Assembly: GCA_951406725.2 (NCBI GenBank)
Contig: OX597821.1
Span: 96,038,001 to 96,102,000, forward strand
DNA from: Octopus vulgaris
Lineage: Eukaryota
DNA: 64,000 nucleotides
Direction of reading: 5' to 3'
Below are positions 1 through 64,000 of the stretch, in pieces. Both the position numbers and the translations under genes were made by a program. How positions within the stretch are numbered: the stretch's first letter is position 1; the number at the start of each line of letters is the position of its first letter. The notes beneath the pieces are model-generated. The model was not told where the DNA came from. It worked only from the letters and a program-made list of their open reading frames with translations, and made no database searches.

Positions 1-708
1 ATAATAATAATAATAATAATAATAATAATAGTAATAATGTTTCTTTTGGCATACGATGTAGAGCCTCAAACTTTCCTACAGAACAAAGGTTATGCAGGAC
101 AGAAGAGATGTAAGACAGGTGCAGATGTATAAAATTCACAAACTCCACAGAGTCCAAATGACAGGGACGCGGAACGAGTTAAGTCATATATTAATTTGTA
201 AATTTGTCATTGAAGTTACTGTCGCTTTTAGGCAAGTTACTAATATCGTGACTAGCTGGTAGGTTGGTAGTTAGGTAGCTTGCCGCACCTCAGGGACATA
301 ACACAGCTAAAGTGATAAAGAAAATCAAGCTTTAGAACAAGAAGAAAAAAACAACAACAGCAGGAACCGTAATATCTGCTTTTAAATGCTTTCCAACAAA
401 TTTCTGCATTCAGTCCATTTCCAAAGGCATCGGCAGCATACATGGGGGTAGGTTGGTTTCAACCAGAGGATTGAAACTGCGTCGCTAGAATTTCTCCACG
501 TTATTATATAGACAGGTACCGCACGTTTATTTCGAATATTGTCTGTGGTTAGATAATTGTGCGTGGGGATGCATACCTATACGTATACACACATGCATAC
601 ATGCATATATGCTGTAAATAACTGTAAAAAACAGTAAATAACGGTTTAATAGAATTATAGATGTGGAAAATCTCCGTTCTTCTGATCTTTATTATTATTA
701 TTATTATC

Positions 709-783
<75 letters not shown>

Positions 784-784
784 T

Positions 785-816
<32 letters not shown>

Positions 817-817
817 T

Positions 818-994
818 AGCCAGTACACACATTTTTTTCTCTCCTTGTTTCTCTCCTTGTTTTCTGAGTCCCTTTCTGTAGACGAGCGTAGGCTCGAAAC
901 GTAAAATACTTTTTCTATTCCTGAGCGTTATACTTATACATCTGTTTGTTTTGTACACCACCTGTCTTCGTCTTTTGTTTTTTTCGTAAACTCT

Positions 995-998
<4 letters not shown>
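818..998 (+). mobile_element. PLE-like 3' terminal fragment in (TA)n with variant hammerhead (family A, copy 1)
   Basis: Highly similar to 40305-40471. Contains UUU-CUGUAGA-C-GAGC-GUAG-GCUC-GAAA-CG-UA-AAA at 873-906. Flanked by (TA)n. Confidence 0.6.
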
Positions 999-1055
<57 letters not shown>

Positions 1056-1167
1056 CATACACACACAAATAACCAGTTGCGAAACGTAGAGAAATTCTAC
1101 ATGGTGTTCGTATTTATTCTCAAAAATTTTCCACCTTGTTATTGTTTTTGCCGTTGCTTTTAAACTT

Positions 1168-1295
1168 TTCTTCTTCTTCTTCTTCTTCTTCTTCTTCTTC
1201 TTCTTCTTCTTCTTCTTCTTCTTCTTCTTCTTCTTCTTCTTCTTCATCATCATCATCATCATCATCATCATCGTCATCATCATCATCATCATCAT
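1168..1295. repeat. (TTC)n-(TCA)n compound microsatellite
   Basis: Seen directly. Confidence 0.95.
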
Positions 1296-1882
1296 TGCTT
1301 CGCCATTATCAATTGTTATATTTGACATAATCATCGCTACCGTTTAACAATATTTATTAACGCATCCCTTTTATAATGATATTTACCAGAAGATCGTATT
1401 TTGGAGAACTTACAGTGAGATTTCTCTTCCAGAACTTATGGCATAAGATATTGCGTCATAACAGTGCTTCCCAGTTTATGACTCGCGACACTTTAATGTG
1501 TCACGAAATTATACAAACATGTTATAAAATTGACTTAGGCTAGAATATTTCATTCCAGATGAATTATAGTCAAATAAATCTCAACATTACGTATATCGAT
1601 TATGCGTATTTACTCCTCTCAAATTTCAGCTTAGATGTATTCTGTCTAACAGGAATAGTATATTTGATTTAAAATAAAAATCAAGTTTAATAAGCTCCGT
1701 CTTATTTTTATTCGGATAAACCTGAAAATCTCTATGTTAGAAGCAGTTACAGTCAATTTAGAGCAAAGAGCAAACAAATTCGGTCATTCTCATAACCTCT
1801 TTGAATTGCTATAATACCATAAGTCAAAACCCTCGAAAAGATATTTGAATAACTGTTTACATTATCATAAAATGTGAAAGAA

Positions 1883-2106
1883 GGCAGCGATACTAGCAGA
1901 ATCCTTAGCATATGTTAGATACAAATGCTCTGTAGCATTTCTTGTGGCTCTACGTTTGAGTTCAAATTCCGCCGAAGTGAACTTTCTCTTTCATACTTTC
2001 AGGGTCAATAAAATAAATAGCATTTAAGTACTGGGGGCGATGTAAGTGACTTACCACCCTCCCCATTTTACTGCTGGTCTTGTGCTAAAATTTCAAACAA
2101 TATTAT
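1883..2106 (+). mobile_element. tRNA-derived SINE family 1 (Meta/MESC-domain-like)
   Basis: gagttcaaattccgcc B-box plus the central motif ctttcatcctttcggggtcgataaa..aagtaccag shared by roughly 20 full or partial copies in the window. Confidence 0.75.
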
Positions 2107-3787
2107 AAAATGTCAATCTGTATACATATTCAAATTCATCAGTGAGTTTTAATGATTGGTGTTTTGCTGTAGTTTCTTGAATGAGAGATATCTGGATACA
2201 ACATCATCTTATTGTACTATAAAATTTCATGGTACAGTGACTGGTGAAGCAGCGACGCCGCTGATTTTTAGGTGATACTCGTTAAACTTTGAAAAATGAA
2301 GAAAATAAAAAAGCTCTTTGCAATATCGTGCTACAGAATGCTTATCTACAAGCATTTACTTGAAACTAAATGTGCATGTATACATGTAAGTGAAACTCCA
2401 AAAGCAGGATTACAAAAGAAATTAAAATCTTGACCTGCCGGGCTAAAATGTTTCACCATCACTGATCTAGTAAGTATTATTATCACAGCTAAGTGAAGTG
2501 AAGCAATCCTGAAAGAAAAAAAAAATTCGTTGCAAATCTATTGTGACGAAAGATAAAAACCTCCCTTGATAGAACACCAGTTAACAATACGTAACATTCC
2601 AAGGTGGTTTTATTCTTGTTGCTGTTGATAGCTAGAAGAACTGAGATAATGTAGAATAACTGATATTGTTCCAGGGATACTGAAATGACACCTAAATCTC
2701 CTTCTGAGTAGGACACCAAACAATTCACAGCTAACTCTCCATTTGATCTCATATCTATATTGCTATCTAGATGGGTAACAAAATAATTTAAAATAACGTA
2801 TGTTATATAGATTTAGTTTTTGGTGTCCTGTTGTTAAGCCTTAGGTCAGTTCTGATCGAACTAACAAAAGCAATGCAGTTATGATAATCTCGACTTTTTA
2901 AGGAATAGCTTACTCCAAAATACAATGTCTATTACGTCCTTTATCAAAGACATATGCTTGATTTGGGAGGAGATTTTACTGCAAATTTTGTAGACAGAGT
3001 GAACACGTAGGCAGTTTCTTATTGGTTATCTTGTGGGCCCTAATCTGTAGAATAATTTGCATACAATAAAGAAGTCTTTACATGCATACAGTAAGAAACC
3101 AACAGCATTAAAACTTTGTCTTTTATTTCATATCTTTGAATGGGAGGTAAAATTGAATATCATTATATATATGTATATATATATATATTATCCAGCTTTT
3201 GTGTATCTAGTACACACTTCGCCTTTTAATGTACTTATATATGAATAATATATGGCGTGTCCTAGAACACCGGCGATAATAATTAATTTTATTGTATCGC
3301 ATTTGACTTTGTTTATATATATATATATATATATATGCATAAAATGTAATTTAGATTCAGTTGAATTAAGTATTTAAATCGAGGGACCTTGTTAGGACGA
3401 ACTTATTAGCATACTCAGCCAATATTAGGTGAGTATCAAACTCTACATAGAATTTTTCACCCGATATTCATGCAGTGTATGCAGATGGCACGATCCAACT
3501 TAATGAATAAATCCTCTCTTGCTTGTTCAGATATGTACTTTGTATAAAGATACTTTCCATATACTTCCGAAGTGCAGATTCCAGGATAGGTGTGAAATCC
3601 TTGGTACAGCTAGGTATGTTTGAAAAAGGAAAAGAACGACTTCACTGGCAGTTCTAATCAATATAATTTGACAGTTTAGTTTGAAGATCTAGTAAGTTCT
3701 TTGTCAACTTCGGTGAGGAGATCTTTTTAAAGATTCCTTGTTAACTTTTCTGCATTCATCACAGGCGATTGTCAATTCTGATCTCTG

Positions 3788-3853
<66 letters not shown>

Positions 3854-3872
3854 TATATATACATATATATAT

Positions 3873-3956
<84 letters not shown>

Positions 3957-4735
3957 ACATATATATGTATATATATATATAAACTTTTACTTGCTTCATA
4001 TACTGGACAGCGCTATGCTGGGGCATCATTTTGAAGGGTTTAATTGAACAAATCGACTCCAACATTCATTTTTATGTTTGGTGCTTCTAACTGTTTCTTT
4101 CACCGGTTGTCAAGCGGTAGGGGTGGACAAACACAAATGCACGTACAGTAGATTGATACATATATACACACATACATATATATATATACATAACATACAT
4201 AAATATATTGAGGTACTCTGATGACATTGTTTTATAACAGTATAAAATGATAAAAATTAAAATTCATGCAAAACAATTTCAAACTGTAGCGCAAAAAAAT
4301 AACATTCAGATCCTTTCAAATCGTAAACTAACGACTTAGAAACGATTTACAGATTATATTGTAATGGGTGTACAGTGCATATCACAATGAGTTAATGGTT
4401 ATGGTTTGAATGCTTTTGTTATTAGGTCTCCTGTTTTAGGGCAGAACTAGAGTTAAACAAGCAGAGCAACAGTAAATAACATCAGAAATCATTACAAGAA
4501 CGAGAGCAATAACAACAAATTACTCTGTACATGATAACAAATGACGGTGGGGGATATTGTAACTGATTTAATCAAATCTTTACCAGCACATGAGAGGTAC
4601 ATATATTATCACCCCCTATAGAACGAAAAGTAAAGTCGTCAATCCTGGTGAAACGCAAACTCAGAACGAAACAGAAGATATGAATTAGACTGTTGATGGG
4701 AAGTGAAGAGTCAATTTGATTTGATTCTAATGGCG

Positions 4736-4797
<62 letters not shown>

Positions 4798-6785
4798 GAT
4801 ATACGATATATACATATATTATATATATATATATATACATATATATCATAGATACATGTGTATGGTATATATACGAATATATGAATACATACATATATAT
4901 ATATTATAGACGCATGTGTACGGGTATATATATACGAATATGTATGTATATATACGAATATATGTATATATATATTTATACATATATATTCATATATACA
5001 TACACATATATACATATATATATATGTACATATACACATATACATACATTCGTTTATAAGACTTATATGTTGCTTGTATATATATATATATATATATATA
5101 CACATACAGACAGAATTTTTTTACAATTTAAAATCATATCCAATACAAAGTAGGATACTGTCTATTAGGAGTTTAAAGTTGAAAGATTTTGGGGTAGTTT
5201 ATTTGGAATGTCAAACATTTAGAGTCATTATATATGGAAAATGTTTGAAAAAAAAATATCAACAAAAAAACAACAACAAAACTTTAAAAAAACTCTGAAT
5301 CTTTTGGAAGGGACGGGAATTTTGTTTTAATCTTTCAGGATGAATTTTAGGTTTGAAATTTTGATTTAGCTTTTAATCATCTTTAAATTGTTCTGTTGGA
5401 AAATTTTAATTTGAAATTTCAAACTGTTTCAATACAATTTTTGTCTTTGGAAATTCAAATAATTTTCATCTTTTTAAAACAAATTTCATTCTTTCAATTT
5501 AAATGTTCGGTTTGAAAATTTCAGTTAATTTCATTTTTTTCGGTTTGAGTTAAAAGAAAAAAAAATTGCGTCAAATCTCAAGTTCTACAATATAATTTTA
5601 TATTTAATTTAGATCTTCGAGTTGAAAATTTTAAAATACTTTCTTTAAAATTTCATTTTTCGATTTACTATTTTTTTCTTCTCCAGTTTAAATTTTACAG
5701 GTTTAACGATTTTTGTAAATTTATGATGTTTTGGCTTCAAACTTTAGTTGATTTCAATTTTATTAATAATTTTGGGTGATACATACTAATTTTTACAGGT
5801 TTGTCTAAAATTTAAAATAAAAAAATTGAATTCGGTTTAAACATTTAGTTTAAAAGTTAATGTCTTTCTCAGTTTTGAATTTTCCGATTTTTTTTTCCAT
5901 TTCAAATTTTGCATATTTAAATAAAAATTGCTTAATATTTTCTGTTTGAAATTTCATTTATGTTTTTCTTTTCTTCTTCTGCAGCTTCTTCTGTGTATAA
6001 AACACCTCGGTGAGCAAAAACGATTTAGATAACATTTGCAATTTGGCGACATTTAAGCAAAACGACGGGCAAATTTTAGTATTAAGATTGAAAAAAAAAC
6101 AACAAAAAATGGCAATCTTAATAATATATCACTTAAGCTCCTAAGGGCTTGTGAGAACCAGGGATTTGCATATGTTTCATATATGGAGACATACATTTCT
6201 TCTGCATGAAAATTCTAGTGTAAGTGTACCATCAGATAACATTTATATTCCCAGTACTTCTGATAGTCCTGCTCAGCTGTTCAAACTGCATGGGACAATA
6301 AAAATAATAGCCACTTTTTAAAAATAACAATGAGACGCGCTAAGCGCATTCAACACAACAAACCACGATTAAGTAGAGCAATATTCTGTCACATCAGAAC
6401 TGTGCAATATTACACATAAAGGTTAATAACGATAATAACAACAACAACAACAACAACAATAATAGCAATAATAATAATAATAATAATAATAATAATTATA
6501 ATAATAATAGTAATAATAATAATAATGATAATAATAATTCGAAACAAATGCCCTATATTTATAAGACCCTATGTGTTAGCAAAAGAGGACACATAGGATG
6601 CAGTGAAAATTGTATAATTATGCTTTTGCCAGATGGTAAAGTCATGAGAAACAAATTTGTTTCCAATTACGATTTGAAATCTCAAACCTGGATAGATCCC
6701 TTACCAGTAAAAGGACAAGTCTTTGCCTGTTCTATGGAATTGCGTAAAGCACACACACATATATATATACATATATATACACATA

Positions 6786-6864
<79 letters not shown>

Positions 6865-6937
6865 AAATGTATATATACATATATATGTATATATATTTAT
6901 AAATATATGTATATAAGTATATATATGTATGCATATA

Positions 6938-6972
<35 letters not shown>

Positions 6973-6979
6973 ATATGTA

Positions 6980-7023
<44 letters not shown>

Positions 7024-7458
7024 TACATATGTATATATATATATGCGTATACATATATTATGTTTACATATATACATATATATGTATATATATATATATA
7101 TGCATATATATTTGTCTATGAGTAAAATATCGAGAACAAGTAGTGGTTTTATAGAATGCCCGACAGAATTGAACAGTATATAGATAAATCCTGAGCTTAA
7201 CTGAGCAGGGAAAAACCGTTTAGATTAAAGTACTAATAATACTGATATTGAGTGCGCACATATTTTATAAATACCTTGAATACGACAAAATGAATTCAGC
7301 TTCGATTCCGAATACGCCAGAAAGGTGCTCGTACGATAGGAAACGTATTTCCTCGGAATCACTATTTTAATAAAACACACATCCGCGCGTAAACTCATGA
7401 ATGTATGTAAGTGTGTATGTATGTATATATGTGTGTATATAATTGTATGAATATAATC

Positions 7459-7507
<49 letters not shown>

Positions 7508-8687
7508 ATTATAAACTCTGTTTCATGTATTGATTTCTCTCTCATTTGTGAACAAAATAAGCAAAAGCTTATATACAGACACATCCACACACAGTATATG
7601 TGTGTGTTTGCGTCTGTGTATTTGTGAATTTGTGAATGCGGGTGAATGGGTGCACTAGTATTTGTGTATGAATGCGTGGACGTGTATGCCATGTATGCAC
7701 ACAAACACAAATTCATACATTGCTACATGCATGCCATGCATAAATTGAAATATATGTATATTTTAAAATATATCTATAAACATACATATATAGAATATAT
7801 ATACACAATATTTATTATAGATATATATATATATATATATATATACAATATATATATATATATATCGGCGGCAAATTTAGAAACTACATTGCATGAAGCG
7901 ATAATGAGACAATAATATAAGCAGCGAACAATCCCTTTTAATCGGATGTATTGGCAACAGCTGGGACACAAATACGCCTTCCTCGCTGTATTCATAATCT
8001 CCAAACGGCTTAATCATATCATATTGTTGGAAGATATTCTTTGTGCTCATATTCTTTTTCATATCATAAGTGCATTGCCATTTCGTGTTTTAAGTGATAA
8101 GTGTGAGTGAGTGAGGAGTGAAGAAAAAAATAAAGGAAATTGGGAATGTTTTTAGAAAAAAAAAAAAAAAAAGAAAAAATACATGCGAAGATTTCTTTCC
8201 CAAATCTAGCAAAATTTGTGATTGCCTTTGCGGTGTGCTTAGAAATATTCTGTTATTTGATGCGAACGAAAAAATAAAATAATAATAATAATAAAAAAAT
8301 GTATCTTAGGTTATTATTAATAGGCAAGGATTTGTGCTGTTTTGGTCTGAAAGATCCTGTGTTTGCAGGAGTCTTAGTTGGAGAACTCTCTATATCAAGA
8401 GGACTGCACCTTCTGTGTGTCTGCATATTTTGAATGCTATATATAACTTATATCTTATTTCAGTTTCCTCTCTTTTTCGTTCATCTTTATATGTAAATAC
8501 CCAGAAAAATTAAAAACTGTAATGTCCCCCTCATATGATGCAACTGTAGAAAAAATTACTATTATTATTATTATTATTATTAATACTATTTTTGTTGAGT
8601 GAGAGAGCAGCACATGCCACATGCCATGAAAATGACACTGGGGTAAAATATACGAATATTATTATTATTATCATCATCAATCATCAA

Positions 8688-8938
8688 GGCGGCGAACTGG
8701 CAGTATCGTTAACACGCCGGACAAAATGCTTAGCAACATTTCACACGTCTTTACGTTCTGATTTCACATGCCGCCGAGGTCATCCTTTCGGGGTCAATTA
8801 AATGACTTTCATTTTTCATCCTTTCGGGAATTAAATGAGTACCAGTTGAGCACTGGGGTCGATGGAATCAACTTATACCCTCCCCTGAAATTGTTGATCT
8901 CGTGCCAAAAATTGAAACCATTCCATTATTATTATTAT
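8688..8938 (+). mobile_element. SINE family 1
   Basis: ggcggcgaactggcagtatcgttaacacgccgg... with an internal duplication of catcctttcggg; (TTA) tail. Confidence 0.8.
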
Positions 8939-9527
8939 AAAATTTGTACGAGCTACACCCATGTCTGAACCAAAGACGAAAAAGGACAAGTTTTTATATC
9001 TGAAGATGCAAACGGTTGAGGTGCCGTTTAGTTAGATAAAACTGAGGTCTGTACGTTATAAGACCTTTTTCATAACATTTATAATCAAATTCAATAACTA
9101 TGATTGTATTTAGATGGAAAGAAATTTACGTTAGATATGTAGGGTACCTATAAGCATGATCTTTATACTCGGTTATGTTCTGCATCAAAATTCTACACGA
9201 ATCGATTTTGATAAAATAGGAACCAGTTAGGTTTTAGTATCGATCTGTTCGACTATACCCTATCCCTGGAATGTGTGGTCCTGTGATAGCTGCCACCTTC
9301 TCTTGGTAGGGAACGACAAGCCGTTTCATCTGTCAAGTACCTTGTCGTATAGTAAACAAGCACGAAACGTTTGAGAACGGGTGTCTTTTTTTCATACGAC
9401 CTCGTCATTTTATTCAAGAAATGTCTGAAGCGGAAGGGGAAAGTGGAGAGGTGAGTTCTGTCTCAGTAAATTTACTCAAAAGTGGATGAGATTGGAGGCT
9501 TTGAGTGGCTGGATAGATGTATTATGG

Positions 9528-9590
<63 letters not shown>

Positions 9591-9915
9591 TTAATATATA
9601 TTATCATATATGATATATATTAATATATATTTTATATATAATATATATTATTATATATTATGTATACATAATGTACATAGTAATCTATATTATATATATA
9701 CAATAAATATATATTTATTAATATATATATATATATATATATTTGAGTGTGTGTTTACTACACGCTTATATGTATTTATATTATATATTGATTTATTACA
9801 TAAATATAAGTATATAAATATTACATAAAATATATATATATATATATTTATGAATTATATATATTATATATTTTATATTTGTATATTCGAATATTTAATT
9901 ATATCTATAAATGTA

Positions 9916-9957
<42 letters not shown>

Positions 9958-9967
9958 AAGAATGACG

Positions 9968-10002
<35 letters not shown>

Positions 10003-10739
10003 TCGTCGTAGTCGTCATTGTCATCATTTCATTAGTCTTTTTGTTACTGTTTTCTTTTAAAACACAAACGATTCCAACTTATACATGCCTTAAATATGTA
10101 TGGTCAGTTTATTTTATTTTTTGCTTTTATGAGTGAATTGCTTCGATCACATTCTAAGCATTCTACATAATATATGTGCTGTGTCACCTAGTGCTATTTC
10201 GACTATGTTATGTATATCTGCGAGTCCTAGGATATTTTATGTATTTATATTTCATTTTAGCATTCCCAAGGCACCTATTATGGCCAGGTTTTGTTTCTGT
10301 TTCCAATCCCCAGATTCTGGATATATATCTCTATATTCTTTTCTTACATTTACACACTGTCTCCCATGTCTTTGAAAGCTATATTGATTTTCATGCGATC
10401 GAGAGTGATACGTTGATTATTTATTCATTTTAGTCTGTCACAACATGTGTCCGAGTGTTACACTTAAGTATGGAACGAAACCGAGAACATAATCGAAGTC
10501 TTTAACATAATGATTCACTTTTGAGCGTTACGCTTTCAGTAACCTTAACTATGGAACGATAGTAAGATTATAATAAAAAAATGTTTAACTTTATGAAACA
10601 GCAATGTTATGATAATCTATAGATTTAGGCAAGAAAATAGGAATAACATTTATAAGACATTAAATTTCCATGAATCCTGATAGTTATTTTCATTATTATT
10701 GTTGTTTTGTCACTGTTATTGTAATTACTACTACTACTG

Positions 10740-10804
<65 letters not shown>

Positions 10805-10839
10805 GTCATTATTGTTGCTGTTAACGATAATGATGATAC

Positions 10840-11051
10840 TCCTTTTTACTGTAGGCACAAGGCCTGAAATTTGACGGGAGGGGACTAGTCGATGACATCG
10901 ACCCAAGTACACAACCGGTACTTAGTTTCTCGACCCCGAAAAGAGGAAAGGCAAAGTCGACCTCAGTGGAATTTGAACCCAGAACGTAGCAACGGGCGAA
11001 ATGCCGCTAAGCATCTCGTCCACCATGCTAACCATTCTGCCAGCTCATGCC
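10840..11051 (-). mobile_element. SINE family 1
   Basis: Full-length reverse-complement copy. Confidence 0.85.
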
Positions 11052-11171
11052 TTAAATAATGATGATAATACGAGGGTGATGGTAAAGATGGTGATGACGA
11101 CGATGACAACGACGATGTCGATGACGATGAAGATGAAAACGATGGTGAGGGTGATGTTGATCGTGATGATA

Positions 11172-11213
<42 letters not shown>

Positions 11214-12589
11214 TTGATGACGACGATGACGACAATAATGATGAAAACGATGATGATGGATTTTTATATCTTGGCACAAAAGTGCAAATTTGATTGATAA
11301 TTTTTTTTTGTTTTCTACCTAATCTCCATCTAAGTTTCCAACGTCATAAGACTAGTCAAGACTTGGTATTTTCATTATTTAAATTTCTCCAGATATTTGT
11401 ACTTGTATTTGATAATTGGAGTATTTTGTAATGTCATTTTTTTTTTAATCAATGATTTTTGTATATGCCTAGTTTGCCATTGTGTATACGGGTTTACTTG
11501 TGTTGTTAATTATTTGTATTTTGAGAAATTTAATTAAATTTAATGAAGTTCAGCCTAATATTGTAGTTACACTTTGGATCAGCGTCACTTTGTTTAACTG
11601 TAATCTTGGATGTATGCATTCAAAGATTAATAAAAGAAACCGAATCTCTTACATGGTATGTATTTTTTATAAATAACAATTTGCTAGTGCTGTAAATTTT
11701 TAATCTCTAATGACAATGTCAGGTATTTGGCTTCTATCATTTCCACACATTGTGTTTATATATCCAAGTGAACAACAACGATATAAGAATAGGTGATTAT
11801 ATTATGTCTATATATTCTTTTATTCAGAAACTGGTTCTACCAGTTGGCTGTGCCCATTCAATGGCACCGTCACACATATATCTATAACTATAGTTTGGAT
11901 ACTTTTTAATATGTACTATTTCTCTTGTTGATTTTTATACTCTTGATTCGTTACTGAATATAAATATTTTATATTTGTATTGCTCTTGAGGCAAATAACA
12001 GAAATCATTTACTAAATACCCGGAGTACCGAGTGGTTGGGGTTTAGCATTAACCAGATTCTCTTTCAATTAGCGTATTCCATGTTAGAATATATTCTATG
12101 TAAGTTATACATATTTTATTTTTGTATTACACATGCATGCACACATACACGGACGTGTGTGTATTCGCATGTACATATGTGTGTGTGCATATGTGCGTAT
12201 ATATGTATATATATGTATACGTATATGTGCGTGTGTATGTGATATATGTATGTATGCATGTATACACACGCATTTATGTATGTGAATGAGATCATTTTTC
12301 AGCGTGTATGTGCATGAATTATATAATAATGAACGCCTTATATGTAAAGTGGTGGGATGTATAACAACAACAACAACATCAATATCAATAACAGCAAAAA
12401 CATTTCCTTGACCAAAGTCTGGCCTTTTGAATAATAGACTGCAATCTGCATACATTTATTCAGTTTATTAGGGACATGCCCATACACACAGACATGAACA
12501 AGCACACACATACACACACTGAAACAAATAAAGGAATATGCACACATATGTATATATATATATATAAATATGTGTATATATGTATGCCC

Positions 12590-12653
<64 letters not shown>

Positions 12654-12656
12654 CAT

Positions 12657-12897
12657 GGAGGCGCAATGGCTCATTGGTTGGGGCAGCGGACTCGCGGTCG
12701 TAGGATCGCGGTTTCGATTCCCAGACCGTGTGTTGTAAGTATTTATAGAGCGAAAACACCTAAAGCTCCACGAGGCTCAGGCAGGGGGTAGTGGCGATCC
12801 CTGCTGTACTCTTTCGCCACAACTTTCTCTCACTCTTTTGTTCTGTTGGCCTGCTCGTTTAGCCAGCGGGGTGGCGTCATTTGATGGGTAAAACAAT
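12657..12897 (+). mobile_element. tRNA-derived SINE, family 2
   Basis: A-box TGGCTCATTGG and B-box GGTTTCGATTCCC. The 3' part matches 29471-29582 and 63306-63370. Confidence 0.8.
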
Positions 12898-13037
12898 TGA
12901 TATATATGTATATATATATTACTGGCCTAATGATCGCTGAAGCATGAAACTCGAATCATAATAGAGCAATTCAGTTTGAACAAACTATAAGCGCTATAAC
13001 ACGTATTGAGAGCTGTTGAAAATTCCATACACACGCG

Positions 13038-13109
<72 letters not shown>

Positions 13110-13231
13110 TATATACACATATTTATACATACAAAGAGATATATATGTGTACATATTTCCAATTCAGTACGTGGTGAGGCAATTAGCCGATCCCCTCATT
13201 ATAATTATGTATATAATTATAGAATATTATA

Positions 13232-13309
<78 letters not shown>

Positions 13310-13384
13310 CACAATATGCTCTGTACGTGCATAAACACACATATACAGACATACGCACACACGTACATGTATTTATGTATGTAT

Positions 13385-13600
<216 letters not shown>

Positions 13601-14332
13601 TTTAATATTTGATTTACAAGTAAGATAGGAAAAAATCAACAATTGCTTTTATGAAACTAAAAAGAAAAATCATACGAAAAATCCCACAAGCATTAATACA
13701 AATTATGTCGATTAAGGCAGCCCTTGGGGAATGTAACACAAGAGAAAAATAGTTTGTCTAGCGTTCATTTTTTGTGTGTTTGTGTAAATTATGTATTTCA
13801 TATCATAAAGCAACCCCACCTCCAAATAGTTTCAATATCGACGCATATCACAAATTTCTATAAGTGCTTCTTATTTATTATGTATCAGTCGAACTACAAT
13901 AAGTTTTCGTTAGATATTAGTAACAGAGGACATAATAAAAGAATTCATTGATACATGAACATATAGGCAGACAGCAACTTTACTAAGTATCATTAGTGGA
14001 AGAAAATATGATGCTGGTGAGGTAGTTATTGCCCCATGGTAAGTTTTTAAAGGGGAGTGTAAGTGTAATCAACTTGGCACAAGTGAACGTACCATACTCT
14101 TACATATGCGAGTTTTGACCGGAAAATTAAATCTGAGAATGTGTTATAACTGTTTATGGTTACTTGACTGATTCTAGATAGCTGTCCCCTCCACAGGATT
14201 TTGCTGATAGTTTTTGTTATCCCTTTTGTTTTGGTATATACATTTTTATGTAAGACTACCACAATGTTTTATCCAGCTTTTGAGATCACGTCCACTAGAT
14301 TTGGAGCAAATAAGTAAATTAGATAATAATAA

Positions 14333-14540
14333 TCCTTTCTACTATAGGCACAAGGCCAGAATGTTTAGGCAGAGGGGACTTGTCGATTACATCAACCCAG
14401 TGTTCAATTAGTACTTAATTTACAGACTCCTAAATGTTGAAAGGCAAAGTCGACTTCAGCAGAATTTGAATTCAGAACGTAGAAACAGACGAAATCCCGC
14501 TAAGTCTTTTACCTGGTGTGATAACGATTCTCACCATCTT

Positions 14541-14599
<59 letters not shown>

Positions 14600-14601
14600 C
14601 C

Positions 14602-14636
<35 letters not shown>

Positions 14637-14876
14637 TCTTTCTAATTTTGGCACAACACCATTAATTTTGAGGGGAGCGGTTAACTCAATTACATCGAAC
14701 TCACTACTCGACTGTTGTCTTATTTTATCGACTCCAGATAGATGAAAGGTAAAGTTGATATTAGCGGTATTTGAACCCTGAACATAAAAAAAATGTCGTT
14801 AAAATTGTTATAAATGAAGTACTGGGGTCGAATTCATCAACTAGCCACCTTCCACAAAAATGCCGGCTTTGGTGTA

Positions 14877-14964
<88 letters not shown>

Positions 14965-15190
14965 GCTGTTGTTGTCGTCGTCGTTGTTGTTGATATTGTT
15001 GTTATTATTATCGCTGTATTTACGTCCATTTCAATTTTCTGACTTAAAATCCCGGTGAAGTCAACTTTGCCTTTCATATTTCCGTACAAAACAAGGACCA
15101 GTCAAGAAGTAGAGTCCATTGTTTCGAATGCCCACGTCCTCCATCTATATCTTCCAAAAATTTTGTAACTGTGTTAGAAATTAGTTTTAT
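14333..15190. mobile_element. Cluster of SINE family 1 copies (minus 14333-14540 and 14636-14790; plus partial 14815-14880 and about 15010-15190) separated by (CAA)n/(TTA)n
   Basis: Family-1 central and B-box motifs in both orientations. Confidence 0.7.
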
Positions 15191-15710
15191 TAGAGTGGTG
15201 GATTAACAGAAACGTTAGAGCGTGTTTAAATCCTTTGCCTTCTGATTTCAAATCCTGCTGAAGTTAATTATCCCTTTTCGTTTTTTGGAAGTCAAAAATT
15301 AAAATATCAGTCAATAAAAAGAAGGGTACACGACTTATCGCTAAAGAAACAGTCGCAACTAATGTCTAACCTCTGGCCCACGAGCGAGATATTCCCCGGA
15401 GCTGGTTGGTCTCACACACCTTCCATTTAGGCACTCTTCACACAATCAATTGTATTCTACTTACCACTCATGCTGTGCCCAGCCCCCACGGCTATTTGCT
15501 AATAGATTTACACATACCTTCTTCCCCAGATCATCCGCCTCTTTAATTCTTTCCCGAATTATGTTTTTCTTATTCTTGTACATTCGCAAAAGTTTATGCG
15601 AAATATTTATTGGTATCGTTCTCACCAGTCTCAGAGGACTTGCGAAGACTAAGCAATGCTCCTCCGTCCGATATACATACATACATACATACATACATAC
15701 ATACATACAT

Positions 15711-15761
<51 letters not shown>

Positions 15762-17424
15762 CATACACACACACACATATATGTACACACAGACGCATAC
15801 ATAGTAAGGCATGTGTGTGTGTGTGCGCATGTGTGCAATCGTGGAAAGAAAGCTTAGAGGAGACAGTAAAAATTTCGGATGATTGTGATGAGGAAGTTGA
15901 TTTATTTTAAACGCTAACCAAACCTCAGTGAAAGAATTTGATTAAAATAATTGTCATATTTGATACAACTGATGGATTAATGGTTAGTTTTATGGTAGTT
16001 TACAAATTAGTGAAGTCTCTATCGAAGGTTTCTTTCTTCATTGTTTTGGATGGTTGATGAGTTAGGAGAAGAGTTGAAAAAAGGTGCAGAAACATCGAAG
16101 ACAATAAATAATAATAGAGTAAAGAAGATGGAAGATAAAAGAGAGGAAGAAGCGAATTATGAAGATGAAAATGAAGTCTGGACAAATGAAGGACAAGCAA
16201 TAGAAAAAAATATAAAACAGCGGAAAACAACAAAACTAAAAAGAAATTTAATGGCCGTTTGAAACGAATGGAAAAATGAGAAAAAAAGAATATCTTTGGT
16301 AGTCGAGATTAAAGACGGCTGCTTTATGTCTTCATTAGCTGGGCATAAAGTTTTGTAGAGAAGTGTCTTAGTAATTATAGCTAAACGTAGTATTAGTAAT
16401 AGTAAAGGCAAGGAAAATATAAATGGTGGAAAAACTAAAAAAAAAAACATAAAAATGTAGGAAATTGTTTATCATTTTACTCTGGAGAGTAAAAACCCCG
16501 TAATTTATTTATGATTCTTTTTCTAACATTTTTTTTTTACTTTTTGTTTAATGAAAAGTTCATTTGCTGGAATGTTGTCGTCTGATAAAACAGTTTGTTT
16601 TAAATTTATTCAGTTGTTTTTTATTCTAGAACATTTGGCGCCGAGACAGGAAAAATATTATCGTTAAGTTTACCTAAAACTAGTCGGCTATAATGGACAG
16701 GATTAAAATACATTCCCCATCACTACGACTATTATCATCATTGTTGTTGTTGGTATTATTATTATTATTATTATTATTATTAGAATTGTTGTTGTTTAGG
16801 CCCGGCTTTGTTTTTATTTCTTATCAATATCCGTTCGTGAAAGATAAACCAACATGAAAACTTGGCCCAAGAGCGAATAACTATCAACTGGGATCGCTGA
16901 CAAATTAGCTGAAGTCCATCAATAAATAAACAGACAAGCAAATAAATAATACGAGCAATAGAAAGTGAGGAAACACTACACATGCACGCGCACACACACG
17001 CAAATACATATATATCTACCTGTAGAGAAGTGTGTTTTTTTTTCTCCTATTTCCCTTATAAACATACACAAACACATATACTCACTCACAAGCATATATG
17101 CATATATAATACCTACATACGTGCATACATACATATATACATACATACACATGCACATATGTATTATATATAAATTTCAAACATTTCAGGTCACCAGAAC
17201 GAAGGAATCCCGAACTGGTCGTGACAGTGAGGTGTTGCTGCTTGAGATGAATGAGTGACATAGAAAAGATATTAGTTGTTACATATAGGAAGGTGTGTTG
17301 AAAAGAACTACAGGGTTGAGATCATTGTTGTTGATTGAGAAAGTTTATATTTATAACGTGTATACACACACACATACACACACAAATATGTGTATCTGTT
17401 TTTCCTTATTTTAACATTTAGAGT

Positions 17425-17630
17425 ATCACCGCATCACTGTCTCACTATCTCGACCAGATTATCGGATGTTGTAATACACCTCTGGTCACAATGCACTTCC
17501 AGTTCTTTTTTGATTGAACCTTTCTTTTTCATGTTGACCCAAATCTTTTAACTAAATCGTCTCTCCATCGTTGTACAGGCCTTCCGAGTGGCTGTTAAGA
17601 ATCTCGTGTACCCATAGGCCGCCAAGAAAC
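17425..17630 (-). mobile_element. RTE-like LINE 3' end whose tail is shared with SINE family 2
   Basis: Minus frame QPLGRPVQRWRDDLVKRFGST*KRKVQSKKNWKCIV, followed by gcattgtgaccagaggtgtattacaacatccgataatctggtcg, which matches about 29530-29575. Confidence 0.6.
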
Positions 17631-18499
17631 CGGATTTAAAAAATATATATAAATATAAGTAATTAAGTAATTCCACTTGCTGTATTACTTCGGCTTACGG
17701 GGATGTCCTAAAGAAAGACCAGTAGAGGGAGAACTAAATTTTCTTTTTTACAAGGAATGTGGGTAGATGTAAATCCAAAGATCAGGTACCCGACGGTATT
17801 GCTAGGTTATTAGTAAATAAAAAAAAAACTCCGGTCTCTTTTACTGAGTTATTAGTCAGTAATTAACTTTAGTCTCTTCAGAATGAAGTATATCCCCAAA
17901 TTAGCGACCGAAAGACTGAGGTCTATAGAACAAATGTCTAAAATTCTTATGTACTAAATAAACATCCGAAGACAGCTCTCTTTCAATTAAAGTCTAAAGT
18001 CTAAAGGCTATGAACTCAAAGGTTAATATAGTGGTTTATCAGATCAACCTATTAATACCTCTAATAAATGAACGTAACGTGTAAATCTGTGGCCTAACAA
18101 ATCTGTGTGAAAACACAATGGGCCTATAAAGTGAACATGCAAATCAATAGTCTGAAGCCAGTGTCAAAAGACTGTTGTCTACATAGCCAACATTTACTGA
18201 GCATGTCCTAACAAATTTATGTATGAACGTTGCTGTCTATGCTCTTTATACCCGACATGTATGCAACAGAAAGTCTATGGTCTTTTTGGTGAACTCTGTA
18301 GTCCATCAAGTCAATGTCTAAAGGTAATGGGCTGCTTAAAATCTAAACAAGGTGTTCTATATAGTTAACTCCTTACAATAGTCGTTTCCCTTTCAACGTG
18401 TAACGTTGGTCTATATGTCGATTCCAACACCACCTTCTTTTTTTGAATTATATAATTCTTTGTAAACAACAACAATCGGAGTTTTGGCAGACTGAGTAA

Positions 18500-18572
18500 T
18501 GACGTCAGCAAAAATATGGCCAATGAAGTTATATATAAACATATAACTACCGGATGTTCGAATGATGACGTT
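18500..18572 (+). promoter_or_regulatory. Cluster of Pol II promoter-like motifs (CRE, CCAAT, TATA, ETS-like, second CRE-like)
   Basis: TGACGTCA 18500-07, CCAAT 18520-24, TATATAAA 18532-39, CCGGATGT about 18550-57, TGACGTTA about 18566-73. Motif matches only. Confidence 0.3.
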
Positions 18573-19640
18573 ACCACTGATATGTCCACTCAGCTTTCTT
18601 CCAGAGCGAATGATACGGTTAAACGGACAATCACAAATGGAGAATGATAGAGCAGCGAAGCATAACACCCGGCAACTCTGTCACTCGGTAGGGTCAGCAT
18701 AGTTACAACTGTCAAAATCCTCAACTATAGAAGGAACTGTCTAACCCTAAGACGAGCACACTCTCATTTTCACAGTAATATTCTTGCTAAACTCTTTACA
18801 CACACACTATTAGAACTTTCCGATGTTACCGTGTTATTTTTCCTTCAAAGTTGCGTCCAATACAAACTTGTAACAAGGAACAGAAGATGAATCGAAAACG
18901 AACAACTACTCTTCTCATTCATTCCTTTCATCTCATTCATTTTATTGTTAAAAATGTATAAAAGTTGTAGTGTCACTGTGTCATGATCTGAAGTTTGTAG
19001 TCTGTCTAAAACGCTTAAATCATGTGATATATCTATTCAATATCTGAACGCTGCTATATATCTACATGATATCTAATGCATAAAGACTTCTATAATGATA
19101 TGGTCATTTAGTCAATGACTAAATGTTACTGTTTATCTAGAGGTCGCTGTTTAACAACGAATGTTTGTGGATGACTGAAAAAGTGTCATCTATATAGCAT
19201 ATACAAGATTTCAACATTTAAAGGCTGCAGTATATTCAATGAGTATCTGCAAACAATAGGCATTTAAGCGATACTTAAAAACTATGGTCTATGTAGTGAA
19301 CGCTAAAAAATATCTGAGAGATTTTTGTGTGTAAATCTGCGCATAAAGCCCATGTTCTTTAAATCAAAGTTAGAAGTCTTTAGGACGTGTAATTTATACA
19401 CATTTCAAGAACGTGGTTTGATTATTCACGGTTTGATGGTCACAACGGTCTTTCAATCACCATCAGACTCTGTCTATATATTTATTTATCAATCTATCCA
19501 TGTACTTTACTCCACCCTCCCTCCTTCTCCATCCATCCATCCATCCATCCATCAATCCATCCATCCATCCATCCATCCATCCATCCATCCATCCATCCAT
19601 CCATCCATCCATCCATCCATCCTATCTATCTATCATATCA

Positions 19641-19720
<80 letters not shown>

Positions 19721-20256
19721 GCTGTCATTAGTAAATGTCTAACGGCTTCTACAACGAATATATTTTTGCCTCTTACAATATGTCAGCTGTTTCCGTTAAA
19801 TTCTATTTTCGCTAGATTCGATGACCAAAGCGAAAAAATACATTCAAATTTAGACTACATTGAATATATAAAATATAGATAAAAACAGGAATCAATCAAT
19901 TAAAATAAAATGTCTGTAGTGATTTTCTGAATAAAAAATTAACAAAGCAATATGTTTTCATATACGTATACATATATAGAAGTATATATTTATAATCTAT
20001 CAATATATACCAACGTATATTTACACACACACACACACACACATATATACATGCATATGCATATACAGATAGAAGCATGCATGTGTGAGTAAGAAGGAGA
20101 GGAAAGTACTCGACAATAAAATAGTTATATAACTTATTTTATTGACAGCTGAAACTCCACAGAACACTACTTCACATTCTTCTATTTGCAATCTTGGGAC
20201 TACATCCCAATAAAGGAGAAATTTACTCTAATAGCCCGTGAAGTTTCCAATTCCAA

Positions 20257-20294
<38 letters not shown>

Positions 20295-20328
20295 TTTGTA
20301 GAAAACATAGATCCGAAAGGAGCACACT

Positions 20329-20383
<55 letters not shown>

Positions 20384-20391
<8 letters not shown>

Positions 20392-20560
20392 ATATTTCGG
20401 AATGGTCATTTTGCCAGTTTAGCCAATAAAAACACACGCACTATATATAGTGCGTGTGTTTTTATTGGCTAAACTGGCAAAATGACCATTCCGAAATATA
20501 ACAATATCTGTTTCAACACACGACTTCACATAAAAAATCTTGCACACCAAATATTTAAAC

Positions 20561-20561
<1 letters not shown>
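20384..20561. repeat. Perfect 124-bp spacer-less palindrome (20384-20507) formed by two tail-to-tail element ends in (TA)n
   Basis: atattgttatatttcggaatggtcattttgccagtttagccaataaaaacacacgcactata|tatagtgcgtgtg...acaatat. Each arm has AATAAA near the TA centre; the right copy extends to about 20561. Confidence 0.85.
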
Positions 20562-20622
<61 letters not shown>

Positions 20623-20624
20623 AT

Positions 20625-21580
20625 ATAGTATCAGTTAGGAACGAGGAAGTATTGAAAGCAGAGAAAAAAGGTGAAACGAAGGAAGAAGTACAAAAAGGAC
20701 ACGAAGAAAAATGACGCAAGAAGGGACTACTCAAGGTATTCCATGTAGCCAAAACAGAAGTTGCTGGAAAAAATAGGTGAGATTGGTTGAAGAAAGTGAC
20801 ACTAAAATAAGAGACCGAGAGCACTGTGCTGGCAGCGCAAGACCAAGCTTTGGACGGTGAACCTTTGGAATAAGCAATGTGTCTCCGCTGTGCCGCATCT
20901 GCAACAGAGTGGATGAAACCATTGCCCATATCACAAACGAATGCCCTAGACTGCTCAAAAACCATTACAACTTATGGCAGTATGATCAGGTAGCGAAAGA
21001 ACTACTTTCTTTCGCTACCTGATCATACTGCCATACTTTGGAAACTGTACGAAAAGTGGGTGCTATAGAGGGGCAAAATGTGGTATGAACACAAACCACA
21101 GAGAGTGACAGAGCCGGAGACTAGAAATGTCCTCTGGAATTTCCCAATCCAAACAGATTAGACGCTAGAGCATAACAGACCGGACCTAGTGTTGGTCAAC
21201 AAGATGCACCATAAGTGCTATATAGTTGATATTGCACGCCCCTTCGACCCACAAATAGTCAGAAGGCAGGTGAAAAGGTAGATTGATACAACCCTCTTAA
21301 GTACGAAATAGCTCGGTTATGGAAAATGTAGACAGTGAAGATAGTGCCAATTATTTTTGGGTCCTTGGGAACAGTATCAGATGGCATCAAAAGGAATATC
21401 AAGGAAAATGGAATAGAGTGCCCAGTAGAATTGTTACAAAAGGCTTGCCTCCAAGACGCGACCAGAATAATCCGGAAAGTATTAGATAGTCGAAATGAAC
21501 GAATAACATGGGACCGTTGGCTGCAGGTAGCAAGCCCGCTACACATGCGAAGCTCCAGGAGTTCCAAAAATAACTGTGAT
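20625..21580 (+). mobile_element. 5'-truncated, decayed RLE-type non-LTR retrotransposon (R4/Dong-like)
   Basis: Broken frames give ETESTVLAAQDQAL, CRICNRVDETIAHITNEC (CCHC knuckle), NRPDLVLV...IVDIARPFD (PD-(D/E)xK endonuclease) and LQKACLQDATRIIRKVL. Contains stops and frameshifts; (TAA)n tail. Confidence 0.85.
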
Positions 21581-21611
21581 AGTAGTAATAATAATAATAA
21601 TAATAATAATG

Positions 21612-21697
<86 letters not shown>

Positions 21698-21698
<1 letters not shown>

Positions 21699-22004
21699 TC
21701 GTAGGAGCACTAGGAATGATCAAGAAGGGAACCGAAAATTATATGAGAATGATCCCTGGCTTACCATCCCAGCAAGAAGTGCAAAAGATCGTCTTAACTG
21801 GTACATCACACGTATTGAGAAGAGCATTGTCGATGTGAGAACTGTTGCTGCTCATGTATTTTAATTTAACTTTAAAAAAAAAAAAAATTAACGAACTACT
21901 GAGTTTGGTTTAATGGCCTACCAATATACACTATGAGTTTCTTTGCCCTAGGAGTCGAGAAGACACTCGGCAAGAAATGGAAGAAAATTTGAAAGAAGAA
22001 AAAA

Positions 22005-22005
<1 letters not shown>
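21698..22005 (+). mobile_element. Very short 3' fragment of a second R4/Dong-like LINE inside (TAA)n
   Basis: IVGALGMIKKG...QKIVLTGTSHVLRRALSM* (ends 21838), then 3' UTR and (TAA)n. Confidence 0.8.
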
Positions 22006-22054
<49 letters not shown>

Positions 22055-22060
22055 TAATAA

Positions 22061-22274
22061 TCTTTTCTCCTGGAAGCACAAGGCCTCAAATTTGGGGGAA
22101 GAGATTAAGTCGATTACATCGACTTCAGTGCGTAACTGGTAGTTATTTAATCGACCCCGCAAGGATGAAAGGCAAAGACGACCTCGGAGGAATTTGAACT
22201 CAAAACCTAAGGCCGGACGAAATACCGCTAAGCATTTTTTTCCGGCGTGCCAACAATTCTGCCAGCTCGTTGCC
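22061..22274 (-). mobile_element. SINE family 1
   Basis: Full-length reverse copy. Confidence 0.85.
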
Positions 22275-22464
22275 GACTGATATTTTATAATATTAAAGGT
22301 CGACCAACAACGGTAATTCAATATATTACAATGGAAATGGCGATACTAGACCCAGTAAATTAAATGCACTCCCTAAGTTTCCTAAGTCAAAGTATCAGTA
22401 CACACTCCGTCGTCGTCATCATCGTCATCTTGGTCATAATCATAGACGGCGTCGTCGTCGCTGC

Positions 22465-22513
<49 letters not shown>

Positions 22514-22891
22514 GTTATCATCGTCACCATCATGATAATTATCTTCATTATCAATCCTTAGGTTATTCATATCATTTGCATTATGCATCATTGATCCAGT
22601 GTAATGTTATTGGCGACATATTGGCCAACATATACATTAAATAAAAAATAAATATCTAAAATACAATAGCATGATATCAAAATATATCATCTCCGTCGTC
22701 GCCTTCGTCGTCATCATCATTATCATCATCACCATCATCACCATCATCGACGGCGTTAACATCTCATTTTCGGGCTGACTTTCGTCTTTTCCTGGTTGAT
22801 TTATTAAAGAAACAGCGAAATACTGAATTTGATTTAACCGACAATAAACCTCCTCCTTTTCACATTTGTCATATAACGGTCTGTGTTACAC

Positions 22892-23107
22892 CTGGCACAA
22901 TCGGTGGTACAACGGATGCAATGCTTAGCGGTATTTCGTCTGCCGCTACGTTCCGAGTTCAAATTCCGCCGAGGTCGACTTTGCTTTTCATCCTTTTGAT
23001 AAATTAAGGACCAGTTACGCACTGGGGTCGATATAATCGACTTAATACGTTTGATGTCCTTGTTTGTCCTCTATGTGTTTAGCCCCTTGTGGGTAGTAAA
23101 GAAATAG
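22892..23107 (+). mobile_element. SINE family 1, alternative 3' tail
   Basis: Same head and central domain, but tail gtttgtcctctatgtgtttagccccttgtgggtagtaaagaaata. Confidence 0.8.
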
Positions 23108-23579
23108 GTATTTCCTTTGCTTATTTTTATGTCTTGAGTACAAATCTCACCTGAGTCAACTTAGGCCTTTCAACTTACTTTCTTCACTCAATTCCATAAC
23201 TTAGTAGTCAGGTAGAGGAGTCGATTTCATCATCCGTTCCATTTTATACTTGAACGACAATTATTTTATTCTTCCCAGTTTACTGAAAACAAACGCAGAA
23301 GTTTAAAAGAATGTGATTAAATTCTTTAAGCTATTTAGCTCGGCGCTGTAACGTGCCCATTCGAATAATAGATGGAATTTGGCCGTTTGTAGTGTATAAT
23401 AGATCACTTGATTATAAAGTATAGTGAAATAGTGAGCGTATCTAATTTGGTCGAGGATTAAGGGACTAAAGAAGAGTACCATCAACGAGGTTTTAATTTT
23501 GTTACAGACTAAATGCTTATTTAGTCGGACGCACTGCAATTTTTGATTCCTCATCCTTATCTTTCTGTAATCCGTAAGA

Positions 23580-23930
23580 AATATTGGTTTAAATTTTAGC
23601 ACAAGACCAGTAAATTCAAGGGTAGAGTAAGATAATTACGTCAACCCCAGAGCTCTACTAGTACTTATTTTATCGACCACGAAAAGCTAAGCATTTTATC
23701 GGGAAGTCTAACGATTCTGTTATAAAAAAATATTGATTTCAAATTTTGACACAAAGTCAGTTTATTCGGTTAAGGGGTAAGTCGATTATATTGAACCCCA
23801 GTGTTCAACTGATATTTATATCATCGACCAAAACAGGATGAAAGGCAAAGTCGACCACGGCGGAATTTGAACTCAGAACGTAAAGACAAACGAAATGCTG
23901 CTAAGCAGTTTGACCGACGTGCTAACGACT
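23580..23930 (-). mobile_element. Two adjacent SINE family 1 copies
   Basis: Partial 23580-23720 and near-full 23731-23930. Confidence 0.75.
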
Positions 23931-24149
23931 GGTTGTGAGAAAATATTGATATTAGTAAAGTTGTATTATGACAAAGAAGCAAACTAAAAAAAAAATATTT
24001 AGGTCATGAAAAGTTCTTTTGTTTTTAAAACCAAATTCAGGAAATACGTAAATAGACATACACGCGCATAAGCACGCATACAGAAACACGTACACATATA
24101 TGATACAAAGGTGACGGAAATAGCAACTCAAAGACGAATTAAAAATAAA

Positions 24150-24270
24150 TACCATAGAGTGGTATTAGCTTGACGTCCAGGAAATGAAAAAAAAAAAAAA
24201 AGATCAGAAGGAAATGTTTTTAACGTTTCGACGGTACGATCTTTTTCTGAAAGACAGAATAAAAAAATAA
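24150..24270 (-). mobile_element. Old, diverged copy of family A PLE-like fragment with decayed hammerhead
   Basis: Minus strand GUCUUU-CAGAAAAA-GAUCG-UAC-CGUC-GAAA-CG-UU-AAAAAC (24216-24255), followed by catttcctggacgtcaagctaatac, which resembles tattcctgagcgccatactaatac of the other copies. Confidence 0.4.
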
Positions 24271-24760
24271 GAGAATCCAAACTGAAGATATAGAAACGCA
24301 GTGTAACCAACAGTCATATATGAAATATAACGAGCTTTCGCATCGTATCCTGCTACCGAAATCCTGTCAGAAGATATTTGTCAAATCTAAGATGCCATAC
24401 ATTGAGGTTGAACTTAGAAACCTGTGGTTGCGAAGCAAACTTCTTAACTATACGGCCATGCTTTTCCCAATTATCAGCCGGCAAATAAGCAAGTAAATAG
24501 ATAAATAAATACATAAATTGTTACATCTATAAGCATGTGTCCATCGAGTATATGTTCTGACGTCTTATCTGACAATCCTTGTCTAGTTAATGATTTTTAG
24601 AAGAGAGCGTGATAATCCCACCTAAGTTTTCTGACAACACTGATGAATAAATAATAGAAAGCCTGTCTGAAACACACGCATTAAGTATTTTATTTCGACT
24701 TCCATTTCTAAAGTCTCCGATCTCTGATCAATCGCGTATTTGTTGACACCATATATATAT

Positions 24761-24822
<62 letters not shown>

Positions 24823-24823
24823 T

Positions 24824-24865
<42 letters not shown>

Positions 24866-24901
24866 AACATACATATATGTGCGTGTGTGTGTGTGTGTCT
24901 G

Positions 24902-24965
<64 letters not shown>

Positions 24966-25033
24966 CACATTAATAATTGCATACATATATATATATGTAT
25001 GTAAGTGTGTATATATATATATATATATATTTA

Positions 25034-25158
25034 TAAGTATATAATTATAAAAATATAATTGTATTTGAGGGCCAACGCCTATACGCTAGAACTAGATGTA
25101 TAGGCTTTGGCACTTCAGAGCCCTTAATTATAATTATATTTTTATAATTATATACTTA
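25034..25158. repeat. Nested hairpin element between (TA)n tracts
   Basis: Outer arms taagtatataattataaaaatataattgtatttgagggc / gcccttaattataattatatttttataattatatactta; inner stem gccaa.gcctatac / gtataggc.ttggc. Confidence 0.7.
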
Positions 25159-25270
25159 AAAATTAATTTTACCGATTTAGTGGGGTTTTTTATACGCTAG
25201 CCACTGATATAATGATTTTAATGACTATTTTTTCAATTTATATGTATATATTTATATATATCAGAGTATG

Positions 25271-25323
<53 letters not shown>

Positions 25324-25328
25324 ATTCA

Positions 25329-25404
25329 CTCGCCTGCACACAAGGCACTCGGCTGCATAGAAGGCACTCGCCAACACACAAGGCGCTCGCCTACACACAG
25401 GGTA
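25329..25404 (+). repeat. 19-bp minisatellite, 4 copies
   Basis: ctcgcctgcacacaaggca / ctcggctgcatagaaggca / ctcgccaacacacaaggcg / ctcgcctacacacagggta. Confidence 0.85.
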
Positions 25405-28400
25405 TTTTTCCCAAATAGTAGACATTTTCTTTATATTAATATCAATTCCCAGTAAGAAGTGACAGCGAGATAAGCACACTGGCAAACAATTTGGCCAGAA
25501 ATTGCTAAGATGAATAGCGCTGGAGGCATCGAATTCTAAAACGATAAATGTATTTCTACGAACTATAACTGCATTTTAAAACACTTCGCAATTTTATTTT
25601 AAAATAGTTGTACTTTATAAATGCTTTTTGTATTTGAAAATGATATCCTTTCACACATACATACACACACAAAAACGCACACACACACACACAATATCTC
25701 AGACATGTATGTATGTATGCATGTATGTATGTATGTATGTATGTATGTATGTATGTATGTATGTATGTATGTATGTATGTGTGTATGTATGTATGTATGT
25801 ACGTAAGTAAGTATGTATGTATGTATGTATGTATGTATGTATGTATGTATGTATGTATGTATGTATATGAAACAATTGCTACCTTTCTTTTTCATATTGC
25901 GCAATCACTAATTGTATTTTCAAGCGGCTTTTCGTATCTGCCTTAAAAAAAATCTGGCAATTATATTTTAAAATAATAATAAAATTTGAAAATAACAGTT
26001 GTATTTTAAAATTACATTTACATATAATATGTTAAAAACAAAAATATCATTAGCATTGATTTCTCTTCTTTTACCTTTGATTCCCTGCTAAACGTTAAGT
26101 GTGTTTTTAAACGAAACTAAGTTTCACAAAATAGTATAACAATTTTTTTTATATAACATTCTCATTCTCTGTCTCTCTAAAGAGACGTATAGAAGCAAAT
26201 AAAAAAACAAACAAACAAAAAGAACAACAAAAAACAAAATGAAATTAAGGAAACGAACTAAGAGTTGATGTAGGCTCAATAATTGACGAATTGATGAATG
26301 AAGACTGAATTGAACAATAAATCCCAAATGACCTTCATTTTATTTTCGACAGGATCTATGAGAAGAACTCTAAATAAGGGATATTCTAAGCCTGTAATCA
26401 GAACAGAGGAGAGGAAGACAAAGAAAGTAAAGAAAGAAAGAGAGAAAGAGAAGGAGGAGAGAAGCGTAATGGCTGGGTTAGTCACAATAAAATTGTAGAT
26501 TCTATGAAATCTGTTGCATATATCAAATGATTCCTCACAGTCTTGTGAATAAAAGGAATCGTGTCATTTTGTCTGATTACAATTTCTAGTGTCTTTCTAG
26601 GTGAAGCTGAAGAAGAATAACACCATTCTTCGTTTGAACAATCGACAACTCACCTCTAAGATACTGAGATGTCGTTGAAAGATTTGATAAAGTATCTTGT
26701 CAAAGCATCTTAAAGACACACACACAAACACACGCATGCACACACACGTACACACACATACACACATGAAAAATACATATATATGTATATATATTTGAGT
26801 GACACACACGCATGTACATACAAATATGTAAATGCATTATGTATGGGTGGATGTATAGATGCATATACGTTCGGGAGTATATTGTGTATGTCTGTGGAAA
26901 TTGTCTATCTTGTTACTTCGAATTGTGAAAGACTCACTTGACCTTACCATGATATACAATAAAACTTCTCTCGCTATTCAGACTATACTATTTCATAAAT
27001 AAAAAACGTCGAGCGTTCTCTTATCTCCTGCATCCTTTTAACAAAAGATGATAGAAAACATGTAGGTTTTAATTGATAAGTTGGTCATTGCAGCTAATAA
27101 AGTTGAGCTTTATTATCAACAGTTGAAATAATTCAAAGCTACTCTACAATTGTAGTATGAAAGACGTCGTTGCTCGAAGACAAGCCCTTTCACAACTGCA
27201 GATCTTCCACCGTGCCAGATTCTGAGACATATTGACTAAAATCTTTCTGCATTCGGTCATCATAAGATGGAACACACTTCTGGTGACAGAGTATAAAGGT
27301 CATGTACCCATGTTCTTTGGCTCTCCTGAAAATTCATTGACCCCTCTAAGTGGCTTCCCGAATCTCTCTTTGAATTCACTTATCCAACGAAGGCTATTAT
27401 TCACGAATATAGTTAAATATGTAATTACACTAAGACAAACCAGGCGAATATCTTCTTAACTTGTATTTACTTTGTAATTCAAGAGTATGAACAGTACGAA
27501 ATTTCTTTCACTGTTTGTCACCACCAACGCTGGGCGACCACTAATGCTGCGGATAAGTTTCTGTATTTTTAACACTTTGTCTTTAAAGCATAATTTCTTA
27601 AGACGAATACCGCAATTTAGAAGACTTTAACAAATACACACTTTAAGTATGCATGCACATCGCTGATCTACACTAGGTTTCAACAGCCTGGAAGGAATGA
27701 GATCTTCAAAATAAAATACATTCACCTTTATAGACAGCAGCAATTGTGAAGTGTAAAACACTTTCAATTACATTGGTTCACTTGGCATTGTACTTAACAA
27801 ACCCGAAAGAACGAAGCTAAAGATTAAATAAAAAACTAAAGTGTATTAAAGTGTATTAAAGGCACATTTTACGTATTAATAGTATATCTATAGTGGGTAT
27901 GCCTTGTGCAGGTCACCGATTAGATTAAAAAATATAGACGAGATATGTAGGTACCAGACTTCCAATCTGCAAGTTTCTAATTGGACTATGTAAAGTGATT
28001 AAAGAACAATTTGTTTTTAGATTCTAGCAGCCTTTGAAAGAAAAAGAAAAGAAGATATCTTATCTTAATTATGAGAAGCCATAACAAGCTATCCACTGTT
28101 TTATCATAACATTTCAGAATGTTTTTCCTGGACAGAAAACAACGTATTAAATTTCTCAAGCAAATTGTGTGTGCTATCAATGAATCTATTTCTGGAGTTG
28201 CTGTAAAACTCAAAGTACAAAAGACAGAGGTTTTGTCATCATATCCTGTAGTGTGTCTCGTTTTTGTCATTTGTTATTAATTCCAGTATCGTAATATGTA
28301 CATAGAGAATAGATGTTTGTCTCGTCCTAATGAAATTTAAATAATTGGCGTATACTGCGCTTAGAAAGCATGCTAACGGTTACCTTTAGCAGGTAACGTC

Positions 28401-28870
28401 TCAAAAGATACATAGCTATCATCACACAACTAACACAAGTTAACATATACAAATTATTCTTTTTATTTTTTCCCATTAATATTTGATGTTCCTTGTACTA
28501 GCTTCGGCTGTACACATTATAAATTTATTTGATGTACATCCCCCCCACACACACATGCACGAATTTGTATATAGACACTTATAAAGATTTGGCCTGGATC
28601 CTCAAACGTGGTATTGTTTACAGCGTTACGTGTATTGTATTTGATAGTTTCCAACTTTGAAGATATCAGAAGCCGATCTATTAAGTATATATGCGTTATA
28701 AATACATAATTATCTCTAATTTTGTCCATTATTATATCTCATTATGTATGTATTTATGTATGTACGTATGTATGTGTATGATGTATGTATATAGGTATGT
28801 ATCTATCAATGCATATACATATTTATGTACATATTTGTATATATATATATATATATATATATACATACAG

Positions 28871-28907
<37 letters not shown>

Positions 28908-28912
28908 CACAC

Positions 28913-28943
<31 letters not shown>

Positions 28944-29154
28944 CATGCATGCATAACGGAGTTTGGATAGATTCCTTCAAGGAATACCAGATAAGCCACC
29001 CATAATTGGATACAACTCACCCAACAAAAACTCACTACTTGAATGGACCATAAACAAAACTTGACTTAAACAGGATTCAAATAATCCTATCAGGTGGTGC
29101 TATTAAGTTAGACATGGCCTTGACCAATCTTTGGTCAAAACATATCTAAGTTTA

Positions 29155-29195
<41 letters not shown>

Positions 29196-29265
29196 CGTGT
29201 ATATGTATATAGGTATGTATCTATCAATGCATATACATATATATACATATTTATATACATATTTG

Positions 29266-29297
<32 letters not shown>

Positions 29298-29436
29298 TAT
29301 ATATGTATATATGTATATATACATATATATAAACATTTACATGTATTCATATATATATATATATTTATAAATGTACATACATATATACATATATGTATAT
29401 ACACACATAAGAGAGACTTAATAATTTTGATATTTC

Positions 29437-29470
<34 letters not shown>

Positions 29471-29474
<4 letters not shown>

Positions 29475-29580
29475 GCCTGCTCGCTTAGCCAGCGGAGTGG
29501 CGTCATTCGAATGCTAAAACAATGCGAACGCATTGTGACCAGCGATGTGTAGCAACATCTGATGGTCTGGTCGGTCACGT

Positions 29581-29582
<2 letters not shown>
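29471..29582 (+). mobile_element. 5'-truncated SINE family 2 copy in (TA)n
   Basis: gttggcctgctcgcttagccagcggagtggcgtcatt...gcattgtgaccagcgatgtgtagcaacatctgatggtctggtcggtcacgtga. Confidence 0.75.
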
Positions 29583-29668
<86 letters not shown>

Positions 29669-30024
29669 TATTAAATTAGAGACAAAACCACTGTTAGGCA
29701 AATCAAACAATGAAAGACTTAAGCCAATACATATGATTAATTTATATTATTTAAATATGTAACAATTATTAAAAAATATAATTAATATCCCACAAATTGA
29801 TATTTCCCTGTAAGTTTGGATTTATTCCCTAATATTTATTATTATTATATATATATATATATATAAAGCTAAATTATAGCAATTCCTCCTCGTTGAAAAT
29901 GGTCTCTGTTTCCAAATATGTTTCATATAAATATTTCTGGATAATATAACATGCCGGACATAACAAATCTCATTGCTAAATTTATATTGAAATTTCAAGC
30001 AATAATAATATTCACACTCACACA

Positions 30025-30114
<90 letters not shown>

Positions 30115-30278
30115 CATGCACGCATATACATACATATACATACCTGTATACACACACTAAAAGAGACAGAATGAAATTTCAGAGACAAAGCGAGGGCGAT
30201 AGGAAAATCATAAAAAGACAAAATAAAAAGAATGTATGCATATGCTTGTACTTTTTCATACCTACATGTCTGCTCACA

Positions 30279-30347
<69 letters not shown>

Positions 30348-30698
30348 ACACACATACATACCTCTATATATTTACTTTTATATCTCCACGTACAATTATA
30401 TTCATGTATCTGTGTATACATAACAGATATGGATATAGAAATAACTATGTATGTGAGGGTCTGTGTGAGAGTGTGTGTGTATGTGTGTTTGCCGAATTAG
30501 ATTTCAATCACACATGGCTGAGTTGTGAGAAAAGCAACAAAGACAGCAGAGTGACAAGGTAGTTTGCACCAGAGATATAACTAATTATGTTATATAACTT
30601 TGTTATTCGAATAAAATTGCTATTAGGATAAGACAATTATTTCAGTTCACTTGTCAAGCTGACATTTTCTTCTAGATGAAAGATTCTTTCATATGACA

Positions 30699-30779
<81 letters not shown>

Positions 30780-31426
30780 GCGCATGAACATGCTCACGGA
30801 TATACATACACATACATACCTGTATACACACAAAAATGCATATTAGAGAGAGAAATTATAATCATGGAACTCACAAGAAAGTTGTCCCAATATTTAAGTT
30901 TGTTGCTTGAATCTTTTAGAATCTTATAAGACTAATATATAGTAAAATGTAATCTACCTTGCTTTATGTTCTTCCATCCCCATACAATTTCTGTCATTTA
31001 AATTTACACTCATTTTGAGCAGAAGAGATCCACAACGTAAATGATGTGTTATTTCAAGAAAGGAAGGGGAGTTAACTCTAAAATCCAAATTGTTTAAAAA
31101 TTAAATAGTAACATACAGTTGAATATCTGATATTTGTGAGTGGAATATTTGATATTTGATAAGTAAGGTGGATATGTTTCTGTTCTGTTCTACTAAACTT
31201 CTTCAGTGAAGCATAATCTTACCAGTACTTAGCCCTTGGTACGATTGAGAGAATACATGTCTATTTTGAGCAAAGATAATTCACTAAGGTGATTTAAAAT
31301 AATGATATAGAAAAAATTCTCGGGTATATTACCTTCATAAGGAACATAATTCATAATGTATAAAGTTTCTGTAAATTTAACTTTGAAATAACACGCTCTG
31401 ACTGTTATATTGTTACTGGGTTGATG

Positions 31427-31499
<73 letters not shown>

Positions 31500-31519
31500 C
31501 ATACATATATATATATATA

Positions 31520-31556
<37 letters not shown>

Positions 31557-31561
31557 TATAC

Positions 31562-31732
<171 letters not shown>

Positions 31733-32420
31733 CTTATTACGTTAAGTTGGGGAACAACGTGTTTTGTTCTCCTATTTGGTAGTCATATTTCTGTTAAACT
31801 CTTGTTTGACATATATAAAATATCATCATTCAGCAAAAGTAACTCTTTGATAACCTGTCACACCTCTATTGGAGCTTACGTTATAGTTTGACTGATATAA
31901 AATATCACTAAAAATACATAACAACATACATCAGGCGTAATTTTGCTTTTAAAAGTTATCAAATCGTTTTATTTCTTTCTTATTAGATTTTATTCCACTA
32001 TATATACTTTATATTTTGCGTTACATCTTGAGCCGATAGTCTAATAGGGAAAGAATTTAATCGGGATTAAAGGACTCTATATACTTCACACATCACTTTT
32101 CATTGGATCATATGCCACGTACTGCTACTGTCGATAAATTTCCATGTTACCTAGAATAGCAACACTGCTATGCATAAATATTGTTAACTCATTCTCACAC
32201 AACGATTGTTAACCGTGGCCACCTTTTAAATCTTAAACAAATTGTTTTTACATCTAACATACTTGTTAGTCTTGGTGTTTAACCATTAGCATCAATGGTA
32301 ACATTGAACATTACTATGCGAGGTCTTCAAGATGTACCCAATTCGTATTCAAAATAGAAAATACTTAAGGTAATTCTCAAACTATTGCTAGTAATAATAA
32401 GAATTAATATTCATTATATT

Positions 32421-32635
32421 CGTTTCAAAATTTGGCACAAAGCCAGTAGTTGTGGGGAAGAGTGCAAATCGATTATATCAACACCAGTGCCCAACTCCGT
32501 CATTTATTTTATCGACCCCAAAAAGATGAAAGGTAAAGTCGACCCCGGTGGCATTTGAACTCAGAACGTTAAGAGGGACTGAATGCCGATAAGCATTTTG
32601 TCTGGCTTGCTAACGCTTCTACTTGCTCGCTGCCT
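32421..32635 (-). mobile_element. SINE family 1
   Basis: Full-length reverse copy. Confidence 0.8.
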
Positions 32636-32884
32636 TATTAATAGTGATAATATTAATAAATAAATAACAACCATAAACATAACTGATAATGTATAATTGA
32701 TCACATTTAACCATAAGCAATGTTTGCCACTGCATGCTCATTCTCAATTTGCTAGATGACTTCATGCATACATAGATTCCTACATTTATGCACATACTCA
32801 CCCTTACACATACATTTATATAAATAGATACAAACGCATATATATATATGTATATATATATATATATGTATATATGCATATATG

Positions 32885-32969
<85 letters not shown>

Positions 32970-33114
32970 ATATATATGCAAAAACATATATATATAAATG
33001 TATATAAATACATGTGTATTTATGCATGTATGTGTGGGTGCTTATATATATGTTTTTCTCTCTACAAAACGGAAAGTTGCATCATGGAACAGTCATTTTA
33101 GCGAGATTTTATAT

Positions 33115-33230
33115 TTATTTATCACCCGACGAGACAGGTCTGCACCACCGGATACTCCTGAACCAGTTTTTGTGTGTCCCACAAGAGGAGTCGATGCTAG
33201 ATGTGTCGAAACAATTGTTGTGATTAATAA
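33115..33230 (+). ncRNA. Type-I hammerhead-like fold with long (~75 nt) stem II and a U4C core change
   Basis: AUCAC(33121-25)-CCGACGA-GACA...ACUCCU...AGGAGU...UGUC-GAAA(33208-11)-CAAUUG-UU-GUGAU(33220-24). Palindromic ACAAUUGU stem III; outer UUAUU/AAUAA pairing. Sits in a ~220-bp insert (about 33050-33269) ending in (TA)n. Confidence 0.6.
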
Positions 33231-33267
33231 TATATTCTCGTATATTCCATCATCTGTGTTTCCTTTG

Positions 33268-33327
<60 letters not shown>

Positions 33328-33348
33328 GTATATATACATATACATATA

Positions 33349-33384
<36 letters not shown>

Positions 33385-33637
33385 TGTATATATATATGAA
33401 ACAAAACAATTTCTTACGTGTTATGACATGTTTCCCCGCTCGAAAATGGATGATCAACGAAAGAGTAAATATTTACGGTTCAGTATTAGAAGCATGATAA
33501 AACATACACAAAAGAAAACAAAAGAAAAACGAATTAAACAGGAATGTATGCGAGACATTTCATGTTGTACGCGGACTGGTGTGGAAAAGGATAGCTTTAA
33601 TTCGGGTGATGATATGAGTAAAGTCATGCGAGCGAGC

Positions 33638-33695
<58 letters not shown>

Positions 33696-34737
33696 GAAAG
33701 AGGGTAGTGTGGAACGGGCTAACTCAGTGGGCAGTGCATTTTATCAATATTTGTTTATATTTTCCGTAAGTAAAATTAATTCGAAATTAAATCAACGTCT
33801 TTGAAATGCAGTTGAAAGGGAGAATAGTTTAGAGGTTATATTTCATATTCATATTTAAATTATCCTACAAGAAAAGACAGTCGGACATTAATGCAATTAT
33901 ATAAATATCCAATGATTATTCATATCACGTGATATACAATGTTTATATTATCTATAGCAGCAAGAAAAAATAATGTGGCTACGTCTAAGTTTTCATAGAG
34001 TTAAAGGAAGAGTTTCGTTAGTTATAATAATTTTGTGTAAAATGTTTAGCTATAAATTAAGGAGCAGAATTCAATTAGCATAAAATTATATATAAATATT
34101 TTGAAATTTCTTAGTGTTAGACTTTCAGCAGGGAAAAAATATTACACACCTGTTGGAGGCAAATACTTGTAAGTTTTTCATATCCCTTGGCAGAGTTCAA
34201 TTAGTATATAATATATATAAAAATATATTGAAGATTTCTAGAGACGATAAAATTCACCTAGCTATAATGGTTAAATTTCCATAATATTTGAATAATTAAA
34301 TTAACAATGTATGTGCGAAAGGAAATAATTATCTAAGTATCCTGAATATCGAACACTAGATGCCGGTTATAGTTAACAGATATTTGGCGGAGTGCTGAAA
34401 GAATAATAAATAATTATTAATTGGAAAATGTAGAAAAAGTATCGGAAGTTGGAAAATGGAAAATTGTTGTGTGGACACCCCCAGACGATGAAGTAGGCTA
34501 GCCCAATGCGTAGATATAGAGGGAGTAGTCTAGACGTCGAGAAGAGTTGAGTAGAGGTCATCCGAACGTGCGACATAACAAAAAGAAAGCCATTTCGAAG
34601 GTATAAGTGGGAACACACAACCACGAACATAAGAACATGCACACACACACACTCATTAACATAAGGGTTTTCTGGATCATTTGAAACGTAAGCTATACAA
34701 AAATAGATTACATTAGTAGCAATAGCTGTTTGTAGTG

Positions 34738-35102
34738 TATACGAGCAAAACGCCGCCCCCGTCCAATGGACGGTGCTGATTTGTCAAACATTTAAACCAA
34801 ATTTTCTCAAAACAACTTGTCCGACCGTCTCATAGGCCTCCCCTTTGAGAAACACTGATTTAACCTAAATTTGAGACACCAGCAAAAGAAGAAATAAAGT
34901 TAGACTTTTTTCTATTCCAAAGACCACGGCTTTATCGATCGCATTCTCACCTGGAATGGATTTTTGTAATTTTTCAAGACTTATACATGCCCTGATACCG
35001 TCGGTATCTACATATCAAATTTGAGCGCAATCAGATGGAGGATGCCCGAGATCATAGAAAACACACATACAGACAGACAGAACGGGTTTTATATAATAGA
35101 TA
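34738..35102 (+). mobile_element. Probable Helentron-associated non-autonomous element (HINE/DINE-1-like)
   Basis: 5' tatacgagc... with short inverted repeat ccgtcca-a-tggacgg; 3' catatcaaatttgagcgcaatc...(acag)n...ttttatataatagat. Layout recalled from HINE-type elements. Confidence 0.45.
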
Positions 35103-35685
35103 AACATGGGCCTCACCTAAACTGCACAGTCTAACTTGCATAACAGTGCATGTACTGACAACGTGGATTAATATTTATCTAAGTAGAATGTTTTTTTTAA
35201 TGTTTAAACCATTTGTCAGTTCAATCTATGTTTCTTTAGGAAATATACACTCTTCGCCGTGTGATAGCTAAAACAATGGTTGCATCACAAAGACTGACTT
35301 CTCTTGAGTAGGACAAATATGATCGGTTCGGATAGTTTATAGTCTTGTTAGATCTCCAGCAGAGGAAAAAAGTTCATCTTCTCTTCACGAAGAGATTAGC
35401 AGCTTATAATTATGTCGAGTAATCATTTTTTCCGCTAACGAAGATCTCCCTTTCTCTGTTTCCAAATTATATATGTGTCTGTGTGTATGCTGGTGTGTAT
35501 GAGCATGTATGTATACTTAGAGACTTATTTCAATTAAAAAAATATTTGTATACAAGCAAATGCAAAACCCCATTTTGTTCAGTGTATTTATGTACTTAAT
35601 CCTGTATTTGTATACTCCATCCTTCTTTCGTTCTCTTTTCTTTACGTTAAAATTATTACTATGGATTATGTTGAACACACTTGTA

Positions 35686-35848
<163 letters not shown>

Positions 35849-35849
35849 A

Positions 35850-35892
<43 letters not shown>

Positions 35893-36222
35893 TTGTTTGA
35901 TCGTTTATGCATGTGTTTTGGTATCTTTTATAACCATGTATACTTTATTGACGTTTCGAAGCCATGCCATCTCATCAAAAATCTATAAATCTGATTCTTA
36001 CATAAATTAAAGATTCTGTTCAAATTTGGGATCGTTCCTTTTATTTCATATGTCTACACAATGATGTTAATATATCCCTGTTCTAAACGCTAGTAAATAA
36101 CTGGTACTTATTGTATATACTCTCAAACAAACAAAAAATGAAGGCAAGTCTGTCTTGACTGTTATTAATTATGCGGAAATTATAAAGAACGAAAATAAAT
36201 GCTTTAGTATGCTGTATGCTCT

Positions 36223-36337
<115 letters not shown>

Positions 36338-36615
36338 CTGTGCATGTATGCGTGTATATCTGTCAATGACTGCGTGCACGTGTGTATCTGTCTGCTTGGC
36401 TCTCCATTGACGGGCACATATTTTATAGGGTGTTGAGAATGGGGATAATGACGAGTGGAATATGCAAACGAGGGTTTGCTGTGAATGAATCACAATGACG
36501 ACAGAGACGACGACGATGATGATGATGATGATGAAGATGACATTGATGTCATTATCTGTGCTTGTCAGTAATAACAACACCATTCTCATCAATTTATTAA
36601 TAGTTTTTATTATAC

Positions 36616-37150
36616 TCCTTTCTACCTATATGTACAAGGCATGAAATTTTGGGCGGGGTGAGGGGGGTAATTGATTACATCGACCCCGCAAGACGTGATT
36701 GAGATTTATTTTAGTGACCCGGAAATGATGGAAAGCAAAGTCGACATCGGTGGAATTTGAACTAAGAACGTAAAGACGGATGAAATGAAAGACGGAGAAT
36801 TTTGACTTGTGAGCTAACGATTCTGACAGCTCGCTGCCTTTTACAAAGCAGTACTAATAGTTTTTAATGCAGATTTCTAACATAGGGACATTTGTAAATA
36901 ACTGTTTCACTGGCATTTACTTTACAGATACCAGAAAAAGTTAAGGTAAAAGTAGTTACGGTAGAATTTGGAACTAAGAATGTAATAACGATTATTAAGA
37001 TGGACGCAAGATCAAACATTTACTGGGAGGGAACAGTCGATTATATCAAGTCCACTTCTTGACTGGTATTTTATTTTATCGAACCCCAAGGGATGAAAGC
37101 AAAGTCAACCATAGCAGGATTCAAACGCAGAACGTAAAGGAAGGTAATTA
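36616..37150 (-). mobile_element. SINE family 1 copies (36616-36839 and about 37010-37150)
   Basis: Family-1 motifs. Confidence 0.75.
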
Positions 37151-37248
37151 AATATAGCATATTTAATACTGAAAACATCTCATAACACCAACAAAGATGA
37201 AAAATATAGAGGTAAAGGGAAAATTATTCATTGGACAAAAGTGAAGAC

Positions 37249-37298
<50 letters not shown>

Positions 37299-37504
37299 GA
37301 AGGCTGTAAGCTAGTAGAATCTTCAGGACACCAGACAAAATGCTTAGCGATATTTCTTCCGCTTTACGTTCTGAATAAGGATTATTAGTAATAGTACTAC
37401 AAGGACTGTAGAAAATGGAATCAAATATTTTTATTCTCCTTAGGTCTTTTGATTTCAAATCTAATCAAAAGTCTGTTGTGGTAGTAAAATACTGGAGTCA
37501 ATTT

Positions 37505-37965
37505 AACCCACGGTCTTCAACAATGACTGCCTCCGGTGCATTCTTCGCTGCCGTCGGGTGGATCGAGTTCCCACCGTCAATCTCCGACTTCGCCTGTCTC
37601 TGCGGCCCCTTCCATCTGTCCTTCTGCAACGGCGCTTGCGGTGGTTTGGCCATGCATGTAGGCGTCCAGTGGATGAACTGAACCGTGATGTCCTTCTCTC
37701 AACTCCACTTTCCAACTGGCTGAAACGCGCGGGCGGGCAGCTGAAGACTGGGTTACGACGATCAAGGAAGACCTCCCCGTTGTCACGAAACCGCAGGTGG
37801 TCGGCTTGCGCCGATGGAACAGTCACTGGCTTGCTATCTCTAGTGAACTGGGGGCAGGACCGTCGTGCGTGGGCTGCCATGGTTCGAGATGCCTCGAGGG
37901 TGGTAGAAGAAGCCGACTCAACCCGCCCAGGGTGAATGTCGCCACAAGTGCAAGTACAAGTAAGT
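37505..37965 (+). mobile_element. RTE-clade LINE 3' end inserted into a SINE
   Basis: LQRRLRWFGHACRR...GGQLKT...QDRRAWAAMVRDA; tail of CAAGT(A/G) repeats. SINE sequence lies at about 37300-37500 and resumes after 37965. Confidence 0.8.
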
Positions 37966-39414
37966 ACGGTTCTCTACATGTTCATGTTTAAACTTATGCC
38001 TATCTTAGAAAAATTATTAAATGAAAGTACCAGTTGAATACTGGGGTCGAATCAGTCGATTTTACATCAAAACGGAGGTCTTGTGCCTTTGTCTTGAATT
38101 ACTGTTATGATCAGTAGTTTTTGAGTTCGTGTCGACAGTGATATAGCCATTATATATGAGAATTATCGATCTCATGGTTGGCAATGAAAAATGACAAAAT
38201 GCTTTTTCTTTTAGCGTCAATAAATTTATAAATTATTTCGGTAGATCCATAATTATATATAATACGAAGCTATTTATACACGCTTCTGAAGAGCAAGCAA
38301 GACGATAATTACTTTGACTATTAAAAGCTTCAGCTGAAAGTGCAATGTCTAAAGAAAAGGATTATCCGATTTAGAATCAGACTTTATCCCCCTACACTCA
38401 TCCATCCACTTAAAGAGGAGTAGACTTGTGCATAGCATACATCATATACCAATGATCGATTAAACTGCAGCTTAAGGTCAATTCTCGCACTCCACCATCT
38501 GTCTGTGTCTGCCCCCTCTCTAATATATATAAAATGATATAACATATATGTATATGTATGTGGGTGAGTATATTTATATGTATGTATATATGTATATATG
38601 TATGTGTGTGTGTGAGTGTGTGTATGTGTGTGCGTGTGAATTTTCAGTATTACTTCGATACTGGGTCACTGCTTTCAAGGGTTTTACTTGATCACTTCGA
38701 CCCAGTACTTATTTTAGTATGTTAGTTATTTGTCGATTTATACCTAATCTACCGGCTACTTTAGACTTTTTTGTTACACCACCAGTGTTACATCAGTAAA
38801 TATAAGCACAGGTACGAATACGGACAAAGACATGTTTCATTTTATATTTTCCATTTGTTTTTCTTTCATCACTTGGCTTTGATGTTATATTTTTGTTTTC
38901 GTCTATTCCTTATTCTGCGATAAGATCTTTCAGCTCCATACAGCCATAGGACAATATATTCAAGCTGTTGCAATCTCGGATAATCAGCATTGCTATCCCA
39001 CTTTCGAGGCTACTAAAAACATGTAGAATCAACATTGAGAGTACCCACGTCAGGAATCGAACGCGTGGTTCTTAGTTGACACCTCAAACAATGGAAACGT
39101 TATGAAGTTCCCCTATCTGCTAAAACTTGCTGACAAATTCCGATAAATCGTATCTTACTGTCTTAAAAATGGAAGGAACACATTTATACATTAAATAGCG
39201 TCATCATTCATATGGCTGGAATAGCTATAATCACATGATCAGTCAAGGCTAATCTTGGACTAAACACCAACACTCAACGCATTAAGTCAAACAATAACTG
39301 TTGTCTCTGAATTGGAGAGAGCATTTCAATCCTTGCTTAACTTTCAGTTTCACCAGGAATGGGTATTGCCTACACGTCAGCATATAGTGGCTTTGTATAT
39401 ATTTACGGTTATTG

Positions 39415-39842
39415 AATTCCACTTTCTATTATATGACTTCTGCTTCTCTACTTTCTGTCTTCGCTTCTCTATTATATATGTCTTCTATTTTTATAATCTC
39501 TGAATTCCGCTCCTATAATCTCTGACTTCTGCTTTACTCTTCGTTGATTTCTGTGCCTCTCGTTTCTTACTTCCGTTTCTCTATTCTATGTTTAGTTACT
39601 TTAGCCTTTAATCTTTTTTATTTTCTATCCTATGTTGTCTACTTCTCTCATTTTAACTTCACATTTTATACTCTCAAATTTCTGATATAATAGTCTATGA
39701 AAACCATTTCTTTAAATACTACGGTTGGCTTCCGTTAATAAACTTTCTGACACCCGATTCTTTGTCGTCTGGCTTCTATTTCCATGTCTCGCACCCGCAC
39801 CACTATTTTCTTTTTATAAATTCCACCTCTATATGACTTCAA
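39415..39842 (+). repeat. Degenerate ~20-22 bp pyrimidine-rich minisatellite
   Basis: Recurring ttcc(g/a)cttctctattat.tgac-like unit. Confidence 0.55.
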
Positions 39843-39888
39843 ACTGTCATGTTAGCATTTATGATTTGCTGTAGCGTAATCTTTTATG

Positions 39889-39926
<38 letters not shown>

Positions 39927-39965
39927 TCCCACACGCACACATACATGCATACATACACACACACA

Positions 39966-40002
<37 letters not shown>

Positions 40003-40041
40003 TCCCACACGCACACATACATGCATACATACACACACACA

Positions 40042-40163
<122 letters not shown>

Positions 40164-40269
40164 CATATATATATATATACATATACATGCATGAATACAT
40201 ACCTATATACACATATATACAGATAAATGTATATATATATTTATATTTATATATATGTATGTATGTACG

Positions 40270-40304
<35 letters not shown>

Positions 40305-40310
<6 letters not shown>

Positions 40311-40469
40311 CTCCTTGTTTTTTCTTTCTGTGTATCTTTCTGTCGAAGAGCGTTGGCTCGAAACGTAAAAGACTTTTTCTCTTTCTATTCCTGAGCGCCA
40401 TACTAATACATCTGTTTGTTTGTACTCCACCTGCCTTCGTCTTTCGTTTATTTTCGTAAAAAATTCGCG

Positions 40470-40471
<2 letters not shown>
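40305..40471 (+). mobile_element. PLE-like 3' terminal fragment with variant hammerhead (family A, copy 2)
   Basis: UCUUU-CUGUCGA-A-GAGC-GUUG-GCUC-GAAA-CG-UA-AAAGA at 40335-40372. Downstream tattcctgagcgccatactaatacatctgtttgttt matches copy 1. Ends in (TA)n. Confidence 0.6.
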
Positions 40472-40501
<30 letters not shown>

Positions 40502-41057
40502 CTACATATACAATTCATGCTCACATAATGTAAATAGGTTGTTAGTCGATTTTCGTGGTGAATAGTCCATTCGTTCACTTGGCTGAACTGTCATTTCAAT
40601 GAATTGTTAACGACATGACCGCGTATTCCGTACATACGTATAGCTTAACGTGATGAAGCAGCGTCACATAGTGAAGAAAAGAAGTCGTTCCTTTGAACTG
40701 TGGATAGGTTTCTTTCTTCGGACTTGGATAAAGTTCTTGTTAAGTCCGTTTCATTTCCAAGGCTCAGTTCCAACGGAAGCTACTGAGAACTGCATAAAAT
40801 GCAACCTGATAAGACGTACTCGGGGTTTTATGTCTACACAATCATACCTCTCTACAACTCGCTTATACCTGCAGCTCAGAAATACAGGTAGAATACCGAT
40901 TCTCTGGACAATGAAGGTCTGGAACCTCTTATAATTCCCATTAATTACGAGCAGAAATTTCAAGTTCCTGTAGTCATCAGACTTGTTTACTGTTGTTTGG
41001 TACAGATTAGTATCTTGCACAGTAAGGTATTAAAACTTGTATTTATACTTATGCATA

Positions 41058-41458
41058 GGCGCAGGAGTGGCTGTGTGGTAAGTAGCTTGTTTACCAACCA
41101 CATGGTTCCTGGTTCAGTCCCACTGCGTGGCACCTTGGGCGAGTGTCTTCTACTATAGCCTTGTGAGTGGATTTGGTAGACGGAAAACTGAAAGAAGCCC
41201 GTCGTATATATGTATATATATATATATGGGTGCGTGTATGTTTGTGTGTCTGTGTTTATCCCCCTAGCATTGCTTGACAATTGATGCTGGTGTGTTTATG
41301 TCCCCATCACTTAGCGGTTCGGCAAAAGAGACCGATAGAATAAGTACTGGGCTTACAAAGAATAAGTCCCGGGGTCGAGTTGCTCGATTAAAGGCGGTGC
41401 TCCAGCATGGCCGCAGTCAAATGACTGAAACAAGTAAAAGAGTAAAGAGTAAAAGAGT
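41058..41458 (+). mobile_element. tRNA-derived CORE-type SINE, family 3 (full length, internal microsatellite)
   Basis: A-box TGGCTGTGTGG, B-box GGTTCAGTCCC, CORE-like caccttgggcgagtgtctt, (AAAGAGT)n tail. Decayed minus-strand relatives at about 3985-4140, 24340-24460 and 38640-38830. Confidence 0.8.
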
Positions 41459-41623
41459 ACTTGTAATTCATTGGATTATTTAAGTAAATTTAATATTTGT
41501 TTAGTTTAGAATGTGTTGACAAAGGTGACCATTGCCAGTTTGGAAAAAATATGTAATCTGGAACGTCTTTGGAACCAAATGTTCTCGAAAATTGATGCTG
41601 TCCCTGTGTATGTGTAGATATTC

Positions 41624-41704
<81 letters not shown>

Positions 41705-41848
41705 AATATATATATATGTATATATATATTACATACATATATGTATATATATATATATAAATACATACATGTATACACACACATATATTATATAGAAGCA
41801 GCACTACAAAGTGTCTTCTATACAGAGAATATCCGAATCTCATCTGTG

Positions 41849-41899
<51 letters not shown>

Positions 41900-42471
41900 A
41901 ACATACTCATGGTATTCAATTACAGGTAAAAAAAATGTGTACCTGTTTATAACTGTATATATATAAATCCAGAGAAACAGACTTCGAGCTCAACATGCTC
42001 AACTGAGAGATATTAACACATACTGGTATGTTTCTGCGTATCATTTCGCTGGTTCGTTGAAATCAGTACGCACACATACACACACATACACTCGAATACA
42101 AATGCGCATGTGCTTGTGCGCCTTCCAATTTTTTGCCGTAAATGGATTCCAGAATGAATTTTTAAAGTTCTTTTGTATGCTACTCAACTAGGAAACCGAG
42201 AACACATTTGCCTTATTTTTACCTTTCTTTCTTCCTTTTCTTTCATTATCTCTTCTCTTTTGTGCTCCAGTCTACTAATTATTCATGGGTTGTTTTTATT
42301 ACTCATTTGTGTATGATATCTGCGATCAAGTACCGGGTCTGTTGAATCCATTACAAACTAATGCCATAGAACGCTGTTTTAGACGTGGTTTTTCTTGATA
42401 AAGAAATCAGTTGTATCATGTAACCGTTTTCTTTTTGTAAATTAAAATATAATTTATATGGAGTCTTTTAT

Positions 42472-42636
<165 letters not shown>

Positions 42637-42894
42637 CGGGTGTGTATGTATGCCTGACGCATACGTACATATATGTATGTATGCAAATAAGCGTGTCTGT
42701 GTGATTTTGTGAGTGCGTATGTGTGCTTGTTTAGGAAAGAAAGAAGTTAATTTAAAGCATTAGTCAACGTTAATCGGAACAACTCACGTATGACTTTGAT
42801 GAGACTCCTTTACAGAAAACTACGAGTGAACTGCTGATACGCATACGTGACTTGATTGTTACCGCAGGAGATACCGTCATCATCATCGTCGTCG

Positions 42895-42960
<66 letters not shown>

Positions 42961-43369
42961 CCGTCATCATTATCATCGTCATCGTCATCATCATCATCAT
43001 CATCGTCATCATCATCATCATCACCGTCAGCATCTTCATCACTGATATCAAATTCAGCTCTTTTTTAGTCGGACGGTTTCCTTCATATCTTCATCTCATC
43101 AGCTGGTTGTAATATTTATCATGCTTTATTTTGCAATGTTTTATTTAGAAAGGAAAGTAACTTTATGTTTAGTTTCATCTCTCATCAAATGAGAGTATTG
43201 GCTTATTTTTATTTACAGCAAATTTACAGCGAACAAAACAAGATTTGGAGGGAAGAATCCTTAAGTAATATGGCCAGGAATGCGGTACATGCAATCCAAA
43301 AGTAATAATGATAATAACATAATAATAATAATAATAACAATAATAATAATAATAATAGTAGTAGTAGTA

Positions 43370-43439
<70 letters not shown>

Positions 43440-43692
43440 CAGTAGCAATAATAACAAATAATAATAATAATAATAATAATAATAGTAATTTCTCACATAC
43501 GAACACAGGCCAATTTGACTTCGGGTAGATTTAAACTCAGAAAATCAAACCGCAAAGCACAATTTTTGACGATCTAAAAATTCTGCTAATCCAGTAATGA
43601 TAATAATAATAACAACAACAACAACAATTATAATAATAATGATAATAATCATAATAATAATAATAACAGCAACAACAACAACAACAACAATA

Positions 43693-43890
43693 ATGGTTTT
43701 GATTTAGGCACAATGCAACAGTTTGTGAGAAGAAAAGGTTAATCAATGCCATCTATCGCTGTACATGGTTGGTACTTTATTATATCAACTTTGGAGGGAT
43801 AAAAGGTAAAGTTGACTCGGCGAAATTTGAACTCGGAACGTAAAAATCCAGAAGAAATAAATGCAAGGCATTTTTTTTCGACGCTCTAGC
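43693..43890 (-). mobile_element. SINE family 1
   Basis: Family-1 motifs. Confidence 0.7.
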
Positions 43891-44699
43891 TCTCCTCCTC
43901 CTCCCCCTCCTCCCCTCCTCTTCCTCCTCCTCCTTCTTATCACCGGTTTAAGATACGCTTTATTACGCTATCCTATCAAAGTCTATCAGTGGTCAGGACA
44001 GATTTGCAGTAGGGCATATAAAGAACGCCTCTCCGAAAATCACTAGACTTCACAATTTCCTTTTTGGATTCTGTCTATAACAGCCTAAATACCTTAGCTC
44101 CTGCCAGTACACTACGGGACATTTTCATCCAATATGTCGTCCATTTAAAATACCAATCCTTTCGTCTTAGCAACTCGGTGTATTTTGTCTTTCACGGCTC
44201 ACACTTTTAGGCTTTTTCAGACTTTCTTACACATTCCGCAGACATATTCTACGTAAGTACTGAATTCTTCAGCCTCCATACATCTATATTCAAAATGAAT
44301 AATGATGACAGCAACGATAGTTATGATTATACAAACGAAAGAAGCAATAACAACGGTAATATTTTATATAGACAGCGGAGGTATACAGTCGATTTCCCCG
44401 ATCCTTAAGGATTCAAAATAATTGGCACAGAAGAATAGATCTTGTAGATGATTAAATCAATTCAAGTAGTTAACTGTTACATTTTAAAATCAAACCCGAA
44501 ATGACGACAAGTTTGTTAGAGCCGATCCCCGACGTAATTTCAAAAAGTGATATTAAAGAGCCATGAAATCTTGCCAACTTTTGGCACAACACTCACAATA
44601 ATAGAAACTTCTAACTTAGATAAAGAGATATGACTGGCAACTATTTTATTTTAACACGCTACCATTTCTGCCTCTTCACCACCCACTCTCTCTCCCTCA

Positions 44700-44754
<55 letters not shown>

Positions 44755-45074
44755 TATATATATATATATATATACATAAATAAACACACACATATATATT
44801 TCATAGATGTGTGTGCATGTGTGTGTGTACGTGTGTGGGCGTATGTGTGTCTGTGTGTTTATTCTTAGTTTGGCGTAACAAATGGAAAAGAAAAGTATTC
44901 AGTATATAAAACAATATTTAGATCATAATCGAAGCTTCTCAAGTTGTGGATTTTTCATTTTATTAGTTCCAATAAACGAGAATACTCTGTGTCGCTGTTT
45001 ATTGAAATAACAACTAAGAGTAACTATTCAAAACACTAATAATATTACTACTACTAAGAATGATGATGATGATG

Positions 45075-45113
<39 letters not shown>

Positions 45114-45115
45114 TT

Positions 45116-45267
<152 letters not shown>

Positions 45268-45287
45268 TGACAATGATAATGATAATA

Positions 45288-46420
<1,133 letters not shown>

Positions 46421-46443
46421 ATAATAATAATAATAACAACAAC

Positions 46444-46509
<66 letters not shown>

Positions 46510-47405
46510 TAATAATTAAATAATGATTTTCTTTACGATGTCAGTGCTTGACTGGTACTTTATTTTATCGACCCCCAAAAGATTGAAAACAAAATTTGAC
46601 CGAGTTTACAGCTTGAAAACAGAAAATAAGACGATAAATTTAACTACGATCAGACACCTCGCCCAACGCTCTACTAAGTCAACCACCTCGCTGCTCAATA
46701 TCACAGTCAGCACTACCGATGCCCTTTGTTCACAAATGTGCTTATTTCCTGCTAAATTTCTTCTTGTAATCTGCATATCCCGCCATCTCTTTCCTGCTCC
46801 CCATTTCAACCTGTGTAAAATTTCGCCAATTTTTTTTTTAATGTTTAAAGAGAGATGGCATTCACAGGAAGAAAAAAAAATTTAATTATAACGAAGTTAT
46901 TTACGTTAAAAAATACATAGATAAAAAGAAACAAAATATGAATGCAACGAAAACAACACACACTCATGCATAAAATACATATATATATATGTATATACAT
47001 TATTCTATACACACACACACACATATATATATATATAAACACACATAAGATGAAGCTCAGAACTCGATTAATAATATCACGTTATATTTTACTTTCAATA
47101 TTTAAAAAGTAAATGAGTTAAAAAGAGTGAACAGGAAAGGGGAGAAAAGAGACAGATAGACAGAGAGAAAGACAGAGAAGGAGATAGAGGGATAGAAAGA
47201 GATATAGAGAGAAAGAGAGAGAAGGAGAGGGTGAGTAGTTGAAGGAATTTAGCTGGTGAATGAGTGAGTGAGTTTATTGGTGAGGTGAAGAAATAAGTGA
47301 AATGAGAAAACAATTACTTAAAGAATATATAAAAAAGAACAAACAAAGGCTTTGCAATGATTGGAGAGATAAAATATATAAGTAAATATATAAACATTTC
47401 CAATG

Positions 47406-47407
<2 letters not shown>

Positions 47408-47439
<32 letters not shown>

Positions 47440-47461
47440 TGTATGTATGTATGTATGTATG

Positions 47462-47492
<31 letters not shown>

Positions 47493-47575
47493 GCATGTAT
47501 GTATGTATGAATATATATGTATGTATGCATGAAAATATGTCTGTATGCATGCGTATATAAAAGTATGTATTCAGG

Positions 47576-47611
<36 letters not shown>

Positions 47612-47810
47612 TGTATGTATGTATGTATGTATGTATGTATGTATGTATGTATGAATGTATGTATGTGTGTATGTGTGTATGTATGTATGTATGTATGTAT
47701 GTATGTATGAATATATGTATGCAAACATGAAAATATGTCTGTATGCATGCATGCGTATATAAAAGTATGTATTCAGGTGTGTATGTATGTATGTATGTAT
47801 GTATGTATGT
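47408..47810. repeat. (TATG)n array containing a duplicated ~80-bp interruption
   Basis: gaatatat.tgtat...catgaaaatatgtctgtatgcatgcgtatataaaagtatgtattcaggt occurs at about 47510-47577 and 47708-47778. Confidence 0.85.
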
Positions 47811-48150
47811 TAGAGTGTGAATGTATGTATATTTCTATGTATGTAGGTATACACGTTTCTATGTATGTATGTATGTACGGATGGATAAATATATCTGCAT
47901 GTTAAAGTGTTTATGTTGTCCTTCATCTTGGATTTCTGCACACATTAATATTGCACGTATATATATATATATATGCATGTATATATATGAATACATATAC
48001 ATATCTATGTAATATGCATGTATATATATATATATGCATACATATTAACATGTCCTTATATGCATAAGAACATATATATATATATATATATGTGTGTAAA
48101 TGTATTATGTATAAACACGCATGCATGCATATATATATATGTGTGTGTGT

Positions 48151-48258
<108 letters not shown>

Positions 48259-48549
48259 TAAATTGATTAAACAACAGAATATCAAATGATGTATCTAAGA
48301 TTACACATGAAATTTACGGTAACAATAATAATAATAATAATGATGATAATAATAATAATACCAATAATAATGTTAATAATAATATTAATTAAAGTTCACT
48401 TTTCTATACTTCTCACAGAGAATAAATGCGTGTGTGTGCGTGTGTGTGTATATGTGAGCGTGCGAGAGCGTGTGTTTGTGCGTACATAAAAATATGACAC
48501 AATTTCAAACATACATGCATACATATATACATACATACATACATGCATA

Positions 48550-48643
<94 letters not shown>

Positions 48644-49038
48644 TATATATATTTACATTCATACACGCAAACAGGCAGACACATACATATGAATATAAGC
48701 AAAATGCTCCACCAGGGATAATGTAAAACGCATACATCACACTCTTACACAAGGTTAGAGTTACAAATATGCATCCTTCCAGCCATCAATCCATACATAC
48801 GTACACTGACATATATATGTTCACATTCAAATATACGTTTGGTAAATTCCAAGCGGAATACGTTGAAATAGAAAAGACAGCAAGGGCAATGAAAGACTTG
48901 TGATGGTTTCCCGTGAGAAGACTATTAGAGAAAAAGAAATAAGTATCTTTCTATCAATGTATGTATGCTTGTATGTATGTATGCATATATTTTATCGTCG
49001 ATGGATGGATATAGATACTTATATATACATATACATAC

Positions 49039-49074
<36 letters not shown>

Positions 49075-49206
49075 GTGTATATATATGTATGGGGAGGAGG
49101 AGAAAACGGAGATAGAAAATAGCTTTCTGAAATTGTCATCATTGTAGTGTTAGTCGATTTGTTGCAGCGTGCAATTAATTAAAGATACTTAAATGTACCG
49201 ATGTAC

Positions 49207-49359
<153 letters not shown>

Positions 49360-49457
49360 TAAATTTAACAATCCATCGCATGCAAACATATGTATATTTA
49401 TGCGTGTTTTTAATCATTAGAGTACACATTCGCGCCGTGTACACATAAATACATACA

Positions 49458-49506
<49 letters not shown>

Positions 49507-49543
49507 GTATATCTATATCTATATATATATATATATATGTATG

Positions 49544-49581
<38 letters not shown>

Positions 49582-50106
49582 CATATATAGGCACACACAC
49601 ACGCACACACACACACATACACACACATACACACACATATATATATATATATATGATCTTACATTTTTAACAAGACGCAGCGAGATATCAGTATTTTTCT
49701 GTTCGATGTATGCACCATTGAAAAAATGACAATAACACGGTTTAAGTAGTTTACCGTCAAGTTTTTTTGTAACTTGCGGATTTTGCTTTTTTTATTGTAC
49801 TTGTTCAGCATTACACCGAGTTTTAACAACAAAATATTGAGAATGATTGATGCAGACTCGAAACGTAAATCAAAAATAAAGAATTACATATACAAATGAA
49901 ATATATAATAGAAAGGGGTAGATAAATATCATTCGACATTATCTGTACAGCTTGAACAGCACAATAAAAAATAAAATACGCAAGCTGTAATATTAAAAAA
50001 AAAAATATATCTAAGAATAAAAAATAAAAACAAAAACTTGATGATAAACTAGTAAAAAATAGAAGAAAAAAAAATAATGTGCCATTGTCGTTTTTGCAAT
50101 GGTAGA

Positions 50107-50235
<129 letters not shown>

Positions 50236-50260
50236 ATATATATGTAGATATATGTATGTA

Positions 50261-50317
<57 letters not shown>

Positions 50318-50820
50318 ATATATAACTATATGTACACATAGACGCGCATTTATGTATATGCTTATATGTAAATATATATATATATATATACATTTGATAG
50401 TGTTATTTTTGATTGATTGTTTATTTTTCGTACAAAACACCTAAGTGTTCTATATACAGCCCTGTTAGAAATGTGTAGTGTCTGTTACTAGCTTATGTGG
50501 ATAAACAGGGTTATGTTCTATTACCTAATGGTTTCGTGCGATCGATTTCTTTTCCAGTCAAGCGTGCTGATCAACGAGTCTGAAATAATAAACATTTACT
50601 GAGTATATTTAAACGTGTTGGATGCCTTTTACTGGTCACGTGATCGATAATGTCGTATGGCTTACGTGAATTATAATGACCAGTCAATTGAATACAACAC
50701 TCTTTAGTACCTAAATTGTTATTTTGTTATTTTAGACTCACTGATAAATGTACTGTTACACATAGGATTACATTCAATTGCACGAAAACTTTAGGTATGG
50801 ACGAATAGTCCTGTTTACCA

Positions 50821-50881
<61 letters not shown>

Positions 50882-50910
50882 AATATATATATGTATCTAA
50901 TATATTCGTG

Positions 50911-50951
<41 letters not shown>

Positions 50952-51033
50952 TTACACACATCTTTATATGTATATGTACACATATGTCATCACGCGTGTA
51001 CTTGCATATATGCAGTGGTTATTATTATTATTA

Positions 51034-51064
<31 letters not shown>

Positions 51065-51421
51065 GATTATTATTATTATCATTTTAAAATTTATATATAC
51101 CATCTTTATACCATTGATAGACATCAATTATTCCAGAATCTTCTTTCACTTATAGAATTCACACACTCAAACACACACGTACGCACCCACGCACGCACAC
51201 ACACACACACATAACCACGCACATATGTACATATTTTCTTTTGATAATTTTTCCTGGTGAATGTTTTATTTGACACGTCTCGTTTTTTCTCATTATTTTG
51301 TGATTTAGTTTTGTAATTTTGTATATTTTTTATTGTTATATATTTCACCTATCCTTTTGATTTTGTATTTGTTGTTTGTGTATTGTTTTTGTTTTAGTGT
51401 TTGTGTATTTGAATTTATATA

Positions 51422-52489
51422 TCATAAACGTGTTTCAGGCTTGGGCTCAGTTAGGTCTAGTGTTCGAAAAGAACCATTTCTGCTTATGGTTCGGTCTGAG
51501 TCCATGTCGTCTTCCATACCATTGTCTGAAATTGATGTACGGTCGGCATACGGTAGAGTCGCGTATAGCGGATTGTTCATTTTATGAACGGCCACAGTGC
51601 CATTCATGAAGGTTTCCAGAACCACAGACGAATTGGACGAGCGACGATCAAAATTATTGGTGGGATCGTGGTGTTCGAGAATCTCGGATCCACCTTGGAA
51701 TGTGCGACTTACCCGGCGTTCGCTGGAGCGCGATCTGACGTGTGTGTAAAAGAGGGTGAAATTGTTCGAGATGACAGGGATGGTGAGGGCAACTAGGAGC
51801 ACTCCACTGAGTGCACATCCAGCACCGACAATATAGCCAATCGTGGAAGACGGATAAACGTCTCCGTAACCAACCGTTGTCATGGTGATGATTGCCCACC
51901 AAAACCCCATAGGGATTGTGTTGAACGAATCGCTAGCGTTCGTTGCATCTTTGCGTTCTGCGTAATAGATCATTGTAGCAAATACAAGCATAGCAATAAT
52001 CATAAATATAGCCAACATAAGCAGTTCTTGAATGCTTGCTTTCATGGCATAAACTAATATTTTTAGCGCTTGGTAATGTTTAACAAGATGGAAAATTCGA
52101 AACATGCGAATAATACGCAAAATAAACATAATTTCCATCACAAGTCGTTCATTTAGATAACAGAATTCTGGATCAGTTGAATGTAGAATGACTTGTACGT
52201 AAAGTGGCACGAGAGCCAGTAAGTCTATAATATTCATTAAAGAACGAACGAACTTCAATTTCTGCGGAGCAAATATAAATCGGGCTATTAACTCCAGTGT
52301 GAAGAAGATGGTACAGATGACATCAATGACGTTTAGCGCATCATGGGACTGCATCACTTGCAGACTTTCGCTAGTCTCTCCGTTGCATTGCCGTGTGATG
52401 TTGGTGGGGCCTCGGACTTGAGGCAGCGTTTCCAGGCAGAAACCCAAAATGGACAGGACCACGAAAAGAAACGATGTAATTCCATATAT
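51422..52489 (-). CDS. Large, probably terminal coding exon of a Shaw/Kv3-like voltage-gated potassium channel subunit (S1-S6, pore, C-terminus)
   Basis: Open frame IYGITSFLFVVLSILGFCLET...LRIIRMFRIFHLVKH (S4)...FATMIYYAER (Kv3-type S5 end)...GFWWAIITMTTVGYGDVYP (selectivity filter)...ALTIPVISNNF (S6)...ETRL*. Polypyrimidine tract plus AG acceptor (cttttctttttcctag|ATA) at 52490-52505 on the minus strand, phase 0; TGA at 51422-51424. The N-terminal T1 exon was not found, so the gene likely starts beyond 64000. Confidence 0.95.
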   Translation of the reverse strand: MYGITSFLFVVLSILGFCLETLPQVRGPTNITRQCNGETSESLQVMQSHDALNVIDVICTIFFTLELIARFIFAPQKLKFVRSLMNIIDLLALVPLYVQVILHSTDPEFCYLNERLVMEIMFILRIIRMFRIFHLVKHYQALKILVYAMKASIQELLMLAIFMIIAMLVFATMIYYAERKDATNASDSFNTIPMGFWWAIITMTTVGYGDVYPSSTIGYIVGAGCALSGVLLVALTIPVISNNFTLFYTHVRSRSSERRVSRTFQGGSEILEHHDPTNNFDRRSSNSSVVLETFMNGTVAVHKMNNPLYATLPYADRTSISDNGMEDDMDSDRTISRNGSFRTLDLTEPKPETRL

Positions 52490-52565
52490 CTAGGAAAAAG
52501 AAAAGATGACAATCAATGGCAATAAAAGCATTAGCATCACTAGCAACAACAACAACAACAACAAC

Positions 52566-52675
52566 ATGACAAAAATATGGCACTCTACTCATAACATTGA
52601 CCTGGACTTCTAACTTATTGTTTCTGGATGAGACCGGAGTCAGTTTGTACAAATACAAGGCAAAAGTCAAACATA
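52566..52675 (+). mobile_element. Isolated 3' UTR of the R4/Dong-like family
   Basis: cttctaacttattgtttctggatgagaccggagtcagtttgtacaaatacaaggcaaaagtcaaacataataat matches about 60850-60935. Confidence 0.6.
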
Positions 52676-52768
52676 ATAATAATAATGATGATGATGATGA
52701 TAATAATAATAATAATAATAATAATAGTAATAATAATAATAATGATAATGATAATAATAATAATAATG

Positions 52769-52858
<90 letters not shown>

Positions 52859-52871
52859 AATAATAATGATG

Positions 52872-52920
<49 letters not shown>

Positions 52921-52922
<2 letters not shown>

Positions 52923-53317
52923 TTTATAGGATTGAAGTTACTCATCAAGAAAGTATAGAAGCAAAAAAAAAAAAAAAAACCAACAAAGAAGAGTGCCATT
53001 GTTATCAAGTGAACGATATTTCCACATCTTGTGTGTCTTCCACAGGTTAAAAAAGATAAACTTGTCAATCTACTTCATTTTGGTAACATTTATACGACTG
53101 AGATAATTCCCCCAGAAACTATAGAAGCAAGAAAAAAAAAAAGACACACGAGATGTCAAAATATATTTCACTTGATGACATCTTTTATTTATTTTTTTGC
53201 TTCTGTACTTTCTGGAGGAGTAACCTTAATCCTAAAAATATTACCAAAATGAAGTAGATTGGCAAGTTTGTTTATTTAACCTGTGGAAGTCGCACGAGAT
53301 GTCGAAATATCGTTCAC

Positions 53318-53319
<2 letters not shown>
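52921..53319. mobile_element. Tandem-plus-inverted array of a ~150-165 bp unit carrying a variant hammerhead (family B)
   Basis: Unit aagtgaacgatatttc.acatct.gtgtgtcttccacaggttaa...cttcattttggtaa...agaaagta.agaagcaaaaaa occurs at 53007-53140 and partially at 52921-52979, and inverted at 53192-53319 and partially at 53141-53180. Flanked by (TAA)n. Confidence 0.6.
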
Positions 53320-53369
<50 letters not shown>

Positions 53370-53378
53370 TGATGATGA

Positions 53379-54608
53379 TTCATTCTTTTATTGGCCACAA
53401 GAGCTCACATAAAATTACATTAAAAGACATACAACAACATAAAAGACAAAAACAGGACGATACAATAGGGTTTACGACGTGTAAACAATATAGATAATTA
53501 AAGATTAAACAATTTAAAACTCCCACCAGAGGAGGCGCTTTAAGGACCTCGTGGAAAAAACACAAAAGCTACGAGGGCAAGAGCCCTTCACCTTTTGTGT
53601 ACAGCTGCGCGCTCAGAATTGATCCTTTCACACTGGCCATTCATCCAACATTCACACACTTTTCAACAAACTTGCTACAAGGTAACAATTTCCTCTCCAC
53701 CATCAACTTCCTTTTCAAGTGAAACTTGAAAAAGTTGAAGCGGGCTTGGTCAAAGAGAAAAGTGTCTGTGTGTAGCCCTTTCAAAGGGGTTCACCATACT
53801 ACCTCTTTCGCTACAGCCACTAGACAAATAAAACTTGCCTGCCCCTCACAGCCAAACGAGGCTCGCGGGGTAATCTTCCCAATGGATTCAGCTGATAGGT
53901 GGATCTGTCCCACACGAACAGCAGGTGTTTGACATGAACCCACAGGTCAACAGTACTCGGGAACTGAACTAGGGCGTGCAGAACGGTTTCATCCTTTTGG
54001 GCGCACCTCGGGCAGGCCCGGCTGATGGTACGTCCGTGCCTGTAAAGTTTATCCCGAACAGGCAGCGCCTCTCGGTAGCACTGTCAGGCAAGGGATTTCT
54101 GGACATTATCCATTGGGCCAAGCCCGAAAGTTCTCCGAAACAGACCGGTTAGTTGATCTTCATCGACGCTCAGAGTTACCCCGAGAAAGTCGTCGCACTT
54201 TCCCTCCACTAGCCCTCTTTTTAACGCTAGAGTAGAGCTACCATCGACTGCATTGCCCGCCTAGCAGATGGCTATGAACGCTTGACGGCACACGAGGTGC
54301 CAAGCGCCCTTTCACGGTCTACGTATAATCCAGGATTGCAGCTCTGTTAAAGAGACGAGCTGTAGAAAAGTGTGTCTTACAAACGGAGACCACACCTGCT
54401 CACCGTCAAGGAAACGCTGGAGATGCCGCAACCTCAGCGCAAGTCTGCGCATCAGTAACCATGGCAAGCCCAGCCCTCCATTCAGTGACTGTTTATAGCA
54501 GATAGAGCGCCTGACCAGTGGAACGCGCCCCTTCCACAGAAAGCAGAAGAGCAAGCGCACCAGCTTGGTCAAGCAGCAAACAAGGCAAGAGACGACAGTC
54601 AAGCGGTA
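53379..54608 (-). mobile_element. Tx1/L1-clade LINE 3' fragment (post-RT region with zinc-finger-like motif)
   Basis: LLFCFLWKGRVPLVRRSICYKQSLNGGLGLPWL and ALPVRDKLYRHG...CPRCAQKDETVLHAL on the minus strand; stops present; flanked by trinucleotide repeats. Confidence 0.75.
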
Positions 54609-54616
54609 TAATAATG

Positions 54617-54683
<67 letters not shown>

Positions 54684-54685
<2 letters not shown>

Positions 54686-55077
54686 TAGTTGTCAAAGATC
54701 ATGAAGAAAAAATGCTTTCTAATTGATGTATCAATACCGGCTGATGACAACGTGTCTCTAAAAGAAATGGAGAAACTCTCAAAATACAAAGACCTGGAAA
54801 TAGAGGTAACCAGAATGTGGAATCTAAAAACAGAAACAATTCCTATCATAGTAGGTGCATTAGGCATGATAAAAAAATATTCAGACAAATACATAACAAA
54901 AACACCAGGACTTACAAACACATATAACATACAGAAAATTGCACTACTAGGCACTGCACACATCCTACGCAGAACACTTTCCATACAATAACCATCAGAG
55001 CATCACAACAAATCACAGCACATACCCAAGGCACACGCTCGGTAGTGAAGTGAAAGCACGCTATAAAAATAAAACTA

Positions 55078-55080
<3 letters not shown>
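54684..55080 (+). mobile_element. R4/Dong-like LINE 3' fragment (RLE C-terminus) inside (TAA)n
   Basis: KKCFLIDVSIPADDNVSLKEMEKLSKYKDLEIEVTRMWNLKTETIPIIVGALG...QKIALLGTAHILRRTLSIQ*; (TAA)n on both sides. Confidence 0.85.
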
Positions 55081-55175
<95 letters not shown>

Positions 55176-55181
55176 CAACAA

Positions 55182-55365
55182 TCCTTTCTGCTATAGGCAC
55201 AAGGCATGAAATTTTTAGGGAGGGGACTAGTCGATTACATCGATCCCAGTGTTTTACTTAATTTATCGACCCCGAAAAGATGAAAGGCAAATCGACTTCG
55301 GTGGAATTTGAAGTCAGAACGTAAAATTGGGTGAAATTCCGCCAAGCATTTTATCTGGCGTGCGA
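55182..55365 (-). mobile_element. SINE family 1
   Basis: Family-1 motifs. Confidence 0.8.
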
Positions 55366-56099
55366 CGGTAATAACAACAACAACGACGACGATGATGATG
55401 ATGTATACTTTTATTGTGAAAAGTGCCTTGATGAAACACTACAGTGTAATACAGAAAAATATGAAGCAATAGTAATAAAGAACGAATAAGCACTTGTAAC
55501 TTACTACGAGCTCATTAGATAGTTATTTAAATCTCTTCCAGATGAGGGGAAGACAAAGTAGAACCGAGTAGATTTTGAAATCAAAACGTAATACATTGTT
55601 TGCCTGACGCGTTCTATCACTTTCCTACCACACGCACATACTCACGCACTCACAGGTGCTCACAAATTCAATAAATAAAGTAGCTTAAGTGAGAAACTAG
55701 TTTATAAGACGCACACCTCACCTCTTCCATCAGAGGAAAATAATCTTACTTACCCACTCCTTATACTTATCCGTCTACACGAATATAGCTTTCGAAAGCA
55801 CTACTTCCCACCACACACAAATATAAGCTCTTTAATATACACAATGTTTATGATAGTTATTCTTGTCAAAACATCGCTTTCACCATTAAACACAACAATG
55901 ACAGACAGTTTCACAACTTCGCCAGAACAGCTACCTTGAAATTATCGAGATCGATCTCAATATGGGGATCTTGCTTCTCCAAAGGTGTTTCAGGTTTCAA
56001 GAAGATTCAAAGTTTGTTTCAAAAGTAGTCTGGTGATAAGATGTATGTGTGATCTTACGCTGACAGTGTAAGGTGTTTGCTGTTATGTACATTTAAAAG

Positions 56100-56812
56100 T
56101 GCATTTGATAGTGTGTTTACAAATTAAAATGTTCTTGGAACTACATAGACAGTATTTTTCGTAGGATATGAAAAGTTCCCATGAGGACTATATTTTTAAT
56201 TTCTATTTTTGGATTTCTTAGAATCAGCGCATTTGTCTATCATTCCTAGAGCACCTATGACAACAAATATTTTTCTAGTCTTGAGTTTCGACATTTTGCC
56301 AAGTTCTATTTCAGGATCTTTATACTTGCTCAGTTTTTGATAGGTTTTGACAGATACATTTTTCACTGTTGGCATAATCATATCGATGATGAAACAGAGT
56401 TTTTGTCTGAAATCATCCAATATAATGTTTGACCCATTTACATTTACATTTTAGTTAGTTTGAGCAGAAAAATTCTATAGATGTGAAATATGATCATTTT
56501 CAAGCATCGGGGGTGGTTTGTGTTCCTCCCCGTTTTTATCCTGGGATAGGCCCAGATACTTGTAAATTACCCACTAAATATACTGTGCTGCTCTATTATG
56601 CCTGTGGAAAGTCTGAGGACGCAAGAAGACTGCACATGGACACAAAATGATCGATGGTTGTTTACACACACGACACGTTGGGCTATGGCCGTCCTGTAAG
56701 ATGTTGGTCTGGTAGCATCTTGTAAATAGGCACTGGCCCTGGGCTGGTTCCATAAACAATTCTGTTTCTGATTTTAAGGCAGATGCTAACTATTGATGGA
56801 TAAGAGCTCTGT
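56100..56812 (-). mobile_element. Decayed R4/Dong-like LINE fragment, same family as 59613-60932
   Basis: Minus frames: PTCRVCKQP, RHNRAAQYI, CFIIDMIMP...KLSKYKDPEIELGKM...VVIGALG. Confidence 0.75.
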
Positions 56813-56813
56813 C

Positions 56814-56865
<52 letters not shown>

Positions 56866-56995
56866 TATATATATACAATCAAGGCAATTAAGATTCAAGT
56901 CAATTCCAATGAATTTACTTGAATATGGTACTTAACTTAGATGGACCAGAAAAACTATATGGTGTTAACCATACAGTAATGTGGGGTGATTATAA

Positions 56996-57201
56996 ACGAG
57001 AAAGAAGCAACAAGAATGGATTAGTTTTTAGTACAATTGTTTCATACAAAGACAGGCTTTATTACAAGTTGCAAAATTGCAGCAGATAAAAGTGTACGGG
57101 ACACTTTTATCTGCTGCAATTTTTGCAACTTGTAATAAAGCCTGTCTTTGTATGAAACAATTGTACTAAAAACTAATCCATTCTTGTTGCTTCTTTCTCG
57201 T
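56996..57201. repeat. ~100-bp-arm hairpin (5-nt loop) abutting (TA)n; probable PLE-type inverted end
   Basis: 56996-57095 is the reverse complement of 57101-57201 apart from a 1-nt indel. The right arm has AATAAA and runs into (TA)n. Confidence 0.8.
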
Positions 57202-57263
<62 letters not shown>

Positions 57264-57271
57264 TAGATATA

Positions 57272-57594
57272 GATACAGCATAGTTTGTTTTCTTTTTCAA
57301 TTAAGACTATGTCTGGCTTCCTATTCTCTATCTCATGGTCGCACTGAATCATAAAATCCCATAGGATCATTGTATTTTTATTTTCGACGATGGCTTCAGG
57401 TTTGTGGTCATATCAATATTTGCTCTTTCATGTTCATACTTGTTGCAAAGTGTCCAATGGACAAGCCTAGCTATATTGTCTTGGAGTCTCTTATATTCCT
57501 TCAGGGCTAGTGGCGTACATTGGCTGGTAATATGCCTTACGGTTTCACCGTTTTGCCCACAGATTATCACATTTTTAAAAATCTGTGGACAAAA
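57272..57594 (-). mobile_element. R4/Dong-like LINE fragment (zinc knuckle to PD motif)
   Basis: ICGQNGETVRHITSQCTPLALKEYKRLQDNIARLVHW and ILWDFMIQCDHEIENRKPDIVLIEK; small hairpin at the truncation point (57551-57594). Confidence 0.75.
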
Positions 57595-57652
<58 letters not shown>

Positions 57653-57654
<2 letters not shown>

Positions 57655-58210
57655 GAGTGAGAGAGCAGTGCATGCGATCAAGTGACACTGGGGTAAAATA
57701 TACGAAGCCCAATATACCCATCATGACTACCCGTCTGATAAGGGTACACCAGGCACATGCATCACAACCATATGTGCGCGACATGGTGATCTCATATCAA
57801 GATAAACAGCACATGACCTTGCAGGTGGGGCCCAGTTAGAATTTTCTTCAGGTTGAGTAGCCCATCCCGCTCAAAAGGTCCCTGGATAAGGGTTGTTTAA
57901 GGATGTTGAAAGAACCACCCATGTTTCCAGAGGTGAATTATTCAAACCCCAAAGAATTCCTCTCAACACATGGCTATGATGCTCGCCCACTACTTCTGCT
58001 CGTGATCAGAGATGCACATATCGTCAGCCACTAAGGGACATGCTCAACTGGTTAAAGTCAAACAACTGACAAGCAAATCTGTGGTATTGAGCAGAATATT
58101 TGCTGTAGCCCATCTTTTATACCAAGACAAAACAATGTACATGATAACACTTCCAATCATTTAAGATCAGAAGCCATGAGAACCACTGCCTGGTACTGCA
58201 TCAGGGCATT
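57653..58210 (-). mobile_element. ~560-bp non-coding element inserted in (TAA)n; probable non-autonomous retroelement
   Basis: Flanked by (TTA)n on both sides. Its left end (tgagtgagagagcag...tgacactggggtaaaatatacgaa) recurs alone at 8594-8656, as expected for 5'-truncated copies. No convincing ORF. Confidence 0.55.
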
Positions 58211-58227
58211 TATTATTATTATCATCA

Positions 58228-58298
<71 letters not shown>

Positions 58299-58847
58299 GC
58301 TAGTGTTATTATTTCAGTGGTGGAGATGACGAAAAACAAAGACACAGAAACGGACATTTGTCATTGAATTATGAACTGTTTAACGATTACTAATTCAACT
58401 ATTGTTATTTTGGACGGACGGACAGACAGTTAAGAATTTAGGTTGACCAAAAAAATACTGACAGTGAAATGGCAAACATACAGTAAAAAAAAATGAACCA
58501 ATGTAATTCATATATGATGAGGCGACATATTCTTCATTGCTTATCACTTGTAAAAACTCATGATGTGCCACAAGAAAAGGAAAAAACCTCAGATCGATAT
58601 GTTGCTTATTACACAGAAATCGATAGCTACCAGACAGCAATACATTGTGGTTATTGGTTGTGGTTGCAGTTGTCGTTGTTGAAACGAAATTAATTTCTTT
58701 CCGTGGGAACCATGTAAAAAGGAGAATGAAGCATAAAGAAACGGTGTTGATCCAGACTTACAACCAGCAGCGTGAAGTGTGTTAATGATAGCCCTTCTCT
58801 CTGGAAACAACGAAACCTACAATATATTTTGCATTCTCTATTTCCGA

Positions 58848-59155
<308 letters not shown>

Positions 59156-59472
59156 GCGCGCAGATACGCATCTTGCTTGATTTAACAAACCTATGACCAA
59201 GAACAAGATTGGATAGTATCCCAGTTGGTTGCGCTTGGAAATCCAGCCGGAAAGTCTAATGACGGTTGCTTTTGATAGGACCCTTTCGAAGAGGTACCTG
59301 AGGACTCTGCTCTCATGACTCATGCACCTAGGAGTGCTTTGTTTTAAGACGATAGGAAGTTCGACTGCTCTTTCTAGTAAGAGGAACACTGCTCAGTGTT
59401 TGCATATTTATAATAAAGAGATTGAGAAAAGACAACATTGATATGGGGTGTTCTCTGGTGATAATAATAACG

Positions 59473-60932
<1,460 letters not shown>

Positions 60933-60959
60933 ATAATAATGATGATGATGATGATGATG

Positions 60960-61024
<65 letters not shown>

Positions 61025-61025
<1 letters not shown>

Positions 61026-61423
61026 GAAATATTAAAATTACTAAGTCTCTCTAAAAGAGATTACGGCAGCGTTACTGGAAATTAATTGTTATCGCCATAT
61101 TAATATGGCAGTCTTATAGATATAAGACTAAAAGCTGTCGCTGATTAGCTCCATGAGACCATCGCCTTAAGATAGCTATTTGACACACAAACTGTGTCCA
61201 TTATAACCTTCGAACAAGGGAGATCAGCCGCTTCACACTGCTAGTCAGACAGCTACAGACGCGTTTCAGGGTATTTGCCCTTTGTCAATGTAGCGTAGTC
61301 GACCCAGCAGGTGTCGCCACTGATCGTCAAATAGCTATCTTAAGGCGATGGCCTCATGGAGCTAATCAGCGACAGCTTTTAGTCTTATATCTATAAGATT
61401 GCCATATTAATATGGCGATAACA

Positions 61424-61429
<6 letters not shown>
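61025..61429 (-). mobile_element. Short fold-back element with ~104-bp inverted arms enclosing a hammerhead; Penelope-like (PLE) terminal fragment or retrozyme-like
   Basis: Arms 61081-61184 and 61326-61429 are near-perfect reverse complements; (TAA)n on both sides. A hammerhead plus an inverted terminal copy is the typical PLE insertion layout (established). No GIY-YIG or RT coding seen. Confidence 0.6.
61238..61310 (-). ncRNA. Type-I hammerhead ribozyme fold (U3:A8 core variant, palindromic stem III)
   Basis: Minus strand 61294->61252 reads GCUACA-UUGACAA-AGGG-CAAAUA-CCCU-GAAA-CGCG-UC-UGUAGC: stem I GCUACA/UGUAGC, stem II AGGG/CCCU, GAAA, ACGCGU palindrome, GUC cleavage triplet. Stem I extends through bulges (CUGCU..GUC.GAC / GUC.GAC..AGCAG). 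Confidence 0.8.
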
Positions 61430-61466
<37 letters not shown>

Positions 61467-61650
61467 GCAATGGCAAGAATGATCTATTGGGAGCGTTGTG
61501 GAAATCACGGCCAACAAAGAGTAAAGTCGTGGTATAAGCAAACTCCAGAAGGAGTCTCCGAAGATGAGAATTGCAAAATCCTGTGGGCTGCAATGACTCA
61601 GTTCGATCACATGACCAGACATCGGAAACCGGACATTCTAGGTTAAGCAG
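61467..61650 (+). mobile_element. R4/Dong-like LINE internal fragment
   Basis: MARMIYWERCG...WYKQTPEGVSEDENCKILW...RHRKPDIL directly after (TAA)n. Confidence 0.65.
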
Positions 61651-63019
61651 CAATTTCTACAAAACCAGCGCATACTAGAGACATACAAATGCTGCCATAC
61701 GCTCTCTATCTCCTAATACTGGATCTTTCACTTAACATGTGTCAGAGATATCTTCAGATATTTCAATATTTGATATGAAGGAAGTCTTTGTGGTCTTGGC
61801 CAGACCGTTGTATCTTGCACCAATTCATGACTAACAAGGCTGAACTATCTTTTACGCTTCCTGTAGAGGAGATGTACTCTACAGGTTAGTCGGTTCCTCT
61901 GCTATCAGTACCCTCTTGAAGACGGGTTGTGTATGTTCTGTCTTTTGATGCAGGACACTTCACGGCTCGGTCGAAGATGCTTACATGCAGTTTCAGATGA
62001 CATAATTTGCAAAAAATGGTCGGAGCGAAAGATAAGGACATGGAGGATTCTGATCTTATCTTGGCGCCGCATCACACTTTATTGTGAGTAGAGTTACAGA
62101 AATACAAGAATGACGATCAAGGACATTGACCAAAAGCTGAGCCTGGTTCAATGTCACCTTTGCATCGCAGTGCAGGCTAATTATCAGTACAAAAGTGACA
62201 AGAAGATATATGTAATAGAGAGTTCGGGATAAACTTATACGATCTAATTGGTAATTTCAAAACCATGCTAGATCTGTGCTCTTTGAGGACGCCGAGCAAA
62301 AGAATAAGTGCAGAGCATAAGATTAAGTGGTTACCACAATAGCAGTATAAGGACTCTTGCCCACGAAGAGCTGGAGAAGCGAATGACAAAGCACAGTGTG
62401 TTTTAAAGTTTTAGAGATGGCAGAATAGGTCAACTCATAACCGATCCTAGAAGCTTACGATAAGCAAGAGGGAATAGAAGAGCAAAACGTGCAAACTACT
62501 AGCAAAGAGAAAGAAAAAAATGACACTAGAAAAGGATGATGAACTACAAAAGAAGGTAACCATAAAGATGGAAGACCCCCACTACCCCTCATGGTAAGTT
62601 CATGGGGTTAACAGTTGGGATTAACAGTTGTACGGCTTCTCGAGTATAGGCTATTGATAAAATACTCACTTGAATGGTTTTCTCTACAAAATGAGATAAC
62701 TGGGTGCAGTTGTTAGGGTGCTGACGATTTAGCACGGCTGACTGGTTCTTCAAACTGCTTTGGCGACTGGAGGCAAACAGGCGCACACATACATACACAT
62801 ATATACATATATATACACACATGATGCAGAGATAAGAGAGAGAGTGAGAGAGAAAGAGAGAGATAGAGCGAGCGAGAGTGAGAGGGAGAGAGAAAGATTG
62901 CACATACATACTAACATATAACGCGATATTCACACGCATAAACAGAGAGTGAAAAAGAGTGAGAGAGAGAGAAAGAGAGATAGAGTAAGTGAGAGAGTGA
63001 GATATTAGAGAGAGAACGA

Positions 63020-63050
<31 letters not shown>

Positions 63051-63082
63051 AGCACGAGAGGAATATGAAAACAAGAGAAATA

Positions 63083-63279
63083 TCGGCTTCTACTTTTAGC
63101 ACGAGGCCAGCAATTTCGGCGTTGGGTGTAAGTCGATTACATTGACCTAAGTAATCAACTGACACTTATTTGATCGAACCCAAATGGATAAAAAGTCGGC
63201 CTCGGTGGAAACTGAACTCAGAACGGATGAAATGCCGCTAAGTGTTTTGTCTGGTGTGATTCTGCTAACTCGCCGCCTT
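63083..63279 (-). mobile_element. SINE family 1
   Basis: Family-1 motifs; followed by a family-2 tail at 63306-63370. Confidence 0.75.
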
Positions 63280-63367
63280 AAAAGGAGAGAAATATTAAAG
63301 TAACTGGCTAAAACAATGTGACGCGCATTGTGACCAGCGATGTGTTGCAACGGTCACGGTGATCACG

Positions 63368-63435
<68 letters not shown>

Positions 63436-64000
63436 AGGAGACAGAGAAAGAGAGAGAAATAAAGAGACGGAGAGAACGAGAGAAACACGAAAACGAGAGA
63501 CATGAAAACGTCTGATGTCAAACAAGCTAGCTTCAAATCAGCGATGCCAAAAATAGGCAACGCCAAAACGGCTGTGCCCAAACGTCTCATGCTCGTTTTA
63601 CTATATGACAGATGCTCTGTACGAGCACTTTGGAATTTTCGTGACTCAAAAGACCTCTGTATGTATCAGAACTCAATATTAAAAGAGGTAGAGGGAAGAT
63701 ATGTGGGTTGTTCTGATCCAACATAAGTGACCTAAAGTTTATAGTTATATCTTAATTATTTTGCATTTTCAGCAATATCCTATTTTCATGTAATTATTCT
63801 TCGTTACAAATTATTAAAATGTCCAACAGACACACACACGCGCGCGCGGGCGCAGATATACCTCTGTGTGTGCGTGCGTATGTGTGTTAGTGTGTGTGTT
63901 AGTGTGTGTGTGTGTGTGTGTTATGTTGCTTTTTTACTCCATTTTTATGTAATTTGCTTGTCTACCAAACATTTTTTGTAACTACCTATATACGTTTGTT

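Follow-up and report, generated by a model that had tools for sequence, protein, structure and literature searches.

The window, that is, the whole stretch of 64,000 nucleotides of Octopus vulgaris DNA analysed here (contig OX597821.1, positions 96,038,001 to 96,102,000), carries on its minus strand the last coding exon of a Shaw/Kv3 potassium channel gene, part of the intron upstream of it and, in sense within this intron, a hammerhead ribozyme motif that sits in a short inserted element flanked by microsatellites (Table 1). The exon is 99.7% identical to an Octopus Shaw/Kv3 protein. Exon 2 maps just outside the window (C8:96106188-96105923) and exon 1 lies ~434 kb upstream of exon 2 (C8:96540390-96540074), with GT/AG splice sites and the exons joined in phase. 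This places the hammerhead ~6.7 kb past the donor and 8.8 kb ahead of the acceptor of intron 2. A first-pass annotation, made from the letters alone, had presumed that the motif is intronic and in the sense orientation, and had named the mapping of the upstream exon as one test; with exons 2 and 3 both placed, and exon 2 beyond the window, the site is indeed intronic.

The public Octopus Shaw model (P0001) appears to open, over residues 1-100, with a mariner-type transposase fragment that has many repeat matches and apparently replaces the true exon 1. In the window, two frame fragments on the plus strand (54689-54988 and 21332-21835), presumably similar to a non-LTR retrotransposon protein at its C-terminal end, adjoin (AAT)n tracts.

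Table 1. Features of the host gene and of the intronic insertion, in window coordinates.
Feature	Position	Strand	Basis
Shaw/Kv3 host gene, last coding exon (exon 3; S1-S6 and C terminus)	51422..52489	-	Protein match
Host-gene intron 2, running on to window-equivalent position 67922 (15,433 nt in total)	52490..64000	-	Exon mapping
(GAT)n/(AAT)n microsatellite, left flank (target)	60933..61025		Sequence
5'-truncated retrozyme unit, monomer positions 1-309 of 364 bp, ending at the long (tail) 3' end	61020..61328	-	Copy comparison
Tail of ~60 nt, running from one fixed 3' end to the other (monomer ~248 and ~309)	61020..61080	-	Copy comparison
Type-I hammerhead (extended stem I, U3:A8 core, stem II, palindromic stem III, GUC site)	61238..61310	-	Sequence reading, folding, subfamily alignment
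Predicted cleavage site, after C17 (61258)	61257..61258	-	Coordinates of GUC; prediction
ACGCGU palindrome (A15.1-U16.1), predicted 6-bp intermolecular stem III	61259..61264	-	Duplex -7.5 kcal/mol; other palindromes in sister subfamilies
Core U3-A9 (U3 = 61288, C7 = 61284, A8 = 61283)	61282..61288	-	Sequence; U3/A8 invariant among copies listed
Inverted arm, 5'-truncated, that covers monomer 145-248 and stops at the short 3' end	61326..61429	+	Copy comparison, self-complementarity
(AAT)n microsatellite, right flank (target)	61423..61467		Sequence

A type-I hammerhead fold with a U3:A8 core

Read on the minus strand, the motif comprises a 6-bp stem I bearing a bulged extension, the core UUGACAA, a stem II of 4 bp capped by a 6-nt loop, GAAA, the ACGCGU palindrome and the GUC triplet. 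The core positions are those of a type-I hammerhead (G5, A6, A9, G12, A13, A14, the pair A15.1-U16.1 and C as H17), with U:A at 3:8, and the three helices, helix I being open, are backed by compensatory changes. Folding of 61225-61325 gave -41.8 kcal/mol (z = -4.24), which none of 200 shuffles equalled, and when the whole insertion is folded, the pairs of stems I and II reach predicted probabilities of at least 0.89. The complete type-I fold of the first-pass annotation, with its UUGACAA core, GUC site, ACGCGU palindrome and bulged stem I, was thus borne out. Its label "minimal" was not: by the definition in PMC4209133, canonical metazoan type-I hammerheads have a 6-bp helix I and a 4-bp helix II, and on its sequence the window motif is of this canonical form.

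The 3:8 pair of hammerheads is confirmed in PMC3884650. Stem III of the solo window copy has 1-2 bp, and helix III would probably be stable only in a dimer. None of the Rfam hammerhead models matched the motif at gathering or E-value thresholds, likely owing to the core swap and the short stem III.

The motif belongs to a recently copied tandem repeat

The window copy stands alone, without a tandem partner, and is recent, since it is ~98% identical to its siblings. The inverted arm (61326-61429) would pair with 61081-61184 over 104 nt, at 98% complementarity, enclosing the motif. A reading of this inverted repeat as a MITE was discarded, as arm length is locus-specific and both arms are truncated copies of one monomer. 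No PLE (Penelope-like element) protein match was found within the window, and the unit has no ORF. In the Kv3 pre-mRNA the two arms are predicted to form a 104-bp, 98% perfect hairpin (window 61081-61184 with 61326-61429), possibly a substrate for ADAR, given that RNA editing in octopus is heavy.

A genome search with the window element returned 46 matches of 95-100% identity from the 40 candidates scored out of 2,149, and revealed a 364-bp monomer that also occurs as tandem dimers. Exact copies of the window subfamily's motif numbered 104 and 149 by two patterns (controls 0), and the subfamily diverges by 2.0% (731/36,919 bases) in a sample that leans toward exact matches. Strands of the copies are roughly balanced genome-wide. 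The family was present in contigs from all four public sequencing runs, which pointed to sister subfamilies; the locus-specific junction was bridged by none of the listed contigs from these runs. No run listed with the family is on record as RNA.

To describe the ends of copies we kept 84 loci with 130 fragments, after removal of five duplicate loci. Fragment 3' ends fell near monomer position 248 in 52 cases and near 309 in 61, with 17 elsewhere, such that 113 of the 130 are fixed. Microsatellite sequence follows 90 of these 113 fixed ends, as (TA)n in 86 and (ATT)n in 4, the remaining 23 being other sequence. Fragments longer than one monomer are common (38/130), and inverted arms were found at 39 of the 84 loci, 29 of which combine one short with one tail end. 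A tail, an inverted truncated copy and a bias towards microsatellites are hallmarks of PLEs (PMC8557442), and for a PLE studied in vitro the tail equals the distance between two internal start sites of reverse transcription, with a cleavage preference for ATT (PMC11167929). The copies are dispersed, share fixed 3' ends and differ at their 5' ends, which also bears the mark of retrotransposition. The 5' ends showed no pile-up at the cleavage site (2/33 within monomer 70-74, in a biased sample) and copies run through it, a pattern that fits templates in the form of circles or uncut multimers and gives no footprint of cleavage.

Each repeat unit, whether in the 364-bp dimers or in a sister array of 362-bp units, contains a type-I hammerhead, within the 150-450 bp of retrozyme monomers. 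The monomer is non-coding, has a GC content of 41% and is highly self-paired, with 63% of bases paired in the circular fold (z -5.3 against 60 shuffles), as is typical of non-LTR retrozymes. The link to Penelope-like elements and retrozymes drawn in the first-pass annotation is hence upheld by the 364-bp tandem units, the two 3' ends, the inverted arms and the microsatellite targets. High copy number and youth set the family apart from domesticated intronic hammerheads, which are of low copy number and conserved at orthologous sites.

At one locus (L081, C5:98276800-98278800) the two units of a tandem dimer differ in the allele at a common A/G site, pointing to a multimeric template of mixed units or to a subsequent change. 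Inverted arms share alleles at this site, among the matches listed.

Compensatory changes in sister subfamilies

Sister subfamilies are 78-90% identical to the monomer and gave 1,613, 200 and 1,554 exact matches by patterns that overlap (controls 0-1). Among them is an array in which a 362-bp unit is repeated 5.5 times at 99% identity, and pure arrays of five or more monomers exist. A pattern scan yielded 44 variant classes, from which 14 subfamily representatives were aligned; those left out were mostly single copies with broken pairs. In this alignment, whose rows were chosen by a hammerhead-shaped pattern, 98.3% of cells are paired, compared to 24-53% in slid controls. Two-sided changes occur in four pairs and 19 cells. 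None of 500 shuffles reached this cell count, and 191 of 500 reached the observed number of pairs.

The changes fall in stem I and in the palindrome, which takes three 6-nt forms (ACGCGU, ACAUGU and ACUAGU) and the form ACGU. Since these compensatory changes separate whole subfamilies, the fold of the family is likely to be under selection. The catalytic core positions and GUC are invariant in all 14 representatives, while position 7 is C, U or A. The first-pass annotation had argued for selection from the compensatory 3:8 change itself. Its conclusion stands on the stems and the palindrome and finds no footing in the 3:8 pair, which never varies: U3 and A8 are kept together, as it had expected of other copies, in 14 of 14 representatives and in 100 of 100 matches listed for each of two patterns, with no covariation. 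Within-family 3:8 covariation was accordingly rejected, and U3:A8 is one inherited trait. We also rejected a sister family with canonical C3:G8 and the ACGCGU palindrome, as the 27 matches, compared to 10 in the control, were heterogeneous. A few of the 12 inspected (L034, L038 and L043) are C3:G8 hammerhead-like motifs with ACGCGU that are unrelated to the family.

A young Penelope-like element as candidate helper

A search for GIY-YIG domains uncovered a young PLE with many intact frames of 781 amino acids, comprising a reverse transcriptase (RT) and, at the C terminus, a GIY-YIG domain. Eight copies are 96.6-100% identical. A CX2-5CXXC linker at residue 647 makes it a candidate member of the Neptune-type clade, a placement by linker motif and not by tree. 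Its insertions lie in (TA)n targets and have two 3' ends, a short end and one with a ~35-nt tail. In 19 of 30 loci the sequence UUGAUAA...GAAACAUGU lies close to the 3' end of the PLE, and 1,359 motifs of this type occur genome-wide; among 100 matches listed, 99 have U3, 99 have A8 and none has C3 and G8. A hammerhead fold of the PLE's own motif was not predicted in either of the two copies tried, stem I being weak, and comparison of the PLE 3' end with the monomer gave no significant extended similarity (best matches 12-24 nt, E at least 0.17). From these sequence features we regard this PLE as a candidate helper of the retrozymes.

A second, upstream frame of 479 amino acids overlaps the start of the RT/EN frame in three copies (L174:81-1517, L177:268-1704 and L180:118-1554) and had no convincing Pfam match. 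Such a two-ORF layout is unusual among EN+ PLEs. At C13:22645500-22653500 a sister retrozyme (L162) and a PLE copy (L182) flank a single TA-rich tract, each on a different strand, an arrangement consistent with a shared target preference.

Origin of the window element

We consider it very probable that the window element is a young, 5'-truncated solo copy of the 364-bp repeat, a non-LTR retrozyme that a Penelope-like helper copied into (AAT)n sequence within the Kv3 intron and that has no predicted role in the channel gene. Following the retrozyme model of PMC7229834, tandem arrays would be transcribed, neighbouring hammerheads would pair via the palindrome and cut out monomers, and the released monomers may be circularised. 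The PLE protein, with its RT and GIY-YIG domains, would nick AT-rich microsatellites and start reverse transcription at either internal site, monomer ~248 or ~309, on multimeric or circular RNA. Two start sites on such a template would yield both the longer-than-unit copies and the inverted arms with unequal ends. Because the window copy is solo, only weak cleavage is expected in the Kv3 pre-mRNA; it would cleave poorly without a second RNA pairing in trans. Among Xenopus retrozyme dimers, only one of nine is reported to self-cleave in vitro (bioRxiv 10.64898/2026.07.22.740005).

An alternative that we judge unlikely sees the U3:A8 hammerhead as a relic, with little activity or a structural role, whose fold is kept for recognition by the PLE protein rather than for cleavage. 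The absence of a 5'-end pile-up at the site would fit, as would in vitro work on an anole PLE, whose insertion had no need of hammerhead cleavage and whose ribozyme cut only with protein present (PMC11167929). Against it, position 7 varies among the 14 representatives and their palindrome has two-sided changes, while the catalytic core positions and GUC stay constant in every one. Published activities are divided: U3:A8 swaps were active in vitro according to PMC3088659, whereas in the mutational scan of PMC9901934 only the G3:C8 swap rescued. Whether U3:A8 preserves activity is hence a matter of context.

A bolder extension, very improbable in our estimate, holds that the U3:A8 core marks a matched pair, in which retrozymes are parasites of an active PLE with two ORFs, that the stem-III palindrome acts as a partner code and that solo intronic copies are cut in trans by abundant family RNA. 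By sequence, ACAUGU, which is common to the PLE and one retrozyme subfamily, could form mixed hammerhead dimers with helper RNA, and the ACGCGU and ACUAGU subfamilies would pair only among themselves. If this were true, retroelement expression would trim neuronal pre-mRNAs such as that of Kv3.

It is very unlikely that the unit is the pseudo-LTR of an unsampled autonomous PLE and the window copy a truncated PLE end. The insertion anatomy is of PLE type, the genome also has the U3:A8 core at PLE 3' ends and a few partial PLE protein matches lie near copies (7/129 loci). However, these matches are short, 32-68% identical, derived from different parts of the protein and not common between loci (flanks 1-1.5 kb), and no RT and GIY-YIG frame continuous with the hammerhead repeat was found in the 129 loci and their flanks of this size. 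Upstream of the unit lies host DNA or another monomer, up to pure arrays of five or more.

We give equally little credence to a regulatory reading, in which the window copy would be active in Kv3 transcripts as they are made, either by itself as a monomer or paired in trans with RNA of the family, and would reduce or adjust expression of the channel. In its favour, the copy lies in sense in intron 2, 8.8 kb separate its site from the acceptor, and an intact ribozyme domain is predicted to fold in the loop closed by the 104-bp hairpin. Against it, the copy is one of more than 1,500 dispersed family motifs on roughly balanced strands, a recent (~98% identity) solo copy with a stem III of 1-2 bp, and in Xenopus introns in any case contain 42-44% of the retrozyme copies (bioRxiv 10.64898/2026.07.22.740005). 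Landing of the retrozyme copy in the channel intron was likely due to chance, and a special meaning of this intron is not supported, this being one young solo copy among thousands.

Relation to known systems

The octopus motif does not represent a new class of ribozyme, and no evidence links it to regulation of the channel. Rarity of the U3:A8 core is not supported, as natural cases, including PLE-associated hammerheads, are in print: natural U3:A8 hammerheads were reported in 2011 (PMC3088659), and in 2014 ~1,300 Schistosoma matches were obtained with a U3-A8 descriptor built from a PLE of that genus (PMC4209133). Non-LTR retrozymes are known from coral, mussel and axolotl (Cervera and de la Pena 2020, PMC7229834), and their origin from PLEs has already been argued. 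Among the papers listed in a search of the octopus literature, none described the retrozyme family. Our results extend non-LTR retrozymes to octopus and, by joining two-ended insertions with a young intact PLE that has the same core swap, lend good support at the sequence level to the proposal, still open, that retrozymes are mobilised by PLEs. The useful addition is this evidence for pairing rather than the channel intron. In addition, the octopus retrozyme and PLE would suit an assay of mobilisation in trans, and they offer a natural series in which to measure U3:A8 activity.

Compared to the metazoan non-LTR retrozymes of PMC7229834 and of Xenopus (bioRxiv 10.64898/2026.07.22.740005), the octopus family is alike in its canonical type-I hammerhead, its tandem monomer in the range of 150-450 bp (364 bp, next to 350-390 bp in mussel), its GC content below 50% (41%), its non-coding nature, its occurrence as monomers, dimers and multimers and the coexisting PLEs. 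This likeness is one of genomic sequence. It differs in having the U3:A8 core throughout and in its clear PLE signatures (two 3' ends, inverted arms and microsatellite targets), which the accessible parts of those reports do not describe for metazoan retrozymes. The hammerheads of the Schistosoma mansoni Cercyon PLE (PMC4209133) and the natural U3/A8 variants (PMC3088659) share the core swap and occur mostly as solo copies, yet they are minimal, with a long helix II and little helix III, in contrast to the 6-bp helix I, 4-bp helix II and short non-autonomous monomer of octopus.

Neptune-type PLEs, with their C-terminal GIY-YIG domain and CX2-5CXXC linker (PMC8557442), resemble the family in the tail, the inverted 5'-truncated copy and the microsatellite bias, and the co-resident young octopus PLE shares the linker motif and has the U3:A8 core. 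Unlike them, the window element encodes no protein, and it is not alignable to the 3' end of the co-resident PLE. Finally, the conserved intronic hammerheads of amniotes, which PMC7229834 mentions, are few in copy. The octopus motif is like them in lying in sense within an intron, and differs from them as a recent copy of a large mobile family.
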